From Ramazzottius varieornatus (lineage: Eukaryota > Animalia > Tardigrada): a DNA stretch of 64,000 nucleotides. The position numbers and the translations under genes are program-made. Positions 1 through 64,000 of the stretch are shown piece after piece. The notes under the pieces were generated by a model, which searched no databases, was not told where the DNA came from, and saw only the letters and a list, made by a program, of their open reading frames with translations. The stretch is from assembly GCA_001949185.1 (NCBI GenBank), contig BDGG01000005.1, forward strand, positions 744,001 to 808,000, in the 5' to 3' direction. How positions within the stretch are numbered: position 1 is the first letter of the stretch; the number at the start of each line of letters is the position of its first letter.

Positions 1-1798
1 TTATTCCGTATAGTAATCCAGTTTAGGGTTCGTTGAATTCAGTCTGGCTCCATATCGCAGAGAAGGATAATGGACAATCTGGCATAAAGAGCAAACAGAT
101 AAAGACGAAGGCGCTGAGAATCGGAAGTAGTGGCGCAGTTAGGAAAAAGTAGCTTTTGTCGGTTCGGACAATTTATGAGGGGGTAATTATGATTTGGTAA
201 AAGTATGCGGACCACAAGAAAGAGGAGAACGGCCATAAGTACCTTCACGGTCTTCACCACAATGACATCCGTGTGGAAACACACCAACGTGAACACGCTG
301 ACACTGCACGGCGCGCGCAACAGGTGCGTCACCCTCGTACCGTACTGTACATGCACGTTGCCCAACTTTTGCATGCGACAAGTGAGATCATTTTCATAAA
401 CGTCACTTCTGCCCTCAACAACCACAAAGCCGTCCCACAAAACTATAGCCCACAGAGATTCTAAATATTTGCTGCCGACGGCTAAGAATTGAGTGACGTG
501 GAAGACGTGGAAGAATCCCGACTACGCGACTATAAACGGGTCACGGGTTCTGATGGAACGCAATTCTGATGGAAAGTATTTCCTTCAGAAGCTTTTCGAA
601 CCCAAACAGTGGTAAACACGATGCCTATAGTCGTTCGATCCACAGTTCGGAATACTTGGTGCGACTAAAGCTTGATGAGGAAGAGCTGACGGAAGGCTTT
701 CCACTTGGTGCATAGATGGCGCTGCTCAGTATGTAAAATCCATCAGCTCGCACTTCCGGTTCTACGAACGAGAAAAACTACGGATCTAGCAAAGCAGAAT
801 GTAACATTCGTCCATGGAATATGGCAATAGGGATACTCGACAAGCATGAAGAGAGGTTTCAGCAGTTTCAGCACTTACGGCATGCTCAGTGATGGAGGAA
901 GTAAAAGTGAAGCTCGCAGGGTAAGAAGGCATCGGTGGTGGAAGACCGCACACTTTGGCATTGTCGACACAAGTTCCGTTGGGGTACATATCGAGGTTTA
1001 CCACATATAACGGCAACAATCATTATGGAAAGGACCCCTAGCTTTGAGCAGCTTCGCAGACAAATGCTGAGATCCGCACCGCCAACCGGTTTGGCAGCTA
1101 GGAAGAACTTTTCTCTATGAGGTTAACCTGGCCAAATAACGCGCAGGAATGAATTGGTCTGACGCAGCAGCTGCCTCAAAAGTACCTACCTGCCAGCCAG
1201 CAGCCAACTCTCGTGCCGGATTGTTGACAATGCTGTCTGACGAGCTGTGTTAGGAGATGTACTTTGCCATTTCCAACAACGAACCAACCTTCGAAGACCC
1301 AACCTTCAACGTGAATGCTTTGACTAGACGCTTACGTAAGCTAGATAGCGCAGCTATGCATATACCTATACAGCAACAAGCCATAAGCCATAAGACAAAA
1401 CCTAACCACAAAATTGTTTTGCGGTTTTGGGTGAGTGACACGGAAGGTTCCTCGACTGATGTATGCACACGTATAAATTTAACCATGTTCGCTGGTGCGT
1501 GTATAACGCGAAGAGCCATTTGTTGCACGTAAGCACCTTATTCGTACTTACCTACCCTCGTAATGCTTTTCAGGGCCTGTATGGCCGGAAGGAACCTGCC
1601 AGGAGACCAGGATAACGTAGCTGTACTAGCCTCTGGTCTTTCCTATCAGGTTGGTCGATGTGACTTTGCGCTTTTTCGACGTGTAAATTTGAAAAATCAT
1701 ATCGTTGAACTGGGTCGGAGTTTTGATCTGGTTTCTCGTTTGTAACACAGAACAAACTACAGTGTTCTAAGCGATTGCGTGAAAGTTCCGATCGCGCT

Positions 1799-1875
1799 CG
1801 CAGTTACTGTAAATATTCGCAGTTACTGTAAATATACTATAAATACTGCGCGGATGCAGCGAATATTTACAGTAA
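1799..1875. repeat. Short tandem duplication plus TA-flanked inverted repeat (MITE-like hairpin)
   Basis: CGCAGTTACTGTAAATAT occurs twice (1799, 1818). TTACTGTAAATATTCGC (1804-1820) is the perfect reverse complement of 1859-1875. The TA-CTGTAA end matches that of the 41455-41600 element. Confidence 0.6.
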
Positions 1876-2574
1876 TTTCAAAAAACGGTTTTCGGTATTA
1901 CCGCTTTCTGCAGATTTTGCTCCACTTTACAAGAAAACTTCTTGTGGCCCAACTAAACGAGTGAGAACAATGCATATAACAGGTGATAACAGCCCAAAAG
2001 GCAGCGCGGTCAAACAGCCGTTTCGGTTTACTTCGAGACACTTTGGCTAAGAATATAGCCAGGTAGAAATTTACCCCCACGAAACTGCCGCACACAAAAA
2101 AAGCTCGACGTACCACCCCGCAATTTTACAAAACTTTGTTTTTCCGAAATCAGCGTTTGTTTCTTCCATAGTTTATCGCCTTTGGTTTGTATCAATAGTT
2201 CAAGTTATGCAGTACGGCACACAGACACCAGTTACCACTTCTGGGGAAGTAGTAACTGGTTTTGTCGTAAAAAAATTGCGAACACACCCTGGTCAAAACT
2301 GAGCGCTGCTGCTCACATCATTTTTCCTATTTTCTCCTCCGTCTGAGTTGCTTTGGTTGTAGTTGAGAAAAATCGTAGGGATCGTACAAACTGAAAACTT
2401 TTCTTGGCGTGGTGGAAAAACGTTACCAACAGTCGCGTCCACACAACGCAAACTCCTATCGACCGACCTGATATTTCCGAAGGATTTCTTGCGTTCGGAA
2501 TGCATTCCAGAATTCTTTTTCAATCAAATAAGCACTAAAAACATACACAACATATAGATAAACACTGTCAAAAC

Positions 2575-2697
2575 AGTCACGGCAACCTTTGAGATGGGAG
2601 GGAAAAGATCGACAAGTGGCCCACGCTTTTAGCCAAAAACACTGAAGACGTGCGCCACTTGGGATGTGATCTTACTGGGTTTGTTTGCCGAGCTCCC
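2575..2697. mobile_element. ~120 bp palindromic MITE family A copy
   Basis: Core CAAGTGGCCCAC...GTGCGCCACTTGGG (2613-2663), right flank GATCTTACTGGGTTTGTTTGCCGAGCTCCC. Confidence 0.7.
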
Positions 2698-2787
2698 ATT
2701 TACACAAAAATATTACAACCTTCAGTAGCGAAACAGAGTAGTGGAGGAGGACCCGTGACAGAGGTAAGACACAAGGGGAACAGGTTA

Positions 2788-3186
2788 CTAACTAGCGACT
2801 TCTTCGGTGGCGGGTTTAGGAGCTCTCGGCTTGGATGGACGAAGAGCGGGATTCTGAGGCGGAGGTAGGTGGTACTTCTCTCGAATCTCATCAGGACTGA
2901 TGTATTCATCCATGAGCTTCTTTCCGGTGATGTCAAATCGGAGGACTCTGGCACCGTCAATGTTCAGCGTTCGTGTGTAGAACTCCGCGTCCGTTTCGTT
3001 CAGACCATTAGGGCTCCGTGTGGAGTTCCTCCACTTCGTATACGCGACTATGGATATCACAAAGCTAGTAAAAGCTAAAATATTGTAAGCTCGACCCAAA
3101 CGCGTGTCCCATTTCTTGGCGATATCGTAAGGGATAGGCGTCGTAGTGTCCCGAATTAACTTGCGAAGACGCCAGAAGCGCAACAT
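2788..3186 (-). CDS. Small single-pass membrane protein (132 aa), possibly SMIM26-like and mitochondrial
   Basis: Intronless ORF with a basic amphipathic N-terminus (MLRFWRLRKLIR) and W-x-x-R-L-x-x-x-Y followed by a hydrophobic helix. The family assignment is tentative. Confidence 0.6.
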   Translation of the reverse strand: MLRFWRLRKLIRDTTTPIPYDIAKKWDTRLGRAYNILAFTSFVISIVAYTKWRNSTRSPNGLNETDAEFYTRTLNIDGARVLRFDITGKKLMDEYISPDEIREKYHLPPPQNPALRPSKPRAPKPATEEVAS

Positions 3187-3232
3187 GATGAAGGAAGATT
3201 AGTGTCACTGATTCGCTATAGACGCTCAAACT

Positions 3233-3454
3233 TTAGTTGGAAGGCACTGCGGGTGAATCTTCACTCTTTTTCGGCTTCTCCATATACTTCCCGGAACGCC
3301 AATACCGCCAAGCTTCGATGAAAGGATGTGGTCGGACGTCCCTCGGATCGACAAAGCCGGGATTCTTCTGGATTTCCCACCAAGCCCAGTGAATACCAAC
3401 GATGGTAGCGACTCCCGCAATGATGACGGGAAGACCTGAGCTATTATGGACCAT
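3233..3454 (-). CDS. Small single-pass membrane protein (73 aa), unknown function
   Basis: ATG at 3454 gives MVHNSSGLPVIIAGVATIVGIHWAWWEIQKNP. It is preceded by an ATG-free 5' exon with a GTAAGT donor near 3595 and a TTTCAG acceptor near 3519. Confidence 0.6.
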   Translation of the reverse strand: MVHNSSGLPVIIAGVATIVGIHWAWWEIQKNPGFVDPRDVRPHPFIEAWRYWRSGKYMEKPKKSEDSPAVPSN

Positions 3455-4478
3455 GACCTGCTGGGGATCCCCGCTAGGCTTCACATTCGGCGACAACGCT
3501 GGGCTATTCAGCAATAGCCTGAAAGAACATCAGCCGGGAATCCGACGGAGGGCAGAAGTCCGATATCTTTTTCTTGCTACGATAGCGGACTTACCTATAT
3601 AGACACGACACTTCCGGTGAGGTGATAAGAGGCTAGTCTTCTTTCCTCGGCCGAGAATGATGTGATAATCCTCCGTTGGTTCTCCCAACTTAATGGGTGA
3701 ACTTCCCTGATATCACGATGCAGACGACAAACGAGCAGAAGGTGAAGAATCTAGAGCTCGAGATCGCCCCTGGAGTGTCAATTGTTAAACGGATTTCCCG
3801 GATTGCGAATTGCGATTTCGTGTCCGATCAGCTGTTTTAGGCTGCGTTTCGCCAGTGCTCGACAGGTAAACGTTCCGGTACACGGATCAGGACGCTGTTG
3901 CGAATTTACTTGGCCTGCCAAAAAGCCATCCCTCGATCAGAATCAATGCTAACAATCGTGTATTTTGTCTTCTGATCAGCTAATCAAGCCTTGGGATTCA
4001 TGATATCTCAGCGCTTTTGACAGGGCCTTTCCATGCTTTACGGAATGTTCACCTGCCGAATACTGCGTTTCGCAAGTTAGCCCTAGTTCATAACCCGACA
4101 CGTGATTGCTGACGTCAGGGCTAAGAACTAGCATTAGAAAGATGCTTGAAATAGACAAGCTTGGACAATCAAATTGCACTGTCATTTACACGTGCTTGAT
4201 TGAATCGGGTTAACCGTCAATTAGCCTGCTCATGCTAGTTAACCATTAACCCAGCACCTACCCCGTTTGTGACATTGTCAGTCAGGTGTGCAAAAGCTAG
4301 TTGTTAATTAGGATTTTTGACTCACGAAACGCTGCCAGGTGCGTTTCGTATTTTAACCCTAGTCGTTATGATGGACCCAAAATTTCGTTTTGGCGCTTTT
4401 CCTCCTGACAATCGAGATTATGATTGCTCTTTCATCATCCGACTCTTTTGCTCTACTGGTGAGAATCTTGTCCTCATA

Positions 4479-5120
4479 ATGCCAGGTACCGGAGGAAAGC
4501 AGAAGGAAAAAGCACCGAAGGAGGGACAAGCTCAAGACGAGGACGATACGCCAGGCCATTTCACTGTAGCCCAGACGAAGTAAGAAACCGATCTACGAAC
4601 TTGTTATCAACTGATGCTTATGACTGGTCACCCGTTTCTAAATGCGGATTCTGCTTGTCGGTGTCTGATCCACGTTGATCTGCGTGAGCTTAACGACGAG
4701 TTCGTCCGATGTACCTCCAAGATAAGTTATTGGCGACAGGTACGGGACGTCCTGATCGAAATATTTCCTAACCTCAAGAGGACTCCAGCACAAGTTTGAA
4801 AAAACTGGCGCAATCTGGACAAGACCTACAGAAAGAAGGAGAAAAGTAAAACAGGTCTAGGTGCGCAGACATGGCCTTACTTTCACTTGATCGACGCAGA
4901 AAGACGCGATCGAGCAGATATCACACTTGACGGAATGTCAAACATTGGTGGTACGTGTGCTTCTGCTGAAATTTACGTTTGGGTGATTCTTTTGGTTGAA
5001 CCATCACTTTACGATGTAAATGTTGATGACTGTGTGTAGGTGAGAACAACGCCACGGCTCTGTCAGACTTCACCGGTGATCTGCACGCAGGGACAATGAC
5101 ATGGATGATCCAGAAGTAGT
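4479..5120 (+). pseudogene. Harbinger Myb/SANT-like (trihelix) DNA-binding protein, disrupted
   Basis: YWRQVRDVL...KRTPAQV*KNWRNLDKTYRK...WPYFHLID trihelix signature, with an in-frame TGA at 4797-4799. The 3' end is approximate. Confidence 0.8.
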
Positions 5121-5149
5121 CTGGCCAATTGATTGTGACGATGCAGTAT

Positions 5150-6019
5150 TCTCGCAAATGAGCGAATATTCTCGCATCGTGGACTTGGCCAGGTGTGCCA
5201 GTCGACACATGTAGAAAACGACCAGAATTTGAAAATGCATCATACAGTATTTAACTGCGTATGAATATCACGAGCGGAAAGAAAATACTTACTGTTCAGG
5301 ATCAGCAAGAGCTTGCATCACAACGCTGTAGGTATGATGGCGGTTTACGTACTCGTCACGCCTTTTCTCCGGAGCTGGACAGTAAACGTGACGGCCATCC
5401 ACCGCCCCAAAAACACGGACACTTCCGCGAACCGACGAAATTTTTCCATTGTTTCGAGCACCATCAGGTCCAGCTGAACTGCTGGAGGCTCCTTTACAAC
5501 ATCTGGATAGGCGTGCTTCACGGCCGAGACAAAACGTCTCACGTACTTGAAAGCTGTTGACTTCCCATTGCCAAACACCCCAATACACTTACTTTAGGAA
5601 GTACCCTTGGTTAAGTAATGCAGGTCACGAGCAACCTGAAGCTCCAGTGGGTGCTCTGGACGTCCTAAAAGGGAATCTCTCGTAGGCTGTAGATACGGCT
5701 TAAGACCTCGTAGTAGCTTCGCGAATGTCGAACGCTGCACTCCGAAAAATTTCTTCAGATCATCGTCGTCGTCACGGTAAAGCTCCCAGAAGGCGTGTCT
5801 CTGTTGTGCGCGGACCTTGTAGAATGGTGGTTGACGATTCAATGACGAGAGCAGCGACGAAGCAGTGGCGCAATTACGAATAACATTGCAGATCAGTTCG
5901 GCTACAGCTGACATCTGGCCTTCCGTGAGAACGGTTATCTGGTCGACTTCCGGTGGACGTTGGGGAGCTGCCGTAACGGCGATGTTAACGGCCAAGAGTT
6001 GGTTGGACAAAAGATCCAT
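5150..6019 (-). pseudogene. Harbinger (HARBI1-like) DDE transposase, disrupted and truncated
   Basis: FFGVQRSTFAKLL, FGNGKSTA, GAVDGRHVYCPAP...YVNRHHTYSVVMQA and PGQVHDARIF motifs. In-frame TAA at 5594-5596 and a frameshift near 5410. The downstream GDxxY and Glu catalytic segments were not found. Confidence 0.85.
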
Positions 6020-7041
6020 AGTTCGTTCGAAAAGCTAGCGAACACGGGAAAAAAGGCAAGTACTCGGTGATCGATAGACCATGGAAAACTGCCATGAGAA
6101 GAGCGGGGTAGAGGTCAACCAGCATATTTATGCTAGTTAAGCGGGTAGGCTCTTTTCAATGGGATGTGGTTGATAACTTGAGTTGTCAACTCAAGTTGTT
6201 CATAAAGCAACCACGGTTAACAACTACATTGGGTTGCAGCGGGTTGACCATAACGTATGGACTTCGTAAATGCATTGCGGTTGATTTTCGTTGACCTGGG
6301 TTGGGTTAATGAAGAGTGGCTTTGTGAACGCCAGTTCATCATAATATTATGGTCGACCAGGGTTGATAACCACTTACGGAACGCAGCCTTAGACTAACTA
6401 CTCTGAACACGTAGCTCGGCCTGACATAGTAGCCGTCTTATCGAATGAAATGGATTAGCTGACCTGCTTTGCGTGCCAACGAAATTCTGTCTATTAATAT
6501 AGAGAATGCGAGCGAAAGCGCACTAGCACAATTCGACACGCACAGGAATATCGTGATATCATAGGAACAAGTTCGTCTCGTAGGCTCTGTGTTAAAAGAG
6601 TCACGCAATGTATGATGTCACGATGGTCCTGTGCGTATCGAATTGTGCTAGTGCATTTTCGCTCGCAATCTATATAATATTTACGAATCTCTGGTATGCT
6701 TTGGCGTGTTTCCTTTATGTAGCGGCAAATTTGGCACAAAATTTTCCCCTTCCGCCCTGACGAGTGACGACAGGTTTAACGGAGAAGCGAAGTCGTTTTT
6801 GTTGGATTAACCAGAGTATCACTCTGGATTAACTCTTACATATCTTGTGTTTCGCAGGTATTCTAGGTAGGATCGACCGCTGCGCTGCGTCGATCCAGAC
6901 TGGAAGTACAGGATAACTCCACCAACAGCAAGCAGCGAGCGACGAAGTGGAAGCATTCTGCTGATTCGTATTCTCCTAAGACTGTCCTTCTGAGCAAGTA
7001 GCGGTTCTTGTTAGCAGACAACAGTAAACTCAGCCTCACTG

Positions 7042-7991
7042 ATGAATTTATTGCAAGACTCGGTGGGGGAGTTCAGTGTGAAAGCAACGACTTCAGCCGA
7101 CCTCTTCGTTGGATGCTTAGGTAAGTCTTACTTCCAGTGAGATGATGTTATGCAGTCTGATAAGCCGGGCTCATGCTGACGGTCTCTCGGCTGTCGTCCG
7201 CAGTACACCGTTTTTAATCAAGGCTCGTTGTTACAGAAAACGTTATTCACTACATCCTGATGAAGCGTCAGGTCTATCCACGCGACAAGTTTCAAGACAT
7301 CCAAAAGTCCGGGATGAATATGGTTCTCCTCTCCGATACTTTCCCGTCCGAATACATCACCAAAATGTTACGCGCAGCTCGAGGTAAACGTCTGTTGATG
7401 CTTTATGAGTACTTCACTTATCTCCGTCGGTCACTATATACTTCTTCTGCAGATTACCTGGACCGCGGCGAGCTCGACCGGGTGGTTCTGTGCATAATTG
7501 GAATAGCGTCGGGGGAAGTTATGGAACGATGGCAGTTCAGCGTTGATCGCTCGGAAGTTCCCAAGGAAAGTACCGAGTAAGTTCGTCGCAAGACTGCAGT
7601 CTAGTACTCCTCGTATCTGAACAGATCGAAGTGCTGAAAAATCATGTTGCTTGTTGCTTGTAGGAATCCTGAAGTGGTTAACCAGGTCTACAACGAGACA
7701 GCTCAGTTCATCAAGCAAATAGGCGTTTCCTTCATGCCTCCTTTAGACTGTTACTGTTCCTTCAAAATTTTGCTATACGTGGCCAAAGCTGCAAGTCAAC
7801 CTGACGAGAACTGGGAGAACTCTCATCCCCATTACGTCGACGAGAAAATGGAGGCGTCTTTGGACCTACGGCCGGTAAATGTTCCCCATCACAAGCTCCA
7901 AGCTGTCGTCGTCTACAAGAATACCGACATGTCTTTCGTATCTTTTGCTTCCTCTCAATCTCAGTCGTATGCATCTGCCTCATCCAATTAG
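7042..7991 (+). CDS. Mad2-like HORMA-domain protein (4 coding exons, divergent)
   Basis: ILMKRQVYP..F, SGEVMERWQFSV, CSFKILLY, WENSHPHYV and HKLQAVVVYK align with MAD2L1 motifs. Confidence 0.8.
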
Positions 7992-8306
7992 GGTTCGAAA
8001 TTTTTCCCGCCTAATATGGTCACTCAACTCTCGTTCTCATCGAGTTACGAAACCATGATCTAAGTTTGTCTTTTGCTGTTTTCATATCGGATTTTCGTTG
8101 ACTTCGATTCTCTTCGCTAACTTCTCAATAAGTATATAAATAACCACCCGCACTTGTAAGCATGTTTATTTCGAGCATAACAAAAAAACAGTATTGCTAT
8201 TAGTAGACAAAAGAACGAATGTCGGTACGATTCAGAACGATTAGGAAAGGTGCGAAGAAGAGAGAGGTCGTTCGGCGATCAGCTTCTACGATGGGATGTC
8301 TTGGTC

Positions 8307-10342
<2,036 letters not shown>

Positions 10343-10833
10343 GGCGATCCTCAGGATACGTTCAACTGAAAGTAAAACAGTCCACTAGAGAAGAGTGAAT
10401 TGCGGGTTTGCGATTCCAGAAAGGCGGAGACGGTTGCTGGCCACACCCTAAGCGACTACTACGTACGTTTGATTTAATCGCCAGCTTGATTTACGCACTG
10501 GCTACGATCCCAATTATTTTCCGAACGTCCGGGGTCGTCCGCAACCGGAAGTGACTTTGTATTTCTGTAATTCTGTTTGCTCAAGTTCCTGTTGGCGTCG
10601 CTGTGCACTGTGGACACGTAGCTACCTGAGCAACGTCCTCCTCGTTCACCAAATGCTGAGGTCCTAAGGTGAGCCGCGGATCTAAGATCAAGTTTGCTAG
10701 TGTACTGTAAACTTGTGGCCCTCGTTCTTGAGTTAACTTCTGCGTATACTCTCTTTCGAGGGTGCTTGATTTGGGTTCTGGTTTTAGAGGCTCGCCGGAA
10801 GTTCAGACCACGCGGAAACGCGGGAGTTTCACG
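10343..10833. promoter_or_regulatory. Probable bidirectional promoter between UAP56 and SOSS-B
   Basis: Divergent ATGs about 490 bp apart, each with an apparent 5'-UTR intron. An ETS-type CCGGAAGT sits near 10545. Confidence 0.4.
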
Positions 10834-11370
10834 ATGAGTGAGATAATCCTTACCGCATTAAAAGACTTCAAACCGAGTTCCAAGAATATAAACTTCATTA
10901 CGATGGTCTTGGAGCCAATTGGTGTGTTGCACCAGACCCGGGAAGGGGAACAAGTCAGGACGTTTAAAGTGGCCGACAAGACAGGATCCATCAACTTGTG
11001 CATCTTTGGAGAAATGGGTGGTTACTTGAAACCGGGCGACATCATTCGCGTCAGAGGTTATGCTTCTCTTTTCAAAGGTTCCTTGACTGCTTACGTAGGC
11101 AAGACTGGAGAGATTAGGCGTGTTGGCGAGTTTTGTTTGCCCATCTCTGAGGTCCCCAACATGTCCGAAATGAACCTTTTCCCACCACTTCCGGTCCACG
11201 TTCAAGGCCAGGGACCGGAAAGGGCAGCTCCGCCCAACGGGGGCAACTTCCACCAGCAACACAGTGCGAACTTGATGCTAGCAGCTGCCGTAGAGCCTCG
11301 TGTGGCTCACTTTCCACAGCCTGATCAAGGAGGACTTCCATCTCAGATAAACAAATTTGGTACACGGTAG
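10834..11370 (+). CDS. NABP: SOSS complex subunit B / OB-fold ssDNA-binding protein (NABP1/2-like)
   Basis: KDFKP..KNINF, VRTFKVADKTGSINL, LKPGDIIR, GYASLFKG and VGEFCL..SEVPNMSE. The true ATG is at 10834. Confidence 0.93.
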   Translation: MSEIILTALKDFKPSSKNINFITMVLEPIGVLHQTREGEQVRTFKVADKTGSINLCIFGEMGGYLKPGDIIRVRGYASLFKGSLTAYVGKTGEIRRVGEFCLPISEVPNMSEMNLFPPLPVHVQGQGPERAAPPNGGNFHQQHSANLMLAAAVEPRVAHFPQPDQGGLPSQINKFGTR

Positions 11371-11666
11371 AACAGGCAAGAAGTCAAGTGCTTTCTTCAG
11401 CTCGCTTTGCATACTACTCTGATTGAAATCTGCTCACAAAACAGAATCCTGAGAGGCCTTCAAGACAGTGGGATTTTTCTGGAATCTCGTTTTTACGGAA
11501 TTTCTTTACTGATTTTCGGTTTTATATATTTCAGAGCTTGCCTTTACAGTAGTACCTTCTTTTGTTTCTCTTCAGTTGGATCTCTTTATCGGATCCGACA
11601 GTGGGGTGAATTTCATGCAAGAAAGGAAATATGGACAGTGGCGTGAGGTAAATCACTAAAACATTC

Positions 11667-14600
11667 CTAGGAGATTAGAAGGACTTGTAGGTCCATGGCG
11701 TTGGTTCCAGTCAAGCCCGTGAACAGCAAAGACCCAAGAGACCGACAAGTAGAAAAGAAAGCATACGAATCATTGTTTCCCAAGGACTTGTTAGCGTGAC
11801 CAAAATCTTCCGCTCTCGCGGAGGAGAAAGGAAAGTTAATTTGAGCGCCGGCGGCATCCGTGTTGTCTTGACCGTCCGTTCCACAGCTGGCGAAGCTTCC
11901 ACGAAGGTTCTTCAGACTTTCGCTTAACTCACCACTCAGTCCATACAGCTCCATTGCGAAAGCTAGAGCCATTTCCTGATTTCGACCACCCTTTCCGTGT
12001 CCGGTCACAGTTACCGTAGTCTCTCCTCCAGCCACGATACAAACAGGCAGATTCCAGTCGATCACAGGCGACAAAATTCCGTCCGATGGAAAGTAGGAGA
12101 AGCTAGGTTGTTCAGTCGTTAGACCCGAGCGGTAGGCAGCGACGTTCTTGACGATCAAAGCGAAATCCTTTGCTGCATCTCGGCAGTTCCCCTGAAGCCG
12201 GTTGGTCAGAATGACAGCTTGGTACCCTAACTGAATGGCTGTCCGCTTACAGACATTCAAGGCCAGTGTGTTGTTTCCGACCAGAATGTTGTTGCCTAAT
12301 GTCGAAGGAAGGGTACTCGGAGCGGAGTCGTCGCGTGAAAGGACTTCACGGACGTTTTCAGGAGCCGAATCCCACACTCCATAGGCCTTCACTATTTCAA
12401 CAGCATCGAGGTTCCTGGAATTTCCGGGTACAGTGGGCCCACCTCCGATGAGTTCTAATGGGTCTCCGATTATATCGGACAGGATCAACGAAGCCCACAT
12501 GACCTCACTGGAGATATGTTGGGCCAGATGTCCGCCTTTGATTTGCGACAACCGCCCGCGAACCACGTTGAGGTCCTGAATCGGCGCGCCTCTTGATGCT
12601 AGGGTCTTCGTCATCCACAGCTTTTCTTGGAGAGTTACTGGAGGAACTGGTGCACAGAGTAATGCAGAAGCTCCTCCGGATATCACGCATAGTAAGATAA
12701 CCGGATGTTGGACCTTCGAGACGAACTCGATGGCGGCTTTCGAGCTGCGTATGGAATCTTCGTTTGGTAAGTTGTTCCTTCCGGCGAAGAGTACCAGAAC
12801 GTTACATTCCTTCAGATGTGCCAGCCTGTAAAATAAGAAATAAACTAACAAACAATCTACACTGTTGGAGTTATTACGGTACTCGGACCGGTCAGAGTTC
12901 TCAGCTTGGGCTGCCGCTTCCGTAGGAATGATGAGTAGACCATCCTTCACGTGGTCCTTCAGTACGCCATACACAGATTCAAACATCCCCAGGGCTGCTT
13001 TACCAGCTCCAAGTAAACATACATTCCCGTTCACCTTTTGTGCGAACTTTTCCTCTCCACTGAAGTCGTATATTCGAACGGTAGAGTCCGAATCGACAAC
13101 CACGTGCTTCTTGATGAGAGCTTCCGGCTTGACTGCTTCTATCCCAGCAGTAACGATGTTCAAAGCAGCGGCTTGTGTACTAATGACGCGACATCGAAGT
13201 CTTTCACGATACTCCAAGGAACCATCGGTGTCCTTATGACAAAGTGCATCCGCAAACGACATAAGCGGAAAATTCTCTCGGGTTCTCTCGATCATTTTAC
13301 CCTTCGTGATTGAATGGACGATTCGCAGACTTTCAAGGAACGACTGGCCGGGGTACTTACATACTGGAAAGAATCTCACTGTCCAGAGCGACACGTTACC
13401 TTTGTGCTCGGAAGGCAGAACCTCATCAAAGTCTGTAAGGAACGACGAGAAGGCGCTGCCGAAGATCCTCAGCAGCGCCACGTTATTCCGAGGTACTTCC
13501 GCCTTGATATCATCTGCAATTCCGCAAAAGACCGTCACGAACAGGCGTTGACCGTTCACCGACACGACGACCGTATGCATTAGGGTTCCACAAGGCACGA
13601 TGAGTTTTTCGTCAGTGGTCCATGACCCTCCGGACTCGTTGCTGCAGTTACTGAGCAGGCAGTAAGCTTCGACCTGTAACGGTTGGAGAAAGCAACAGTA
13701 CTCCAGGACAGACTGCGGTGAGATGGAGCTCTTCTCATTAACTATGGAATGCATAGTGGTTGTATTGATGCCGAGAGATGCCTGAAGTTGTCGATCGTCG
13801 ACTAAGGCATCCAAGTACTCCCGCATAGTGCCGAGATGGATGAAGCGGGACTGCGGTAGGAAAAGTACTTGGATGGGAACGTCGTGAAGAGTGTCGAACA
13901 GAGCCCTCCGGACAGACCTCATCTTCTGATCTTTGGTCTTCTCGATGTATTTCTCATCAGCATCTGTTCAACAAAAAGACGTTAGAATCCCAACCCGCAA
14001 TTCCATATCCATCGAATATAATGATGGAATAAAATATCACTTTGGATTAGTTTAGTCTGAGTTGGTGGTTACAAACCTTTTCCGAGGGGGCGCATGAAGT
14101 CTCCGTAGCAGTCAACTTCCACTTCCGGTACGCCATATTTCCGGTAGAATCCGAATAGCTTCTCAGCCACGTTCATGTCCATCCAGTAAGCACTGTCGCT
14201 TATCACGCAAGGTTCCGAACGGGCAGAATCCTCACCGCCGGGTTCGCTGCTTACATCCAGCACAGCTCCTCCTTCTTTCATCTCTTCGATAGATGGCTTT
14301 TGGAAAACCTTAGAGCAGGAAAGAAATGCTGGCTCCTGGTTCGTCACGCTCCTCTCGCACACGAAGACTCCATGGGTCGTGCCGATGTGTAAGCTGGAAG
14401 GATGCCCCAGGGCGACGAAGCCCGAAGCGGAAGTTAGATGAGCGGGTGGTGGAGAGTCTAGCACGAAGAGCTCGAGGTCGTCGGACGCCGTAACAAAGAT
14501 TCCAGGCTGCATCAGCGGAATGAAAGGCAAGTACATGGAGAGCTTCAAATCCAACATATCCCAGTCACCGCCAAACCCTGCAGCGTGAAAAACGAACCGT

Positions 14601-17600
14601 AGAACCATTGCTGGCTCAGCTGGAGAATATGCACTGTAACACGTACCGACCGGAAGTGGCATAAACAGCTTGCCCAACACGGAAGCTGACGGCAGACGTT
14701 GACTCCATCCTCCCGCGTGGATCAGCAGGACCTTTTTCGTTTTCAGGTCCGTTTCCAGAAAGCGTCTGTGCAGTTCTTCGAGTACCAGAAAGGTAGATCC
14801 ACCAGCTCCTGTAAGCATATAAGCAGCCTCTCAAAAGAATCCCGCCCTCCCGTATTCATCATGACTATTTGGTACTGTATCTGCCTTGCTTAAGGTGTTC
14901 GGTACATACCGATCTTGCATCTGGGGAAGGGACCCTTGTCAACAACGACAACATAATAGGCACTGGGAACTTCGTGGTGCTTTTTTTTCAGGTCGATTTG
15001 AATCTGGAATGCGCGACCTTGCTCGGCATCGCAAGCTGTCAGTACTACGATGTCCCAGAAAGCATCCTTGGTCCCTTTCAAAGTAAGAGCCGTCGAATCT
15101 GCATACAAAAACAAAATGACACTTATGACTTTATGGTGAGATAACACTGGTGAGATAAACAGACGGAGAAAAGTTTTTTTGGGATATCGGCGAATGACTT
15201 TCACATGATCGCTTCCATAAGCGGCGCACATTTCAGCCAGTAATAATGGAAACGTGCGCCACTTGAGATGGCGATCATGCTCAATTCATTTGCCGACATC
15301 CAATCTATACGAACTTCCGGATGAATTACGCACTAGACGAAACACCAACTTTGTTTTCTTTTTATCCATCAACTAAAATACATTTCGACGTGAAAACCAC
15401 ATCTCGACCCTCGAGACGATGACCAAGAACTGAGTACACCAGCGTACAGTACGCTATGGCAAGAGAAGTTTGAGAGGAAGAGCCAAGACCCAAAAGACTA
15501 CTCAAGTTCACGATCCAGATCAGCGGCCATCTGCCCAAGAGTATCATCGTCATCACTAAACAGATGCTCATCAGGACTCGAACTCGTTGAGCTAATACTG
15601 AACTGGTCAGACTTCAAATGCGTGCTAAACTCATCTTCGTCACTACCATCCTCTCCGAATGCCTCATCCAGCTTCCTCTTCAATGACACAACTTGCACCT
15701 CTTCAGCTTCTTCGCACCCTTCATGAACATTATCCTTGTCTAGGTTCGAGTCCGACGCTTCGGGAAACTCTTCCTCATCATCGTCATTCCCACCCATGGC
15801 TTCATCGATCTCATCTTCCATGTCTTGCAAATCCTTGTCGGAAATCGCTTGGAGGTACGAAGGCTGTCCCTCTTCCGCGGTATCTTGCGAGGTTGAAGGC
15901 ACACTTTCACTGCTCGGGACATTTCTTTTGGGAAAAGTGGTGCTCGGTGGAATAAACTTTCCTCCTTCCTTCAAAGGATACAGCCTTTCATCGACCCGTT
16001 CCCATCTTCTGATACACTCGGTTAACCATTCAGGCGAAACCACGAAGATGTTCCCTGCTTTTCTCGCTTGTGTAACTTTCACCGTACCGTCTTTGCTTGC
16101 AATCAAGTGCGTGGTTCTGTTAGCTTCGATCTTTTCGCTCAACACCAAATCATCATCGACGTTCGCCCCGAAAGACTTCGCCAACGCAAACGCCTTCTCC
16201 TTCTCATCTGACTTCACATCGTGAGGAAAAAGCCCGGTGAAAACCAAGTTACAGTCCTTCAAGACCTTCTTGCGAACGTAGGGGACGATGTTTTTCAAGT
16301 CCGGAAAGTCAGGCGATGAGGGAAGAACCTTCTTTCCTTGGGTTTCGTTCTCGTCGTAGATTCTGTAAAAAGCACTGTGAATTGTTAACAGAGCTTGTTT
16401 GAGGTACAGAAGGTAATCGTCAGCTTCGTCTTCCCCTTCATCAGCGAAACGCGACTGGTACTGGTTCCTGACTGCCTCGGAAGACTTTGCTTCCTTGTTC
16501 TTTGTTGAATCGGCTGTGGTCTCTTCGCTTGATTGACCATTGATTTCTTTGGTTGATTGAGCTGCTTTCTCATCGTCGGCTGATCGGCCTGATTTCACTT
16601 CCGGCGAAATCCCGTTGGCTTTTTCCGTGCTTTCTTTCAGACTTTCCTTGACTGAATTCTTCCTTGGAGGAGCGTTGATGTCGCCGACGTTCTTGAAGTA
16701 GTGATAAGGTTTAACATGAAGGAGATTTGGAGCATAGTTCCACACGTCGTCACGATCGTCGATGATACAAACCATTTGGTCACCAACAGGGAAGATCGCC
16801 TTCATATTCGCACTCTTCAAGTCCGCTTCCAAATGTTCGTCTCTCGAGAGGATCCGATGCGAGAACAACGATCCATCCGGATCGATTATCTTGGCGATGT
16901 GATGAGCGTACAGCCGCGTACCCAGAGTGAAGATGTGCAGCTCGAAGCTCTTCTTCAGATCTTTGAGGAAGTCCAGCAAGCCAGGACGCAGCTTTGTATG
17001 ATACCACGGATATCTCTTTCCAGGACGAAACTGGAAATGGTGGATATCGGTGCGTTGATTACTGACATTTTCCATCGTCGTGTGGATGATAGTCTGATCC
17101 AGATCGACGATCAGGACTAATCTTCGCGATTTCAGTAGCTTGGTTAGATCATCTTGCCCAAGACGAGAAGCGTGCTCGTTGCTAACGATCAACTCGGGAA
17201 TATTGTGGACGACAGGGACCGCAGCTGTGATGGTCGAGTGTCGTGCTCCAGGAACACCGTTCAGTCGAAGATCAGCTCCGCAATGAGCGCACATGTCTTT
17301 CATGACGATGGAATGCGGGCAGCCTTTCTTCATCCGGAAGAGCGGAGTTCCGTCCTGAACTGTATCGCCTTCTCTAACGAGGATGTCAAGGACGCTGCCC
17401 ATGAACTTCGCACGTAGACGAACGTCTGGTCCATCAAAGAGAATGAGAACCTGGTCTTTGCGAACCACTTCGTTCTTTTGGACTTTCAATCTGATGACTC
17501 TTGCTTCTGGGCTTCCGGTGAAAGAAACTGTCTCCAAGTCGTCGTCCATTCCTTCCAACTTGAGACAGGATAAATATCGACGGACTTTACTGTCGGGATC

Positions 17601-17927
17601 AGTATCCTGAATGAACTAACAAACCAAGAGGTATATCATATCACTAGAAGAATTAGACTAGCATCCTAAGATTTGTAACACATCTGTGAAAGCAGCCTGG
17701 ACACCCCGTCACATAACAGGCTGTCACAGCCATCCCTGAGCCACTTCCATCAACTCATACAGTCCAAGTCATTAGTCGTTACTGCTATGTATGGTTATGA
17801 TGCCATCGAGAAGATCCTAGTTTCCAAGTTAGCAAATTCATCCACACTTACCTCTAAGCTTCTGGTAACGATCGAGAAGATCCCGCATGAAGTTGACAGT
17901 GCTGCTCATGTTCTCCGTGCTGCTCAT
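11667..17927 (-). CDS. Fusion of fucose-1-phosphate guanylyltransferase (FPGT) and glycerate kinase (GLYCTK/MOFRL)
   Basis: Exon 1 (17927-17852, MSSTENMSSTVNFMRDLLDRYQKLR, GTAAGT donor) splices in phase to 15098. FPGT motifs: FWDIVVLTA, KIGAGGST, LLIHAGGWSQRLPSASVLGKLF, DCYGDFM, FIHLGT. The frame continues without a stop into GAGKAA, ISGGASAL, KGG, SDIIGD, GGETTV, GGRNQE, GTDGQD and TGTNAMD. Confidence 0.88.
15181..15301. mobile_element. MITE family A copy (FPGT intron 1, downstream of FCP1)
   Basis: GGATATCGGCGAATGA...AAGCGGCGCAC...GTGCGCCACTTGAG...TCATTTGCCGACATCC. Confidence 0.75.
15498..17549 (-). CDS. CTDP1: RNA polymerase II CTD phosphatase FCP1 (intronless CDS, nested in FPGT intron 1)
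   Basis: CPHSIVMKDMCAHCG, catalytic motif LIVDLDQTIIH, KLRPG, IIDDRDDVW, BRCT domain (WLTEC..RWERVDE) and an acidic tail. ATG at 17549. Confidence 0.96.
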   Translation of the reverse strand: MDDDLETVSFTGSPEARVIRLKVQKNEVVRKDQVLILFDGPDVRLRAKFMGSVLDILVREGDTVQDGTPLFRMKKGCPHSIVMKDMCAHCGADLRLNGVPGARHSTITAAVPVVHNIPELIVSNEHASRLGQDDLTKLLKSRRLVLIVDLDQTIIHTTMENVSNQRTDIHHFQFRPGKRYPWYHTKLRPGLLDFLKDLKKSFELHIFTLGTRLYAHHIAKIIDPDGSLFSHRILSRDEHLEADLKSANMKAIFPVGDQMVCIIDDRDDVWNYAPNLLHVKPYHYFKNVGDINAPPRKNSVKESLKESTEKANGISPEVKSGRSADDEKAAQSTKEINGQSSEETTADSTKNKEAKSSEAVRNQYQSRFADEGEDEADDYLLYLKQALLTIHSAFYRIYDENETQGKKVLPSSPDFPDLKNIVPYVRKKVLKDCNLVFTGLFPHDVKSDEKEKAFALAKSFGANVDDDLVLSEKIEANRTTHLIASKDGTVKVTQARKAGNIFVVSPEWLTECIRRWERVDERLYPLKEGGKFIPPSTTFPKRNVPSSESVPSTSQDTAEEGQPSYLQAISDKDLQDMEDEIDEAMGGNDDDEEEFPEASDSNLDKDNVHEGCEEAEEVQVVSLKRKLDEAFGEDGSDEDEFSTHLKSDQFSISSTSSSPDEHLFSDDDDTLGQMAADLDRELE

Positions 17928-19499
17928 CCAGCGATCCCTCCACAGCCACGAAACGCTTACATGTGTATTGACCTGTCAAGAAGATGCTCTTAGGGCGAAA
18001 CTGCTCAGTGCGTGCAGTCAGTGGTTTCCCTAGCAGTCCAATAAGGGTCCGACAACTTTAAGCCCCCAGATTCAGGGCGCTACGACATGAACCCCTACTT
18101 TTCGACTGACCGAGCCATTTCCGTCAACCGGACAACATCCTGAAGTTTGAAAAACCGTTCGTATCACGCATTAAAGCAATAACCCGAGTTACCCCGGGTT
18201 TTCTGAAACGGCGAGTCCATTTGAGCAAATCGTCTGACTGAAATTCGCAAGGAAATGATGCTTGTCCCCACCCCTTTTCGGTCAGACTGTCCTGACGGAC
18301 CGACAGAAAAGAAACATTTGTAGGATCCGAGCCAGTTGGCCAAACCCCCGACGACTGCAGATTAATCTACAGTACTACGAAGTGAAAGTCCATTGACCGC
18401 TTCAGCAGTCTGCAGCGTCGAAAAGCTCCTTTATTGGGAATGTTGACTAAATAGATTTCGACAAATTGCTTAGCTAATCAGCCGTTTTGTCGTTAAGACA
18501 CCGAACAGCGGATCAAGCACGCTCACAACGCGTGATAGCACACCTTTCAGCCCAATCTGGCAAAACAGCTGATCCCCGCCTAAATGAGTCAGTTGCCGAT
18601 TGTTACGTCAAACTCCCAATCGAAGATCTTTACGTGGTAGTTAAGATCCGTGAACTCCGGGTTCTGCAGACTAATCCGCAAATATCGCGGGATTTAGCTA
18701 CCTTGCTAAGATCCTATAAGGTCTTCCAGTATGAAATTGCTGTTCTCCGAAAGCTTGCTTCAAAACACTTATTGTTACGTGGAACGAATGAAGGAGGAAG
18801 TGCTGCTGTATCAGTGGGAGAAGAATCTCCTCGATGGTGTGAGCGCAAGTCGTTATATAGAGAAAGTGGAAGCAGTACATCTAAAAAGTAGAAATACGTG
18901 TAAAAAGCGAAGGAGAGGCGGAGAGTTTAGATGATTCATGGCTTAAGCAATAAAAACGGCAGAGCGAAACGCTGAAAACGTACACCCGAAGCTGCATATT
19001 AATAATGCAGTAAAATGTCATCGTATTATACTTTGGTCAGATATTTTGATCCCCTCTTCTTTACTGACCAAAGCTTATGTTGTCGCCTCCCGTCTCAGCA
19101 TAAGGCAGCTCTACTCCAGCTTCAAGATAAATTTCTGGAGCTGCTTGTGTCTGTGACGTAATTCTGAAAATTTTATTGTCCTTGTTAGAAATTCTTTTGT
19201 CGCCACCAGAGCTTCTAAGATTATACGTTTGACGTGAAAACTTAGGGGCTATCGATGGCCCGTTTCAGTTTTGGCAAAGCATGACCTCTTCGGAAAACTG
19301 CTAGGTGGAAAAACAGGGCTCAAAAGTATTAGCTTTGTCGCCCGAAAAATCTTATTCTCCTCGCGGCCTGGGCGGACCAGATTTTCTTAAACTTCACACA
19401 GCGGTTGAAGACACCCTGAAACACTGACTCAGAGCCTCGTTCATCAAATCCATCAACAATACGGCCAAAGAAATCGGAAAAAACCATCTCCCCACTAAA

Positions 19500-22400
19500 C
19501 TGGTGCACGTGGTTTGTCGGCAATTCACCACCTGCTTTTCAAAAACTTCTCTTCAAAAACCTCGAAGGAATATTTTTCTGGTATCTTTAACGGTAATGAC
19601 ACAATAAAGATCTTAGTACAAAATGACACTGTTGCCGGTGTGATGGTGCAGCTGACTATGCGGCAAAAAATTCGTATAGTGGTCGTGGTTGGACATGCGT
19701 TGTTATTATTCTAAAATTCTTCCTTAATAAGTCGTGTTACGACTTTTAAAAGAGATTCTGAAGTCCGACCCTAAAAAAACAGGAAGTTCAAGCTGAAAGA
19801 CCTCATAGAAAGACTGTTCGGGGTGCCCGGACAGTGAGACCGAAGTGAGGTGGAACGGGACTAGTCCCCTTGTCAGCAGAAGCGTCTTCCTGCAGTAGAA
19901 ACGGATGGGTACATGAAATCATAAATCAGCAGCCAGTGGTAGATTTCCAACCTAAAAAACTGCTCTGTCTCTTATTTTTGGGGGCGAAATTTTTCGAGAG
20001 CCATTCATCCGGAAAATGAGGAGCATAGGGTTCTCGGTTGACTAAACAAATCATCAGCCGACAAGCGTTTCTCGCGTTCTTAGCAATTGTTTTACATGTT
20101 ATTCACCTGGACAGATCTAGCCTTTTCTGCGAGTGGTGAACACATTGAAGGTGTGGCTGACCTGTTGTCCACTAACCAACTTGGGGGTTGCTGGTGGACC
20201 CCAATTTTACTAAAAATTGTCGGGTCTTTTGGCCGGCTAGGAATATACTACTGCCACCGCCGCACCGCGTGTACCCGTCCGGTTCATTAAAATATTGGAA
20301 AAACTTTTGGGTAAATGTAAGCGAGCGTAAAGTTCAAGCGAGAGCTCCAGTCTACCGTTCGTGAAACAGCTTGCGAGAAGTACGATCCGGAGTTCTTGAT
20401 GTTTCTGTGTAAAATAAGTGCCAGAGTTCTAGAGAATACAAGACGACGGTAATGTAGATAAGAAGCTAGAAGATAGAATTCAGTAGACATAGTATCATTG
20501 ACCGCATTGTGCATTGGTGAAAGACGGAGGTGTGAGTTAGAGCATCGTTTCTCGAATTCAATCGTAAGCTCAGGTGGAAGAACAAACAAATCCATTTAAC
20601 GAGGTTTCAGTATGAGCTTTCCTTTTCCGTCGCACGACATGTTAAAGTCCTTCAGCGTCGTCTTCACTCTGGTAGATATTCTGGAAAAGAAGAACGGTCT
20701 TTAATATTGATGCGAGTCTGAAAGTCGTGCTCGTAAACCTATCGCTTTTAAGATCCGTTTCTGGCTACAACTTACATAGTGGACGCTACGACTCTATGAT
20801 GAATGCCGGTCAGAAACAAGATTACAAGGCACAGCGTGCACAGGACAAAAGCAGGATGGTTCAGAAGCGACTGCCAGAACGAGACTTGCTGAGTCAAGGG
20901 ATCCAGGAGCCATCGGAAGGTCGATATCACAGTTAACATGGATGTCATCGTCAGCACAACTGCGAAAGTTATTGTTAATGGTCTGGACAACAAGACTGCC
21001 AGTCAGCTAATGCAAGAAGACGTACTTTGCCACACTCTGGCTGTCTTCCTCGGGTACGCTACAATCTCCTGTATTCGATTCTCGAAAGCCTTGAGATCTA
21101 CAATAAGCCGGGACTGTTAGTTCTCATGATGGCAAGTGGCAATGCAGATAAAAAGACAACGGGCATAAGCTTACCATCCAAAACGTTCTGCTCAACATTG
21201 GAGTCTCCCTTCTCCCTCGCACGTATGGTTGCGTTGTTTGGGAAGCCTAACGGCTTTCGAGACATTTTCGTCCTTCAAGTTCAGCAGACACTGAACTTAG
21301 TGCTGATCTGACCAGGAGGAGTCCTGAAGGACTAGGAGTAGGACAACCAGTCAACCACAAACCCGGAGAAGCTAGCTGCTAGAAGGGTAAGCCAGTGTGT
21401 AGCAGCGGGGTTCCAGACGCGGGGTTCCAGCTCCTATCGTCCATCAGCGATCAATGCGCAAGAAGACGCGAAGGCTTGATCCCAGTTACTCCCAAATGTC
21501 GAGTGCAGAAATGGCGAGGATTGCAACTTCCGGTCCAAAACTAAGAAGCGCAATCAAATCAATCAATGACAGCTCAGTACAGTACGAAGTTTGCGATAGT
21601 GTACATGCATTCTCGCCTTCCAATTGGGTGTTGGACTCCAGTGGGTGGATTCAAGCCCATTCCGGGTTTCAAGATCGTCGATTTTTCTTTTCCGCCGTCC
21701 ACGTCAAATTAATTTTATTCCGCGCTGCTCTGGCAAAGTTTCTTCCCCAGTTCTTTCATTTCATGTTCTTTTCTGGTACGTGCTCCATGGACTGATGGTG
21801 GTGGGCAGAAGGATTTTGCAAGTAATAAAGACGGATTATACGAGATCGTCGGACCACATAACGGGTTATAAGTCTGATTGTTGATTGCAGTCTGCTCTGC
21901 TGTAAGGTACTCGTAACAATAAAAGTCATCCTCTTGGATCAGACGTCATTCAGGATTTCGAACTTCGCGTGCGGGTACATGCGTGCGGGTTGCTGGAACT
22001 TCTTTTCGTTTGTAGGACTGTTTGCGGGAACTTTCCGTTGAAGAGGCTCGTAGCCAAGCGCCGGATGATCTCGGGTCACTCACCATGACTTCATGTTATT
22101 GTTTACGGTACGTACGTTTGAACTTTACAGTGGTGTGGCAATAAAAAAGCATCGCGCTCTGCCGTCCTGATCGTTCTATAAGAGTGCTGGAAGTTTCTGA
22201 GGAATCTGCGCGTGCACTCATATCCGGCAGAGTGATGTGCTGCTACCACGAAGCTAATTTAGGGGCGTGTCTCGAGTCAGTTTGATTATGCAGATTAGCG
22301 GCTTTTTCCTTAGTTTGAACAGAAGTTCCGGTGCGCCGAAATCCTTGCATTCCTATGCAGTCAGGTTCGCGCAGATCGTGGAGGAGACCTTGAAGATGAT

Positions 22401-23450
22401 GCATCAGCGTTGGCCGTTGTTATGTTAGAAACCAGTGTGTGTTTCAATGTATCGGAAAGAGAGTTCGTCGGTCGAGGTCGCCTGGTGGTGATAGAATAAT
22501 TTGTCAACATTGAGGTAACGCGGAGACGATCGTGCTTTCATAGAGGAGCAGCTGCAGCTTGTATAACCGCAGACGATAGGAAAGCAGATAAGTCGAGGTT
22601 GCAGCACCAGTTTCTCTTACGAACCTGCTGACTTGGCCAACTTTCCGTCTCGGAGAGCCACACTCGGGCTATTCTTCGGAATGTTCTCTTTAAGCCAAGA
22701 CCAGATATCACTTTCTTCGCTTTGTAAGCTTTGCATGGGAGAAGGACGGCTGAAACGTGAATAGACTTTGCGAAAGTCATGGCGAGAAAAATCATGGAGA
22801 CTTTGTAGGTCGACAGAACGTGCGCCGCACATCAACATAGACGAGCTTAAGGTACGAGTACTTCGTTCCGAAATGCGCCTTTGACTGCTTTGAAGTCTTC
22901 TGTTCGCTCGTAGAATACTTGGTCGGTCGATTTTGTACCGCTAACAATGACTTTCGCATTTCACACATCGAAAGTGTGCATTGTTTTCTTGATGATCTCC
23001 GCTGTTAACGTGTGGAACTCTTCAAGCGGGTGTATTTTCTCGAAGGTTGTGCGCAGTCATATGACATGACATAAAATAATCCCCAGGCCTTGCTGACTGA
23101 ACCGCGATTAAGCGAGGCCTAATTTACAGGCTTGTCGTGTGAGTGCGCAGAACTTTTGAGGGAATACAGTGGTTTGTAGTCCGACGATGGACTTTCTTCG
23201 AAGCGAACGGAATGTGCTAGTGTTATCTTGTCGAGAGGTTTGTTAGGAGAGACGGAAGTGGCTTCTCCCAGTGATTACAGAATAATAGAGGAAGCTGCCT
23301 TGTTATCACAGGAGGCCTACTTCCGGCTGTTTGCACTGATGAGATAGGCAATCTCTGTTGGCTTGTGTAAACGCCAGCCGTTTGTTTTTCTGGATCGTTT
23401 CGTCTCATCTGTCCGCATGTTGTCTTGCAAGTGTTGATCGTGCTCTACTT
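19500..23450 (-). mobile_element. Possible highly degraded hAT transposase relic in a gene-poor stretch
   Basis: Collinear minus-strand fragments: CAAHVL (~22830, CxxH-like), YLLASYLHYR (~20460, AxxLDPR-like) and ITPATVSFC (~19630, hATC IPATS-like). Many stops, and no TIR was found. Confidence 0.3.
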
Positions 23451-24597
23451 ATTTGGCTACTTTCAGTTTCTTCCCGGATTTTGATACTTAAATCTCCGGA
23501 ATCTCCGCAAAGAGCCAGTTTAGTCCACGTACTCGTTACCGGCGCGGCTCTCCAAAAGATCATTCGTAAGTACCTTACACGTTTGGGCTTTGTGAGCTCA
23601 CCTAACCACCGCGAAGGTCTTTCTGACTTTCTCATCTTGAAATTCGAACGCTTACGCCACCGTCAACTAGACCGGAAGTCTTATGGGTGTGCGCCAGTTC
23701 GAAGTCCAGAAAGGTACTACGTGGTCGCAGAAAAGTTCCTGAACAGCAATCGATGACAGCGTTGATGCTAATTGACACCTAAAGGGTGTATATAAAGCTT
23801 TATGTGTACATTGCTTAAGGTTCGTGGATATCTGGGTCGCGGTGCGGTTGTGTTTGTGCTCGAGGGCTCTTCAGGTATGGCTTAAGGTTCATTGATAGTC
23901 GTTCGCGAGACTGTATGAGTAAGAAAGGGTCTTCGATCCGCGAGTTGGTAGTTTCCGAGTCTCTTCTTCTTCCATCAATAGCGATGATGATCGATGGCAC
24001 TTTTTGTTGGACTTTGTGTGACAACGAGATGGGAGATGTCTGGAGGAGTTTGTTTGGAGATGCTTTGAAGGGAGACAGGACTAGCTCTCCCTGATGTTTA
24101 CCTTTAATTTGCGAGACTGATGTCTGTTCAACTGCTCGATCGCGAGCTTGTGCCTTATGGATTCGATTTCTCAGAATAAAGACAAGTGACAGTTGGGGAT
24201 TATTGATATAATAGTGAATGTGGTCGGAAAATCCGCTCTATTGTGTGGTAACGTCTGTTACAGCAGAGATATCTGGTTCAGTGCCGCAAGTTGGTGTCAG
24301 CTTGATCTTGTATTCAGGAAGCTTAACGATCATGCCGTAGTTTCAATGTTCTACGCGCGGTTCCCCAGGCGTCCATCTAGGAAAGTGAGTCGAGTTCGGA
24401 GCCGACCAACGATCATTGGATTTACATACTTAATTTCCGAGATGCCAAGAGCACTGAAAACTCTTGCCGCACGGGTTAACGACAAACCATTGGAAAATGT
24501 TTAACTGTTGTTTTGGTTGGAATTTTTCAGTGAATTCTGCCTGCTTTGAATATCGTCGTGATGATTGATATTTGATGGAAACAAATGGACGTGAACT

Positions 24598-24718
24598 GAG
24601 ACGTCGGCAAATGAGCTAAGCCACGTGGTTTCCCATGTGGCGCACATTCTTGGTCAACTACAATGGAAAGGTGCGCCAGTTCGGGCCACTAGCTAATTCG
24701 ACTCATCAACCCACGTCT
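24598..24718. mobile_element. MITE family A copy
   Basis: GAGACGTCGGCAAATGA...CCCATGTGGCGCAC...GTGCGCCAGTTCGGG...CCCACGTC. Confidence 0.7.
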
Positions 24719-25708
24719 TAAGACTTAAGTTAATTGATTTTTCGTTAATTGAAATCGATCTTTTCTTGCGCGAATGTTTTTCGGCTTTCGTGGGCGTTGC
24801 CAGGTGGTAGCACCCATAATTAGGTTAGAAATTGGAATTTGAAAGCGTGACGGAATATGTCGGCTTTTTAATATGGATGAAAGACTGACTGCAAATTAAT
24901 TAGCTATTTATTTTTGGAGAATTGCCTTTCGACTTTTCCGTACATCGATGTAGTGGTATTTCGTGCTGGTTATTTTTGGATGAGTTTTGAATGTTGGAAT
25001 CCTTGAAAGAATAAGTGTATACTAGGGTAAGTCTGACTGGAGGAAGCCGCCCATGTGTTATCCGCTAACTGTGCATATGCATGGATGAATTGATGTGATT
25101 AAATAATAAATGGGATAGTAATGGCGTGGCAGATGAGCTCGAAATTTGATTTGTATATCTTTTATGATATGCTATCGGATGGGACGATAGCGTGTTATCA
25201 CCACAGCAGAATGTATCGAATTTGATGATGGTGAATATATATTCGTCCTATTCCCAACTGGCAACTGCGCTAATGTCTCATTTGAAACTCGTACTTGTGT
25301 TAACGACGAAGTTGTACCAACCGATAACGATACGTCGTAGACGCACTTGGAGGCTCTGAAGTGGTCTCTAGGTTTTTCCGTCAGTTTGAAATAGTTTGGA
25401 GTGGATATGCGTGCTTTTTTGCTGAAGTTATCACACGGCGGATATTTTTCTCGACTGGCACCTTTTCTCAGTGCATTCTAGTTCAACATTGTGTCCTTCT
25501 CTTGTTGTAGATGCTGATGGTGCTTGGACGAGGATGGCACGTGGAAGTATGACGGTGGCGGCCTAGTGATTAAGCCCGACGAAAGAGCGCTGGAAGGCTT
25601 CTGTGTATTTTTATGTATCAGACTCTGTGATGCTGCATGGCTGAGGTCTTTCCTGGTTGATTGGCTGGCCACGTTGTGGTGAAGACCCGTCTTCTTGCCG
25701 AAAGACAA

Positions 25709-28700
25709 ATGGCAAGTGTCGGGCCGTTCCTCAGACGGCGAGCAAGATGGGCCAAGTATCTTCTGTTTATCCCCGCGCTGTACCTGTGCTTCATCCTCCT
25801 GATGAACAAGTCAGAGATGGGAAGTGCCAGTTTGAACGATGTGAGGAAGTCCGACGAGGGAATGGTCGTCATTGAGGGAGAGGGCAATGGCGTACCTTAT
25901 GTGCCGGATACGAAAGGCAAGCCCAGGAAGAAGTATGTCATGGATGAAGTCATCAAAGACAAGGAAGTCCTTCCGCCACCGGTAAGAAGAATTTAAAAAA
26001 TATTTCGGAGCTCGGCTAAGAAGCTCAAAAGTATCGTTTCCTAAGTGGCGCACGCTTCTAGCTAGCAACACTCAAAAAATTGCACCACAATGCCATGGGG
26101 ACAAAGATTAGGTCGAGTTTTCAGTTTGGAACACTCGTCGAAGCGTTTCAGAACGTTTGTAGAATTCTGGAATGTTTTCACAAAATTCGAACTTTTGATG
26201 CCGTCGAATATTTTTGGAATAGTTTCAGAGTTGGAAAATCCGTGGCAAATCGTTTCAACTGATTTCAGAATTTTAGAATGTTATTCAAATAGCGTGGTGA
26301 TTTTTGCAGGTGGTAGGTGGAGACGGGAAAGCGAATCCGAATGGTCCCGGTGAGTTGGGAAAAGCTGTGGATATCAAGAAGGACGAACTCGGGCCGAAAG
26401 AAAAGAAACTGTACGACGATGGCTGGCAGAACAACGCCTTCAATCAGTATGCAAGTGATATGATTTCCATCCATCGCTCGCTGCCGGACGTGCGTGATGA
26501 TCGGTAATTGAGCGAAATCTCCGCTGGCGTCATTTGTAGTCTGAAATGAAAGTTAATTTCCGCTTGGTTGGAGTCATTCGACTGACTTTGTCCCTTTTGT
26601 GGGCTCGCTACAGATGTAAAGTGGAGGAAAAGAGTTACTCAACGGACCTCGGGGATACCAGTGTCATTGTAAGTCACTCCAAGATCAATCTTATTTTGAC
26701 ATCCGACCTAGAAAGAACCCTAAGAAAACAACAGAATTTTTACTTAGTAAAATTGAATTCAAGGTCCCCTTCGGTATCCGAAATAAACGATAATTCCGAA
26801 AAATTATTTTGTAGGTGTGCTTTCATAACGAAGCGTGGAGTGTTCTTCTGCGGACAGTCCATAGTATTCTGGACCGCTCCCCTTCGCACATGCTCAAAGA
26901 GATTGTATTAGTGGATGACGATTCCGATATGGAACATCTGAAGGCTCCGTTGGTAGAGTACATGGCAAAATACCCCAAAGTGAAGATCGTTCGCGCCGGC
27001 AAGCGGGTAAGTTCGAAGTCGACGAACCCTTCTGATAGTCAGTGCGCTGGTTTATTTACCACTTGTTTTTATTTTGAATTGTTTCTGTTCTGTTTAGGTT
27101 GGACTAATTCGAGCACGGCTACTGGGTGCCGAGAAGGCTGAAGGCAAAGTCCTCACTTTCCTCGATTCACATTGTGAATGCGCTGAGGGATGGTTGGAAC
27201 CGCTACTGGATCGTATCGCCAAGAATTGGACCACGGTGGTTTGCCCAGTCATTGACGTGATCGATGACACAACCTTCGAGTACCACTATGGACGAGCGTC
27301 TGGCACGCAGGTATGATGAGCTTCCCATTAAAATTCTCGTGAAGAAATGTACCTTCTTTTCACGAACTTGCATACTGTAGGCCTTACACTCACAATAGGG
27401 TCGAGCTATGCAGGTTTGTGAAACACGTTTTGTTGTTTTCTCTTCACCTGCATACACTTGGGCGTACTTTCGTGATGGATCCAGTGTATGCAAGTTCGTG
27501 AAGTGGGGCCGTTTGCTTGCCGGTATTCTCTTTGTGTTGGGGAATGTCCAACAAACTTGACTATATTGTCTTTCTTTCTCTGTTACGTCAGGTTGGAGGA
27601 TTCGATTGGAACTTGCAGTTTAACTGGTATGAATAATTCAATTTGTGTTGAGTGCTTTACGTGGCTGCTTTGTCCATCCACTAAATGACAATCGATTAAC
27701 TGTCCTTTCTTTCTTGCAGGCATGGAATACCCGATCGGGAGAAGCAGAGAAGGAAGTACGACACCGACCCGGTACAATCTCCGACTATGGCCGGTGGACT
27801 CTTCTCCATCGACCGAAAGTTCTTTCAACGAGTGGGAACTTATGATGATGGATTCGATATTTGGGGCGGGGAAAACTTGGAGTTGAGCTTCAAGGTTAGT
27901 TTGAGTGCACAATCTGGGACATCCGATGCCGTGCGTAATGTATCATAACTGCAGACGTGGATGTGTGGAGGTACTCTGGAAATTATTCCGTGTTCCCACG
28001 TTGGTCATATTTTCCGCAAACGTAGTCCTTACAAATGGAGATCAGGCGTTAACGTACTGAAACGTAACTCGATTCGGCTGGCCGAAGTATGGCTTGGTAT
28101 GTATGATTTTCCACACCGGTAACTTTACTCGTTATGGCAGTCATTATATTTTGCTTAATTTTCTAGATGACTTCAAGAAGTATTACTACCAAAGAATCAA
28201 TAACGACCTCGTAAGTCAGCATCGAGACACTGTGTCGGATTTGGTTAACCTATTGTAATTTTGACAGGGTGACTTCGGAGACATATCCGGTCGCAAGTCT
28301 TTGCGCGAGAACCTCCAATGTCACTCCTTCGAATGGTACCTGAAGAACATCTATCCGGAGCTATTCGTACCGGGCGAAGCAGTAGCGTCCGGAGAGGTAT
28401 GTTATCTAAGCGTTCACTTTGCTTCGCTTTCTAACTTGACAAGTGAGCGTGACTGATTTGCTAACACGAGCTGATGGCAAGGGGTTTTACGGGGAAGCGA
28501 TGCGTGAGTTATGCTTGGCTGGTGTGGTATTCGTTTTACTAACAAAACTAATTGCCCTTTCCTTCCACCTGTATGCTATTATAGGTACGTAATTTGGGCG
28601 ATGGTGGCCGCTACTGTTTGGATAGTGCGGCCAAAAAAGCCGACATGCATAAAGCCATTACCGGTTACGTGTGCCACAATCAGGTAATATCTCTCGTTCT

Positions 28701-29383
28701 TTGTCTTTGTAGATTCGCAATAAGGGTGATGGAAATAAGTTCTGTCTGGATGCAAGTACCGACGATTCCGACTCTTCGAAGTCGGTCATTGCGTATCCAT
28801 GCCACCTTACGGTGCGATACATACGGACACGTTTCTGAACCTTAATCCAAGTACAGTGTTGTAACCAGTGTTTTCTGTCTACAGGGTGGTAATCAATACT
28901 GGAGTCTGTCCAAAGAAGGCGAAATAAGACGAGACGAAGCCTGCATAGATTACAGCGGCAAAGAAAGTACGTTTCATCCTCTAATTAGTTGGGCTTGGTT
29001 CCATCCATCAGTGCTCAGCTGGACAGTCACAGTAAGTCGGTCACCCGTCTCATTTACCGGCGTGACGTCATCGCGGTTCCATGTTTAATGGGTGGCCGAC
29101 TTGCCTTCTCTGGTCATCCACCTGCAGTGACCGTGGTAAAGCACGCCGATGTTTCATCTTATTATAAATTTTAGGTCCGGTGGTTTATCCTTGTCACGGA
29201 CAGAAGGGTAACCAGCTGTGGCACTACAACCACGAGACCGGAAGGTTGTTCCATCCAACCAGCAATAAGTGCATGGAGATGGCCACCGACCACAAAACTA
29301 TCAAAGTGGTGGCCTGCGACGACACGAACGATCGTCAGCACTGGAAGTTCCAGGAATACGATGCCTCGAAAGCGTCGTCGTGA
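25709..29383 (+). CDS. GALNT: Polypeptide N-acetylgalactosaminyltransferase (GALNT/pgant), multi-exon
   Basis: N-terminal TM anchor, [52 protein letters not shown] and a C-terminal ricin lectin ([10 protein letters not shown]). Confidence 0.95.
26007..26130. mobile_element. MITE family A copy (GALNT intron)
   Basis: GGAGCTCGGCTAAGAAGCTC...CCTAAGTGGCGCAC...TGCACCACAA, with a degenerate right arm. Confidence 0.6.
27359..27502. repeat. Intronic inverted repeat (MITE-like)
   Basis: Perfect 17 bp arms TTCACGAACTTGCATAC / GTATGCAAGTTCGTGAA, with a nested TATGCAGG/CCTGCATA pair. Confidence 0.7.
29032..29104. repeat. Intronic inverted repeat, GTCGGTCACC family
   Basis: GTAAGTCGGTCACCCGT / ATGGGTGGCCGACTTGC. 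The terminal motif is shared with 54914-55136. Confidence 0.55.
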
Positions 29384-30015
29384 GAGTAGCAGCCTTGACT
29401 CCTCGTTGTTGTTGGTCCCCAGCGACCTTGTTGATGATTGGTGATAGCGATGGCTCGTGTTGGTCCCTCAAGCAACATTCCCTCTGTGCCTTTCAAGTGC
29501 CCCCCAAACCGGTTGGCCAATGACTTACATAAAAGAACGACGCTCTTGTCATGTTTCACTGTATGCAAATTGGTCGGCGAAAAGTTTTCTCTCAGCCTTT
29601 CCTACTGTCACAATGCGAAATCGTTTTTCCTCCTTGTTGATAATTTGAATTTTTTATTATGGTTGAAGCCGTATTGCGCGGCTTTTCTTCTGTGAATGTT
29701 GTCAGACAGCAGTAACTGCAACTGTGATAACTTCTTCTAACGTTTTCCACAGTTACAAGAATATTAATCATAATATTCTACCTTTCGGTATCGTCTCAAC
29801 TAACAAAAATAACCAATTTTGGCAAGGAAGTACTTCGAAATAAAATAATTTTCACCCCCACTTTTCCGTGGAGAACCGCAGAAAAGTTTCACTCGAAAAG
29901 AGATTGACATTGAAAGCTCTGGTAAATCAACTGGGCTTGGTCGTGTTTGAAAAGAGCCAGCTCCACTCATCACAGCACGTCTTGGAAGAAGGTGCAAAGG
30001 AATTGTGTTGGACCT

Positions 30016-33000
30016 TCATTCAGGAGCTTCTTGACCTTCCTGTTCTCCTTCAGGTAGATTTTCGGGTGGAGCTGTTGTCTTTATTTTGGCCTTCTTCGTG
30101 CTTTTGGCTTTGTCTTCCCTGTAGTTTTTCCATGTCCATTTCTGTTCTTCCTTGTTCGCGTCGCATGGAGCTAGCTTGATGGTCATCTTACTGTGGTTGC
30201 TCTCCATGCAGAGGTCCGCTGTGGGGTTCGTAAAGAGCCCGGTTTTCCTGTCGTGGATCCATTCTTGGTTGCCTTTCTGCAAACAACAACCCAACATGTC
30301 GTATCTCTAGGCTTCTGATACTTTGAAAGTACTGAGTAGTTTGGCTGTTAGTTCTTACAGCTCCATGACAAGGAACAAGAATCAGCCGAGAAGTCTCAGA
30401 ACTCGCCCAGGCATTGTCGACGCAATAATCGTCACGCCGTATTTCGCTTTCGTTCGAGTAACTCCAGTACTGGTTTCCTCCCTATACAGAATAGTGTTAG
30501 GCTATAATTAGCGCAAAACAACACCGTCGAAGTATGAGAAAAGGATCGAACGCACCAGGTTGTGACAAGGATAAATACCTGTGAATTAATAGAGCGTCAA
30601 GTTAAACAGCCAAGGAGAAGAATGATGCAAGATGCCAGTTTGTTACTACTCACTGACAGTCTTATTGACCGAATCAGGATCACCATCCATACAGTAGGCG
30701 CCAGCTAAAGCGGCATTCCTGACCTGTAGCAAAGGGAACATCAAACAATTTACACTGACAAAGGAGGAACTTGGGAACCAGAAGGGTACTTGGAAGTTTT
30801 TCAAAGTCTGCAGACTGGGCCGATAGGAATATTTACCTCGCCGTACGCTTTGGCTTGATCGGGGATAAAGAGTTCCGGGTACACATTGTCGATGTACCAT
30901 TGGAAGGACTTGCAGCCTAGCCTCTTCCGTAACGCAACACGCTCGGAAATATCTCCGAAGTCTCCGAGTTCGTTGTTGATACGGTCGTAGTAGTTCTGCT
31001 TCAAGTCGTCCATCCACACTTCAGCTAGCCGAACAAGGTTCTTCTTCAGCACGTCTTGCCCGGTTCGCCACTTATACGGTGACTTATCGCGGAAAATATG
31101 ACCCACTCGGGAGCAGGGTATCATCTCTAACGTCCCACCACACATCCACGTCTAGAAATGAAACATTCTGAACCATTTCGAAACACGAGATATCGCTCAG
31201 AAAATCTCTGGTCCGCTTTCAACCTGAAAGAAAAAAATTTTTGTTACCTTGAAGCTGATTTCCAGGTTTTCGCCGCCCTGCAAAATATTCAAACCAAATC
31301 TATAAACGGGAATCATGCATCAGAACACAATTATGGGTCATAGACGGGAAAGCGTACTGTACCCAGATATCGAAGTCGGGATCGTAAGTGCCAAGTTTCT
31401 CAAAGTACGCTTTATCAATAGCAAAGAGTCCGCCAGCCATTGTGGGACTTCGTACTGGGGAACTCTTGTTTTTCCGCTTCTTGGCATCCCGATCTGGAAT
31501 CATATGCCAGTTGAACTGCAATCCCCAGTCAAATCCACCGACCTGAAAAAGAAAACCATTATTATCTCCATCCACAGTTTTTACCGCGAGAAAAACGTGG
31601 TTGACAGACGCGTTGGAATTTGGGCTACTCAGTTCGCTCACCTGGCTTCCGGCATCAGGATCGTTCTTGTACATCAACGTCTTGTCGGATATGATATCGA
31701 TGACTGGCCACACTACGTTCGTCTTATCCCGCGCGATGCGGTCCAGCAAAGGCTCCAGCCAGCCCTTGGTCGCTTCGATATGCGAATCTACAGTAGAGAC
31801 AACGTCATTGATTAACTTCCGGCTGGTGATCGACAGCTGACCCATAAGAGCGATAAGCTGCACTGCTCACCTAGAAAAGTGAGGACTTGTCCTGTGGCTT
31901 GTTCATACCCGAGCAGACGCGCCTTGATTAGCCCTACTCTCAAAGGGGAGCGCACTATCTTGACTTTTGGGTACTTGGCAAAGTAATCGTCGAGTTGGTC
32001 CTTCAGAAACTCGTGCTCACTGGCATCATCCACTAATATTACTTCCTTGAGCAAATGAGCGGGACTTCTGTTCAGGACGCTGTGCACACTCCGCAGTAAC
32101 GTGCTCCAGGCTTCCTATTGCACACAGCTCTAGTTAGAACTGATTGAAACTTACTAGATCCACGAGAGGAAGCTTTATCACGTCATCAATCCCACTTCGC
32201 CACGCGCAACACGAATGAGTCGCGCACCCTGGAGGCTTAACAGTCCCACCTACGCGCCAGATTACCGTCGCATCTGGAGGGGGGAATATTCTTACATTGT
32301 GGAAACAGATGATGACGCTACAGTCAGGAAGATCCTTCCTATAGCTCCGAGCTGCTTCAAGGCACCTACAACCAAGATCACAAGTCATCACTCTGACTGC
32401 GCATGTTGATCAAGGAAGATGATACTGGTGGGCGTGGCAGATTCTGCGCTTACGCTTTTGGTCGCATATCCGTCAAGGAACGATGCACGGAAATCATATC
32501 TGCAGCAGATAGGCTTTTCTTATTATTCTATGCTAATTTGACTTCCGTATTATTGTAGGCTTGATTCTAGTTTAAAATGGTCTGGCTTATGCCGTATTTA
32601 CCCACGTACCACTTGCATACTGATTAAACGAGTTCTTTTCAAAGCCCTTGTCGTAAGCCTCCTGCTCCGCCGGTCCCAGCTTTTCACGGTCAATCTTCAC
32701 CGGCTCCCCCATCTCCCCCGGTCCCTCATGTTTGGTCTCCTGTATGTTGTCCACATCGACATGAACAGGTGCTAATATCACATTCTTGTCTTCGGACTTT
32801 CTGTCCTTTGCCCCTTTTCGATCACGAAGACTGGGTGGAGCAGCCTGAGCCTGCGACTCCTGTACTTCTTGCTTTTCCTGCGCTCTGTGGGGTTCTTCAT
32901 AGTCCGCTGATGATGGCTGTTTCCCGGATATCCTCGAGAGAACTGCGTATAGACATATAAAAACAAAGAATGAAAGCACGGCGTACTTGACCAGATAAGG

Positions 33001-33069
33001 CGCTCTGATACGCATCAGTCTGTATTGACGGACTGTATTCCGCAAAAACACCGCCGCACTTGTAGCCAT
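30016..33069 (-). CDS. GALNT: Second polypeptide N-acetylgalactosaminyltransferase (convergent paralog)
   Basis: TM anchor, GPGEMG, CFHN|[28 protein letters not shown] and a ricin domain (GNQEW, CMES, EQKW). Confidence 0.95.
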
Positions 33070-34826
33070 AGCAATGATGGTTCTTCGCGTTCAAAATCGA
33101 GGCTAGCAGCAGCTAAGAAAACATTCCAGGACCAGCTGGAACCTTCTCCGAGATCGCAACAGACTTCATTTCCGGCGGATTAAAACAACACAAAATTAAA
33201 AATAAATCTCAGCAAAACCTCCATTACTGTATTCGGCGCGCGACTCAGAAAACGAATCTCGATGGCGAGTACTCCATTGAGATCAACCCGAGAGGGGGCA
33301 ATAAGTTTATCGGGAGTCTTCCTTATCCACTTGACTCGCCTATACGAGAGGGCCGACAACAGCTCACAAGTGGCCTTTGCAGGAACCTAATCAAAAATCA
33401 CAAAGGCGTGCTGGAGATTAGGGATTACGGCTAGTTTGCTCAAGGATTCACCGGGATGTTGGGGTGATGTACAGGCAGTGTTGATAATCATCGTACTTGT
33501 CCAGATGATTACGTTATACGCTGCTGGATGATTACGCCGATAGAGCCAGCGCAACAGATAGTACTGATAAGGCCACGATAGTCCGCTGGCGACGTCGACG
33601 AACCTCATGCATGCAAACACTAGGCTTTGAACTTAACCAAAGAAAAAATTCGGAAAAAAACTATCGGTAGTTGTGATAACGTCGAGGAATTATGTCAGCA
33701 TGGCGCAAATGCCACTGTCGACGTCGGCGAGGTCGCTTGTTTTGACGAGCGGCAACGTTGACGCTCGACATCGACACTAGCTGCACATTGCCGAAAGCGT
33801 AAAGATGTGCTATTCAAAGACTCGTACGCTCAAAACCAGTTTCTTGCTAAGTGCCGAATACAAAGCAACTCAAGCGGAAGATACGAACAAGGCTTGAGCC
33901 CTTTCAGCGGATGAAACTGCTCGATACGGGATAGTGGCGCCACCGCCGTACAGTATACTGATTTAGCGCTTGGTCAGCTTCTGATGGATCAGGGGGTTGA
34001 ATCAACTTAGCCGGAAATGGCCAGCATATTAATGCTGTTGTCAGTGGATCAAATGACCATCCCGCACTCAATTCAGAGACAAACACGATCCACCACAGAA
34101 GCAATATTCAATATCAGTTTAACCTAACCTTCTGCTTTATGAGCTTCAAATCAAGTTGTTTGGGTTTCGGCAATCTTTCAGTGCAAATATTATGTGCTCA
34201 GAGACCGCACAACTTCGATTGCCGACACCAATCAAAGTTCCATTAAAAATTTCCGTCTTGTGAGGAAACTGTTCAAGAAGTTCCCCCCAATGAGCCTTCA
34301 AAAGATGCAGTCAAAAGCTAAAATCAACCAGAAAGTGGCGGAAATCTAGTGACTCGACTAGAAGAAAACCATACTTTACTTCTTCATCCACAAGGACATG
34401 TGTCTTCAACAAAGTCTCACCAGGCTTTGATAATTATTCTCTTCGTCCAGAACTGAAGTTACGTATCTAATAGTACCCCTTTATTACTCACCAATGTCGA
34501 ATCACAACAAGGTAAACATAACGGAGTAGTCAGGTCAAACTTTTTCCTTCCACTCATCCCAATCTTCCGGTTTCAACTTGGTTTGATAGATGAAGACCTA
34601 GATTTGTACACCACTTCAAAATCAAAAACTTCGGCTGAGAGAAAGGCAGAAAGTTCGACCTGACAACTCCGCTGTTTACCTCGTACCTGAAGTAAGCCTC
34701 CTCGTGGCTGAATACTGCATATAAGCATCAAGCTATAACTTGAAACAAAAGTAAAAAATATAAAAATTGAAACTCGAAGCATGGTGGACCGGGTTGTGCA
34801 TTCACGTCCTCAACAAAGAAACTTCC

Positions 34827-37421
34827 TCACGATGATCTCCCTTGAAGGTCCTCGTTTCTTGCGCATTCCTGACAAACAAACATCCAGGATTATTGATCAC
34901 TTGTTCTTCACGCATAGGACAGATTGCCAAGCTGTTCCTACCTGCTGAAACTCCTTCACCAGCTTGTGATAAGTCCGTTCTTTTTCCAGAAGTTCGACGT
35001 AGCTATCATTCAGATGGTCCCGTCTCAGCTTTTCGCTGGAGCGCTTCTTCTCGGCTCTGGCCACAGTTTGCTTTAAACTTTCGAGGACCATATCAAGTTG
35101 CCGCAAGAACTGCTCTTTCGCCGAATCCGACTGCATTGCTCTGCGAAAGGAAACCGTATGTCATGACGTCGTAACGCTCTGGAAGATTCTGGACATTGAG
35201 TCTTACTTGTCGTAATTGTCGTGTATGGATTCAAGCAGTTGCACTTCCTTCTCGTAACAAGTCTTACTGTCGGTCAAGGTATTGTAAAGAGTATAGAATT
35301 TCTTCGTTTCGCTCAACTTTGCTGCCACTGCAAGCTCACCCAGGTTAGCCAATACGAAAGATCTTTTTCTTTTTTAGTAAAACGGATATGAGAAGTTCCA
35401 AACTTACTTTGGTCGTAGAGTTCCACAAAACGTTTTTGATACTGGGACAACTCAGCCTGTGGTGGAGCGTCATCCAAGCGGCGCTGAATCTGAGCAATCT
35501 CCCGGTTGCGCTGCGCCAGTTTCAACCGGACTTCGTTCAACGCATCCTTTTCCGCTTCCAGGCGGATCTCCAGTTCACCGATCAACTAGAAGAAATAACC
35601 CAGATTTCGCTACAAAACTATGACAGAGGCATCAGCATTGACGACTGCAACTATACTTGTTTGTCTTCGGGTGCTGCGTTTTCCAGTTTGTTTTTCAGCG
35701 CCACACCTTCCGACCGAATTTGCGCAGCTTCCTTCTTGCATTCCGCTTTGAAAGACTGAATGCGGGCTCCAAGTTCCTGCTTTTCCGTCAGGAGCTCAGA
35801 GATAGCTGTTAGATCGTCGTCCTCAGCAAGACCGATAGGAAGCTGTGCGTCTCGAGCATCCAGGGACTCTTTTCTCACCTTGAGATCCCGCTTCTGGTTC
35901 CGTAGTTGCTCCATCCGCACCTCAGATGTGTCTCGATCCCTCAACAGCTGTAAATGCATTAATTCACGCATGTTCTCCAAGAATTTCAACAAAATCATTC
36001 TAGCGAAATTTGTAGGAATATAAAAACTTACGTCGTCTTCTTGAGTTTTGAGCTGAGCGATCTGTCGGATTAACATTTCCACGACGTGCTCGGGTTGAAG
36101 GTCGCTGTGAGGAAGACGTCCTTCCATGTTCGCTTTGCGCTGCTCGTATAAGGCGTCAAATTCGGCAATTTCGGCAGACTGTTGGCTGATCAGGCCGCCC
36201 ACGGTCGAGCCCTTAACTTTACGCGTCTTTTCTTCCAGCTGTTCCATCTCTGTAGCCATAGTCCTTAGCATGTCCTGTGCAATTAAGCGTTCATCGAAAC
36301 GAAACCTCCATACAGTCAAAACTGGGTACATTATCTGAATAAACTTTTCGAATGTTACAGGAAGACATTCCTTACCGCTTCCGGATTCGGCGGCTCTGAC
36401 TTTGGGCTTCTAGAATCCGTTTTTTCGTCACTGGAGTTCCCACCAGGAGAGAAACGCTGCGAAGCGGATGTGTCACCAAATATTCCGAGGGGTAACTGAC
36501 TAGAGACGGAACAAAAACCGTCAAACCGAACAAAAATTGCGATACGAATTATGAATTAAGACTTCGGTGAAGAAGCCACACTCTACTTACTGGCCGTATT
36601 CCAGAAGAGTGTACTTTACACCTGCGTTGTCATCGGGAACAGTAACACCGGCTTTCCGGCGAAACTTGCGTTTAGGAGCGTAAACCGTGTTCAAGCGTTG
36701 TATGCCTTGCTCCGTATTTTCCAAGACTTCTTTGGCTTGCACATCTTCCGGTAAGGAATGCTCATTCTCGAACTTCTGTATCGTGAAAGCGCGGTTCACG
36801 TCGCCGGTTTCTTCTCTAGCTTCGATGCTTTTCTTTACAAGCCACTGAACGACCGGGAATATGTGGATAAAGTCCAAGCCCTGAATTTGATGGGGATCCA
36901 GACGGTAGGGGCAGTGCATCTCTGGCAAAACTCTCACGATCTTCTCCGTTAACGCGCTATAAGAGTTACACATATCGATGAGCAAGAATCATTCTGCAAA
37001 AGGACGCGCTTTTCAACCTTACATTTTCTGTCCGATGGTCAGCGACTCTTGGAACATCAGATCGACGTCTACATCGAAGTTGCATGTTTCCAGACACCAC
37101 ACCATCCCCCCAACGATCTAAAAAGTATGAATATCTGCACTAAGTGTACCCAGGCGCAACGATGCATACGCATAGATAAGTATGATGCAAACTTTGTCAA
37201 AGGGATGAAGTCCTTTGATGCGCGCTCGAAAGTAGCCAGCGGCAACGAGAAGCTCCACGGTGTCCTGCAGCTTCACCAGCTGTTCTTCATCCTCGCGGAT
37301 CTCAAACTACAATGTCGCTGGAATGGGTCACTCGCAAAGTAGTAATTCAGTAAAGCTGACCGTACAAAAAGAGACGGAAGTCTCGAGATGAGCATTGAGG
37401 AGTTACGCTTACCTGGTCCAT
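34827..37421 (-). CDS. CCDC93: Coiled-coil domain-containing protein 93 (CCC/Commander complex)
   Basis: [63 protein letters not shown] and [13 protein letters not shown]. The start codon is tentative. Confidence 0.92.
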
Positions 37422-39692
37422 CTTGTCGTCGCCGCCAAAGCCAAACTTGGCTTTGTCGCCGCTGATGCCGTTCGGTACAAAGCCAAGGCGAACCTACATC
37501 CGGATATCCGTCACCGTAGGCAGCACGCTGTGAATCGACAAGCGACGAGAACAAGGATCGAGCAGAAGAATTCGGTATCGCGAACGAATATTTCGATGGA
37601 AGCGATTCAATTGCAATTTGCAAGTGAAAAAACTTCTGTCAAAGCTTCTGTGATCTGACTCTTCTCTTCCAAAGTTCCAGTAGAAAATTTAAAACACCAA
37701 CAAGAGACATCAAGGTAATTGCGAAAACCGGTTGACGGTCAGATCCATTTTCGCAATGTTTTTCGTACGCAAAATATGCATCATCATTGTTGTCCACCGC
37801 CGCTTTTCGGTTTTCCTTGTTTGCTTCTGTTCAGTACGAGTACGTATAGTTGTATGGATGTCCTGCGAGAGTGGTTTGTATCGGCATTCCAAGTTTCGTC
37901 CATGTCGATATGTTTCTGTTCCAGACTTCCTGTTTTTGTCAGGCGAACTCGGACCCCGTCCAGTGTCCGCTTGAGCGGCTTTCACAGTTTGTGGATCATC
38001 GCAGGCAGAATGGCCGTGGAACGTTCGGCAAAGTACACCCGCTTTGTGGCCTTATGTGAAGGGATCTCGAAGCTCGGCACCAGCAAGGACAGGAAACGGA
38101 ACCTCCTACACAATTTCGTGGAAGGATGGCGAATGAGCTACCAACAGGCCTATCCCTCGAATCCACAGCCTGCTTCTGAGATGTTCTTCCCGTTCCTGCG
38201 ACTTCTGCTTCCTGAGGCAGACAGAGATCGCCCTGCATACGGGATGAAGGAGACAGTCTTAGCTCGCATGTTCATCCAGGAGTTGAGCCTGGTCAAAGGA
38301 GGGAAAGCTTCGGAGACGTTACTCCACTGGACGAAGAACAAACCACAGGTAATATATCGTCCTCCTTCATTGTAACCCATTTTTTGTTGACGTTCTCCTG
38401 TTGTACAGGGTGCTGATCACCGCGAGGTGGCGGACTTTGCCGGAGTAGCTTATCACGTCCTCCAGGATCGTCTTTCGAAGGACGGCTACGAGACCGGTAT
38501 GTCTATCTATGACATCAACAAGTTCCTGGATGAGCTGGGGGAAGCAAACGGTGTTGGTGGGGAAAACAGGAAAGGTAGGACTAGTCTGTGAGACCGATGT
38601 TTCGGCTGAGCTGCTGGAAAGTGACTTCTGCTTTTTCAGAAAGGACAAATCGGGCGTTTCGTGAAATGCTGCGACAGTTAGAGCGGCTGGAGTGGAAGTG
38701 GCTGATCCGAATTATCCTGAAGGATGCCAGACTGAACATGGGGAAAGAATGCATCTTGACTGTGTGCTATCCGGACGCCGCGGAGCTCTACGATGCCACC
38801 ACCAGCTTATCCGGTGTACTTAATCTCTACTGATTCGAGTCTCTAAATCAACTTGATTTTCTTCTTGAGTCTTATTAGGTGTGCGTGAGGCTAACGGATC
38901 CGAAGGTACGACTGAGCCAGATCGAGGTATCTTTGTTCTCGCCATTCAGGCCAATGTTGGCTGAGGGGTGGAACCCGGCGAAACTAAAAGGTATTCTGAA
39001 GAGCAATGAGCATCTGACCGAGATCACGTATGATGGGGAACGATGCCAGATCCACAAGAGCGGCAACCACTTCAAATACTTCTCACGGAGCAATGTTGAC
39101 AATACCGGGGTGCGATCAGTTTTCTGCCTTCTGTTTCATCGTCCTTCGGTCACTTAGGATGAGATTCGACAGTAGTTAGAGTTTTTTAAAGTTCTTGCAG
39201 AAACTCGGCGGAAGTCCCTCAGAAGGCAGCCTGACAAAACACATTACCCAATGTTTTGCTCCTCCAGCCGACAGCTTCAAGCTTGACGGAGAGATTTGCG
39301 CTTTCGATATCAAGGTAACAAAACTTCCGGTCTACAAGTAAATACGTGAGAAAACCAGTATAGATGAAAGGCTTGTAGAAAAACTTTATTGCCACCAAGA
39401 CCGACAGTTATGCCATCAGATTGCTCACCGGTGAAAATGGCTACCAGATTTGCTTCGTGGCCTTCGACTGTCTCTTCTGCAACGGGAAGGTTAATTCTCG
39501 AAAATATCTGTCCTTCTTTCCACATTAGCTATCGAACTTCACGAAGGCGACAGTTATCTGTTGCAGACAATCACCGGTTATCCCTTCTCAAAACGGCGGT
39601 CTTTCCTGAAGGACCTCTTTCAAGCCAAAGAGGGAAGACTGTACCACGCAACCAGGAAGGAAGTGACCACTCCGTAGGTGACTCGATCCTTC

Positions 39693-39800
39693 TACACGAT
39701 AACGGAGATGCTTGCGTTCCCGTGAGCACGTGGTACTGATTACCATTGATTAGTTATGTATGCAACGTGATCAGGGAACGCACCCATCTTCGTTATTGTA
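39693..39800. mobile_element. TA-flanked MITE-like inverted repeat in a LIG4 intron
   Basis: ATAACGGAGATGCTTGCGTTCCC..TGAGCACGT versus ACGTGATCAGGGAACGCACCCATCTTCGTTAT, with TACA...TGTA ends. Confidence 0.65.
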
Positions 39801-40162
39801 CAGCGAGATGGCGAATAACCGGTCTAAGCGATGCATTTTCAGGGAATGACTGTCATGAATTCGTGAACGAAGCGATTGTTGAGAACGAAGATAGCATTGT
39901 TTTGAAGCAACTATCTTCGATCTACAAGCCAAACGCTCGCACCGCTGGCTGCTGGAAAGTCAAGCCGGAGTACGACGATAGCCTCTCTGACCAGCTGGAC
40001 ATTCTCGTCGTCGGAGGGTACTACGGTACAGGACGACGTACCGGGTTCTCGCACTTCCTCCTCGCAGTTGCCCAGGTCAGCCCAGTATAGTTTTCGGTAA
40101 ACGGCGGTAAATGCTAGTTTTAAAATATAAAGTGGGTCTACAAAATAAGTACGGGTTTGGTT

Positions 40163-40268
40163 GTTCGGCAAACAAATTCTTTCGCAAGTGGCGCACCTTC
40201 ACAGTAAGTATTATTGGCTGAGAACGTGCGAAACTGGAGAAACCGATCTTACTGGGTTTGCTGTCTCA
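40163..40268. mobile_element. MITE family A copy (LIG4 intron)
   Basis: CAAGTGGCGCAC at 40185. The right flank GATCTTACTGGGTTTG is identical to that of the 2.6 kb copy. Confidence 0.65.
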
Positions 40269-41454
40269 GGTCCAAATCTTAAAATAATTGTTCACGGATA
40301 AATGAATAACATTTGAGTATTTTCAACAAAGGACCCAGAGAAGCCAGGAGAACATCCCAAGAAGTTCCTGTCCTTCCATAAAGTGGGTACCGGTTACACT
40401 TACAAGGAACTGCAGGAGATGGGTTTGAAGTTTGCTCCACACATCCGCGCGGGTGCCAAACCGGCATGGTTGACTATCATTGGTGAGAAGGAGAAGCCCG
40501 ACGCTTACATCGAACCCGACAAGTCCTTCATCGTCAAAGTCAGCGCTGCTCAACTACTGGACTCCGCCAACTTTGCCACTGGCTGCACACGCCGCTTCCC
40601 ACGTCTGAAAGAATGCCGAACAGACAAACCCTGGTCAGCCCATGGTGGAATCATTTGAAGGTAAAATACTGATACGAGAATCTAGAATATAATTTTCAGA
40701 TATGAGTGTATGACGTTGTCGCAGCTCAAGTCGCAAAGTGGAGGCCGGCTGGGCGCCAAGTACGTCCCCGATGGTCACTTTAAGGAAGGCGGAAGTCCTA
40801 CAAAGAAGCAGAAGACTGCGGCACCTCGTATGGCTGTTGGTCGCTTGGCCGAACGCTTTCGAGCAGCCGATACTTCCGGTGTGGCGACCCAAGGAAACAT
40901 CTTCGCCGGTAAAGAATTCCACGTCGTCGGTAAGTGAAATGGAATGGAGGAAATTTTTTCCGTGGTTCCTGACTGTGTGATTTGGCGTTGTAGATGGGGA
41001 TAAAGCCCACTGTAAGCAGGACACGGAGAAGCTGATCGTGTCTTATGGTGGAACTGCCGTGCAAGATGTCTCACCGGGTAGGACATTCTGCGTTATTGCG
41101 AACAAGACGACCGTTCGAGTGGCCAACCTGATCAAGAGCAAGAGCTACGATGTGGTGTATCCTTCGTGGGTCCACGGTTGTGTTGCCGCCAAAGAAATCT
41201 TTCCATGGTAAGTCTGCAGTGTCCCCACCATCTCGTTTCTGTTTTCTCGTTATCCTGGTATCGGATAACTTTGTCATACTGTACTCGCATCGTTAACAGG
41301 TACCCGAAAGATTTGATGTTCGTACGAGAGCAGACTCAGAAGCTGATGGCAAGCGTTTTCGACAAGTACGGTGATAGCTTCACGGAGAACATCTCGGTAA
41401 ACGGTCTGGAAAGATTGCTGAATGAAATGGAACACAAGGTTTGGACCGGCTAAC

Positions 41455-41600
41455 TACTGTAATGCTTCATGAACTTGGCGAAGTGAGTCATCATACACGT
41501 GAAGTTGCACCCCGGTCGAGAACCATACCCACACAACCCGCTGAGGGATGTTTCACGCGTATGATGACTCTCTTCGCCAAGTTCATGAACCATTACAGTA
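41455..41600. mobile_element. TA-flanked MITE (Tc1/mariner-type derivative) in a LIG4 intron
   Basis: 49 bp arms TACTGTAATGCTTCATGAACTTGGCGAAGTGAGTCATCATACACGTGAA with only 3 mismatches. TA at both ends. Confidence 0.85.
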
Positions 41601-43207
41601 ATATACGAATATCGTGCAACCTTTAGTGAATACAGATCTTGTTGTTATTCTAAGTATTTAATTTGCAGAAAATCAGTCGAACAACGTTGGTAAATCTTGA
41701 AGAGCGGTATTTCGGCGAATCTCCTCTGCTTGGGCTTTCTCGAACTTACACGTGAGCCAACTTTATCAACGGATGGCTGTGCAGCCATCCGTTGATATGG
41801 CTAGAACCTTGTCGCTCATGTTCTTGAAGGGCGTACAGGTATTTCGACAAGTATGCTGAGATTGGAGACCCGATGGCCCTACAAAAACTGAGTGCCTGTA
41901 TGACTCTAGCGGAGGTCGAGTTCGTAGCCAGTGGTGGACTCGTGGTGGATAAGGTGGCTCCAGATGTCACCCACTTCGTCGTGGCCTCTTCTCAGTAAGT
42001 GCTCCTTGGGTTTCTCTTTTGATACCGCAAAGTTTAACTCGCCCATTCTTTTTCGTCGGGTTTCTAGACTGGCTCGACTGGAAGACATTAAGAAACTGAA
42101 CCATGATCAAACGGAGAAGTTTCACCTCGTTAGCGAAAAGCGGGTACTGAAGAGCGCCGAGCAGGGAATGATCTTGGAAGAACGAAGCTTTGCCCTGAAA
42201 ACAGAAGCTGAGAAGGAAAACTCCCTGTCTCTTCTCCTGGCCACAATTTTCCAGGTACATAGGACTGAAAATGAAAATTTTGTATTGTATCGTTTGTCGA
42301 GTCTTTTTTTCCGCTAAGAAAAAATCACATTAGATTGCTTTCACGTAGTAGATCTTATTCTGTTTTTTCGTCGGCTCATCTGAGAGAAACCTATTGTCTT
42401 CCATTTTTTTCACTGAACCATATGCCGTCTTTTCTTTCATCGACAGAGAGCCACATGATTTCCGAAGATGGTCTTTATTCAGCTGAGCCCTTGAGGCGGC
42501 TCAGACTGGATCAGAGTCAGTGGCGCCACTTCCGGTAGGGTACAGAAATAACTGAAGGCCAAAAGGTCAACCCTTACAGACACGAAAGAACTTTCATGCG
42601 TTTAAGTTTTCGTTTCCCCACATCGGGTGACTTGTTTGCGTACTTGTACCGTATTTTGCGTCCTCAGATTCTGGGGTTCTGCATACGCTGTAGTGCGAGA
42701 AATCAGCCGAGGGCAGAATGATGTGTGGCGCACCGTACAGTGCGTGCTACTGTATGGCTTCCGTCGGTTATGCCGGGTGAGTTCCTCGAAGAGTCAGTAC
42801 AGCGTCCTGACGCCTATGGGGGTTCCTGTGTACGTTCCCTGCCAGCCTGAGTTTCCGTCAAGTACAGCACTACAAGCATCAGTTTGGGCTTCTTTCACGC
42901 GGCAAAACACGCACTTCGTTTTCCGGAGTTTATTGTAGCTTATTGTCAACGTCAAAGGCACATGCCTGATGCCTTTCGGCTGCTTTCCTCCCAACAATGG
43001 CCGTGTGTCTCTTTCAGCAAGTTTGCCGAAGGAACCAGAGCCACGATTTTCTTTAGGGAGCTCTACTCGGAAAGAGAAGCTAGCGTAAATGATTTTCCGC
43101 TCTCGGATATCGCCTTTCCGTCGTTATAATTACTGTACACGCCTGCGGTTGGTACGCGGGTTCTGCTAATGATATCAATAGTGTTGGTATTTCGCTTCAT
43201 TTGAAGA

Positions 43208-46200
43208 ATGCGCGACTTGCCGGAGGAAAATCACAGCATCACTGGCTTGAGTGTTTCGCTGCATGGGTTTCACAAAGTAGAAGGTTCGAGTTCCTCTGAT
43301 ATGCCGGACAACGAGAAGAAGCTCACGCCGGACTCGGTTCCTGAGGACCCTCGTCACTTCCGTGAGATGGAAGACAAATGTCTCCTGTCCCATCTGGCTC
43401 TAACCAAGGAGTTCCAATCTCAAGGTACGCCTAAAACAAACATTTTATTCACCTCTTTTAAATTATGCTAAAATTCGGACGCCAGCAAATGACTCATATG
43501 ATCGTTTTCCTGGGTGGCGCCTACTTACAGCTGAAGACAACGGAAACATGCGCCACATGGGAGAACGATCACGTTTAATTCATCTAACAACCGTAATGTA
43601 TACACGTGTACTGGATGGACTCGGTATAAGGCTTATGTTTATTTAGTTAGTTAGGTCTTTGTCTTGTCCCTTGTGTTGACAAGTCCATTTCAAAATATTT
43701 TGATAAGAAACCGACAAAAAATTACTGTGTTATTTAAATGAATGTGTCATGTCACCACAATCACGATGCGCGTGGTAAACGTTTTGTGATGTCTCTTCTC
43801 GGAAAGCAGCTGGCTCTATGGAGCTTTCGCTCTTGACAGTTGGAAGACTGCGTCAAAAAGTCAATCCGCGCCAGGTCGGGGCCAGGCTGGATCCACCACT
43901 GCCGAGATTAAGCATATTATCCCGGACATCCGCTCTAGAACCCGTCAGGGAGTCACATTATTACGTCAACTTTTACTGTTGCCATTCGGCCGAGACTAAA
44001 TTACCTCTCGCCAAGAAGTGAGGTTTTCTCTCAGCGATTTGAAAACGCCTAGTTGGGAGATCTCTTTGGGGGAAAACTGAGTGACCCCTTTACATAGGCG
44101 GATTGTTCTCACACCAGAAGATACCATAGAAGATTCAATGTTTAAATTCGTGATCGATTGACAAACTGGCACTGATACATTAGCAAATGCCCGGAATTTT
44201 AGACATTAAAATCTGGCGCCTCGCTTGAGTCTTGTGGTCATAATGGGCTACCGAGTAATTGGGCGTGACTCTATTAGCTTCATTTAAGAGAAACTTTTAA
44301 GGGCGAGCAGAATACGCTTTAGCGAGGGGTGTAGTTCGATCACAATTTGTAATGGGTTCAATTATACTTGATCTTTTGCGCAGTCAGACACATGCATTGA
44401 CCATAACCTGTCTGACCTTGCCCTAAACTAATCACTAAAGAAAGGGTCAAACTGAAGACACGAAGGGGATTAAGGCTTTGAGTAGGAAAAGACTGTAGAC
44501 TGCCTGTGTCAGCATGTACTTCGGATAATGTTTTGTGCGAAACATTATTTTGAAACACCCAAAAAGAATAAAAGTGTCGAAGGCCAAAAATACCTCAGTC
44601 AACTCGGACGAAAAACTGCATTTTTTTCGAGATCTAATGATTGTTTAGGCAGAAAATGACGGCGTATTTCCGACCGATGGTTATCCTTGAAATAACCTCC
44701 TAGGCAAAGCAAAATGAAGCTTGTCGAAATGATAATCATAAGTATGATGATAATTATCGTGTCGTAATCATAATTTTTGCCCGCTGATTGGGAAATGATC
44801 GGCTGGTACGTAACAGGGTAAATGTAAAGGCGGCTACAATTCTGAGGTAGCAAAATCACTAGGGTCAAGCACGTGATGAGAATCGGTGACCATACCCACC
44901 GCGGGATAAAATCCGACGCCGTTCAAACCTGTCCCGTTGTAAGTCAACAGCTGACTTGTCCAGATCTCTGGAGAGCCGTTTCATGATTTGTATTGATCCT
45001 GCTTGCGATCTAATACGCTTTGATTCGGTCGTTTAGTACGCAAATGGAAAAAAGTTAAATGAAACCAGTGTGGGTCTTTAGCGGTTCAACTAAGCGTTTC
45101 CGGATCCGGTGGCGATGCAGGACCATCACCCACATGTCCCGTCACCATCATCCGAATAAGAACCTCTTCAAAAATACTCGTACTAGTGACACCTACCGTC
45201 TTGAGGGAAGATTTCTCCACAAGGTCAATACTTTATCCTACGGGAAATTGAGTTTAAGATTCGGCGTCTCGGACAATCTGCAATGATTCTTGTGGCTCGA
45301 CCTAGAGAGTACAGTACAGAGACCTCGAAACAAGGTTTCGTGAATAAACTTGACTTTCTTGATGTGTTGGCAGATGTCCCTTATTGTCCTGCTGAATGGA
45401 ACTCCGTCAGCTGCTGGCCTCCCACCTTTGCTGGCCTCCAGGCAGTTACTTCCTGCCCGTCGGATTACATGCACTTCGACCCAGGATGTAAGTACCAATC
45501 GCCAAGACCCTTGTAACAGAATCGGAGCAACTTTTGATGGTTCAGTAAATATTGAGTAAAGGCTGACACTTTCTTCCGTTTTACCGACAAGAAACTTTTC
45601 GTGGTATCGTGCGTTGCATTGGCGGATAACATGGGCAGTAACTGGATGCAGATTGGCAATAACTTGCTAAGGGCTATGATGCACTTTTACATTAATTGAC
45701 CTAATCATTTCGCAGAGATTCCGGTTCAGTCGGATTAAACATGACAGGGAACCTCGTGATCAATCTCAAACACATGCCTCGATCACTAATGTACTCGCCC
45801 CACGTCCCGCATGGAAAGCTCACGCAGTGACTGGAACGATTAATATTAGTGCGGTGGGAGAGGGGGTGGCTCCATTTTCGGCTATACCATTACGTGCCGG
45901 CCAATGCCCGCTTGAACTTAGTACCACGGAGTTCAAGAGATTCACAAATATTTGTTTTGATTTAGTATTCATGTGGAATACTATATCGTAAACTAGATGG
46001 TCGACTACCTATGACCAAGGTGAGAACCCATAAGTTTATAAATCTTCCTTTTCGCAAGATAAAGATTTAACGGGGTTCTTGAGGATCAAAAGGTTGGCCG
46101 CTCATTCTGCGGTCGTTCCGTTGATAAGACAGCCGTCAGTGTAAAGTGAGTAGAATGAGTTGGATGACATGTCGGTTGTGTAAAGCCCGTCTACCAAACA

Positions 46201-49165
46201 GAAGAGTGGTAGAAAATCTGTTCGCTTCTGTGTTGTTGCAATAAAGGCTGTACAAAGCTTTAGCTCTTCTCTGGCCTCCAAGAAGGGCTTTGGTTGAAGG
46301 CACCCGCAAGTGACAATGCTCATGTCAAGACAGATGTGTTCATGCATCAAAGATAGCCAAACAAATGGCTCCTGTCAGCGCAGATAGGCTCATGAGGGAC
46401 TCAAGGGGGGACATCCGGGTTGAATATCCCTGCCAAATCTTGTGTGATCCTTCAACCTTGAACGAAATTTAGCCTAATCGCTCTCAGCAGACATGCATGC
46501 CAATGAACCACGACCGAAAAGGAAAAGCCCGCAAATTCGAGGACCGAACAGCAAAATTTACATAATATCAGGAACCCAGAGTATCCTGTTACGCGAAGAC
46601 TTTGCTGTGCCAAAAAAGCGTTCTCCACACAAAGAAACGAATTTATGAAATCTAAATTCAAACTGAACAAATTCAAGTATAAGCCTATTATGGTTAGGAC
46701 GTGGACAAACTCATTAAGTTAAGCCAGATGGTTTTCCCAAGTGGCGCACACTTCGAGCAAACAGCAATGAATATAGGCGCCACTTGAGCTAACAATTTGG
46801 CCCCCGTCTCCATTGTATGAACGTTGATTTTTACCATTGTTTTTCCTGTAGATAATGCAGCACGCTCCTGTTATCTCAATGGGACATGGGCGATCCGCAG
46901 CGATTACGACGTCTGCTTGAACCATACTCTCGTTGACGATGGCTCCATGGCTGTAAGATCCGCCATATACAATTAAATACCCATTCAGATTCTCAAAGCG
47001 GTTCTATTCAAGCTACTTACAAGAACCATTGTTAATGGTTTCTCGCATTTACGCATTATGTAGGCAGAAGAGATGGCCCAGTTGGCTGAAATGGTTGTCT
47101 ACTACCTGGGCTACACCGCATCCTTCTTTTCCTGCTGCGTAGCCCTGTGGCTCTTCTTCTACTTCCGCACGCTCCACTGCCTGCGCAACACCCTTCACTG
47201 CAACCTCATTATCACATACATCCTCGTTAGTGTCACCTGGATTATAATGACCTCTGTGGTGGTCGTGGACCCAAGCACGGCTGAAGTTCGCCCCTACACC
47301 GTCACCGATGTAAAATTTGCAAAACTTTTGCCTTTGAGGTTTCCAACCCAATACACAACACATTTAACAAAAAAGCCACGATACATTAATTTTCTTTTGC
47401 TGTTACAATTTTTTTTAAAATACTGTGTGTCGGAAAATTCTTAGATACAATTTGAGAGGCCGGCAATGGAGTCGTGCAAGAACGTGACGCACTTTCTCAT
47501 GGCTGTTGACTGGACTTGTGCGTCACTTGTGACTGCCTTCTTGTTAGTTTCGTTTTCTGGCCTTCCATCTTAAGCGTTCATTCAGTAATGACTAATGACA
47601 TTATTACTGTGGTTGATCAAAAATCTGGTTTTCAATGTTTATGTTGCAGGAGATGTCCAGCCATCCTCTACCTGAGGGCTTTCTACCTATGGTCGATTTT
47701 GGAGTAGACTGTCGAGTTTTCGTCGGGATCTTCACGTTTTTCCAAGTAACGAACTTTTGCTGGATGTTGGTGGAGGGATTATATATAATCCTGATCATTT
47801 TCCGTACGCACAAGCTGGAACTACTCTGTTACTGGCCCTTTGCCGTCGTCGGCTGGGGTAAGTATTTCATTGCATAGGGACACTTCCTTCTACTGTAATT
47901 AGCTTCAGATATGCGTGGGAAGACCTTCCGCAAAAACGCCTTCCGGCCCTGCTTGTCCATATGACCTTCCTCGCTCGGTTTTTAATTTATCTTCCTCCTC
48001 CGCAGGATTGCCCATCCTGATCGTCGCTATATGGGTGCCGGTCAAGCTCAGTTACGATAACAGAGGATGTTGGCTCGATAGCGCATCGTCTTACAATTTT
48101 GTCTATATCGGACCAATACTTCTTGTGTTATTGGTAAGCGTAACATCCATCAGTCTTTCTTCCCGACCGCCGACCATTCCACAAAGGCATTACAAGGTCC
48201 TAACATTTGCAGATTAATGTCATCTTTCTGGTAACAATGTAAGTAGCAAACGGTTACGCCATCTGAGTTAGAACGTGGGCGGATTTATTGAACTAGGCTG
48301 TCATCCCAAGTGGCGCACGTCTCCAGTGTTGATGGCTGGAGAAGTGCGCCATTTCGGAGAACGATCTGGTTCAAATCATGTGCCCACGTCTCCTGTAGTC
48401 TTCAGGACGTCAACACCCCCTTGCAAGTAAGAATTTTGACAGGCTGCTGCTTTTTTTCTAGAATGTACGTTCTGCTGCGAAAGTACCGCGGAACGACAAC
48501 GGCAGCAGTTTCCACACAACGCACCGCCAAGAGCTTCTTCATATTGTTGCCACTGCTGGGCGTTACCTACGTCATCGTTCTGGTTCTTCCACAAGAAAAG
48601 ATTGCTCGCGCAGTCCTGAGAATCGTCACGGCGTTCTTCAGTTCTTTGCAAGGATTCTTCGTCTCCTTGCTGTACTGTTTCATGAACAACGAGGTACAAT
48701 CATATTGTTGTTCACATTCCGTGACACCACATAGAGTGATGTAACGGAATTCGCTAAAGTGTGGGACGTTACGGTCACTTCCCAGAAGGTCACACGATAT
48801 CAGAAGCGCACGCTCTCACGTGATTGCAGGTGCGCGCCATAATCCGTCTACGAGGAAACAGCTTTTTCCCGTATCGAACTTGGCTGAAACTAGATAGGTC
48901 CCAAAGCACACGCCGAAGCCATCGGACGCTATCCAGCTCAATTGCTATGAATGGATCAGTCAACACGGCGACCTTGGCAGCCGTACAACTGCCACCAGCC
49001 CTCTTTCGTTACCGTCAGCAGGAACATTTGCGTCGGCTACACATCAATACCGTCACGGCTAATCGCAACGAAATAGCGTACTTGATCAAGGAACAGGATT
49101 ACCAGGATCGCATCCAGAAGCAAATTCGCCATCAAGCCATGGGATATCGCTCAACAGTTTTCTAA
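43208..49165 (+). CDS. Class B (secretin-family) GPCR, CRF/DH44 receptor-like; 5' end uncertain
   Basis: Extracellular-domain exons CP.EW.SVSCWPPT (45374-45487) and RSC..NGTW...DY..C (46851-46952). TM motifs LHCLRNTLHCNL, NFCWMLVEGLY, LLPLLGVTY and SLQGFFVSLLYCFMNNEV. Confidence 0.9.
43477..43592. mobile_element. MITE family A copy (GPCR intron)
   Basis: GGACGCCAGCAAATGA...GATCGTTTTCCTGGGTGGCGC...TGCGCCACATGGGAGAACGATC. Confidence 0.65.
46697..46811. mobile_element. MITE family A copy (GPCR intron)
   Basis: GTTTTCCCAAGTGGCGCAC...GGCGCCACTTGAG...CCCGTCTCC. Confidence 0.7.
48270..48393. mobile_element. MITE family A copy (GPCR intron)
   Basis: GAACGTGGGC...CCCAAGTGGCGCAC...GTGCGCCATTTCGG...GCCCACGTCTCC. 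Confidence 0.75.
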
Positions 49166-49774
49166 GCAGCTTTTTTAAGAAAACCATCTTCCACTTTCAA
49201 AAATCCCCATACAGTATCGCTCTCCTACGCTTTTTGTATGGCTAGTATTTTTACTACTGCGAACTTTCAGTCACAAAAGGATATAGTACTTTCTTTCCGT
49301 CTATACGATCTGTCTAGACGATTCCACCTATTTTTCGATATTTCTATATTGTGCGGAACATGCGGAACATAAACCGTCTACTGACGCTAAATCACGGTAA
49401 GCAGTGACGTCGAACGACTCAGACCAATCCTGTTTTTACCTAAAGGAGAAAACAGGAACACTTGCTGTACACTACCAATGCATTGCCAAGCCGGAAGTGC
49501 GCTGTAAGTACGGTAGCTTTGAGCTTCGGGCTGTTGTTGACTCGAACAAAGCGAGGTTGCCGAGCATCAGCTGGTATCAACGACTGCAGACCACTTCCCT
49601 CCTTCAGCATTTGACAGCTTCGGATCCTGTATCGTACAAAACAGAACCATTGGCCTTCTTCGCGCAAACTCTCCCTTCCTTAATCAACCGCAAGCTAAAC
49701 TACCAGATTAACCAGATTTTTGTGCTGTGATTCGAGGGCTCCTGTAGGAAACGCGAACTCAGCTCGTGTTTGTG

Positions 49775-51858
49775 ATGGCAGACGATGGGAAAACGGAAGT
49801 TTTGTATTACTCGGAGGTCGAGAGTTACATCGAGAACCTCCAGCGGTTTCCTTTAAACGAGATCGGCACTCTAAAGTACGTAATGACTTTCCTACACTGA
49901 TTGGATATCGTACGCTGAACCGGAAGGTTCGCTTCTGTTGTAGGTGGTTCGGTCAACATGAGATGCTCGAAAAGCTCAACTTACAGGCCTTGCTTGAAGC
50001 CAAAGAACACCGGGAAGAAGTAGTTTCGGAGCGGTTCCAGTTCTTCGACAAGGTCACTTTGGGTACCTCGAAATAGTTATCTAATGATAAACCCGAAATG
50101 ACTGGACCAACTCAGGCTGTGGTTACTAACTGGGTTACTTCCCTTCACAGATGACGATGCTTGTGGACGTCCTCGTCAGCCAGGACGTATGGTCTGACAA
50201 GGTGTTCCCACACGTACTGTCGCAAATGAAGAGAGCGACCCAGGCCTTTCCGACTTACATGGTGGTAAGCGAGGCAGGAGACCCTTCCCCGCCAACGACA
50301 TGAAAATACACACGGTATTATTAAGCCTTCAATTTCCGTCAGTCAACTTTTTCCAGGTCTTTCACACCGTGACAGTGGCTAGCCTGCTGGAGACCTTGAC
50401 GTATCGTGAGCCTTTTTGCCAAGCCCTGGAAGACTGCACGCTTGATTTAATCGACTGGTGCCATTCGTGCATAGGCGATCAAATTCTCAGGTATACTGAA
50501 CCCCTTTTGTCAAACATGATATGAAATGAGACGTGGGTAAGTAAGGTGAACCAGATCAGTATCTCAAGTGGCGCACGTTTTCAGTGTTATCGGCTGAAAG
50601 TGTGCATCACTTGGGAAAACGGTTCGGTTCAAGTCATCTGCCCGCTTTCCAAACCACGCACTTGGTAGAACATGTTTTTTCTAGGAGAGACGAGGAGGCT
50701 TTCACGAAACGCATTTTCAGGCGACACTCACAAGGAGCTGCATCGTTAGACGAAGGACCTCTCACCCTAAAAGCACAAAAAGAAGACATCGACGTCATAC
50801 TCAGTGTCAAAGCTGTAGGGATATTAGGCCACCTTATCCAGCATGCTTCGGTCCTTTCACTCAGCGCTCTCACGCGGATGGTGGACCACCACGACTTACC
50901 CATTCTGCTAGCTGGTTTGCTGGACAACAATCCTTGGACCATCCGCAACGGCAAACAGACCTTCAAGTTCGTCAACGGGGAGTGGCGGTTGATCGATACG
51001 GAGGACTACTTCCTGCTGACACAAACCGAGGGCCAGCTGTGGATCGCCCTCCATCAGATTCTTCTCCATCCTGAATTCATACCAAAATATTACTTGAACG
51101 AATTTCGAAAGAACCGGCTGCTGCGAATGCAATCATTGTTGAATGAAGCGCTACTGGATCAACTTCCGGCTCTGGCGGACCTTCAGCGATACCTGCATAC
51201 TCTGACTTTCATGCAGACGCCCATGCCGAAGAAAGGGCTCATAATCGAACAGGTACTGTACGTAATACTGTTTCCACCGTTGCACACACCTTGACCATCA
51301 TTCAGCCATCTTGAGCGCCATCTGTGCTTGTAGACTCCGTTCATACGCGAAAGGCTGCTGCGTTCCGGCGACGAGATGAAATGGAAGACCCTGGCCAGTT
51401 CCTACGTCCAGTCCATTCTTTCCGACGAAGGAATGCTGAAAAATATCGCACAAAGGTGTGTTACAATAACACCATCTCAGTCATGACCTGACCTCGGTAA
51501 ACAAGCTCGACAAGACCATCGTGCCAAGTGGCACACTCCTTCAGTCAACAACACCAAAAAAGTGCGCCACCTGGGAAGCCAGTCGTATCGAGCGTGTGCC
51601 GAGGTTCCACTTACTTCCTGTTGCCGACACCTGGGCCATTGCGTTAATTTTTCCAGGATGGCCAGTGTCTACACGGCAGACAACATGGACAACGTCCTGC
51701 CAGAGAAGGCAAAGTGTGCCCGCTGTGGTTATCCGGCCAAACAGCGCTGTTCTGGCTGCAAAATGGAATGGTACTGTCGACGTCAGTGCCAAGTTCAGCA
51801 ATGGCCAAAACACAAGAAGGTTTGCTCGCAGATGTCAGCTGTTACCGATACAGCCTAA
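49775..51858 (+). CDS. ZMYND10: Zinc finger MYND domain protein 10 (dynein arm assembly factor)
   Basis: WFGQHEMLEKLNLQA, DLIDWCH, HDLPILL..LL..NPW, EGQLWIAL, LLDQLP.LADL and the MYND finger CARC..AKQRCSGCK.EWYC.RQCQVQQWPKHKKVC. Confidence 0.93.
50528..50650. mobile_element. MITE family A copy (ZMYND10 intron)
   Basis: GAGACGTGGG...CTCAAGTGGCGCAC...GTGCATCACTTGGGAAAACG...TCATCTGCCCGC. Confidence 0.75.
51490..51608. mobile_element. MITE family A copy (ZMYND10 intron)
   Basis: ACCTCGGTAAACAAGCTCGAC...CCAAGTGGCACAC...GTGCGCCACCTGGG...TCGAGCGTGTGCCGAGGT. Confidence 0.75.
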
Positions 51859-52119
51859 AAAACGCTTTCTGGTCTGTGCCGAAGTCGCGCTTTTAACAGC
51901 AGTAGTAACAAAACATAGACCGTCAGTTCCGGCCTACAGACAAAAGAAGACTCGTGTAACGTTGGTCGGTGAAGTACTCGTACAGTAACAAAAAGTAACA
52001 ATAATAAAGATTACGTGCCAGTATAGGAGGAAACCATACTTAACCAGTGTGAAATATCCTAGCACAGTCAAAACAAAAAGTTATCGGGCACAGGTAGCGA
52101 AACTACAAAGCTAAGAGGG

Positions 52120-53777
52120 CTAGTGGCTCATGGGTTGTAAGTTGGGACGATAGGTGCGATGACTGCTGCGGAAACGTTAAGCCATAGTTATGTAGGCCGT
52201 GCTACAATGCTGCACTCGAAGTGGTTCCACTGAGAAGAAACCTCTCAATAACTGTAAAAAAGAAAATCTTATCGAGAATTCTAACCTCAAAATCCCAAGA
52301 AAACTTACCGGCTACTTCCACCACTGCTTCGACCACCGCCACCTCCATATCCGCCGCCGCCGCCACCACCACCGCTATATCCTCCACGGCCTCCTCCACC
52401 GCCACCGCTACCTCCTCCCGAGCGACAGTCACGAGAAATGTGTCCTGACAATAGAGACAAATATGCTAACAGTTTCCTTTTGCTTCCAACTGAAGAACCG
52501 CGAACTTACCGGGTCGGCCGCAGTTATAACAGCTTCGGTCTCCGCCACCGCCGCCTCCTCCACCACGGCCTCCTCCATAGCTACCGCCGCCACCGCTTCC
52601 CCCATATCCACCACCGCCGCTACGACCTCCGTAACTTCCACCCCCATAGCCTGAAACCCAACCAAAGAAGCTATGACAATGAGAAGCCAAAATTGGTAGG
52701 AAAGATGGGAGGAACTCACCACCGCCACGACCTCCTGAGCTTCTTCCGCTGGAGTCGCGAGGTTTGGCCCAAGCCACGCGAATATTACCTCCGTGTAAAT
52801 CACTAAAAACTAATCATGTGAATATTTCGAACTGAAAAATAACTCAAAACGGAACAGAAAACTACACTGCGAGCGCGGTAAGCAGACTCGACCAGTTCGT
52901 ATTTCCAAGTGGCGAAGTTTGTTTGCCTTGGTCCCAGATAAGCACAATTTCAAAAAACTCTTTTCTGCTAAATTGAACAGACAGTTCAACGTTTGTTACC
53001 TGTCATTGAGGTTGGAGATGCAGTCTTCAGCTTCCTCTTGCGACGAAAGGACGATGAATCCGAAACGAGGAGGGTCTTGGCTCATCCACATCTCCTTTAC
53101 GCTGCCATACTTTCCGAAAGCAGTCTTGACTTCGTCCTCCGTTATTCCTTCATCTATCAAAGCAAACAGGTTACATGTCCCATTATCAAAGTACTTGTTC
53201 TTCTACTGTATCTGTTTTTGCGAGCTGAGCTGACTTATGCCGGCGACGTGCAATCTGTAACCTCCTGCAACAGAAGAAACTCGTTATATGATATTTTTTT
53301 ACGAAGAATTCACAGTGAGTTTACTTACCGGATTTCTCGTCCATGTGGGCGTAGCCGAGCGGACTGCGAACACAACAATGCAAGGATCTGATACACTGGG
53401 CTTCAGGTTGGCTTCTCGAGTTCCACCATGACTGGACAGAATCGATGTCACGCAACGCTGAAGGGTACTGAATGATAACGAGAGTGAGCAACCACAACCA
53501 CGATGAGCGCATAAGTTGAACACAGGAAGGAATGCACGGGAAGAGAGACACTGGCCGGTACTTGATCGTTCGCGGTGTACAACTGACATGTCTGTGCGTT
53601 TCTTCACAACTGTCTTCGTATGTAACCATCGGACGGCTTTCGCAGCCATGAAAACTGAGACACTTACGGACGACTACGGCCTCCGCTGTCACCACCTCCC
53701 GAACGGTATCCTCCACCGCCTCCTCCTCGTCCTCCAGATCGGTATCCACCATCAGGGCTTCGATCGCGATCTCCCAT
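52120..53777 (-). CDS. Glycine-rich RNA-binding protein: RGG segment, SRSF3/7-type RRM, Gly/Tyr-rich region, CCHC knuckle
   Basis: Spliced model: MGDRDRSPDGGYRSGGRGG..., YRLHVAGI, AFGKYGSVKEMWMSQDPPRFGFI, CYNCGRPG|HISRDC. The last exon and stop are ambiguous. Confidence 0.82.
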
Positions 53778-54415
53778 CTTGAATAAGTTAACCTACTATA
53801 AATGAGCTCGAGTATAGCACACCGTATGTCAGTGATTGCCTGATTAGACGTCTCTTAACGTCCAGCTCACAAGCAGAACTTACTGGAGCTTTCCCTTCCC
53901 GGAACGGTAATGAAGACGCTTTCTCTGGATTTGGACGAGTTTTCAAAAACGGTAACCAAGCTGAAAGAGGAAACGAACACAAGTGGAAAACTCTAATGGC
54001 TGAAAAGATGGCGCAACATTTTAGAGAAACCCAAAATGGAGAACGCGATTCGCGATTCAGTGCTATATACTATGATTATTATTCAGTGCGGCGTTGCTGA
54101 AACATCGGTAACTTCGACCGGCTATACGTATGGGCACCGTTACAGCACTGCCCAACGCCTACTCTGTAAAAGAGGTTTCGTCTGAAGTAGGAGCTAATTT
54201 AAAGCAGACCGCACCATTACGTCATCAACTGACGTCACTCATGATAAAGAAGGCTGCGTGGTTGATTGATCTTGTTGATTCGGACAAAATAGTTTTGTTT
54301 TGGTTTTATCCAGCGACTCTAGTCTTTTTTTTCCACTTTTTGCTAACGTGGAATGATGGAACTTTCACTCGCTCGTCAGTCGTCAGTGTGCGTCCTTGTG
54401 GTTTTAGGTTGAGGG

Positions 54416-56526
54416 ATGGATCCAACGTTCGCAGCAGGAAGGAACGCCCCTCTGGCGAACTTCACAAACATCCAAGTCATGGACGCTCCCGTCATCCCAC
54501 CAGCTGGCGCACTGGGAGATGCTCTGAACACTGGAGTGATTCGCAACACATCTTCCACCGTGATGCAGAACAGCCCTCTGGAACAATATGGAGCCGTCAC
54601 TGCTGGAGACTACAGTCGGCCAGGTGATCCGGTGAAGCAATTCTCCATCGGTGTGGTCGACGAAACAGCAGGAGATTTGACTCCTTCAAACTCGAACTTC
54701 TCCTCGCAGCGCTCACGGTCCAACACTCCATCGACCGTCAGCGTCGGTATCCCATCGGTGTACTTTCCAAGCGCTGCCTCTTACGGATCCTTTGAGTTGC
54801 TTGTACCGCAAGAATTAGCAAAGAATGTGGGAATGGAGAGCCTCTTCAGTGATGAAGACAGTAATGTTCCATTCTCCATAAGGTTTGTGAGTTGAACGAA
54901 TCAAACAGAGCAGGTCGGTCACCCGTGTACGACCAAATTAACTGTTAAAAATGGCGTAATACTGCAGCTGGAGCTTATTTACGACCCAGCCAATGAGAAT
55001 TATATTTTGCTGGCTGAGTAAATTTCACTGGCTTCGTCCATCTGGCTCCGTCCATCTGGCTCCGTCCATCTGGCTCCGTCCAACACCCAATTTTAACGGT
55101 TTATTCTGTCGTACACTGTGCGCACTGGTGACCGACTCATCCTCCTTACCCCATGCTGATGTTGGGTAATTGAATTCTGGTTCTCGCTTCTGGTTCTCGC
55201 TTCTGGTTCTCGCTTCTGGTTCTCGTAACTGCAGTAACTCTGCTGCTGTTTTGCAGGTCGGCTTGGATACCTAACGAAAGAACAAGCGCAGCACTGAGAG
55301 CTCTCGCAGATTCCGTTCCGGCTTCGGACTTTCTGGGTGCTGACCAGATTACGAACGTCGGCGTTTTCTCGGACCGACTTTTCGCAAACCCCGCTTTCGA
55401 TCTAGCCTTGAAGCTGGTCGGAACCATTCCACAGTCCCTTCTCGCCATTAGTCCCGACGTCATGATCGGCAACAACGATGTCCGGAGTTTGGTGGCGCAG
55501 GGTTTCTACAGCTCAGCTGCCAACGTTAGTGCGAAGCTCCTCGGTTTAATCGACCAAGGGTTTCATCGTTCCGGCAACTCCTCCCGGCATACACCAGAGT
55601 CCCTAAAGATTTGGCAGTTGAGAATCGCGTCACTGTTCATGCTGCAACAATATGAGCAAGCTTCGAAAGAGCTCGAGCCGTTCGGCGATCTAGATAACCC
55701 AGATCTGTACCTGGAGTTCCACCGTGCTTCGTTCGGCGATGCGTCCAGTGGTTCCATGGTTCCTTCTCAACTAAGGCTTCTCCACGCTTGTCTTCCAGCG
55801 AAGCTCGGAAACCCAAAAAATTCTCTAGAGAGACTCTTCAGCTCGAGGAACAAAATTGAAGCGTTGCTGAATAACGCGTTAGACGGAAGGCTACCAGCTG
55901 GTGTCGCGCAGGGTAACAGTCACCAGTTTCATTCGTACTGGCAAGAACAACGAGCAAAAACGCTGTACCAGATCGTAGCGGTAGGAATTACTTCAGAGAA
56001 CTTCGAAGTGGCCATATCGACTATAAAACTTCTCCAAAAACTCTTACCGTCGAAAGCAGAACTTCTGTGGCATCAGTGCGGTCTTCTTTACTGTCACATC
56101 GGTTCGTACCGTCTTGGCAGGATTTGTTTCGGGAAAGCCGATAGCTTTTCCTCTGGGACCCTACAAAATTACAGTGTATTGGCGCGCAAAGCGATCCTGA
56201 TGCTGTGCGAGCACTCGCCCGTTCATGCTCTGGAAATCTACAAGGAAATGCACCAAAGGTTCCCCCATGATGCGCCTGCTGCAAACGGTGTAGCTGTTGG
56301 ATACTTCTACTCGGGAAGGATGTCCGAATCGATGGCATTCCTCGAAGATTTAGTTTTCAATAAACCTAAAGTCTTTTTGACCGAACAAAGCATCGCAAAC
56401 TTAGTTGGACTATATGAACTGCAAAGCATTCAAGTTCGACAGCGAAAGCTTCGTTTATTGTCGCTCATTTGCCAACACATTCCTGACGGCGCATTCGTTC
56501 GCCAGCTACGTCTGACAGAAACTTAA
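54416..56526 (+). CDS. TRAPPC12: TRAPP complex subunit 12 (TTC15), two coding exons
   Basis: AWIPNERT, HTPESLKIW..R, ELEPFGDLDNPDLY, GSMVP..LRLLHA.LP, TPR repeats and NL..LYEL. Confidence 0.9.
54914..55136. mobile_element. Intronic inverted-repeat element enclosing a 14 bp minisatellite
   Basis: Left arm GTCGGTCACC..GTGTACGAC..AACTGTTAAAA and right arm TTTTAACGGTT..GTCGTACAC..GGTGACCGAC. CTGGCTCCGTCCAT is repeated four times at 55028-55083. Confidence 0.65.
55175..55225. repeat. 13 bp tandem repeat x4 (TTCTGGTTCTCGC)
   Basis: Directly visible, just upstream of the TRAPPC12 splice acceptor. Confidence 0.9.
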
Positions 56527-56695
56527 AGAATATTTCAGATGATAAATTTTTGTTTCATGAAGTGTTATATACATTTCTCCATCCCGTTTCCGCTCTGGCA
56601 CGAAGGATAGATTTTTTCACACAAGTAAAACTAACTTAACTAAGAACGCACACTGTGAGTCCGTGACGACTTCGCTTGCGATCAAACATCGTCAA

Positions 56696-57196
56696 TCAAG
56701 CCAGTCTCTCCCTTGGATAGCTATGGAGCTCAGGATTCTGCATGTAACGATCCTTCAGTTGTCCCGATAAAAACAGACGACGTCTCTCGTTCTGGATTAC
56801 CACATATCGTTCCTTCTACAGTCAGAAAGGATGTTTGATTGGGTACTCGGGGCATTTTGACGGAGACAGCATGGATCTTACCTGTTTCTTTTTGGTTGAA
56901 CACTCAGAGAAGTCGTCATATTCGTCTTTGCAGTCGCGACGGAACCGCGGGACTCCGTAAGCTTCAATGCATTTCATCAACTGCATCTGTAACAAAGCAA
57001 GAAACCACCTGAAATGGTCTGCATAGTTACGACAGGAAAGCGAATAAGTTGCTTGGACAGTTGGACGACAATATTATACGGACGAAGATACCTCGACCGC
57101 CCTGCACAGAGGATCTATGTGCTGGGCCTGCATGTTGAAGATTGGACCACTGAAGTCCGACAGTGGAGTCTTGATGAGGGGCTCTCCAGCAGCCAT
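56696..57196 (-). CDS. NDUFS5: NADH dehydrogenase 15 kDa subunit NDUFS5 (3 exons)
   Basis: Spliced sequence PLSDFSG..CRAVE|MQLMKCIEAYG...RDCKDEYDDFSEC..KKQ|..NERRR shows the twin CX9C pattern. Confidence 0.88.
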
Positions 57197-57613
57197 TTTG
57201 ACGAGAGGCGAGCGACAGCAAGATTTTTGCAGATGAGAGGAAGAAAATGAGGAGCGGAAGATCAAGTGGATGAAGTTTTGTGGAAACCATTTGGCCAGTA
57301 GTAGGGTGCATGACGTAAAGCGTTGTGACGTCGTAAAGCTTTAGAGCTGTACTGACTACTGAGGAGGTTCTCCACTTGATTCTGCTCAGTCTTGATTGAC
57401 GCATTTGTGAAAACGTGAACAGAGATACAAGAAGCATCAGAGACAGTTCTTCGGAACTTCTTCCTAGACGTCCAAACAAGCCCAGACTTTTAGCAAAAGA
57501 AGCTCGGGTTCCAAAAGTTTGACCGTGGAGTGGTAGTCGGGAGTCCTCTGCGCTGGCGCCTTGGAGCTGGAGGATTTACTCCAAGCAAACCACCTCTGGA
57601 GCTGCCGGACGGA

Positions 57614-59792
57614 ATGGACGAGGATATACCAGTGATCTATGGGATAGATTTCCAGGTACATCAGTGATATTAGTGCAACCACGACGCATCGCGTGGCAAG
57701 CCCGTATTTCGTGTCCACTGCACTTGTAATTCGTGGTCGACGAAACGACAGTAAGATGGTCTAGTCCGGATGCTCGAAGGGTTCCGGAAACTGGACGATC
57801 CAGGTTGTAAAGCGGGGGTCTAAACTCCTTTGTGGTTGCAGGCTCGATGTCTAGTGGCGCAAGCAGCTGAGACGGATGCTATCCGTTTCCTCATCGGAAC
57901 ACAGTCGTTGAAGCACGAGAACCAGGTACCGACTGCAAGATATACTTCGATTGTGCTGATGCGTTGTAGCAGTTGTATCATGTCGATTCTCACGAGAAGG
58001 ATAGGTTTGCCATTCTGGGCTGACGGACAAGCAAGGCGTCAATCGCGCAACATTATCGGTTCTCCACAGCAGCTACTGTTGTAAAAGTCTTCCACACAGC
58101 CCGGTTTATTTTACCTCTTGCCTTCTACTTAGGTACAACTGATAGACTTCGACGAAGACACCAACGTGATCTTCCGGACTGTATATCTGCACTCGTCTGG
58201 GGAAATATGGAATTTATCGTCCTGTCCATTCGATGCGCAACTCTTAGCGACATGTTATAACGAAGGTTCGTTAATTCTATCATTATAAACACTTCCAGAT
58301 ATTCTGCCTGAAATACTCTATGTACACGAACAGTACGTATCGTCATATCCTTTTGATCGTTAGCTTGTGCCGTTAACAGTGTCAGAAGACAAATCCAAGC
58401 TGAGCTCAAGGGCCTCGCTATGGAGACTTCCAGAGAGCTCTTCGACCGAAAGACCGCCTTCGGACGAACCGCAGAACCCAGTGACCATTCCGAAACTGGA
58501 AAAGTTGCTGGACTTCAGAGAAGCGGACAACACGGACGTTGTTGGGTAGGTTAACGGCTCGTATAGACTTTGCTTTGGCTTCCTCGTTTATATCGTACAC
58601 GGGTGATATAGCGCTTTGCTTTTCCAGGGTGATATTTGAGCCGGTATCCTCAAGGAACCAAATCCTCACTTTGAAGCTCAATGGACTGACGCTGTGGGAC
58701 ATCGATAGTGCTCTTCCCTCTTTGAACGTAAGTAGAGAATGTTGTGTTGTGGCTTCGGTAATCCTCTGGTCAGCATCCGTGTTCTTGACTCGGTATCCCA
58801 CATATAGTACATAGATATGTATTGGGTTCGGAAGGTGAAAGAAATTTACAGCATGAATGGTTTTTGTCAGTGCTTTTGTTTATCTAGGTAAAGGCTAACA
58901 TTCCAGTAGAGGGAAAAGGCCATATTCGGGTTGTTGGAGCAAAATGGAGTCCTCATCACTCCAATAGTGTCATCGGTGTATGTACGGAGACATCAGTTCG
59001 AGGGATCGACTTGAGAGACAACAAGTAAGCTTGGTTTACAGCGGCAATGTCCTGGATAATACAGTATAATGTTTTTCTCATTGTTTTGGCTGTAGGATAA
59101 GTTTTACCATCGATAATCCCCACGGGTACATGACTCGTCAGCTAGACTTCAACCAGAATAAGCCGTACGACGTCGCTACCTGCGGTGACGACTGTACGGT
59201 AAAGTTGTGGGACACTCGGAACACGTCGAGCTCGCTGCGGGTTCTCGCTGACCACTCGCACTGGGTGTGGTGCGTCAAGTACAATCCATTCCACGATCAG
59301 CTCATACTTTCTTCCAGCAGCGATTCAAGAGTCATTCTGGCTAGCATCGCCTCGCTATCGTCGGAACCGATAGTTCACAGTCTTGAGGATGAACCTGGAA
59401 GTCAAGACCCCAAAGAAATGTAACGAAACCGGGGATGCTGAAATCTAGCATGCCGGCAATTGATTCCACTCAGACCGTTTTCCCAAGTGGCGCATGCTTT
59501 TAGCCAATAATAATAACAAAGTACGCCACTTGATGGGAGGGGGACATCATTTGCCGACGTTCCATTTCTACACATATTTGGTCACTGATGCATGCGAAAC
59601 TGATACGGGTTCTTTTTTTCCATGAATAGCCTGCCAGATGGAGTAATCAACACCTACGAAGAGCACGAAGACAGCGTATACGCGCTGGATTGGTCGGCGG
59701 CGGATCCCTGGACCTTCGCCAGCCTCAGCTATGATGGACGACTCGTCATTAACCGCGTTCCCCGGTCAGTCAAGTACAAGATCCTCCTGTAA
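57614..59792 (+). CDS. EIPR1: EARP/GARP-interacting WD40 protein EIPR1 (TSSC1)
   Basis: [14 protein letters not shown]|[74 protein letters not shown] and KYKILL*. Confidence 0.95.
59447..59562. mobile_element. MITE family A copy (EIPR1 intron)
   Basis: CCGTTTTCCCAAGTGGCGCA...TACGCCACTTG...TCATTTGCCGACGTTCC. Confidence 0.75.
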
Positions 59793-60586
59793 GCCCTAAT
59801 TTTTTAATACAGCCTTGGGTGTAATACAACTATTTTAGTACAGCTTTTTCCACTGGAGAGTACCATAGAAAACCATTACGTTATGTTTTTTCGACTGACG
59901 CGCGAAATAGTACCTTTTGAGTGCTTTTTGTCGTCACCGGTTTTGGCGTCGGTTTTTCTTTTGGAATCGATGCGACTACGCGAGATGAACGTAATCGATC
60001 GAGCGTACATACATTCCTGTAATCGTTGTCCTGAGGGAGGCCGTTATCCAGGAGTTCGGACCCAGTCAGATTTCACGCATACACTTCCGGTGGGGCCTTT
60101 TGTAGTACCCTACCGGCTTATCACAATATGTCCTCATTGACAATTCCGCTGGAAAAAAAACATATGAGCATCATCAATATGTAAAAGTAACAGCGCCAAC
60201 ATTTCCCATGGCTTGTGTGGGTTGAAATTGCGGTCCGCAATGGGGAACGTCATCATGGAAAAGCAGCGAATCTAATAGTAATTGTCAGGAATCTGGGATG
60301 ATGCTTTCAGCGACCTAGACGTGCGTGGTACCGTGGTAGGCTGATGATCCTGTAGAATGGGGCGTCTCGATCCTTTGGCCACGATAGGTATTAGCTAGGA
60401 AAAGTATCTCGATCGAGCCAGCCTTCTCGAGTGCAGCATAATACGCCAGTTTTTCTCTATGGTATCGTGTACGGTAGCTCGAGCTGCCATGCTATTGTTC
60501 ATGGGCTACTCCTTTGGAATCCTTAATCCTTTTCCCGATACGTAGACGCCATAAGTTTTCTGGATCACAGTCTGCTCATATGAAGG

Positions 60587-63500
60587 ATGGCGAAGCCTTT
60601 TTTAGCTTTTTGGACTTTGCGTCCAAGTTCTTGGTTTCTCGTGGTGACCTTACAGTCCTTACTTGCACGAAGATGTAGTTGCGAGAACAGCACACATCAG
60701 ATACCGGTCCCCGGGTCAATTCCGACAGATGACATCATGCCAGATTATCCCATTACCGGAAAGGAATATGAGCTCAATGTTACGATCTTGGTCACGTTAA
60801 CCACCGGTAATTAAACTGAAGGCAATCATCCTAACGGAATAACTACTTTCTCGAAAGTGGAAATCGTGCTAAAAATTGATGGCTTTTTAATTTCGTTGTT
60901 CCATCAGGCAAAGTACAGTAAAGTTTGTTTTTCCCACAGGCGGGGTTCTTCCGACCGACCTTGGAAAATCCGGTGCCGCTATCGAGATGGCCATTCGGGA
61001 AGCTCGTCAGACCATCCTGCCCAACGTTTTCATCCATTACGACATCATCAGTCGGAAAGGGATGACGGGCTGTTCTGACGAAGAGAACCACGCCACATAC
61101 CTGGTTACCAATTACGCCTATGAGAAAGCCGGCAAGCGGGGAATTCCTCCGGTCGGTCTCCTGGTCGGACCAGCTTGTACAGGTACGAGTGTAATTTCAG
61201 TTTCGCGGGTAATTACAGATTTCGTGCTTCTGTCAGATGGAAAACCAGAATTAGCATCCATGTCATACAACTATCTCGTGCTTCCGATCGAGTCTAATCG
61301 CTGATTTTTCTTTGTAGTGGCGACACAACACACAGGACGTGTGGCTGCCGGTAAAAACTGAAACCGCCACAAAAAAGCAGAAAAAAATACTGGATGACAA
61401 GTTCTAGGTTTTTCCTCTTGTGTTTTTCACCTAGATATGGACCTCCCGTTGATAAATTCACAAGCAACATCGGACTATTTTGACGATCGTACAGTCTTCA
61501 AAACGCTAACACGATTAGCATACACCATGTATACCTTGAATGCCTTCTCGTTCAAAGTCATGGACGCTTTGAACTACACGGATGTCTCCATAATCTATGA
61601 TGAAGTCATGCCATGGTCCCAGGTGAGCTTTTACATGCGTCTCCGTGGCTTACGAATAACGAACCTATGGTATAACTGGGTCATTTTTCATGGATTTATT
61701 TTCTGATAGAGTTCCATGAGGTTTAATTTTACAGGTAACGGGACAAGTATTCTACCGCGCAATGTATTATCGAACCGGACTAATCAAGATGAATCCTCAC
61801 CAGTTTTCATACAAGCCGGCTGACAAGGTGGACTACAGGTTCTTGCTGGGAGAAGCAATCAAGTCTGCCAGAGGTACAAACCATCTTGGACAACACACTG
61901 TTTCCCTAACTTAACCTTGAAACTGAGGCTCAAATGCGCAAACTTCATCATGAGGTGTTTTCACAGTGGTGATAGTGCTGGCAGTAGCGAAAGTGGTACG
62001 TCAGTGGATGGTACGTTTCCACATTGTCTCAATATTATTTTCCTGTAAACTGTATCAAGACGGTGAACCATCTGGTGCTGTTTTCCAGCTAGCGGCCTTC
62101 GACATGGGACTGTGCAATGGAGATTACGTGAGTCTGTCGAGTCTTAATGGCCCGAACGTAGGTCGACTTGGTACCAGAGCCATTACTTTCACGACTATCT
62201 TCTCTTCAGTTATTCGTAACATACGAATGGTTTCGGTCTCCATACTATGGAGAATATACGTGGCAGTATTATGACGAGCGTGATCAGGTGTGTCCAGGCC
62301 AGGGTGCTTCGTCAATATCCAATAAGATTCATCAAACATTACTGTCTAACGAGTTATATTCATGATAGGACGCTCGGACAGCCTACCGAACTCTTTTGAA
62401 AATTGCCTCCATGGAATACTGGGAAAGTGAAGTCTTCCGAAAGTGGTCAAACGAAGTAAAGATGCTGGCCAAGAACCGATTCGGATATGTCTATGGGCCA
62501 AATGAAACAGTAAGGCCTCTTGATTCTGTGGAGTTCGGTACGAATTTGGGCGTTGGTCGAAAACTTGAACTGTTGATTGATTAATCCGTCTTTACAGGTG
62601 GCGCCATCAGTTACGGGCATGCATGATGGTGTCCTTTTGTATGCTACGGCCCTCAACGAAACTCTGGCCGCTGGAGAAGACCCCTTCAACGGTACGATCA
62701 TCACGAAGCGAATGTGGGGGAAAACGATCAAGAGTCCGGAAGGCTTGATGAAGGTTACAGCCACTGGCGTCAAGGACCAAAGTTTCGTCTTGCAACAACT
62801 GGACCCGGCTTCCGGCTTCTGGAAGGTAAGCGGTCCTACTGTCGTATGATTGCACTACCGTGGATCACTTAGATAATCGTTTGGTGTTTATAGCGTGTGA
62901 TGGCCTACGATGGTATCACGGGGATTTTCAATGCCAGTGTGGACACCATCACGTGGATCGATGGGAAAAGTCTTCCGCCGAACATTCCGAAATGTGGCTT
63001 CCAGAATGAGAACCTGAGCTGCCTTGTCCAAAATAGTACGTGATCACTCCTCTGAAATCTGCCTCCATTACATTTTGTATTCTACCTCCCGCCCCAGAAT
63101 GGTTTTGCTGTAGGCGATGTGGCGACAACAGTGGCCGCAATTGTTGCGGTCTTCGTAGTGATGATCATCTGCTGTATCACTGGGTTCCGCTTTTACCAGT
63201 ACGAAGACTAGTTTTGCGCGAGTGTTACCTTAGACGATAATGAATTGGATGTTTCAGGAAGCGAAAGTTCGAGCAGTCACTGCTTGACAACTGGTGGCAG
63301 ATCAACAGGGACGACGTCAAGAAACGGCATGAGGCGAAGGCTTCTACAGCCACATTACAAGCTGGTTCCAGACCTTCCGTCAAGGCAAAGTCCGCTCTGT
63401 TTTCTGCGTCGTCTCAGGGCTCGAATGAAGAAGCAGTTTTCTACACTGTCGGGCGCTACCAGGGAAAAATGGTCCACATACGGGAGATACACTGCCCGAT

Positions 63501-63800
63501 AGAGATTACTCGAGACTTCCTTGTTCATATGAAACGGGTACGGGCATTTTATATTAATACTGTACTTCGGTACGATAATGATCCATTACTCGCAACCACA
63601 AACAAAGCTTGTGTCTCCAACAGCTACACGGTCTGGTACACGAAAATCTCAACCAACTGGTCGGACTATGTACGGAGACCAACCACGAAACCATCTACAC
63701 GATGTATTGCGCAAAGCAAAGCTTGGGAGATCTCCTCCAGAACGACTCGATATCTTTGGACTGGTCGTTCAAATTTTCTCTCGTGTTAGACTTGATCAAT
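60587..63800 (+). CDS. Receptor-type guanylyl cyclase (natriuretic peptide receptor-like), 5' part, continuing beyond the window
   Basis: Signal peptide, ANF-receptor domain (LLVGPAC, TLTRL, HDGVLLYATALNETL), PKCGF, a TM helix and the start of a kinase-homology domain (HENLNQLVG, YCAKQSLGDLL, LDWSFKFS). The cyclase domain is not in the window. Confidence 0.88.
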
Positions 63801-63864
63801 GTAAGGGATGACTACGGCAGAACGCGACCACCCTGAAAATTCTTGAAATTCAGAAGATTATTTC

Positions 63865-63987
63865 GAAGCTCGGCACACAGGCTCGACCAAATCGTTTTAC
63901 CAAGTAGCATACGTTTTCAGCGTTGTCGGCTGGTAATGTGCGCCATTTGGGAGGACCAATCTTGCCGAGCGTTTTTTGCCGAGCTCC
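63865..63987. mobile_element. MITE family A copy (guanylyl cyclase intron)
   Basis: AGCTCGGCAC...CCAAGTAGCATAC...GTGCGCCATTTGGG...TGCCGAGCT. Confidence 0.75.
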
Positions 63988-64000
63988 CCGTTTTCTGTCT

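What the first reader, a model, noticed from the sequence alone, without database searches (positions are those of the whole stretch)
11667..15098. In-frame fusion of fucose-1-phosphate guanylyltransferase to a MOFRL glycerate kinase
Seen: one exon carries the FPGT C-terminus (..HKDTDGSLEYRERL) directly into the first helix of a glycerate kinase (..AALNIVTAGIEAVKP) near 13185. There is no stop, linker or Met at the junction, and both halves retain their signature motifs. Established: the known bifunctional fucose-salvage enzymes (Bacteroides Fkp, plant FKGP) pair this domain with a GHMP-family fucokinase, and vertebrate FPGT and GLYCTK are separate genes. Inference: either the MOFRL domain has been recruited as a non-orthologous sugar kinase feeding GDP-fucose synthesis, or this is a lineage-specific fusion of two housekeeping enzymes. 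I do not know of a description of this architecture.
Basis: partly seen in the sequence, partly recalled or inferred. Interest (0 to 1): 0.85.

Follow-up and report, generated by a model that had tools for sequence, protein, structure and literature searches.

The report
Tardigrade FPGT–glycerate kinase fusion gene
In the tardigrade Ramazzottius varieornatus, and in at least two other tardigrade genera, the GDP-fucose salvage enzyme FPGT and the animal glycerate kinase are encoded as one transcribed 1053-residue protein; this is a real lineage-specific fusion that I found described nowhere, and nothing suggests a new fucose kinase.

Summary
One exon (window 13963-12889, minus strand) runs without a stop, Met or linker from the last helix of a fucose-1-phosphate guanylyltransferase (FPGT) into the first helix of a DUF4147+MOFRL glycerate kinase.

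- **Transcription:** spliced RNA contigs from four separate studies cross the junction unbroken.
- **Gene model:** six exons, each an exact piece of the GenBank protein RvY_10085-1 (Ramazzottius varieornatus, 1053 aa). The true first exon lies at 17927-17852, upstream of an FCP1-like gene that sits inside intron 1.
- **Conservation:** the same tight junction occurs in Hypsibius exemplaris (OQV18528.1), Paramacrobiotus metropolitanus (XP_055346633.1) and an unnamed fourth lineage. An exhaustive HMMER search of 1.84 billion representatives showed no fused protein from any other named organism.
- **Origin:** the nearest named stand-alone relatives of both halves are animal proteins, and both halves keep nearly all family-conserved residues. 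This gene is the genome's only FPGT and only MOFRL kinase.
- **Fucokinase:** a separate fucokinase-like locus (pyrophosphorylase-type tail plus GHMP kinase) lies on another contig, so the "replacement fucokinase" idea is not supported.

Best reading: an old, tardigrade-specific bifunctional fusion of two housekeeping enzymes, with its functional logic unknown. It is already in sequence databases under automatic names. I found no paper describing it. Interest is moderate.

The parts
17852..17927 (-). Exon 1 (coding part): ATG at 17927-17925, encodes MSSTENMSSTVNFMRDLLDRYQKLR plus 1 base; GT donor at 17851-17850
   Evidence: The 28 loose letters at 15100 in all four runs map to one place in the genome, window 17852-17875. 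Sequence read. The translation equals P0001 residues 1-25.
15099..17851 (-). Intron 1 (2753 nt); contains a complete FCP1/CTDP1-like open frame (15498-17558) on the same strand
   Evidence: GT..AG ends confirmed.
14910..15098 (-). Exon 2: FPGT N-terminus (FWDIVVLTACDAEQ...)
   Evidence: RNA contigs; exact substring of P0001 from residue 27.
14647..14808 (-). Exon 3: FPGT, holds the LLIHAGGWSQRLP motif
14077..14577 (-). Exon 4: FPGT central part (GHPSSLHIGTTHGVFV, YGDFMRPLG)
12889..13963 (-). Exon 5: FPGT C-terminal half, the fusion junction, and the first ~95 residues of the glycerate kinase
   Evidence: One continuous piece in contigs of four runs; Pfam; exact substring of P0001 from residue 311.
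13170..13190 (-). Fusion junction: ...RCRVIST|QAAALN... (P0001 residues ~570-575)
   Evidence: AF2 model: helix 555-569, a two-residue break, then helix 572-586.
12826..12888 (-). Intron 5: 63 nt, in frame, without a stop; spliced out in all four runs
11667..12825 (-). Exon 6 (coding part, including the stop at 11667-11669): rest of DUF4147 plus the MOFRL domain (GGETTV, GKGGRNQE, GTDGQD, TGTNAMD)

Best explanation
This is one protein-coding gene of the tardigrade Ramazzottius varieornatus (RvY_10085-1). It has six exons and encodes 1053 residues.

- **Residues 1 to about 572** are an orthologue of animal fucose-1-phosphate guanylyltransferase (GTP + beta-L-fucose 1-phosphate -> GDP-L-fucose + PPi).
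- **Residues about 573 to 1053** are an orthologue of the animal class-II (DUF4147/MOFRL) D-glycerate kinase GLYCTK (ATP + D-glycerate -> phosphoglycerate).

The kinase half has lost its own start codon and N-terminal extension. It is joined within about two residues to the last FPGT helix.

The fusion most likely arose once, in an ancestor of the parachelan eutardigrades (Ramazzottius, Hypsibius, Paramacrobiotus). It has been kept since then because it is the only copy of both enzymes.

Most likely the two halves work as independent catalytic modules on one cytosolic polypeptide and are co-expressed from one promoter.

Shown: the fused reading frame, its transcription and splicing, its conservation among tardigrades, the animal descent of both halves, and the retention of conserved residues.

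Inferred: both activities, the cytosolic location, and the absence of substrate channelling.
For: - **Open frame and domains:**
- **Transcription:** spliced contigs from four studies cross the junction with no variant, indel or loose end there.
- **Gene model:** all six exons are exact substrings of P0001.
- **Fused orthologues:** H. exemplaris OQV18528.1 (1116 aa, 48% identity, all three Pfam domains) and P. metropolitanus XP_055346633.1 (1025 aa). An unnamed Logan fragment, P0172, also spans the junction. In the alignment the junction sits at the same place, within 3 residues.
- **Even divergence:** the two halves diverge alike between species (FPGT 50-52%, GK 46-50% identity).
- **Conserved columns:** R. 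varieornatus keeps 45 of 46 columns that are at least 90% conserved in 66 stand-alone FPGTs, and 65 of 74 such columns from 73 stand-alone glycerate kinases.
- **Solved structures:** the kinase half aligns over residues 577-1052 with glycerate kinases 1x3l and 2b8n. The FPGT half matches B. fragilis FKP, 5yys.
- **Nearest stand-alone relatives:** named animal GLYCTK (sea urchin, Strigamia, Tachypleus, Centruroides) and named animal FPGT (Tubulanus, Lingula).
- **Tree:** in a quick maximum-likelihood tree the three tardigrade kinase halves form one group (SH-aLRT 98). They lie outside the bacterial clade (SH-aLRT 100).
- **Single copy:** the genome has only one DUF4147 locus and one MOFRL locus. 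Its only full FPGT is this gene.
- **Pathway context:** a separate fucokinase-like locus exists on contig C12. GDP-mannose dehydratase-family and O-fucosyltransferase matches are also present.
Against: - No enzyme activity has been measured, and no peptide or single long read across the junction was available. Contigs show continuity of sequence, not of single molecules.
- Three positions that are at least 90% conserved in other glycerate kinases are changed in all three tardigrades: G658E, G720A in SGGGSAL, and S796G. Some shift in kinase properties therefore cannot be excluded.
- Long conservation of a very tight junction could mean the link is functional rather than neutral.
- P. metropolitanus has a predicted FPGT-only isoform (561 aa) that ends 6 residues into the kinase. 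This hints that the two activities are sometimes uncoupled.
- The AF2 model is of modest quality (pLDDT 72.9, pTM 0.51, 11-sequence alignment). It says nothing reliable about contacts between the domains.
Confidence: 0.8

Rival explanations
1. The MOFRL domain has been recruited as a non-orthologous sugar kinase. It would make fucose 1-phosphate (or another sugar 1-phosphate) for the attached pyrophosphorylase, giving a functional analogue of Fkp/FKGP.
For: The known bifunctional salvage enzymes join this pyrophosphorylase domain to a kinase (PDB 5yys; the FKGP-like P0209). The junction is tight and conserved. Three otherwise conserved kinase positions are changed in all tardigrades.
Against: - A separate fucokinase-like locus is present: a PF07959 tail of 43-45 bits plus GHMP_kinases_N of 39 bits on the same strand. 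These parts lie in the same order as in a bifunctional FKGP-like protein.
- The kinase half is the genome's only GLYCTK orthologue. It keeps GKA, GGETTV, GGRNQE, GTDGxD..AAGA, ND and TGTNxMD.
- MOFRL kinases phosphorylate a hydroxy-acid, not an anomeric sugar hydroxyl (established knowledge of the family).
Confidence: 0.04
2. The fusion is a true 'Rosetta stone'. The two activities would be coupled in tardigrade metabolism, through a shared pathway, a shared regulator or a complex. One example would be supplying a GDP-sugar and a phosphoglycerate to one downstream process.
For: The fusion has been kept, with the same very short junction, in lineages that are only about 45-52% identical. No unfused copy exists in R. 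varieornatus.
Against: - No known pathway links fucose 1-phosphate guanylylation with D-glycerate phosphorylation.
- The one concrete idea I could test was a GDP-sugar plus phosphoglycerate leading to a glycosyl-glycerate solute. It found no mannosyl-3-phosphoglycerate synthase (PF09488) in the genome.
- A sole-copy fusion is hard to undo, so conservation alone does not show coupling.
- The fusion appeared nowhere outside tardigrades.
Confidence: 0.1
3. The fusion is not a real single protein. It would be an assembly or annotation chimera, or one transcript that yields two proteins through internal initiation or cleavage.
For: Contigs cannot prove single molecules. P. metropolitanus has a predicted FPGT-only isoform.
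Against: - Four independent RNA data sets give the same continuous sequence without variants.
- Three independently assembled genomes predict the same fusion.
- The first Met after the junction lies inside the essential GKAALGM motif, so there is no place for a separate kinase start.
- There is no stop or frameshift.
Confidence: 0.04

Closest known systems
Animal fucose-1-phosphate guanylyltransferase (FPGT; Pfam PF07959 Fucose_pyrophosphorylase, EC 2.7.7.30)
   Same: The N-terminal ~570 residues cover the whole family profile. They are 37-39% identical to named FPGTs of Tubulanus and Lingula, and keep 45 of 46 family-conserved columns.
   Different: The protein carries a complete glycerate kinase at its C-terminus instead of ending after the last helix. 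In R. varieornatus its first intron also houses another gene.
Animal D-glycerate kinase GLYCTK (class II, DUF4147 + MOFRL; solved relatives 1x3l PH0495 and 2b8n TM1585)
   Same: The C-terminal ~480 residues align end to end with the solved kinases. They are 38-40% identical to sea urchin, centipede and horseshoe crab GLYCTK, and the catalytic motifs are kept.
   Different: - It has no start codon or N-terminal extension of its own.
- It is made only as the tail of FPGT.
- Three tardigrade-wide substitutions sit at otherwise conserved positions (G658E, G720A, S796G).
- R. varieornatus has a one-residue deletion in GTDGxDGPT.
Bifunctional L-fucokinase/GDP-fucose pyrophosphorylase (Bacteroides Fkp, PDB 5yys; plant FKGP)
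   Same: A fucose-1-P pyrophosphorylase domain is fused to a kinase on one chain. Residues 87-243 match FKP at E 1e-7.
   Different: The kinase partner here is a MOFRL glycerate kinase, not a GHMP fucokinase. The two activities are not consecutive steps of any known pathway.
Human FPGT-TNNI3K read-through locus (from my own knowledge, not tested here)
   Same: FPGT is joined to a downstream, functionally unrelated kinase gene.
   Different: The human case is an optional read-through transcript between two intact genes. Here the fusion is fixed in the genome inside one exon and is the only form seen.

Membership tests
FPGT (PF07959 Fucose_pyrophosphorylase, stand-alone animal type) | Pfam domain match above the gathering score across the profile | tested here: met
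   Profile positions 3-197 (166 bits) and 218-417 (122 bits), against a cut-off of 34. Orthologues score about 315 bits.
FPGT (PF07959 Fucose_pyrophosphorylase, stand-alone animal type) | Family-conserved residues (GGxSxRLP, GK, ADD-type loop, HPS..G..HGV, YGDF..LG, F.H.GT..E) | tested here: met
   45 of 46 columns that are at least 90% conserved in 66 stand-alone FPGTs are kept.
FPGT (PF07959 Fucose_pyrophosphorylase, stand-alone animal type) | Nearest relatives are FPGTs rather than fucokinases | tested here: met
   The top stand-alone hits are ~580-620 aa proteins. Two of the five I looked up carry a name, both FPGT (Tubulanus, Lingula).
FPGT (PF07959 Fucose_pyrophosphorylase, stand-alone animal type) | GDP-L-fucose formation from GTP and fucose 1-phosphate | not testable with these tools
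   Needs an enzyme assay.
Class II glycerate kinase (DUF4147 + MOFRL; GLYCTK) | Both Pfam domains, in order, above the gathering scores | tested here: met
   PF13660 at 204 bits (cut-off 23) and PF05161 at 91 bits (cut-off 28.3).
Class II glycerate kinase (DUF4147 + MOFRL; GLYCTK) | Full-length alignment to solved glycerate kinases | tested here: met
   Residues 577-1051 align with residues 11-432 of 1x3l (440 aa, E 1.6e-45). Residues 589-1052 align with residues 16-428 of 2b8n (429 aa).
Class II glycerate kinase (DUF4147 + MOFRL; GLYCTK) | Family-conserved residues | tested here: inconclusive
   65 of 74 columns are kept and all the core motifs are present. However, G658E, G720A and S796G are shared by all three tardigrades. 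Their effect on activity is unknown.
Class II glycerate kinase (DUF4147 + MOFRL; GLYCTK) | Descent from the animal GLYCTK lineage rather than from bacteria | tested here: met
   In a quick ML tree the tardigrades form one group (98) outside the bacterial clade (100). The careful tree search did not finish.
Class II glycerate kinase (DUF4147 + MOFRL; GLYCTK) | ATP-dependent phosphorylation of D-glycerate | not testable with these tools
   Needs an enzyme assay.
Bifunctional fucokinase/pyrophosphorylase (Fkp/FKGP) | GHMP-kinase domain on the same chain as the pyrophosphorylase domain | tested here: not met
   This gene has no GHMP domain. The GHMP_kinases_N match next to a PF07959 tail lies on another contig, C12.

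The most novel reading that the evidence does not exclude
The fixed, very tight FPGT-glycerate kinase fusion of tardigrades may record a real metabolic or regulatory coupling that is unknown elsewhere. One possibility is a tardigrade-specific use of a GDP-sugar together with phosphoglycerate. Another is a kinase half whose substrate has shifted, given the three tardigrade-wide changes at conserved positions. In either case it would be more than a neutral merger of neighbouring genes.
Probability: 0.1. Interest if true: 0.7.

Novelty: new variant of a known kind. Interest (0 to 1): 0.4.

Why it matters
Both enzymes are ordinary, but their permanent union is not known from any other named organism in the databases searched. 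The fusion gives a clean, easily scored molecular character for tardigrade phylogeny: it can be scored as present or absent in Apochela and Heterotardigrada. It is also a natural test of whether gene fusions imply functional links, since here no link is evident. For annotation, the three deposited proteins are named "hypothetical" or simply "FPGT". Tardigrades would therefore look as if they lack glycerate kinase in pathway reconstructions. If the halves turn out to be coupled, that would point to unknown metabolism in an animal group studied for extreme stress tolerance.

Tried and rejected
- **Spliced leader:** the 28 loose letters at the exon-2 acceptor first looked like a trans-spliced leader. 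A genome pattern search found them once, 2.7 kb upstream, as an ordinary first exon. I rejected the spliced-leader idea.
- **Word-indexed protein searches:** searches restricted to the FPGT C-terminal half and to the junction returned only the window's own protein. They missed even the Hypsibius orthologue, so these blanks mean nothing. The whole-ORF search showed only stand-alone kinases besides the window's own protein.
- **ESM Atlas:** it listed only FPGT clusters at scores below significance.
- **Glycosyl-glycerate solute idea:** no PF09488 match in the genome.
- **Large alignments:** joint alignments of fused, FPGT-only and kinase-only sequences were misaligned (A2, A3). I did not use them. 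The structure was predicted from the 11-row A1 only and is of modest quality.
- **Fucokinase locus:** Pfam scans of further open frames around the C12 locus added nothing.
- **Literature:** six searches found no description.
- **Closed or capped tools:** I therefore could not examine the gene structure and neighbours of the Hypsibius, Paramacrobiotus and unnamed loci. Read laying is capped at one call, so I could not test whether the FCP1 mRNA shares exon 1.
- **Earlier findings:** a word search for fucokinase found nothing.
- **Joined model:** the joined spliced model was never typed or searched. Exons were handled by reference, and the identical database protein P0001 was used in its place.


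Full report
**What is in the sequence.**
- On the minus strand, a 751-codon open frame (11667-13922) starts inside a Fucose_pyrophosphorylase domain (PF07959, profile 218-417, 122 bits). It continues without interruption into DUF4147 (PF13660, 204 bits) and MOFRL (PF05161, 91 bits), the two domains of class-II glycerate kinases.
- The next open frame upstream (14069-14818) holds PF07959 profile positions 3-197 (166 bits).
- The junction reads ...KDTDGSLEYRERLRCRVIST|QAAALNIVTAGIEAVKPE... at about 13190-13170.

**Organism.** The assembly has 55.8 Mb in 200 contigs. The window's own protein is deposited as [quoted passage not shown], 1053 aa, with all three Pfam domains (P0001). This is a tardigrade genome.

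**Transcription and gene model.**
- Twenty public runs hold part or all of the stretch.
- I laid the contigs of four runs, from four different studies, on 11300-15700. All four are spliced, with four GT..AG introns on the minus strand: 14909-14809, 14646-14578, 14076-13964 and 12888-12826. They are therefore RNA-derived.
- In every run the piece 12888-13963 is continuous. There are no other letters, indels, joints or loose ends near the junction.
- At 15100 all four runs carry the same 28 extra letters. I first suspected a spliced leader, but the letters occur exactly once in the genome, at window 17852-17875. There they end an ordinary first exon with an ATG at 17927 and a GTAAGT donor.
- The gene thus has six exons: 17927-17852, 15098-14910, 14808-14647, 14577-14077, 13963-12889 and 12825-11667.
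- Translated one by one, each exon is an exact substring of P0001 at consecutive positions. The lengths sum to 3162 nt, which is 1053 codons plus a stop.
- I did not type or search a joined model. P0001 stands for it.
The coding region begins 2.8 kb further upstream than 15098. The long open frame also reads through a 63-nt in-frame intron that is removed in all four runs.

**Is the fusion found elsewhere?**
- An exhaustive HMMER search of 1.84 billion cluster representatives with P0001 gave 10,925 hits.
- The top hit, P0121 (1116 aa, 945 bits, 48% identity, query 6-961 in one stretch), is Hypsibius exemplaris OQV18528.1. It is named only "Fucose-1-phosphate guanylyltransferase" but carries PF07959, PF13660 and PF05161.
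- The cluster of P0123 contains Paramacrobiotus metropolitanus XP_055346633.1, isoform X1 (1025 aa, fused). It also contains isoform X2 (561 aa). X2 is identical to X1 for 559 residues and then ends "GL", six residues into the first kinase helix.
- An unnamed Logan fragment, P0172 (303 aa), also spans the junction (PF07959 tail plus DUF4147 head). It is about equally distant (43-45%) from the three named species.
- P0122 (ENA) is a kinase fragment 72% identical to R. varieornatus.
- All other hits among the best 150 are stand-alone FPGTs, stand-alone glycerate kinases, or fragments of these, plus one Fkp/FKGP-type protein with a GHMP domain (P0209). A fused protein with about 35% identity in both halves would have outscored every single-domain hit, so none appears to exist among the representatives outside tardigrades.
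- In the alignment the junction is at the same place in all four fused sequences, with linker lengths differing by at most three residues. This argues for a single origin.

**Descent and state of the two halves.**
- The nearest stand-alone kinases are named animal GLYCTKs: sea urchin, the centipede Strigamia, the horseshoe crab Tachypleus and the scorpion Centruroides. Three of these were compared directly and are 36-40% identical to the tardigrade kinase halves.
- The nearest named FPGTs are from the nemertean Tubulanus and the brachiopod Lingula, at 37-39%.
- In a quick maximum-likelihood tree of the kinase half, the three tardigrades form one group (SH-aLRT 98). They lie outside a fully supported clade of all named bacterial sequences. 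The careful search did not finish, so this is the quick tree only.
- Between tardigrades the halves diverge alike (FPGT 50-52%, kinase 46-50%).
- Of 46 columns that are at least 90% conserved in 66 stand-alone FPGTs, R. varieornatus keeps 45.
- Of 74 such columns in 73 stand-alone kinases, it keeps 65. These include GKA, SGG.SAL, SD..GDP, GGETTV, GGRNQE, GTDG.D, AAGA, ND and TGTN.MD.
- G658E, G720A and S796G are shared by all three tardigrades.
- The kinase half aligns from its first helix to its last strand with the solved glycerate kinases 1x3l and 2b8n. Residues 87-243 match Bacteroides FKP.
- An AlphaFold2 model from the 11-row alignment is only moderate (pLDDT 72.9, pTM 0.51). It shows helix 555-569, a two-residue low-confidence break, then helix 572-586. 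That is a hinge between two helices with no confident domain packing.

**Genome context of the pathway.**
- The genome has a single DUF4147 locus and a single MOFRL locus, both in this gene.
- Apart from this gene, PF07959 matches only a 50-residue C-terminal piece on contig C12 (43 bits, above the cut-off).
- A GHMP_kinases_N match (39 bits) lies 1.7 kb downstream on the same strand.
- A bifunctional FKGP-like protein aligns to this locus piece by piece in the same order (residues 533-563, 765-799, 803-910 and 955-1016).
- This is the architecture of animal fucokinase (FCSK). However, I could not recover its N-terminal half or check its expression.
- GDP-mannose-dehydratase-family and O-fucosyltransferase matches are also present, so GDP-fucose is in ordinary use.

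**Interpretation.**
- The most economical reading is an old, lineage-specific merger of the animal FPGT and GLYCTK genes. The merger removed the FPGT stop codon and the kinase's own start and N-terminal extension.
- Because the merged gene is the sole copy of both enzymes, both halves stay under purifying selection, and the fusion is hard to undo.
- I put 0.8 on this reading, with both halves acting as independent catalysts.
- The idea that the MOFRL domain replaces a fucokinase gets about 0.04. A fucokinase-like gene exists, the kinase half is the only GLYCTK orthologue and keeps its motifs, and MOFRL chemistry does not fit an anomeric hydroxyl.
- A genuine but unknown coupling of the two activities gets about 0.1. 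My one testable version, feeding a glycosyl-phosphoglycerate synthase, found no such synthase.
- An artefact, or two separately made proteins, gets about 0.04. The first Met after the junction lies inside the essential GKAALGM motif.

**Novelty.**
- No paper in the searchable library mentions this pairing, the locus tag, or tardigrade FPGT or glycerate kinase.
- The proteins are, however, public for three species under automatic names.
- I class it as a new variant of a known kind (bifunctional enzyme fusions), of moderate interest.

**Limits.**
- Read laying allows one call, so transcripts of the nested FCP1 gene and of the C12 fucokinase locus were not examined.

Noticed in passing
window 15498-17558 (-), inside 15099-17851: A complete FCP1/CTDP1-like open frame (686 codons, RNA polymerase II CTD phosphatase type) lies on the same strand inside intron 1 of the FPGT-kinase gene. 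In three runs the FPGT contigs stop exactly 30 letters (28 loose letters plus the ambiguous AG) into exon 1, which equals k-1 if Logan's word length is 31. This suggests a second continuation from the exon-1 donor, either a shared first exon or unspliced RNA. If exon 1 were spliced to the AG just before the FCP1 ATG, its ATG would be out of frame with FCP1.
   Followed up: partly
window 15071-15700 (-): In run X1 one contig runs unspliced from the FCP1 3' end across the exon-2 acceptor at 15100. In the other three runs the depth at 15122-15268 is about zero. This is probably read-through or pre-mRNA.
   Followed up: no
window 12826-12888 and 14578-14646 (-): Two introns (63 and 69 nt) are multiples of three and contain no stop, so naive ORF translation inserts 21 and 23 false residues. 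Introns in this gene are 63-113 nt long, apart from the 2.75-kb intron 1.
   Followed up: yes
window 10762-11370 (+): A gene that looks to me like an OB-fold SOSS-B/NABP type (not tested) converges on the 3' end of the fusion gene. The RNA contigs continue more than 630 letters beyond 11300, so the 3' ends of the two convergent transcripts probably overlap or abut.
   Followed up: no
G000:C12:1413867-1416186 (-) (L007 about 4868-7187): A fucokinase-like locus with many small exons. Only the PF07959 tail, GHMP_kinases_N and some downstream pieces could be recognised. The N-terminal half was not found.
   Followed up: partly
G000:C1:5881427-5882341 (-) versus G000:C3:1087263-1088578 (+): There are two strong GDP_Man_Dehyd-family loci. 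One is a single uninterrupted 352-codon frame covering the whole profile (230 bits). The other is split into at least five exons. The intronless copy could be a retrogene, a transfer, or a different dehydratase of the same family.
   Followed up: no
P0123 / P0271 (Paramacrobiotus metropolitanus): The predicted isoform X2 is an FPGT-only protein. It shares 559 residues with the fused isoform and ends 'GL' six residues into the kinase. This implies an intron at that point in Paramacrobiotus, where R. varieornatus has none.
   Followed up: partly

Follow-up and report, generated by a model that had tools for sequence, protein, structure and literature searches.

FCP1 lies on the same strand within the first intron of an FPGT-glycerate kinase gene in Ramazzottius varieornatus and may share its first exon

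The tardigrade Ramazzottius varieornatus has a single gene for FCP1 (CTDP1), the phosphatase of the RNA polymerase II C-terminal domain (CTD). It lies, complete and in the same orientation, within the first intron of a gene encoding a fusion of fucose-1-phosphate guanylyltransferase (FPGT) and glycerate kinase (FPGT-GK). This nesting is real, and the public annotation already implies it. We believe the best explanation of how the two genes are expressed is a shared exon 1 that would be spliced to either FCP1 or FPGT-GK, with FCP1 sitting retrocopy-like in intron 1, and we regard this explanation as evenly poised between right and wrong. The sharing is compatible with the sequence rather than proven by it, and an independent FCP1 start site is equally allowed. 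All positions refer to the window, the 64,000-nt stretch of contig BDGG01000005.1 that was analysed.

The host gene and its first exon

The public protein RvY_10085-1, the FPGT and glycerate kinase fusion, maps exactly onto six exons of the minus strand. The mapping gives these features.

17852..17927, minus strand: FPGT-GK exon 1, 76 nt of coding sequence ending in phase 1
15099..17851, minus strand: FPGT-GK intron 1, 2,753 nt, GTAAGT...GCAG, holding the entire FCP1 gene
14910..15098, minus strand: FPGT-GK exon 2
11667..14808, minus strand: FPGT-GK exons 3-6 (14808-14647, 14577-14077, 13963-12889, 12825-11670) plus the stop codon

Exon 1 begins with an ATG at 17927, stays open to 17852 and encodes MSSTENMSSTVNFMRDLLDRYQKLR plus one base. 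Its donor, GTAAGT, occupies 17851-17846. The far acceptor AG is at 15100-15099, and exon 2 follows from 15098 in a phase compatible with exon 1. The FCP1 coding sequence (17549-15498) lies wholly between exons 1 and 2. A preliminary description of this DNA had proposed the 76-nt stretch as the FPGT first exon, phase-compatible with the acceptor at 15099/15098 across an intron of about 2.75 kb that encloses the whole FCP1 coding sequence on the same strand. The RvY_10085-1 mapping agrees with it base for base and brackets the FCP1 ORF in the same way. Intron 1 is far out of line with the remaining introns, 2,753 nt versus 101, 69, 113 and 63 nt.

The identity of the host is clear from PF07959 matches (1.4e-48 and 3.5e-35) and from the N-terminal motif that precedes FWD. 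The FPGT C-terminus and the DUF4147/MOFRL glycerate kinase are joined inside a single exon. The N-terminal motif encoded by exon 1, FM..L..Y..LR, is conserved in animal FPGTs, Hypsibius included. When a profile of non-tardigrade FPGT N-termini was run against 241 six-frame pieces of 15099-20000, only the exon-1 piece was picked (E 2.2e-4; the runner-up scored 0.31). The join of exon 1 to exon 2 is thus more than chance, since RvY_10085-1 maps exactly and the profile singles out exon 1. In the whole-library search Paramacrobiotus was the nearest representative, and there was no closer tardigrade protein. The literature searched, including the supplements of PMC11233135, gave no mention of RvY_10084, RvY_10085 or RvY_10086. 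As a separate observation, the first 36 nt of exon 1 are an 18-nt tandem duplication (MSSTEN/MSSTVN).

The gene set combines TopHat/Cufflinks models from RNA-seq with ab initio predictions (PMC5034306). Ab initio prediction by itself is unlikely to pass over a same-strand ORF of 2 kb, so the 2,753-nt join probably has RNA-seq reads behind it.

The join could instead be an annotation artefact, with FPGT-GK beginning downstream of FCP1, for example at the ATG at 15231, and 17927-17852 not expressed as FPGT. That ATG shares the reading frame, which continues without a stop past the 15098 acceptor. However, it falls inside a repeat:

15182..15301, minus strand: palindromic repeat of MITE-like type, a dispersed element matched at least 56 times in the genome; this copy contains ATG 15231

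The peptide added from this ATG has no Pfam match, whereas exon 1 carries the FPGT N-terminal motif that is present in Hypsibius too, and the donor, phase and acceptor of the join are all consistent. We consider an artefact highly improbable. A start at 15231 had already been called wrong in the preliminary description, and its place in a dispersed repeat bears this out. The accompanying expectation, that gene prediction would probably put the FPGT start there, is contradicted, because the public model already uses exon 1. The repeat gives a strong pre-mRNA hairpin 83 nt upstream of exon 2 (-67.3 kcal/mol, z -8.7). A search for a long-range inverted repeat bridging the ends of intron 1 found none; the best pairs, 81% over 16 nt and 100% over 12 nt, are no better than chance.

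The nested FCP1 gene

15498..17549, minus strand: FCP1/CTDP1 coding sequence, 683 codons plus TAG, intronless
15336..15366, minus strand: candidate FCP1 3'-end region about 135 nt past the stop, with GATAAA, an A-rich run and then a GT-rich stretch

The FCP1 gene is complete. It has the FCP1-homology (NIF) domain (PF03031 at 1e-22) with the DLDQT (DxDxT) motif and a BRCT domain (PF00533 at 4.8e-6), and it is 41% identical to CTDP1 of the hemichordate Ptychodera with residue 1 aligned to residue 1. Its ATG stands in a good context, GGAatgG. We know of no functional link between FCP1 and FPGT. Among Hypsibius proteins of 376-1195 aa no FCP1 was found, a metagenome scan with FCP1 returned no relatives, and an Rfam scan gave nothing above threshold. 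Canonical AATAAA and ATTAAA are absent from the minus strand from 10478 to 18430.

FCP1 is intact, single-copy, intronless and retrocopy-like, and we infer that it arose by retroposition. Its coding sequence is one uninterrupted ORF, which is not decisive for retroposition because the host gene also has exons of more than 1 kb. The 55.8-Mb genome contains a single FCP1 match, this copy, and no intron-bearing parental copy elsewhere, so reading it as a retrogene requires an orphan retrogene. Around FCP1 we found no target-site duplication or flanking direct repeat. There is an A-rich run downstream at 15365-15349, and no clear remnant of a poly(A) tail was found.

Signals between exon 1 and the FCP1 start

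The start of FCP1 is only 302 nt beyond FPGT exon 1. Three stretches of this interval bear on how FCP1 is expressed.

17607..17851, minus strand: donor-to-near-acceptor stretch, 245 nt, unique in the genome, with 10 ATGs
17607..17628, minus strand: T-rich tract; two AGs in it resemble acceptors and would begin exons at 17615 and 17606
17550..17606, minus strand: putative FCP1 5' leader, without ATG, including the splice-created uORF stop TGA at 17601-17599

The 10 ATGs make it unlikely that 17607..17851 is part of a translated FCP1 leader; the stretch would be a short intron or else DNA of the FCP1 promoter. The contrast between 10 ATGs in the 245 nt past the donor and none in the 87 nt leading up to the FCP1 start codon is consistent with sharing of exon 1. 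So is the clustering of acceptor-like sites that resemble a verified intron 3' end. The near acceptor TTCATTCAG ends at 17607, and the 11-mer GTTTGTTAGTT of the T-rich tract reappears at the 3' end of verified intron 5. Three acceptor-like sites fall within 17643-17606, where the background density is 1.9 per kb, a cluster that is not statistically compelling, with about 0.2 sites expected per 100 nt and all three in one T-rich tract. The branch-point consensus is uninformative here, YTRAY being missing from 3 of the 4 verified short introns. The 13-nt repeat GGATCTTCTCGAT occurs 8 times in all, twice at this locus, and was ruled out as a motif of the genome at large.

Under the shared-exon explanation, a single short upstream control region would drive transcription through the 76-nt exon. 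Joining donor 17851 to the far acceptor at 15098 would skip the FCP1 unit and yield FPGT-GK mRNA, and joining it to the near acceptor at 17615 or 17606 would yield FCP1 mRNA with a 3' end near 15340. Both the use of a near acceptor and this poly(A) site are predictions from sequence. The exon from 17606 reads G|GA TAC TGA, and both near exon starts bring the exon-1 frame to the TGA at 17601-17599. This stop and the FCP1 start codon are 49 nt apart, in agreement with the distance of about 50 nt given earlier for the proposed uORF. In FCP1 mRNA the FPGT start codons would open a uORF of 27-30 codons ending at this TGA. The first FPGT ATG has the context TGGatgA, and the second upstream ATG (17909) has a good one, so the uORF would cost FCP1 translation. 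In a genome of short introns, a strong donor with a usable acceptor 245 nt further on is expected to be spliced at least sometimes.

The main rival is a plain nested gene. FCP1 would have its own promoter with a start at about 17640-17560, exon 1 would serve FPGT-GK only, and any splicing of exon 1 to 17606 would be noise. TCATTC at 17613-17608, in the same tract as the acceptors, fits the arthropod-type initiator consensus, and an AT-rich GATATGATATAC lies about 20-30 nt upstream. The leader would be short and free of ATGs, the nested genes described elsewhere mostly carry their own promoters, and a housekeeping enzyme that the cell cannot do without would be spared a uORF with three ATGs. 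However, chance alone predicts about 0.3 initiator matches per 300 nt, and a tandem promoter only about 300 nt past the host start would suffer interference. The donor and near acceptor would still splice in host transcripts, and if FCP1 arrived as a retrocopy it came with no promoter of its own. We take this rival seriously and place it slightly below an even call.

A third possibility is that FCP1 mRNA is an early-polyadenylated host transcript that starts at the shared site and keeps 17851-17607. The exon-1 frame read past the donor stops at 17840-17838, which would keep FCP1 from being fused to it in this case too. Such a transcript would give an essential gene a poor leader, because it has 10 further upstream ATGs (13 in all) and leaves a perfect GTAAGT unused. 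We find this very improbable.

Comparison with known systems

The closest precedent is the cholinergic locus, where a shared exon 1 and alternative splicing yield two unrelated proteins (PMC7524744). In ChAT/VAChT (cha-1/unc-17) a single exon holds the whole inner ORF and sits in host intron 1 with the orientation of the host (PMC7524744); the FCP1/FPGT pair has each of these properties. In the cholinergic locus, however, sharing is proven, both proteins belong to the same pathway and the arrangement is conserved throughout the animals, while sharing between FCP1 and FPGT is unproven. A shared FCP1/FPGT exon would also be unlike it in being both host-coding sequence and a uORF for the inner gene.

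Retrocopies in host introns can be expressed as chimeric transcripts with upstream host exons, as with Taf9 in Ak6 (PMC4772013). Taf9 there, like FCP1, is an intronless copy of a gene of the transcription machinery, in sense orientation in an intron of a metabolic enzyme close behind a 5' exon (PMC4772013). FCP1 differs in that it has no remaining parental copy and that no target-site duplication or clear poly(A) tail was found for it, and its chimeric transcripts are putative.

Ordinary same-strand nested genes also place a complete gene within a long intron of another. FCP1 stands apart from them in starting so close behind host exon 1 and in being the only FCP1 of the organism. The vertebrate FPGT-TNNI3K read-through likewise joins FPGT 5' exons to a different downstream gene, and three TNNI3K-named proteins carrying the FPGT domain are among the homologues. 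There, however, the partner follows FPGT instead of lying within it, and a fusion protein results.

What the layout would mean

The fullest form of our proposal is that one promoter and one 76-nt exon would serve two unrelated proteins, that the FPGT ATGs would start FPGT-GK in one splice form and, in the other, a uORF that throttles FCP1, and that the choice of splice site and poly(A) site at a metabolic gene would set the level of the sole Pol II CTD phosphatase. The locus could be one of several pairs of this kind in the genome. We offer this form tentatively, as a little less probable than the shared exon itself. The preliminary description added that the locus could be autoregulatory; FCP1, by altering CTD phosphorylation, would then influence which splice site and poly(A) site its own locus uses. 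This addition has no support. It draws on the fact that RNA processing is in general coupled to the CTD; no locus-specific element was found, nothing in the sequence backs it, and it hinges on an unproven shared exon, so we give it very little credence.

Should FCP1 turn out to start on its own, the locus is a nested gene of the ordinary type, of use chiefly for annotation. Gene callers readily miss nested genes on the same strand, and this may account for the absence of an FCP1 among the Hypsibius proteins of 376-1195 aa. Should exon 1 indeed be shared, the locus would offer a clear example of the ChAT/VAChT arrangement outside neurons. The host start codon would at the same time open a regulatory uORF for FCP1, and an essential enzyme of the transcription cycle would, in this highly compact animal genome, have its expression tied to a gene of sugar salvage.

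The first exon of FPGT-GK

The preliminary description had proposed that a 76-nt coding stretch supplies the missing N-terminus of FPGT-GK, the minus-strand gene in which fucose-1-phosphate guanylyltransferase is fused to glycerate kinase, and this stretch really is the first exon of the gene. It starts at the minus-strand ATG at 17927, encodes MSSTENMSSTVNFMRDLLDRYQKLR plus one base, and is followed directly by the donor GTAAGT at 17851-17846; exon 2 begins at 15098, directly after the AG at 15100-15099. Four observations lead to this conclusion. The large FPGT ORF retrieves the public 'hypothetical protein RvY_10085-1 [Ramazzottius varieornatus]' (P0121, 1,053 aa), whose N-terminus is MSSTENMSSTVNFMRDLLDRYQKLR followed by DSTALTL. 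Mapped codon by codon, P0121 falls exactly on six exons, with introns 1-5 of 2,753, 101, 69, 113 and 63 nt. An FM..L..Y..(I/L)RG-type motif shortly before FWD is common to the FPGT N-termini of molluscs, brachiopods, annelids, arthropods, hemichordates and vertebrates, and the Hypsibius exemplaris orthologue has FMQDVLRKYEILRG at the motif position. Finally, a profile of 15 non-tardigrade FPGT N-termini, trimmed to stop before FWD, was run against the 241 stop-free six-frame pieces of 15099-20000, and it matches the exon-1 piece alone (E 2.2e-4; next best 0.31).

Exons of FPGT-GK from the mapping of P0121
17927-17852, minus strand, exon 1
15098-14910, minus strand, exon 2
14808-14647, minus strand, exon 3
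14577-14077, minus strand, exon 4
13963-12889, minus strand, exon 5
12825-11670, minus strand, exon 6

The published gene set combined TopHat/Cufflinks RNA-seq models with ab initio predictions; from the transcript models, 'non-overlapping ORFs were extracted' (PMC5034306). An ab initio caller is unlikely to jump a same-strand 2-kb ORF, so we infer from the way the set was built that reads support the 17852>15098 junction.

FPGT-GK is single copy in the genome. In the region 11667-15098 (minus strand; P0122), FPGT is joined in frame to a DUF4147/MOFRL glycerate kinase, and the junction lies inside one exon. All three Pfam domains are shared by the orthologue of Hypsibius exemplaris (1,116 aa), which makes the fusion older than the split of Ramazzottius and Hypsibius; the remaining FPGT matches are about 580-670 aa long and without the kinase domain. 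Introns 3 (14578-14646, 69 nt) and 5 (12826-12888, 63 nt) have lengths divisible by three and are free of stop codons, so their retention would preserve the frame, and the raw ORFs run straight through them. Exon 1 opens with an 18-nt tandem duplication (17892-17927) encoding MSSTEN/MSSTVN, which creates two in-frame start codons, the second in the better context. An exact 13-nt direct repeat, GGATCTTCTCGAT, lies at 17871-17883 (exon 1, codons DLLD) and again 66 nt downstream in the intron at 17805-17817; it has just 8 copies genome-wide, and the pair may have been left behind when the end of exon 1 was locally duplicated.

FCP1 within intron 1

The ORF of FCP1 (CTDP1), the RNA polymerase II CTD phosphatase gene, has 683 codons (17549-15498) and lies entirely between exons 1 and 2 of FPGT-GK. 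As a query it matches itself and then the CTDP1 proteins of tardigrades and other invertebrates. A lipoyl-like domain at its N-terminus is accompanied by a BRCT domain and the FCP1-homology phosphatase domain (PF03031, 1e-22), as well as DLDQT and an acidic C-terminal helix as in Paramacrobiotus. Direct reading of the minus strand bears out the sequence features claimed earlier: exon 1, its donor, the acceptors, the position of FCP1 and the stop of the short upstream ORF. We are highly confident in this nesting, which the public annotation already implies but which has apparently gone undiscussed so far.

FCP1 is the sole match in the 55.8-Mb genome, where the window occupies C5:744001-808000, and a metagenome scan gave no match. 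Paramacrobiotus has two FCP1 proteins, and none from Hypsibius exemplaris was found among the matched proteins of 376-1195 aa or as a separate cluster representative. As a lead only, such an absence would fit a same-strand nested gene overlooked by a caller that forbids overlaps; equally, the Hypsibius protein could have been absorbed into the 50% cluster to which the query itself belongs.

A 120-nt palindromic, MITE-like dispersed repeat (15182-15301) with at least 56 genome matches separates the 3' end of FCP1 from FPGT exon 2. It folds into a hairpin (-67 kcal/mol, z -8.7), and its score as a microRNA precursor is weak and far under threshold (27 vs 69 bits). The ATG at 15231 falls inside this repeat, in frame with exon 2 and open through the 15098 acceptor. 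It had been dismissed as a genuine FPGT start, rightly given its place in the repeat, but the gene-caller error predicted there did not occur, since the public model P0121 begins with exon 1. Two more dispersed repeats of about 145 nt (18092-18234 and 18248-18400) lie just upstream of exon 1, with copies 75-79% identical on several contigs; they leave no more than about 165 nt of unique sequence ahead of the exon-1 ATG.

Neither AATAAA nor ATTAAA occurs on the minus strand across 10478-18430, 8 kb that include the 3' ends of both genes; the species probably makes frequent use of non-canonical poly(A) signals. FCP1 would most plausibly end at 15366-15336, where GATAAA is accompanied by a run rich in A and a GT-rich stretch.

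A shared first exon or a separate start

FCP1 residue 1 aligns to residue 1 of Ptychodera CTDP1, so no upstream coding sequence is needed, and for FCP1 the role of exon 1 would be limited to that of a leader, either non-coding or carrying a uORF. The chances that the two genes have this first exon in common seem to us roughly even. The exon-1 donor would join a near acceptor, with the exon starting at 17606 or 17615. Such splicing is expected from a perfect donor with a usable acceptor 245 nt on in a genome of mostly short introns. The acceptor TTCATTCAG ends at 17607, and an exon starting at 17606 makes the exon-1 frame read G/GA TAC TGA, a stop codon that occupies 17601-17599 and lies 49 nt ahead of the FCP1 ATG; the second acceptor-like AG (exon start 17615) leads in the same frame to the same stop.

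The 245 nt from the donor to 17607 are unique in the genome and hold 10 ATGs against about 4 expected, so they are unlikely to lie within a translated leader. The final 87 nt ahead of the FCP1 ATG hold none. This distribution indicates that the mature leader begins at about 17640 or later, via splicing or initiation. The FCP1 ATG itself has the optimal context GGAatgG and that of the first FPGT ATG is weak, which speaks for splicing.

An independent FCP1 start site is, in our view, only somewhat less likely than a shared exon. TCATTC at 17613-17608 matches the arthropod-type initiator consensus, and 20-30 nt upstream of it lies a patch rich in A and T. An essential gene would also be better served by a leader lacking upstream ATGs than by one that has three of them, among which the ATG at 17909 has good context. 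Splicing is favored by the acceptor-like sites at 17643, 17615 and 17606, three in 40 nt against a same-strand background of 1.9 per kb, and by the GTTTGTTAGTT that the near-acceptor tract has in common with the 3' end of the verified intron 5. Neither set of signals is statistically decisive. The FCP1-dependent autoregulation proposed earlier is speculation, and we think it very improbable.

Origin and parallels

For a genome with exons of 234 bp on average (PMC5034306), an intronless FCP1 coding sequence of 2 kb is unusual. One Paramacrobiotus FCP1 is an 'isoform X2' with a different N-terminus, which implies introns in that gene. Together these suggest that FCP1 was retroposed into FPGT intron 1 and the parent copy then lost. 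However, the argument is weakened by the 1.1-kb exons of FPGT-GK itself and by the finding of neither a target-site duplication nor a clear poly(A) tail remnant around FCP1. Retrocopies that entered host introns form chimeric transcripts together with host exons lying upstream, e.g. Taf9 in Ak6 (PMC4772013), and the anatomy here is like theirs. The cholinergic locus has the same anatomy: its exon 1 is shared, and the first ChAT intron contains the entire VAChT ORF (PMC7524744). Exon sharing is established there, whereas for FCP1 and FPGT-GK it is a candidate.
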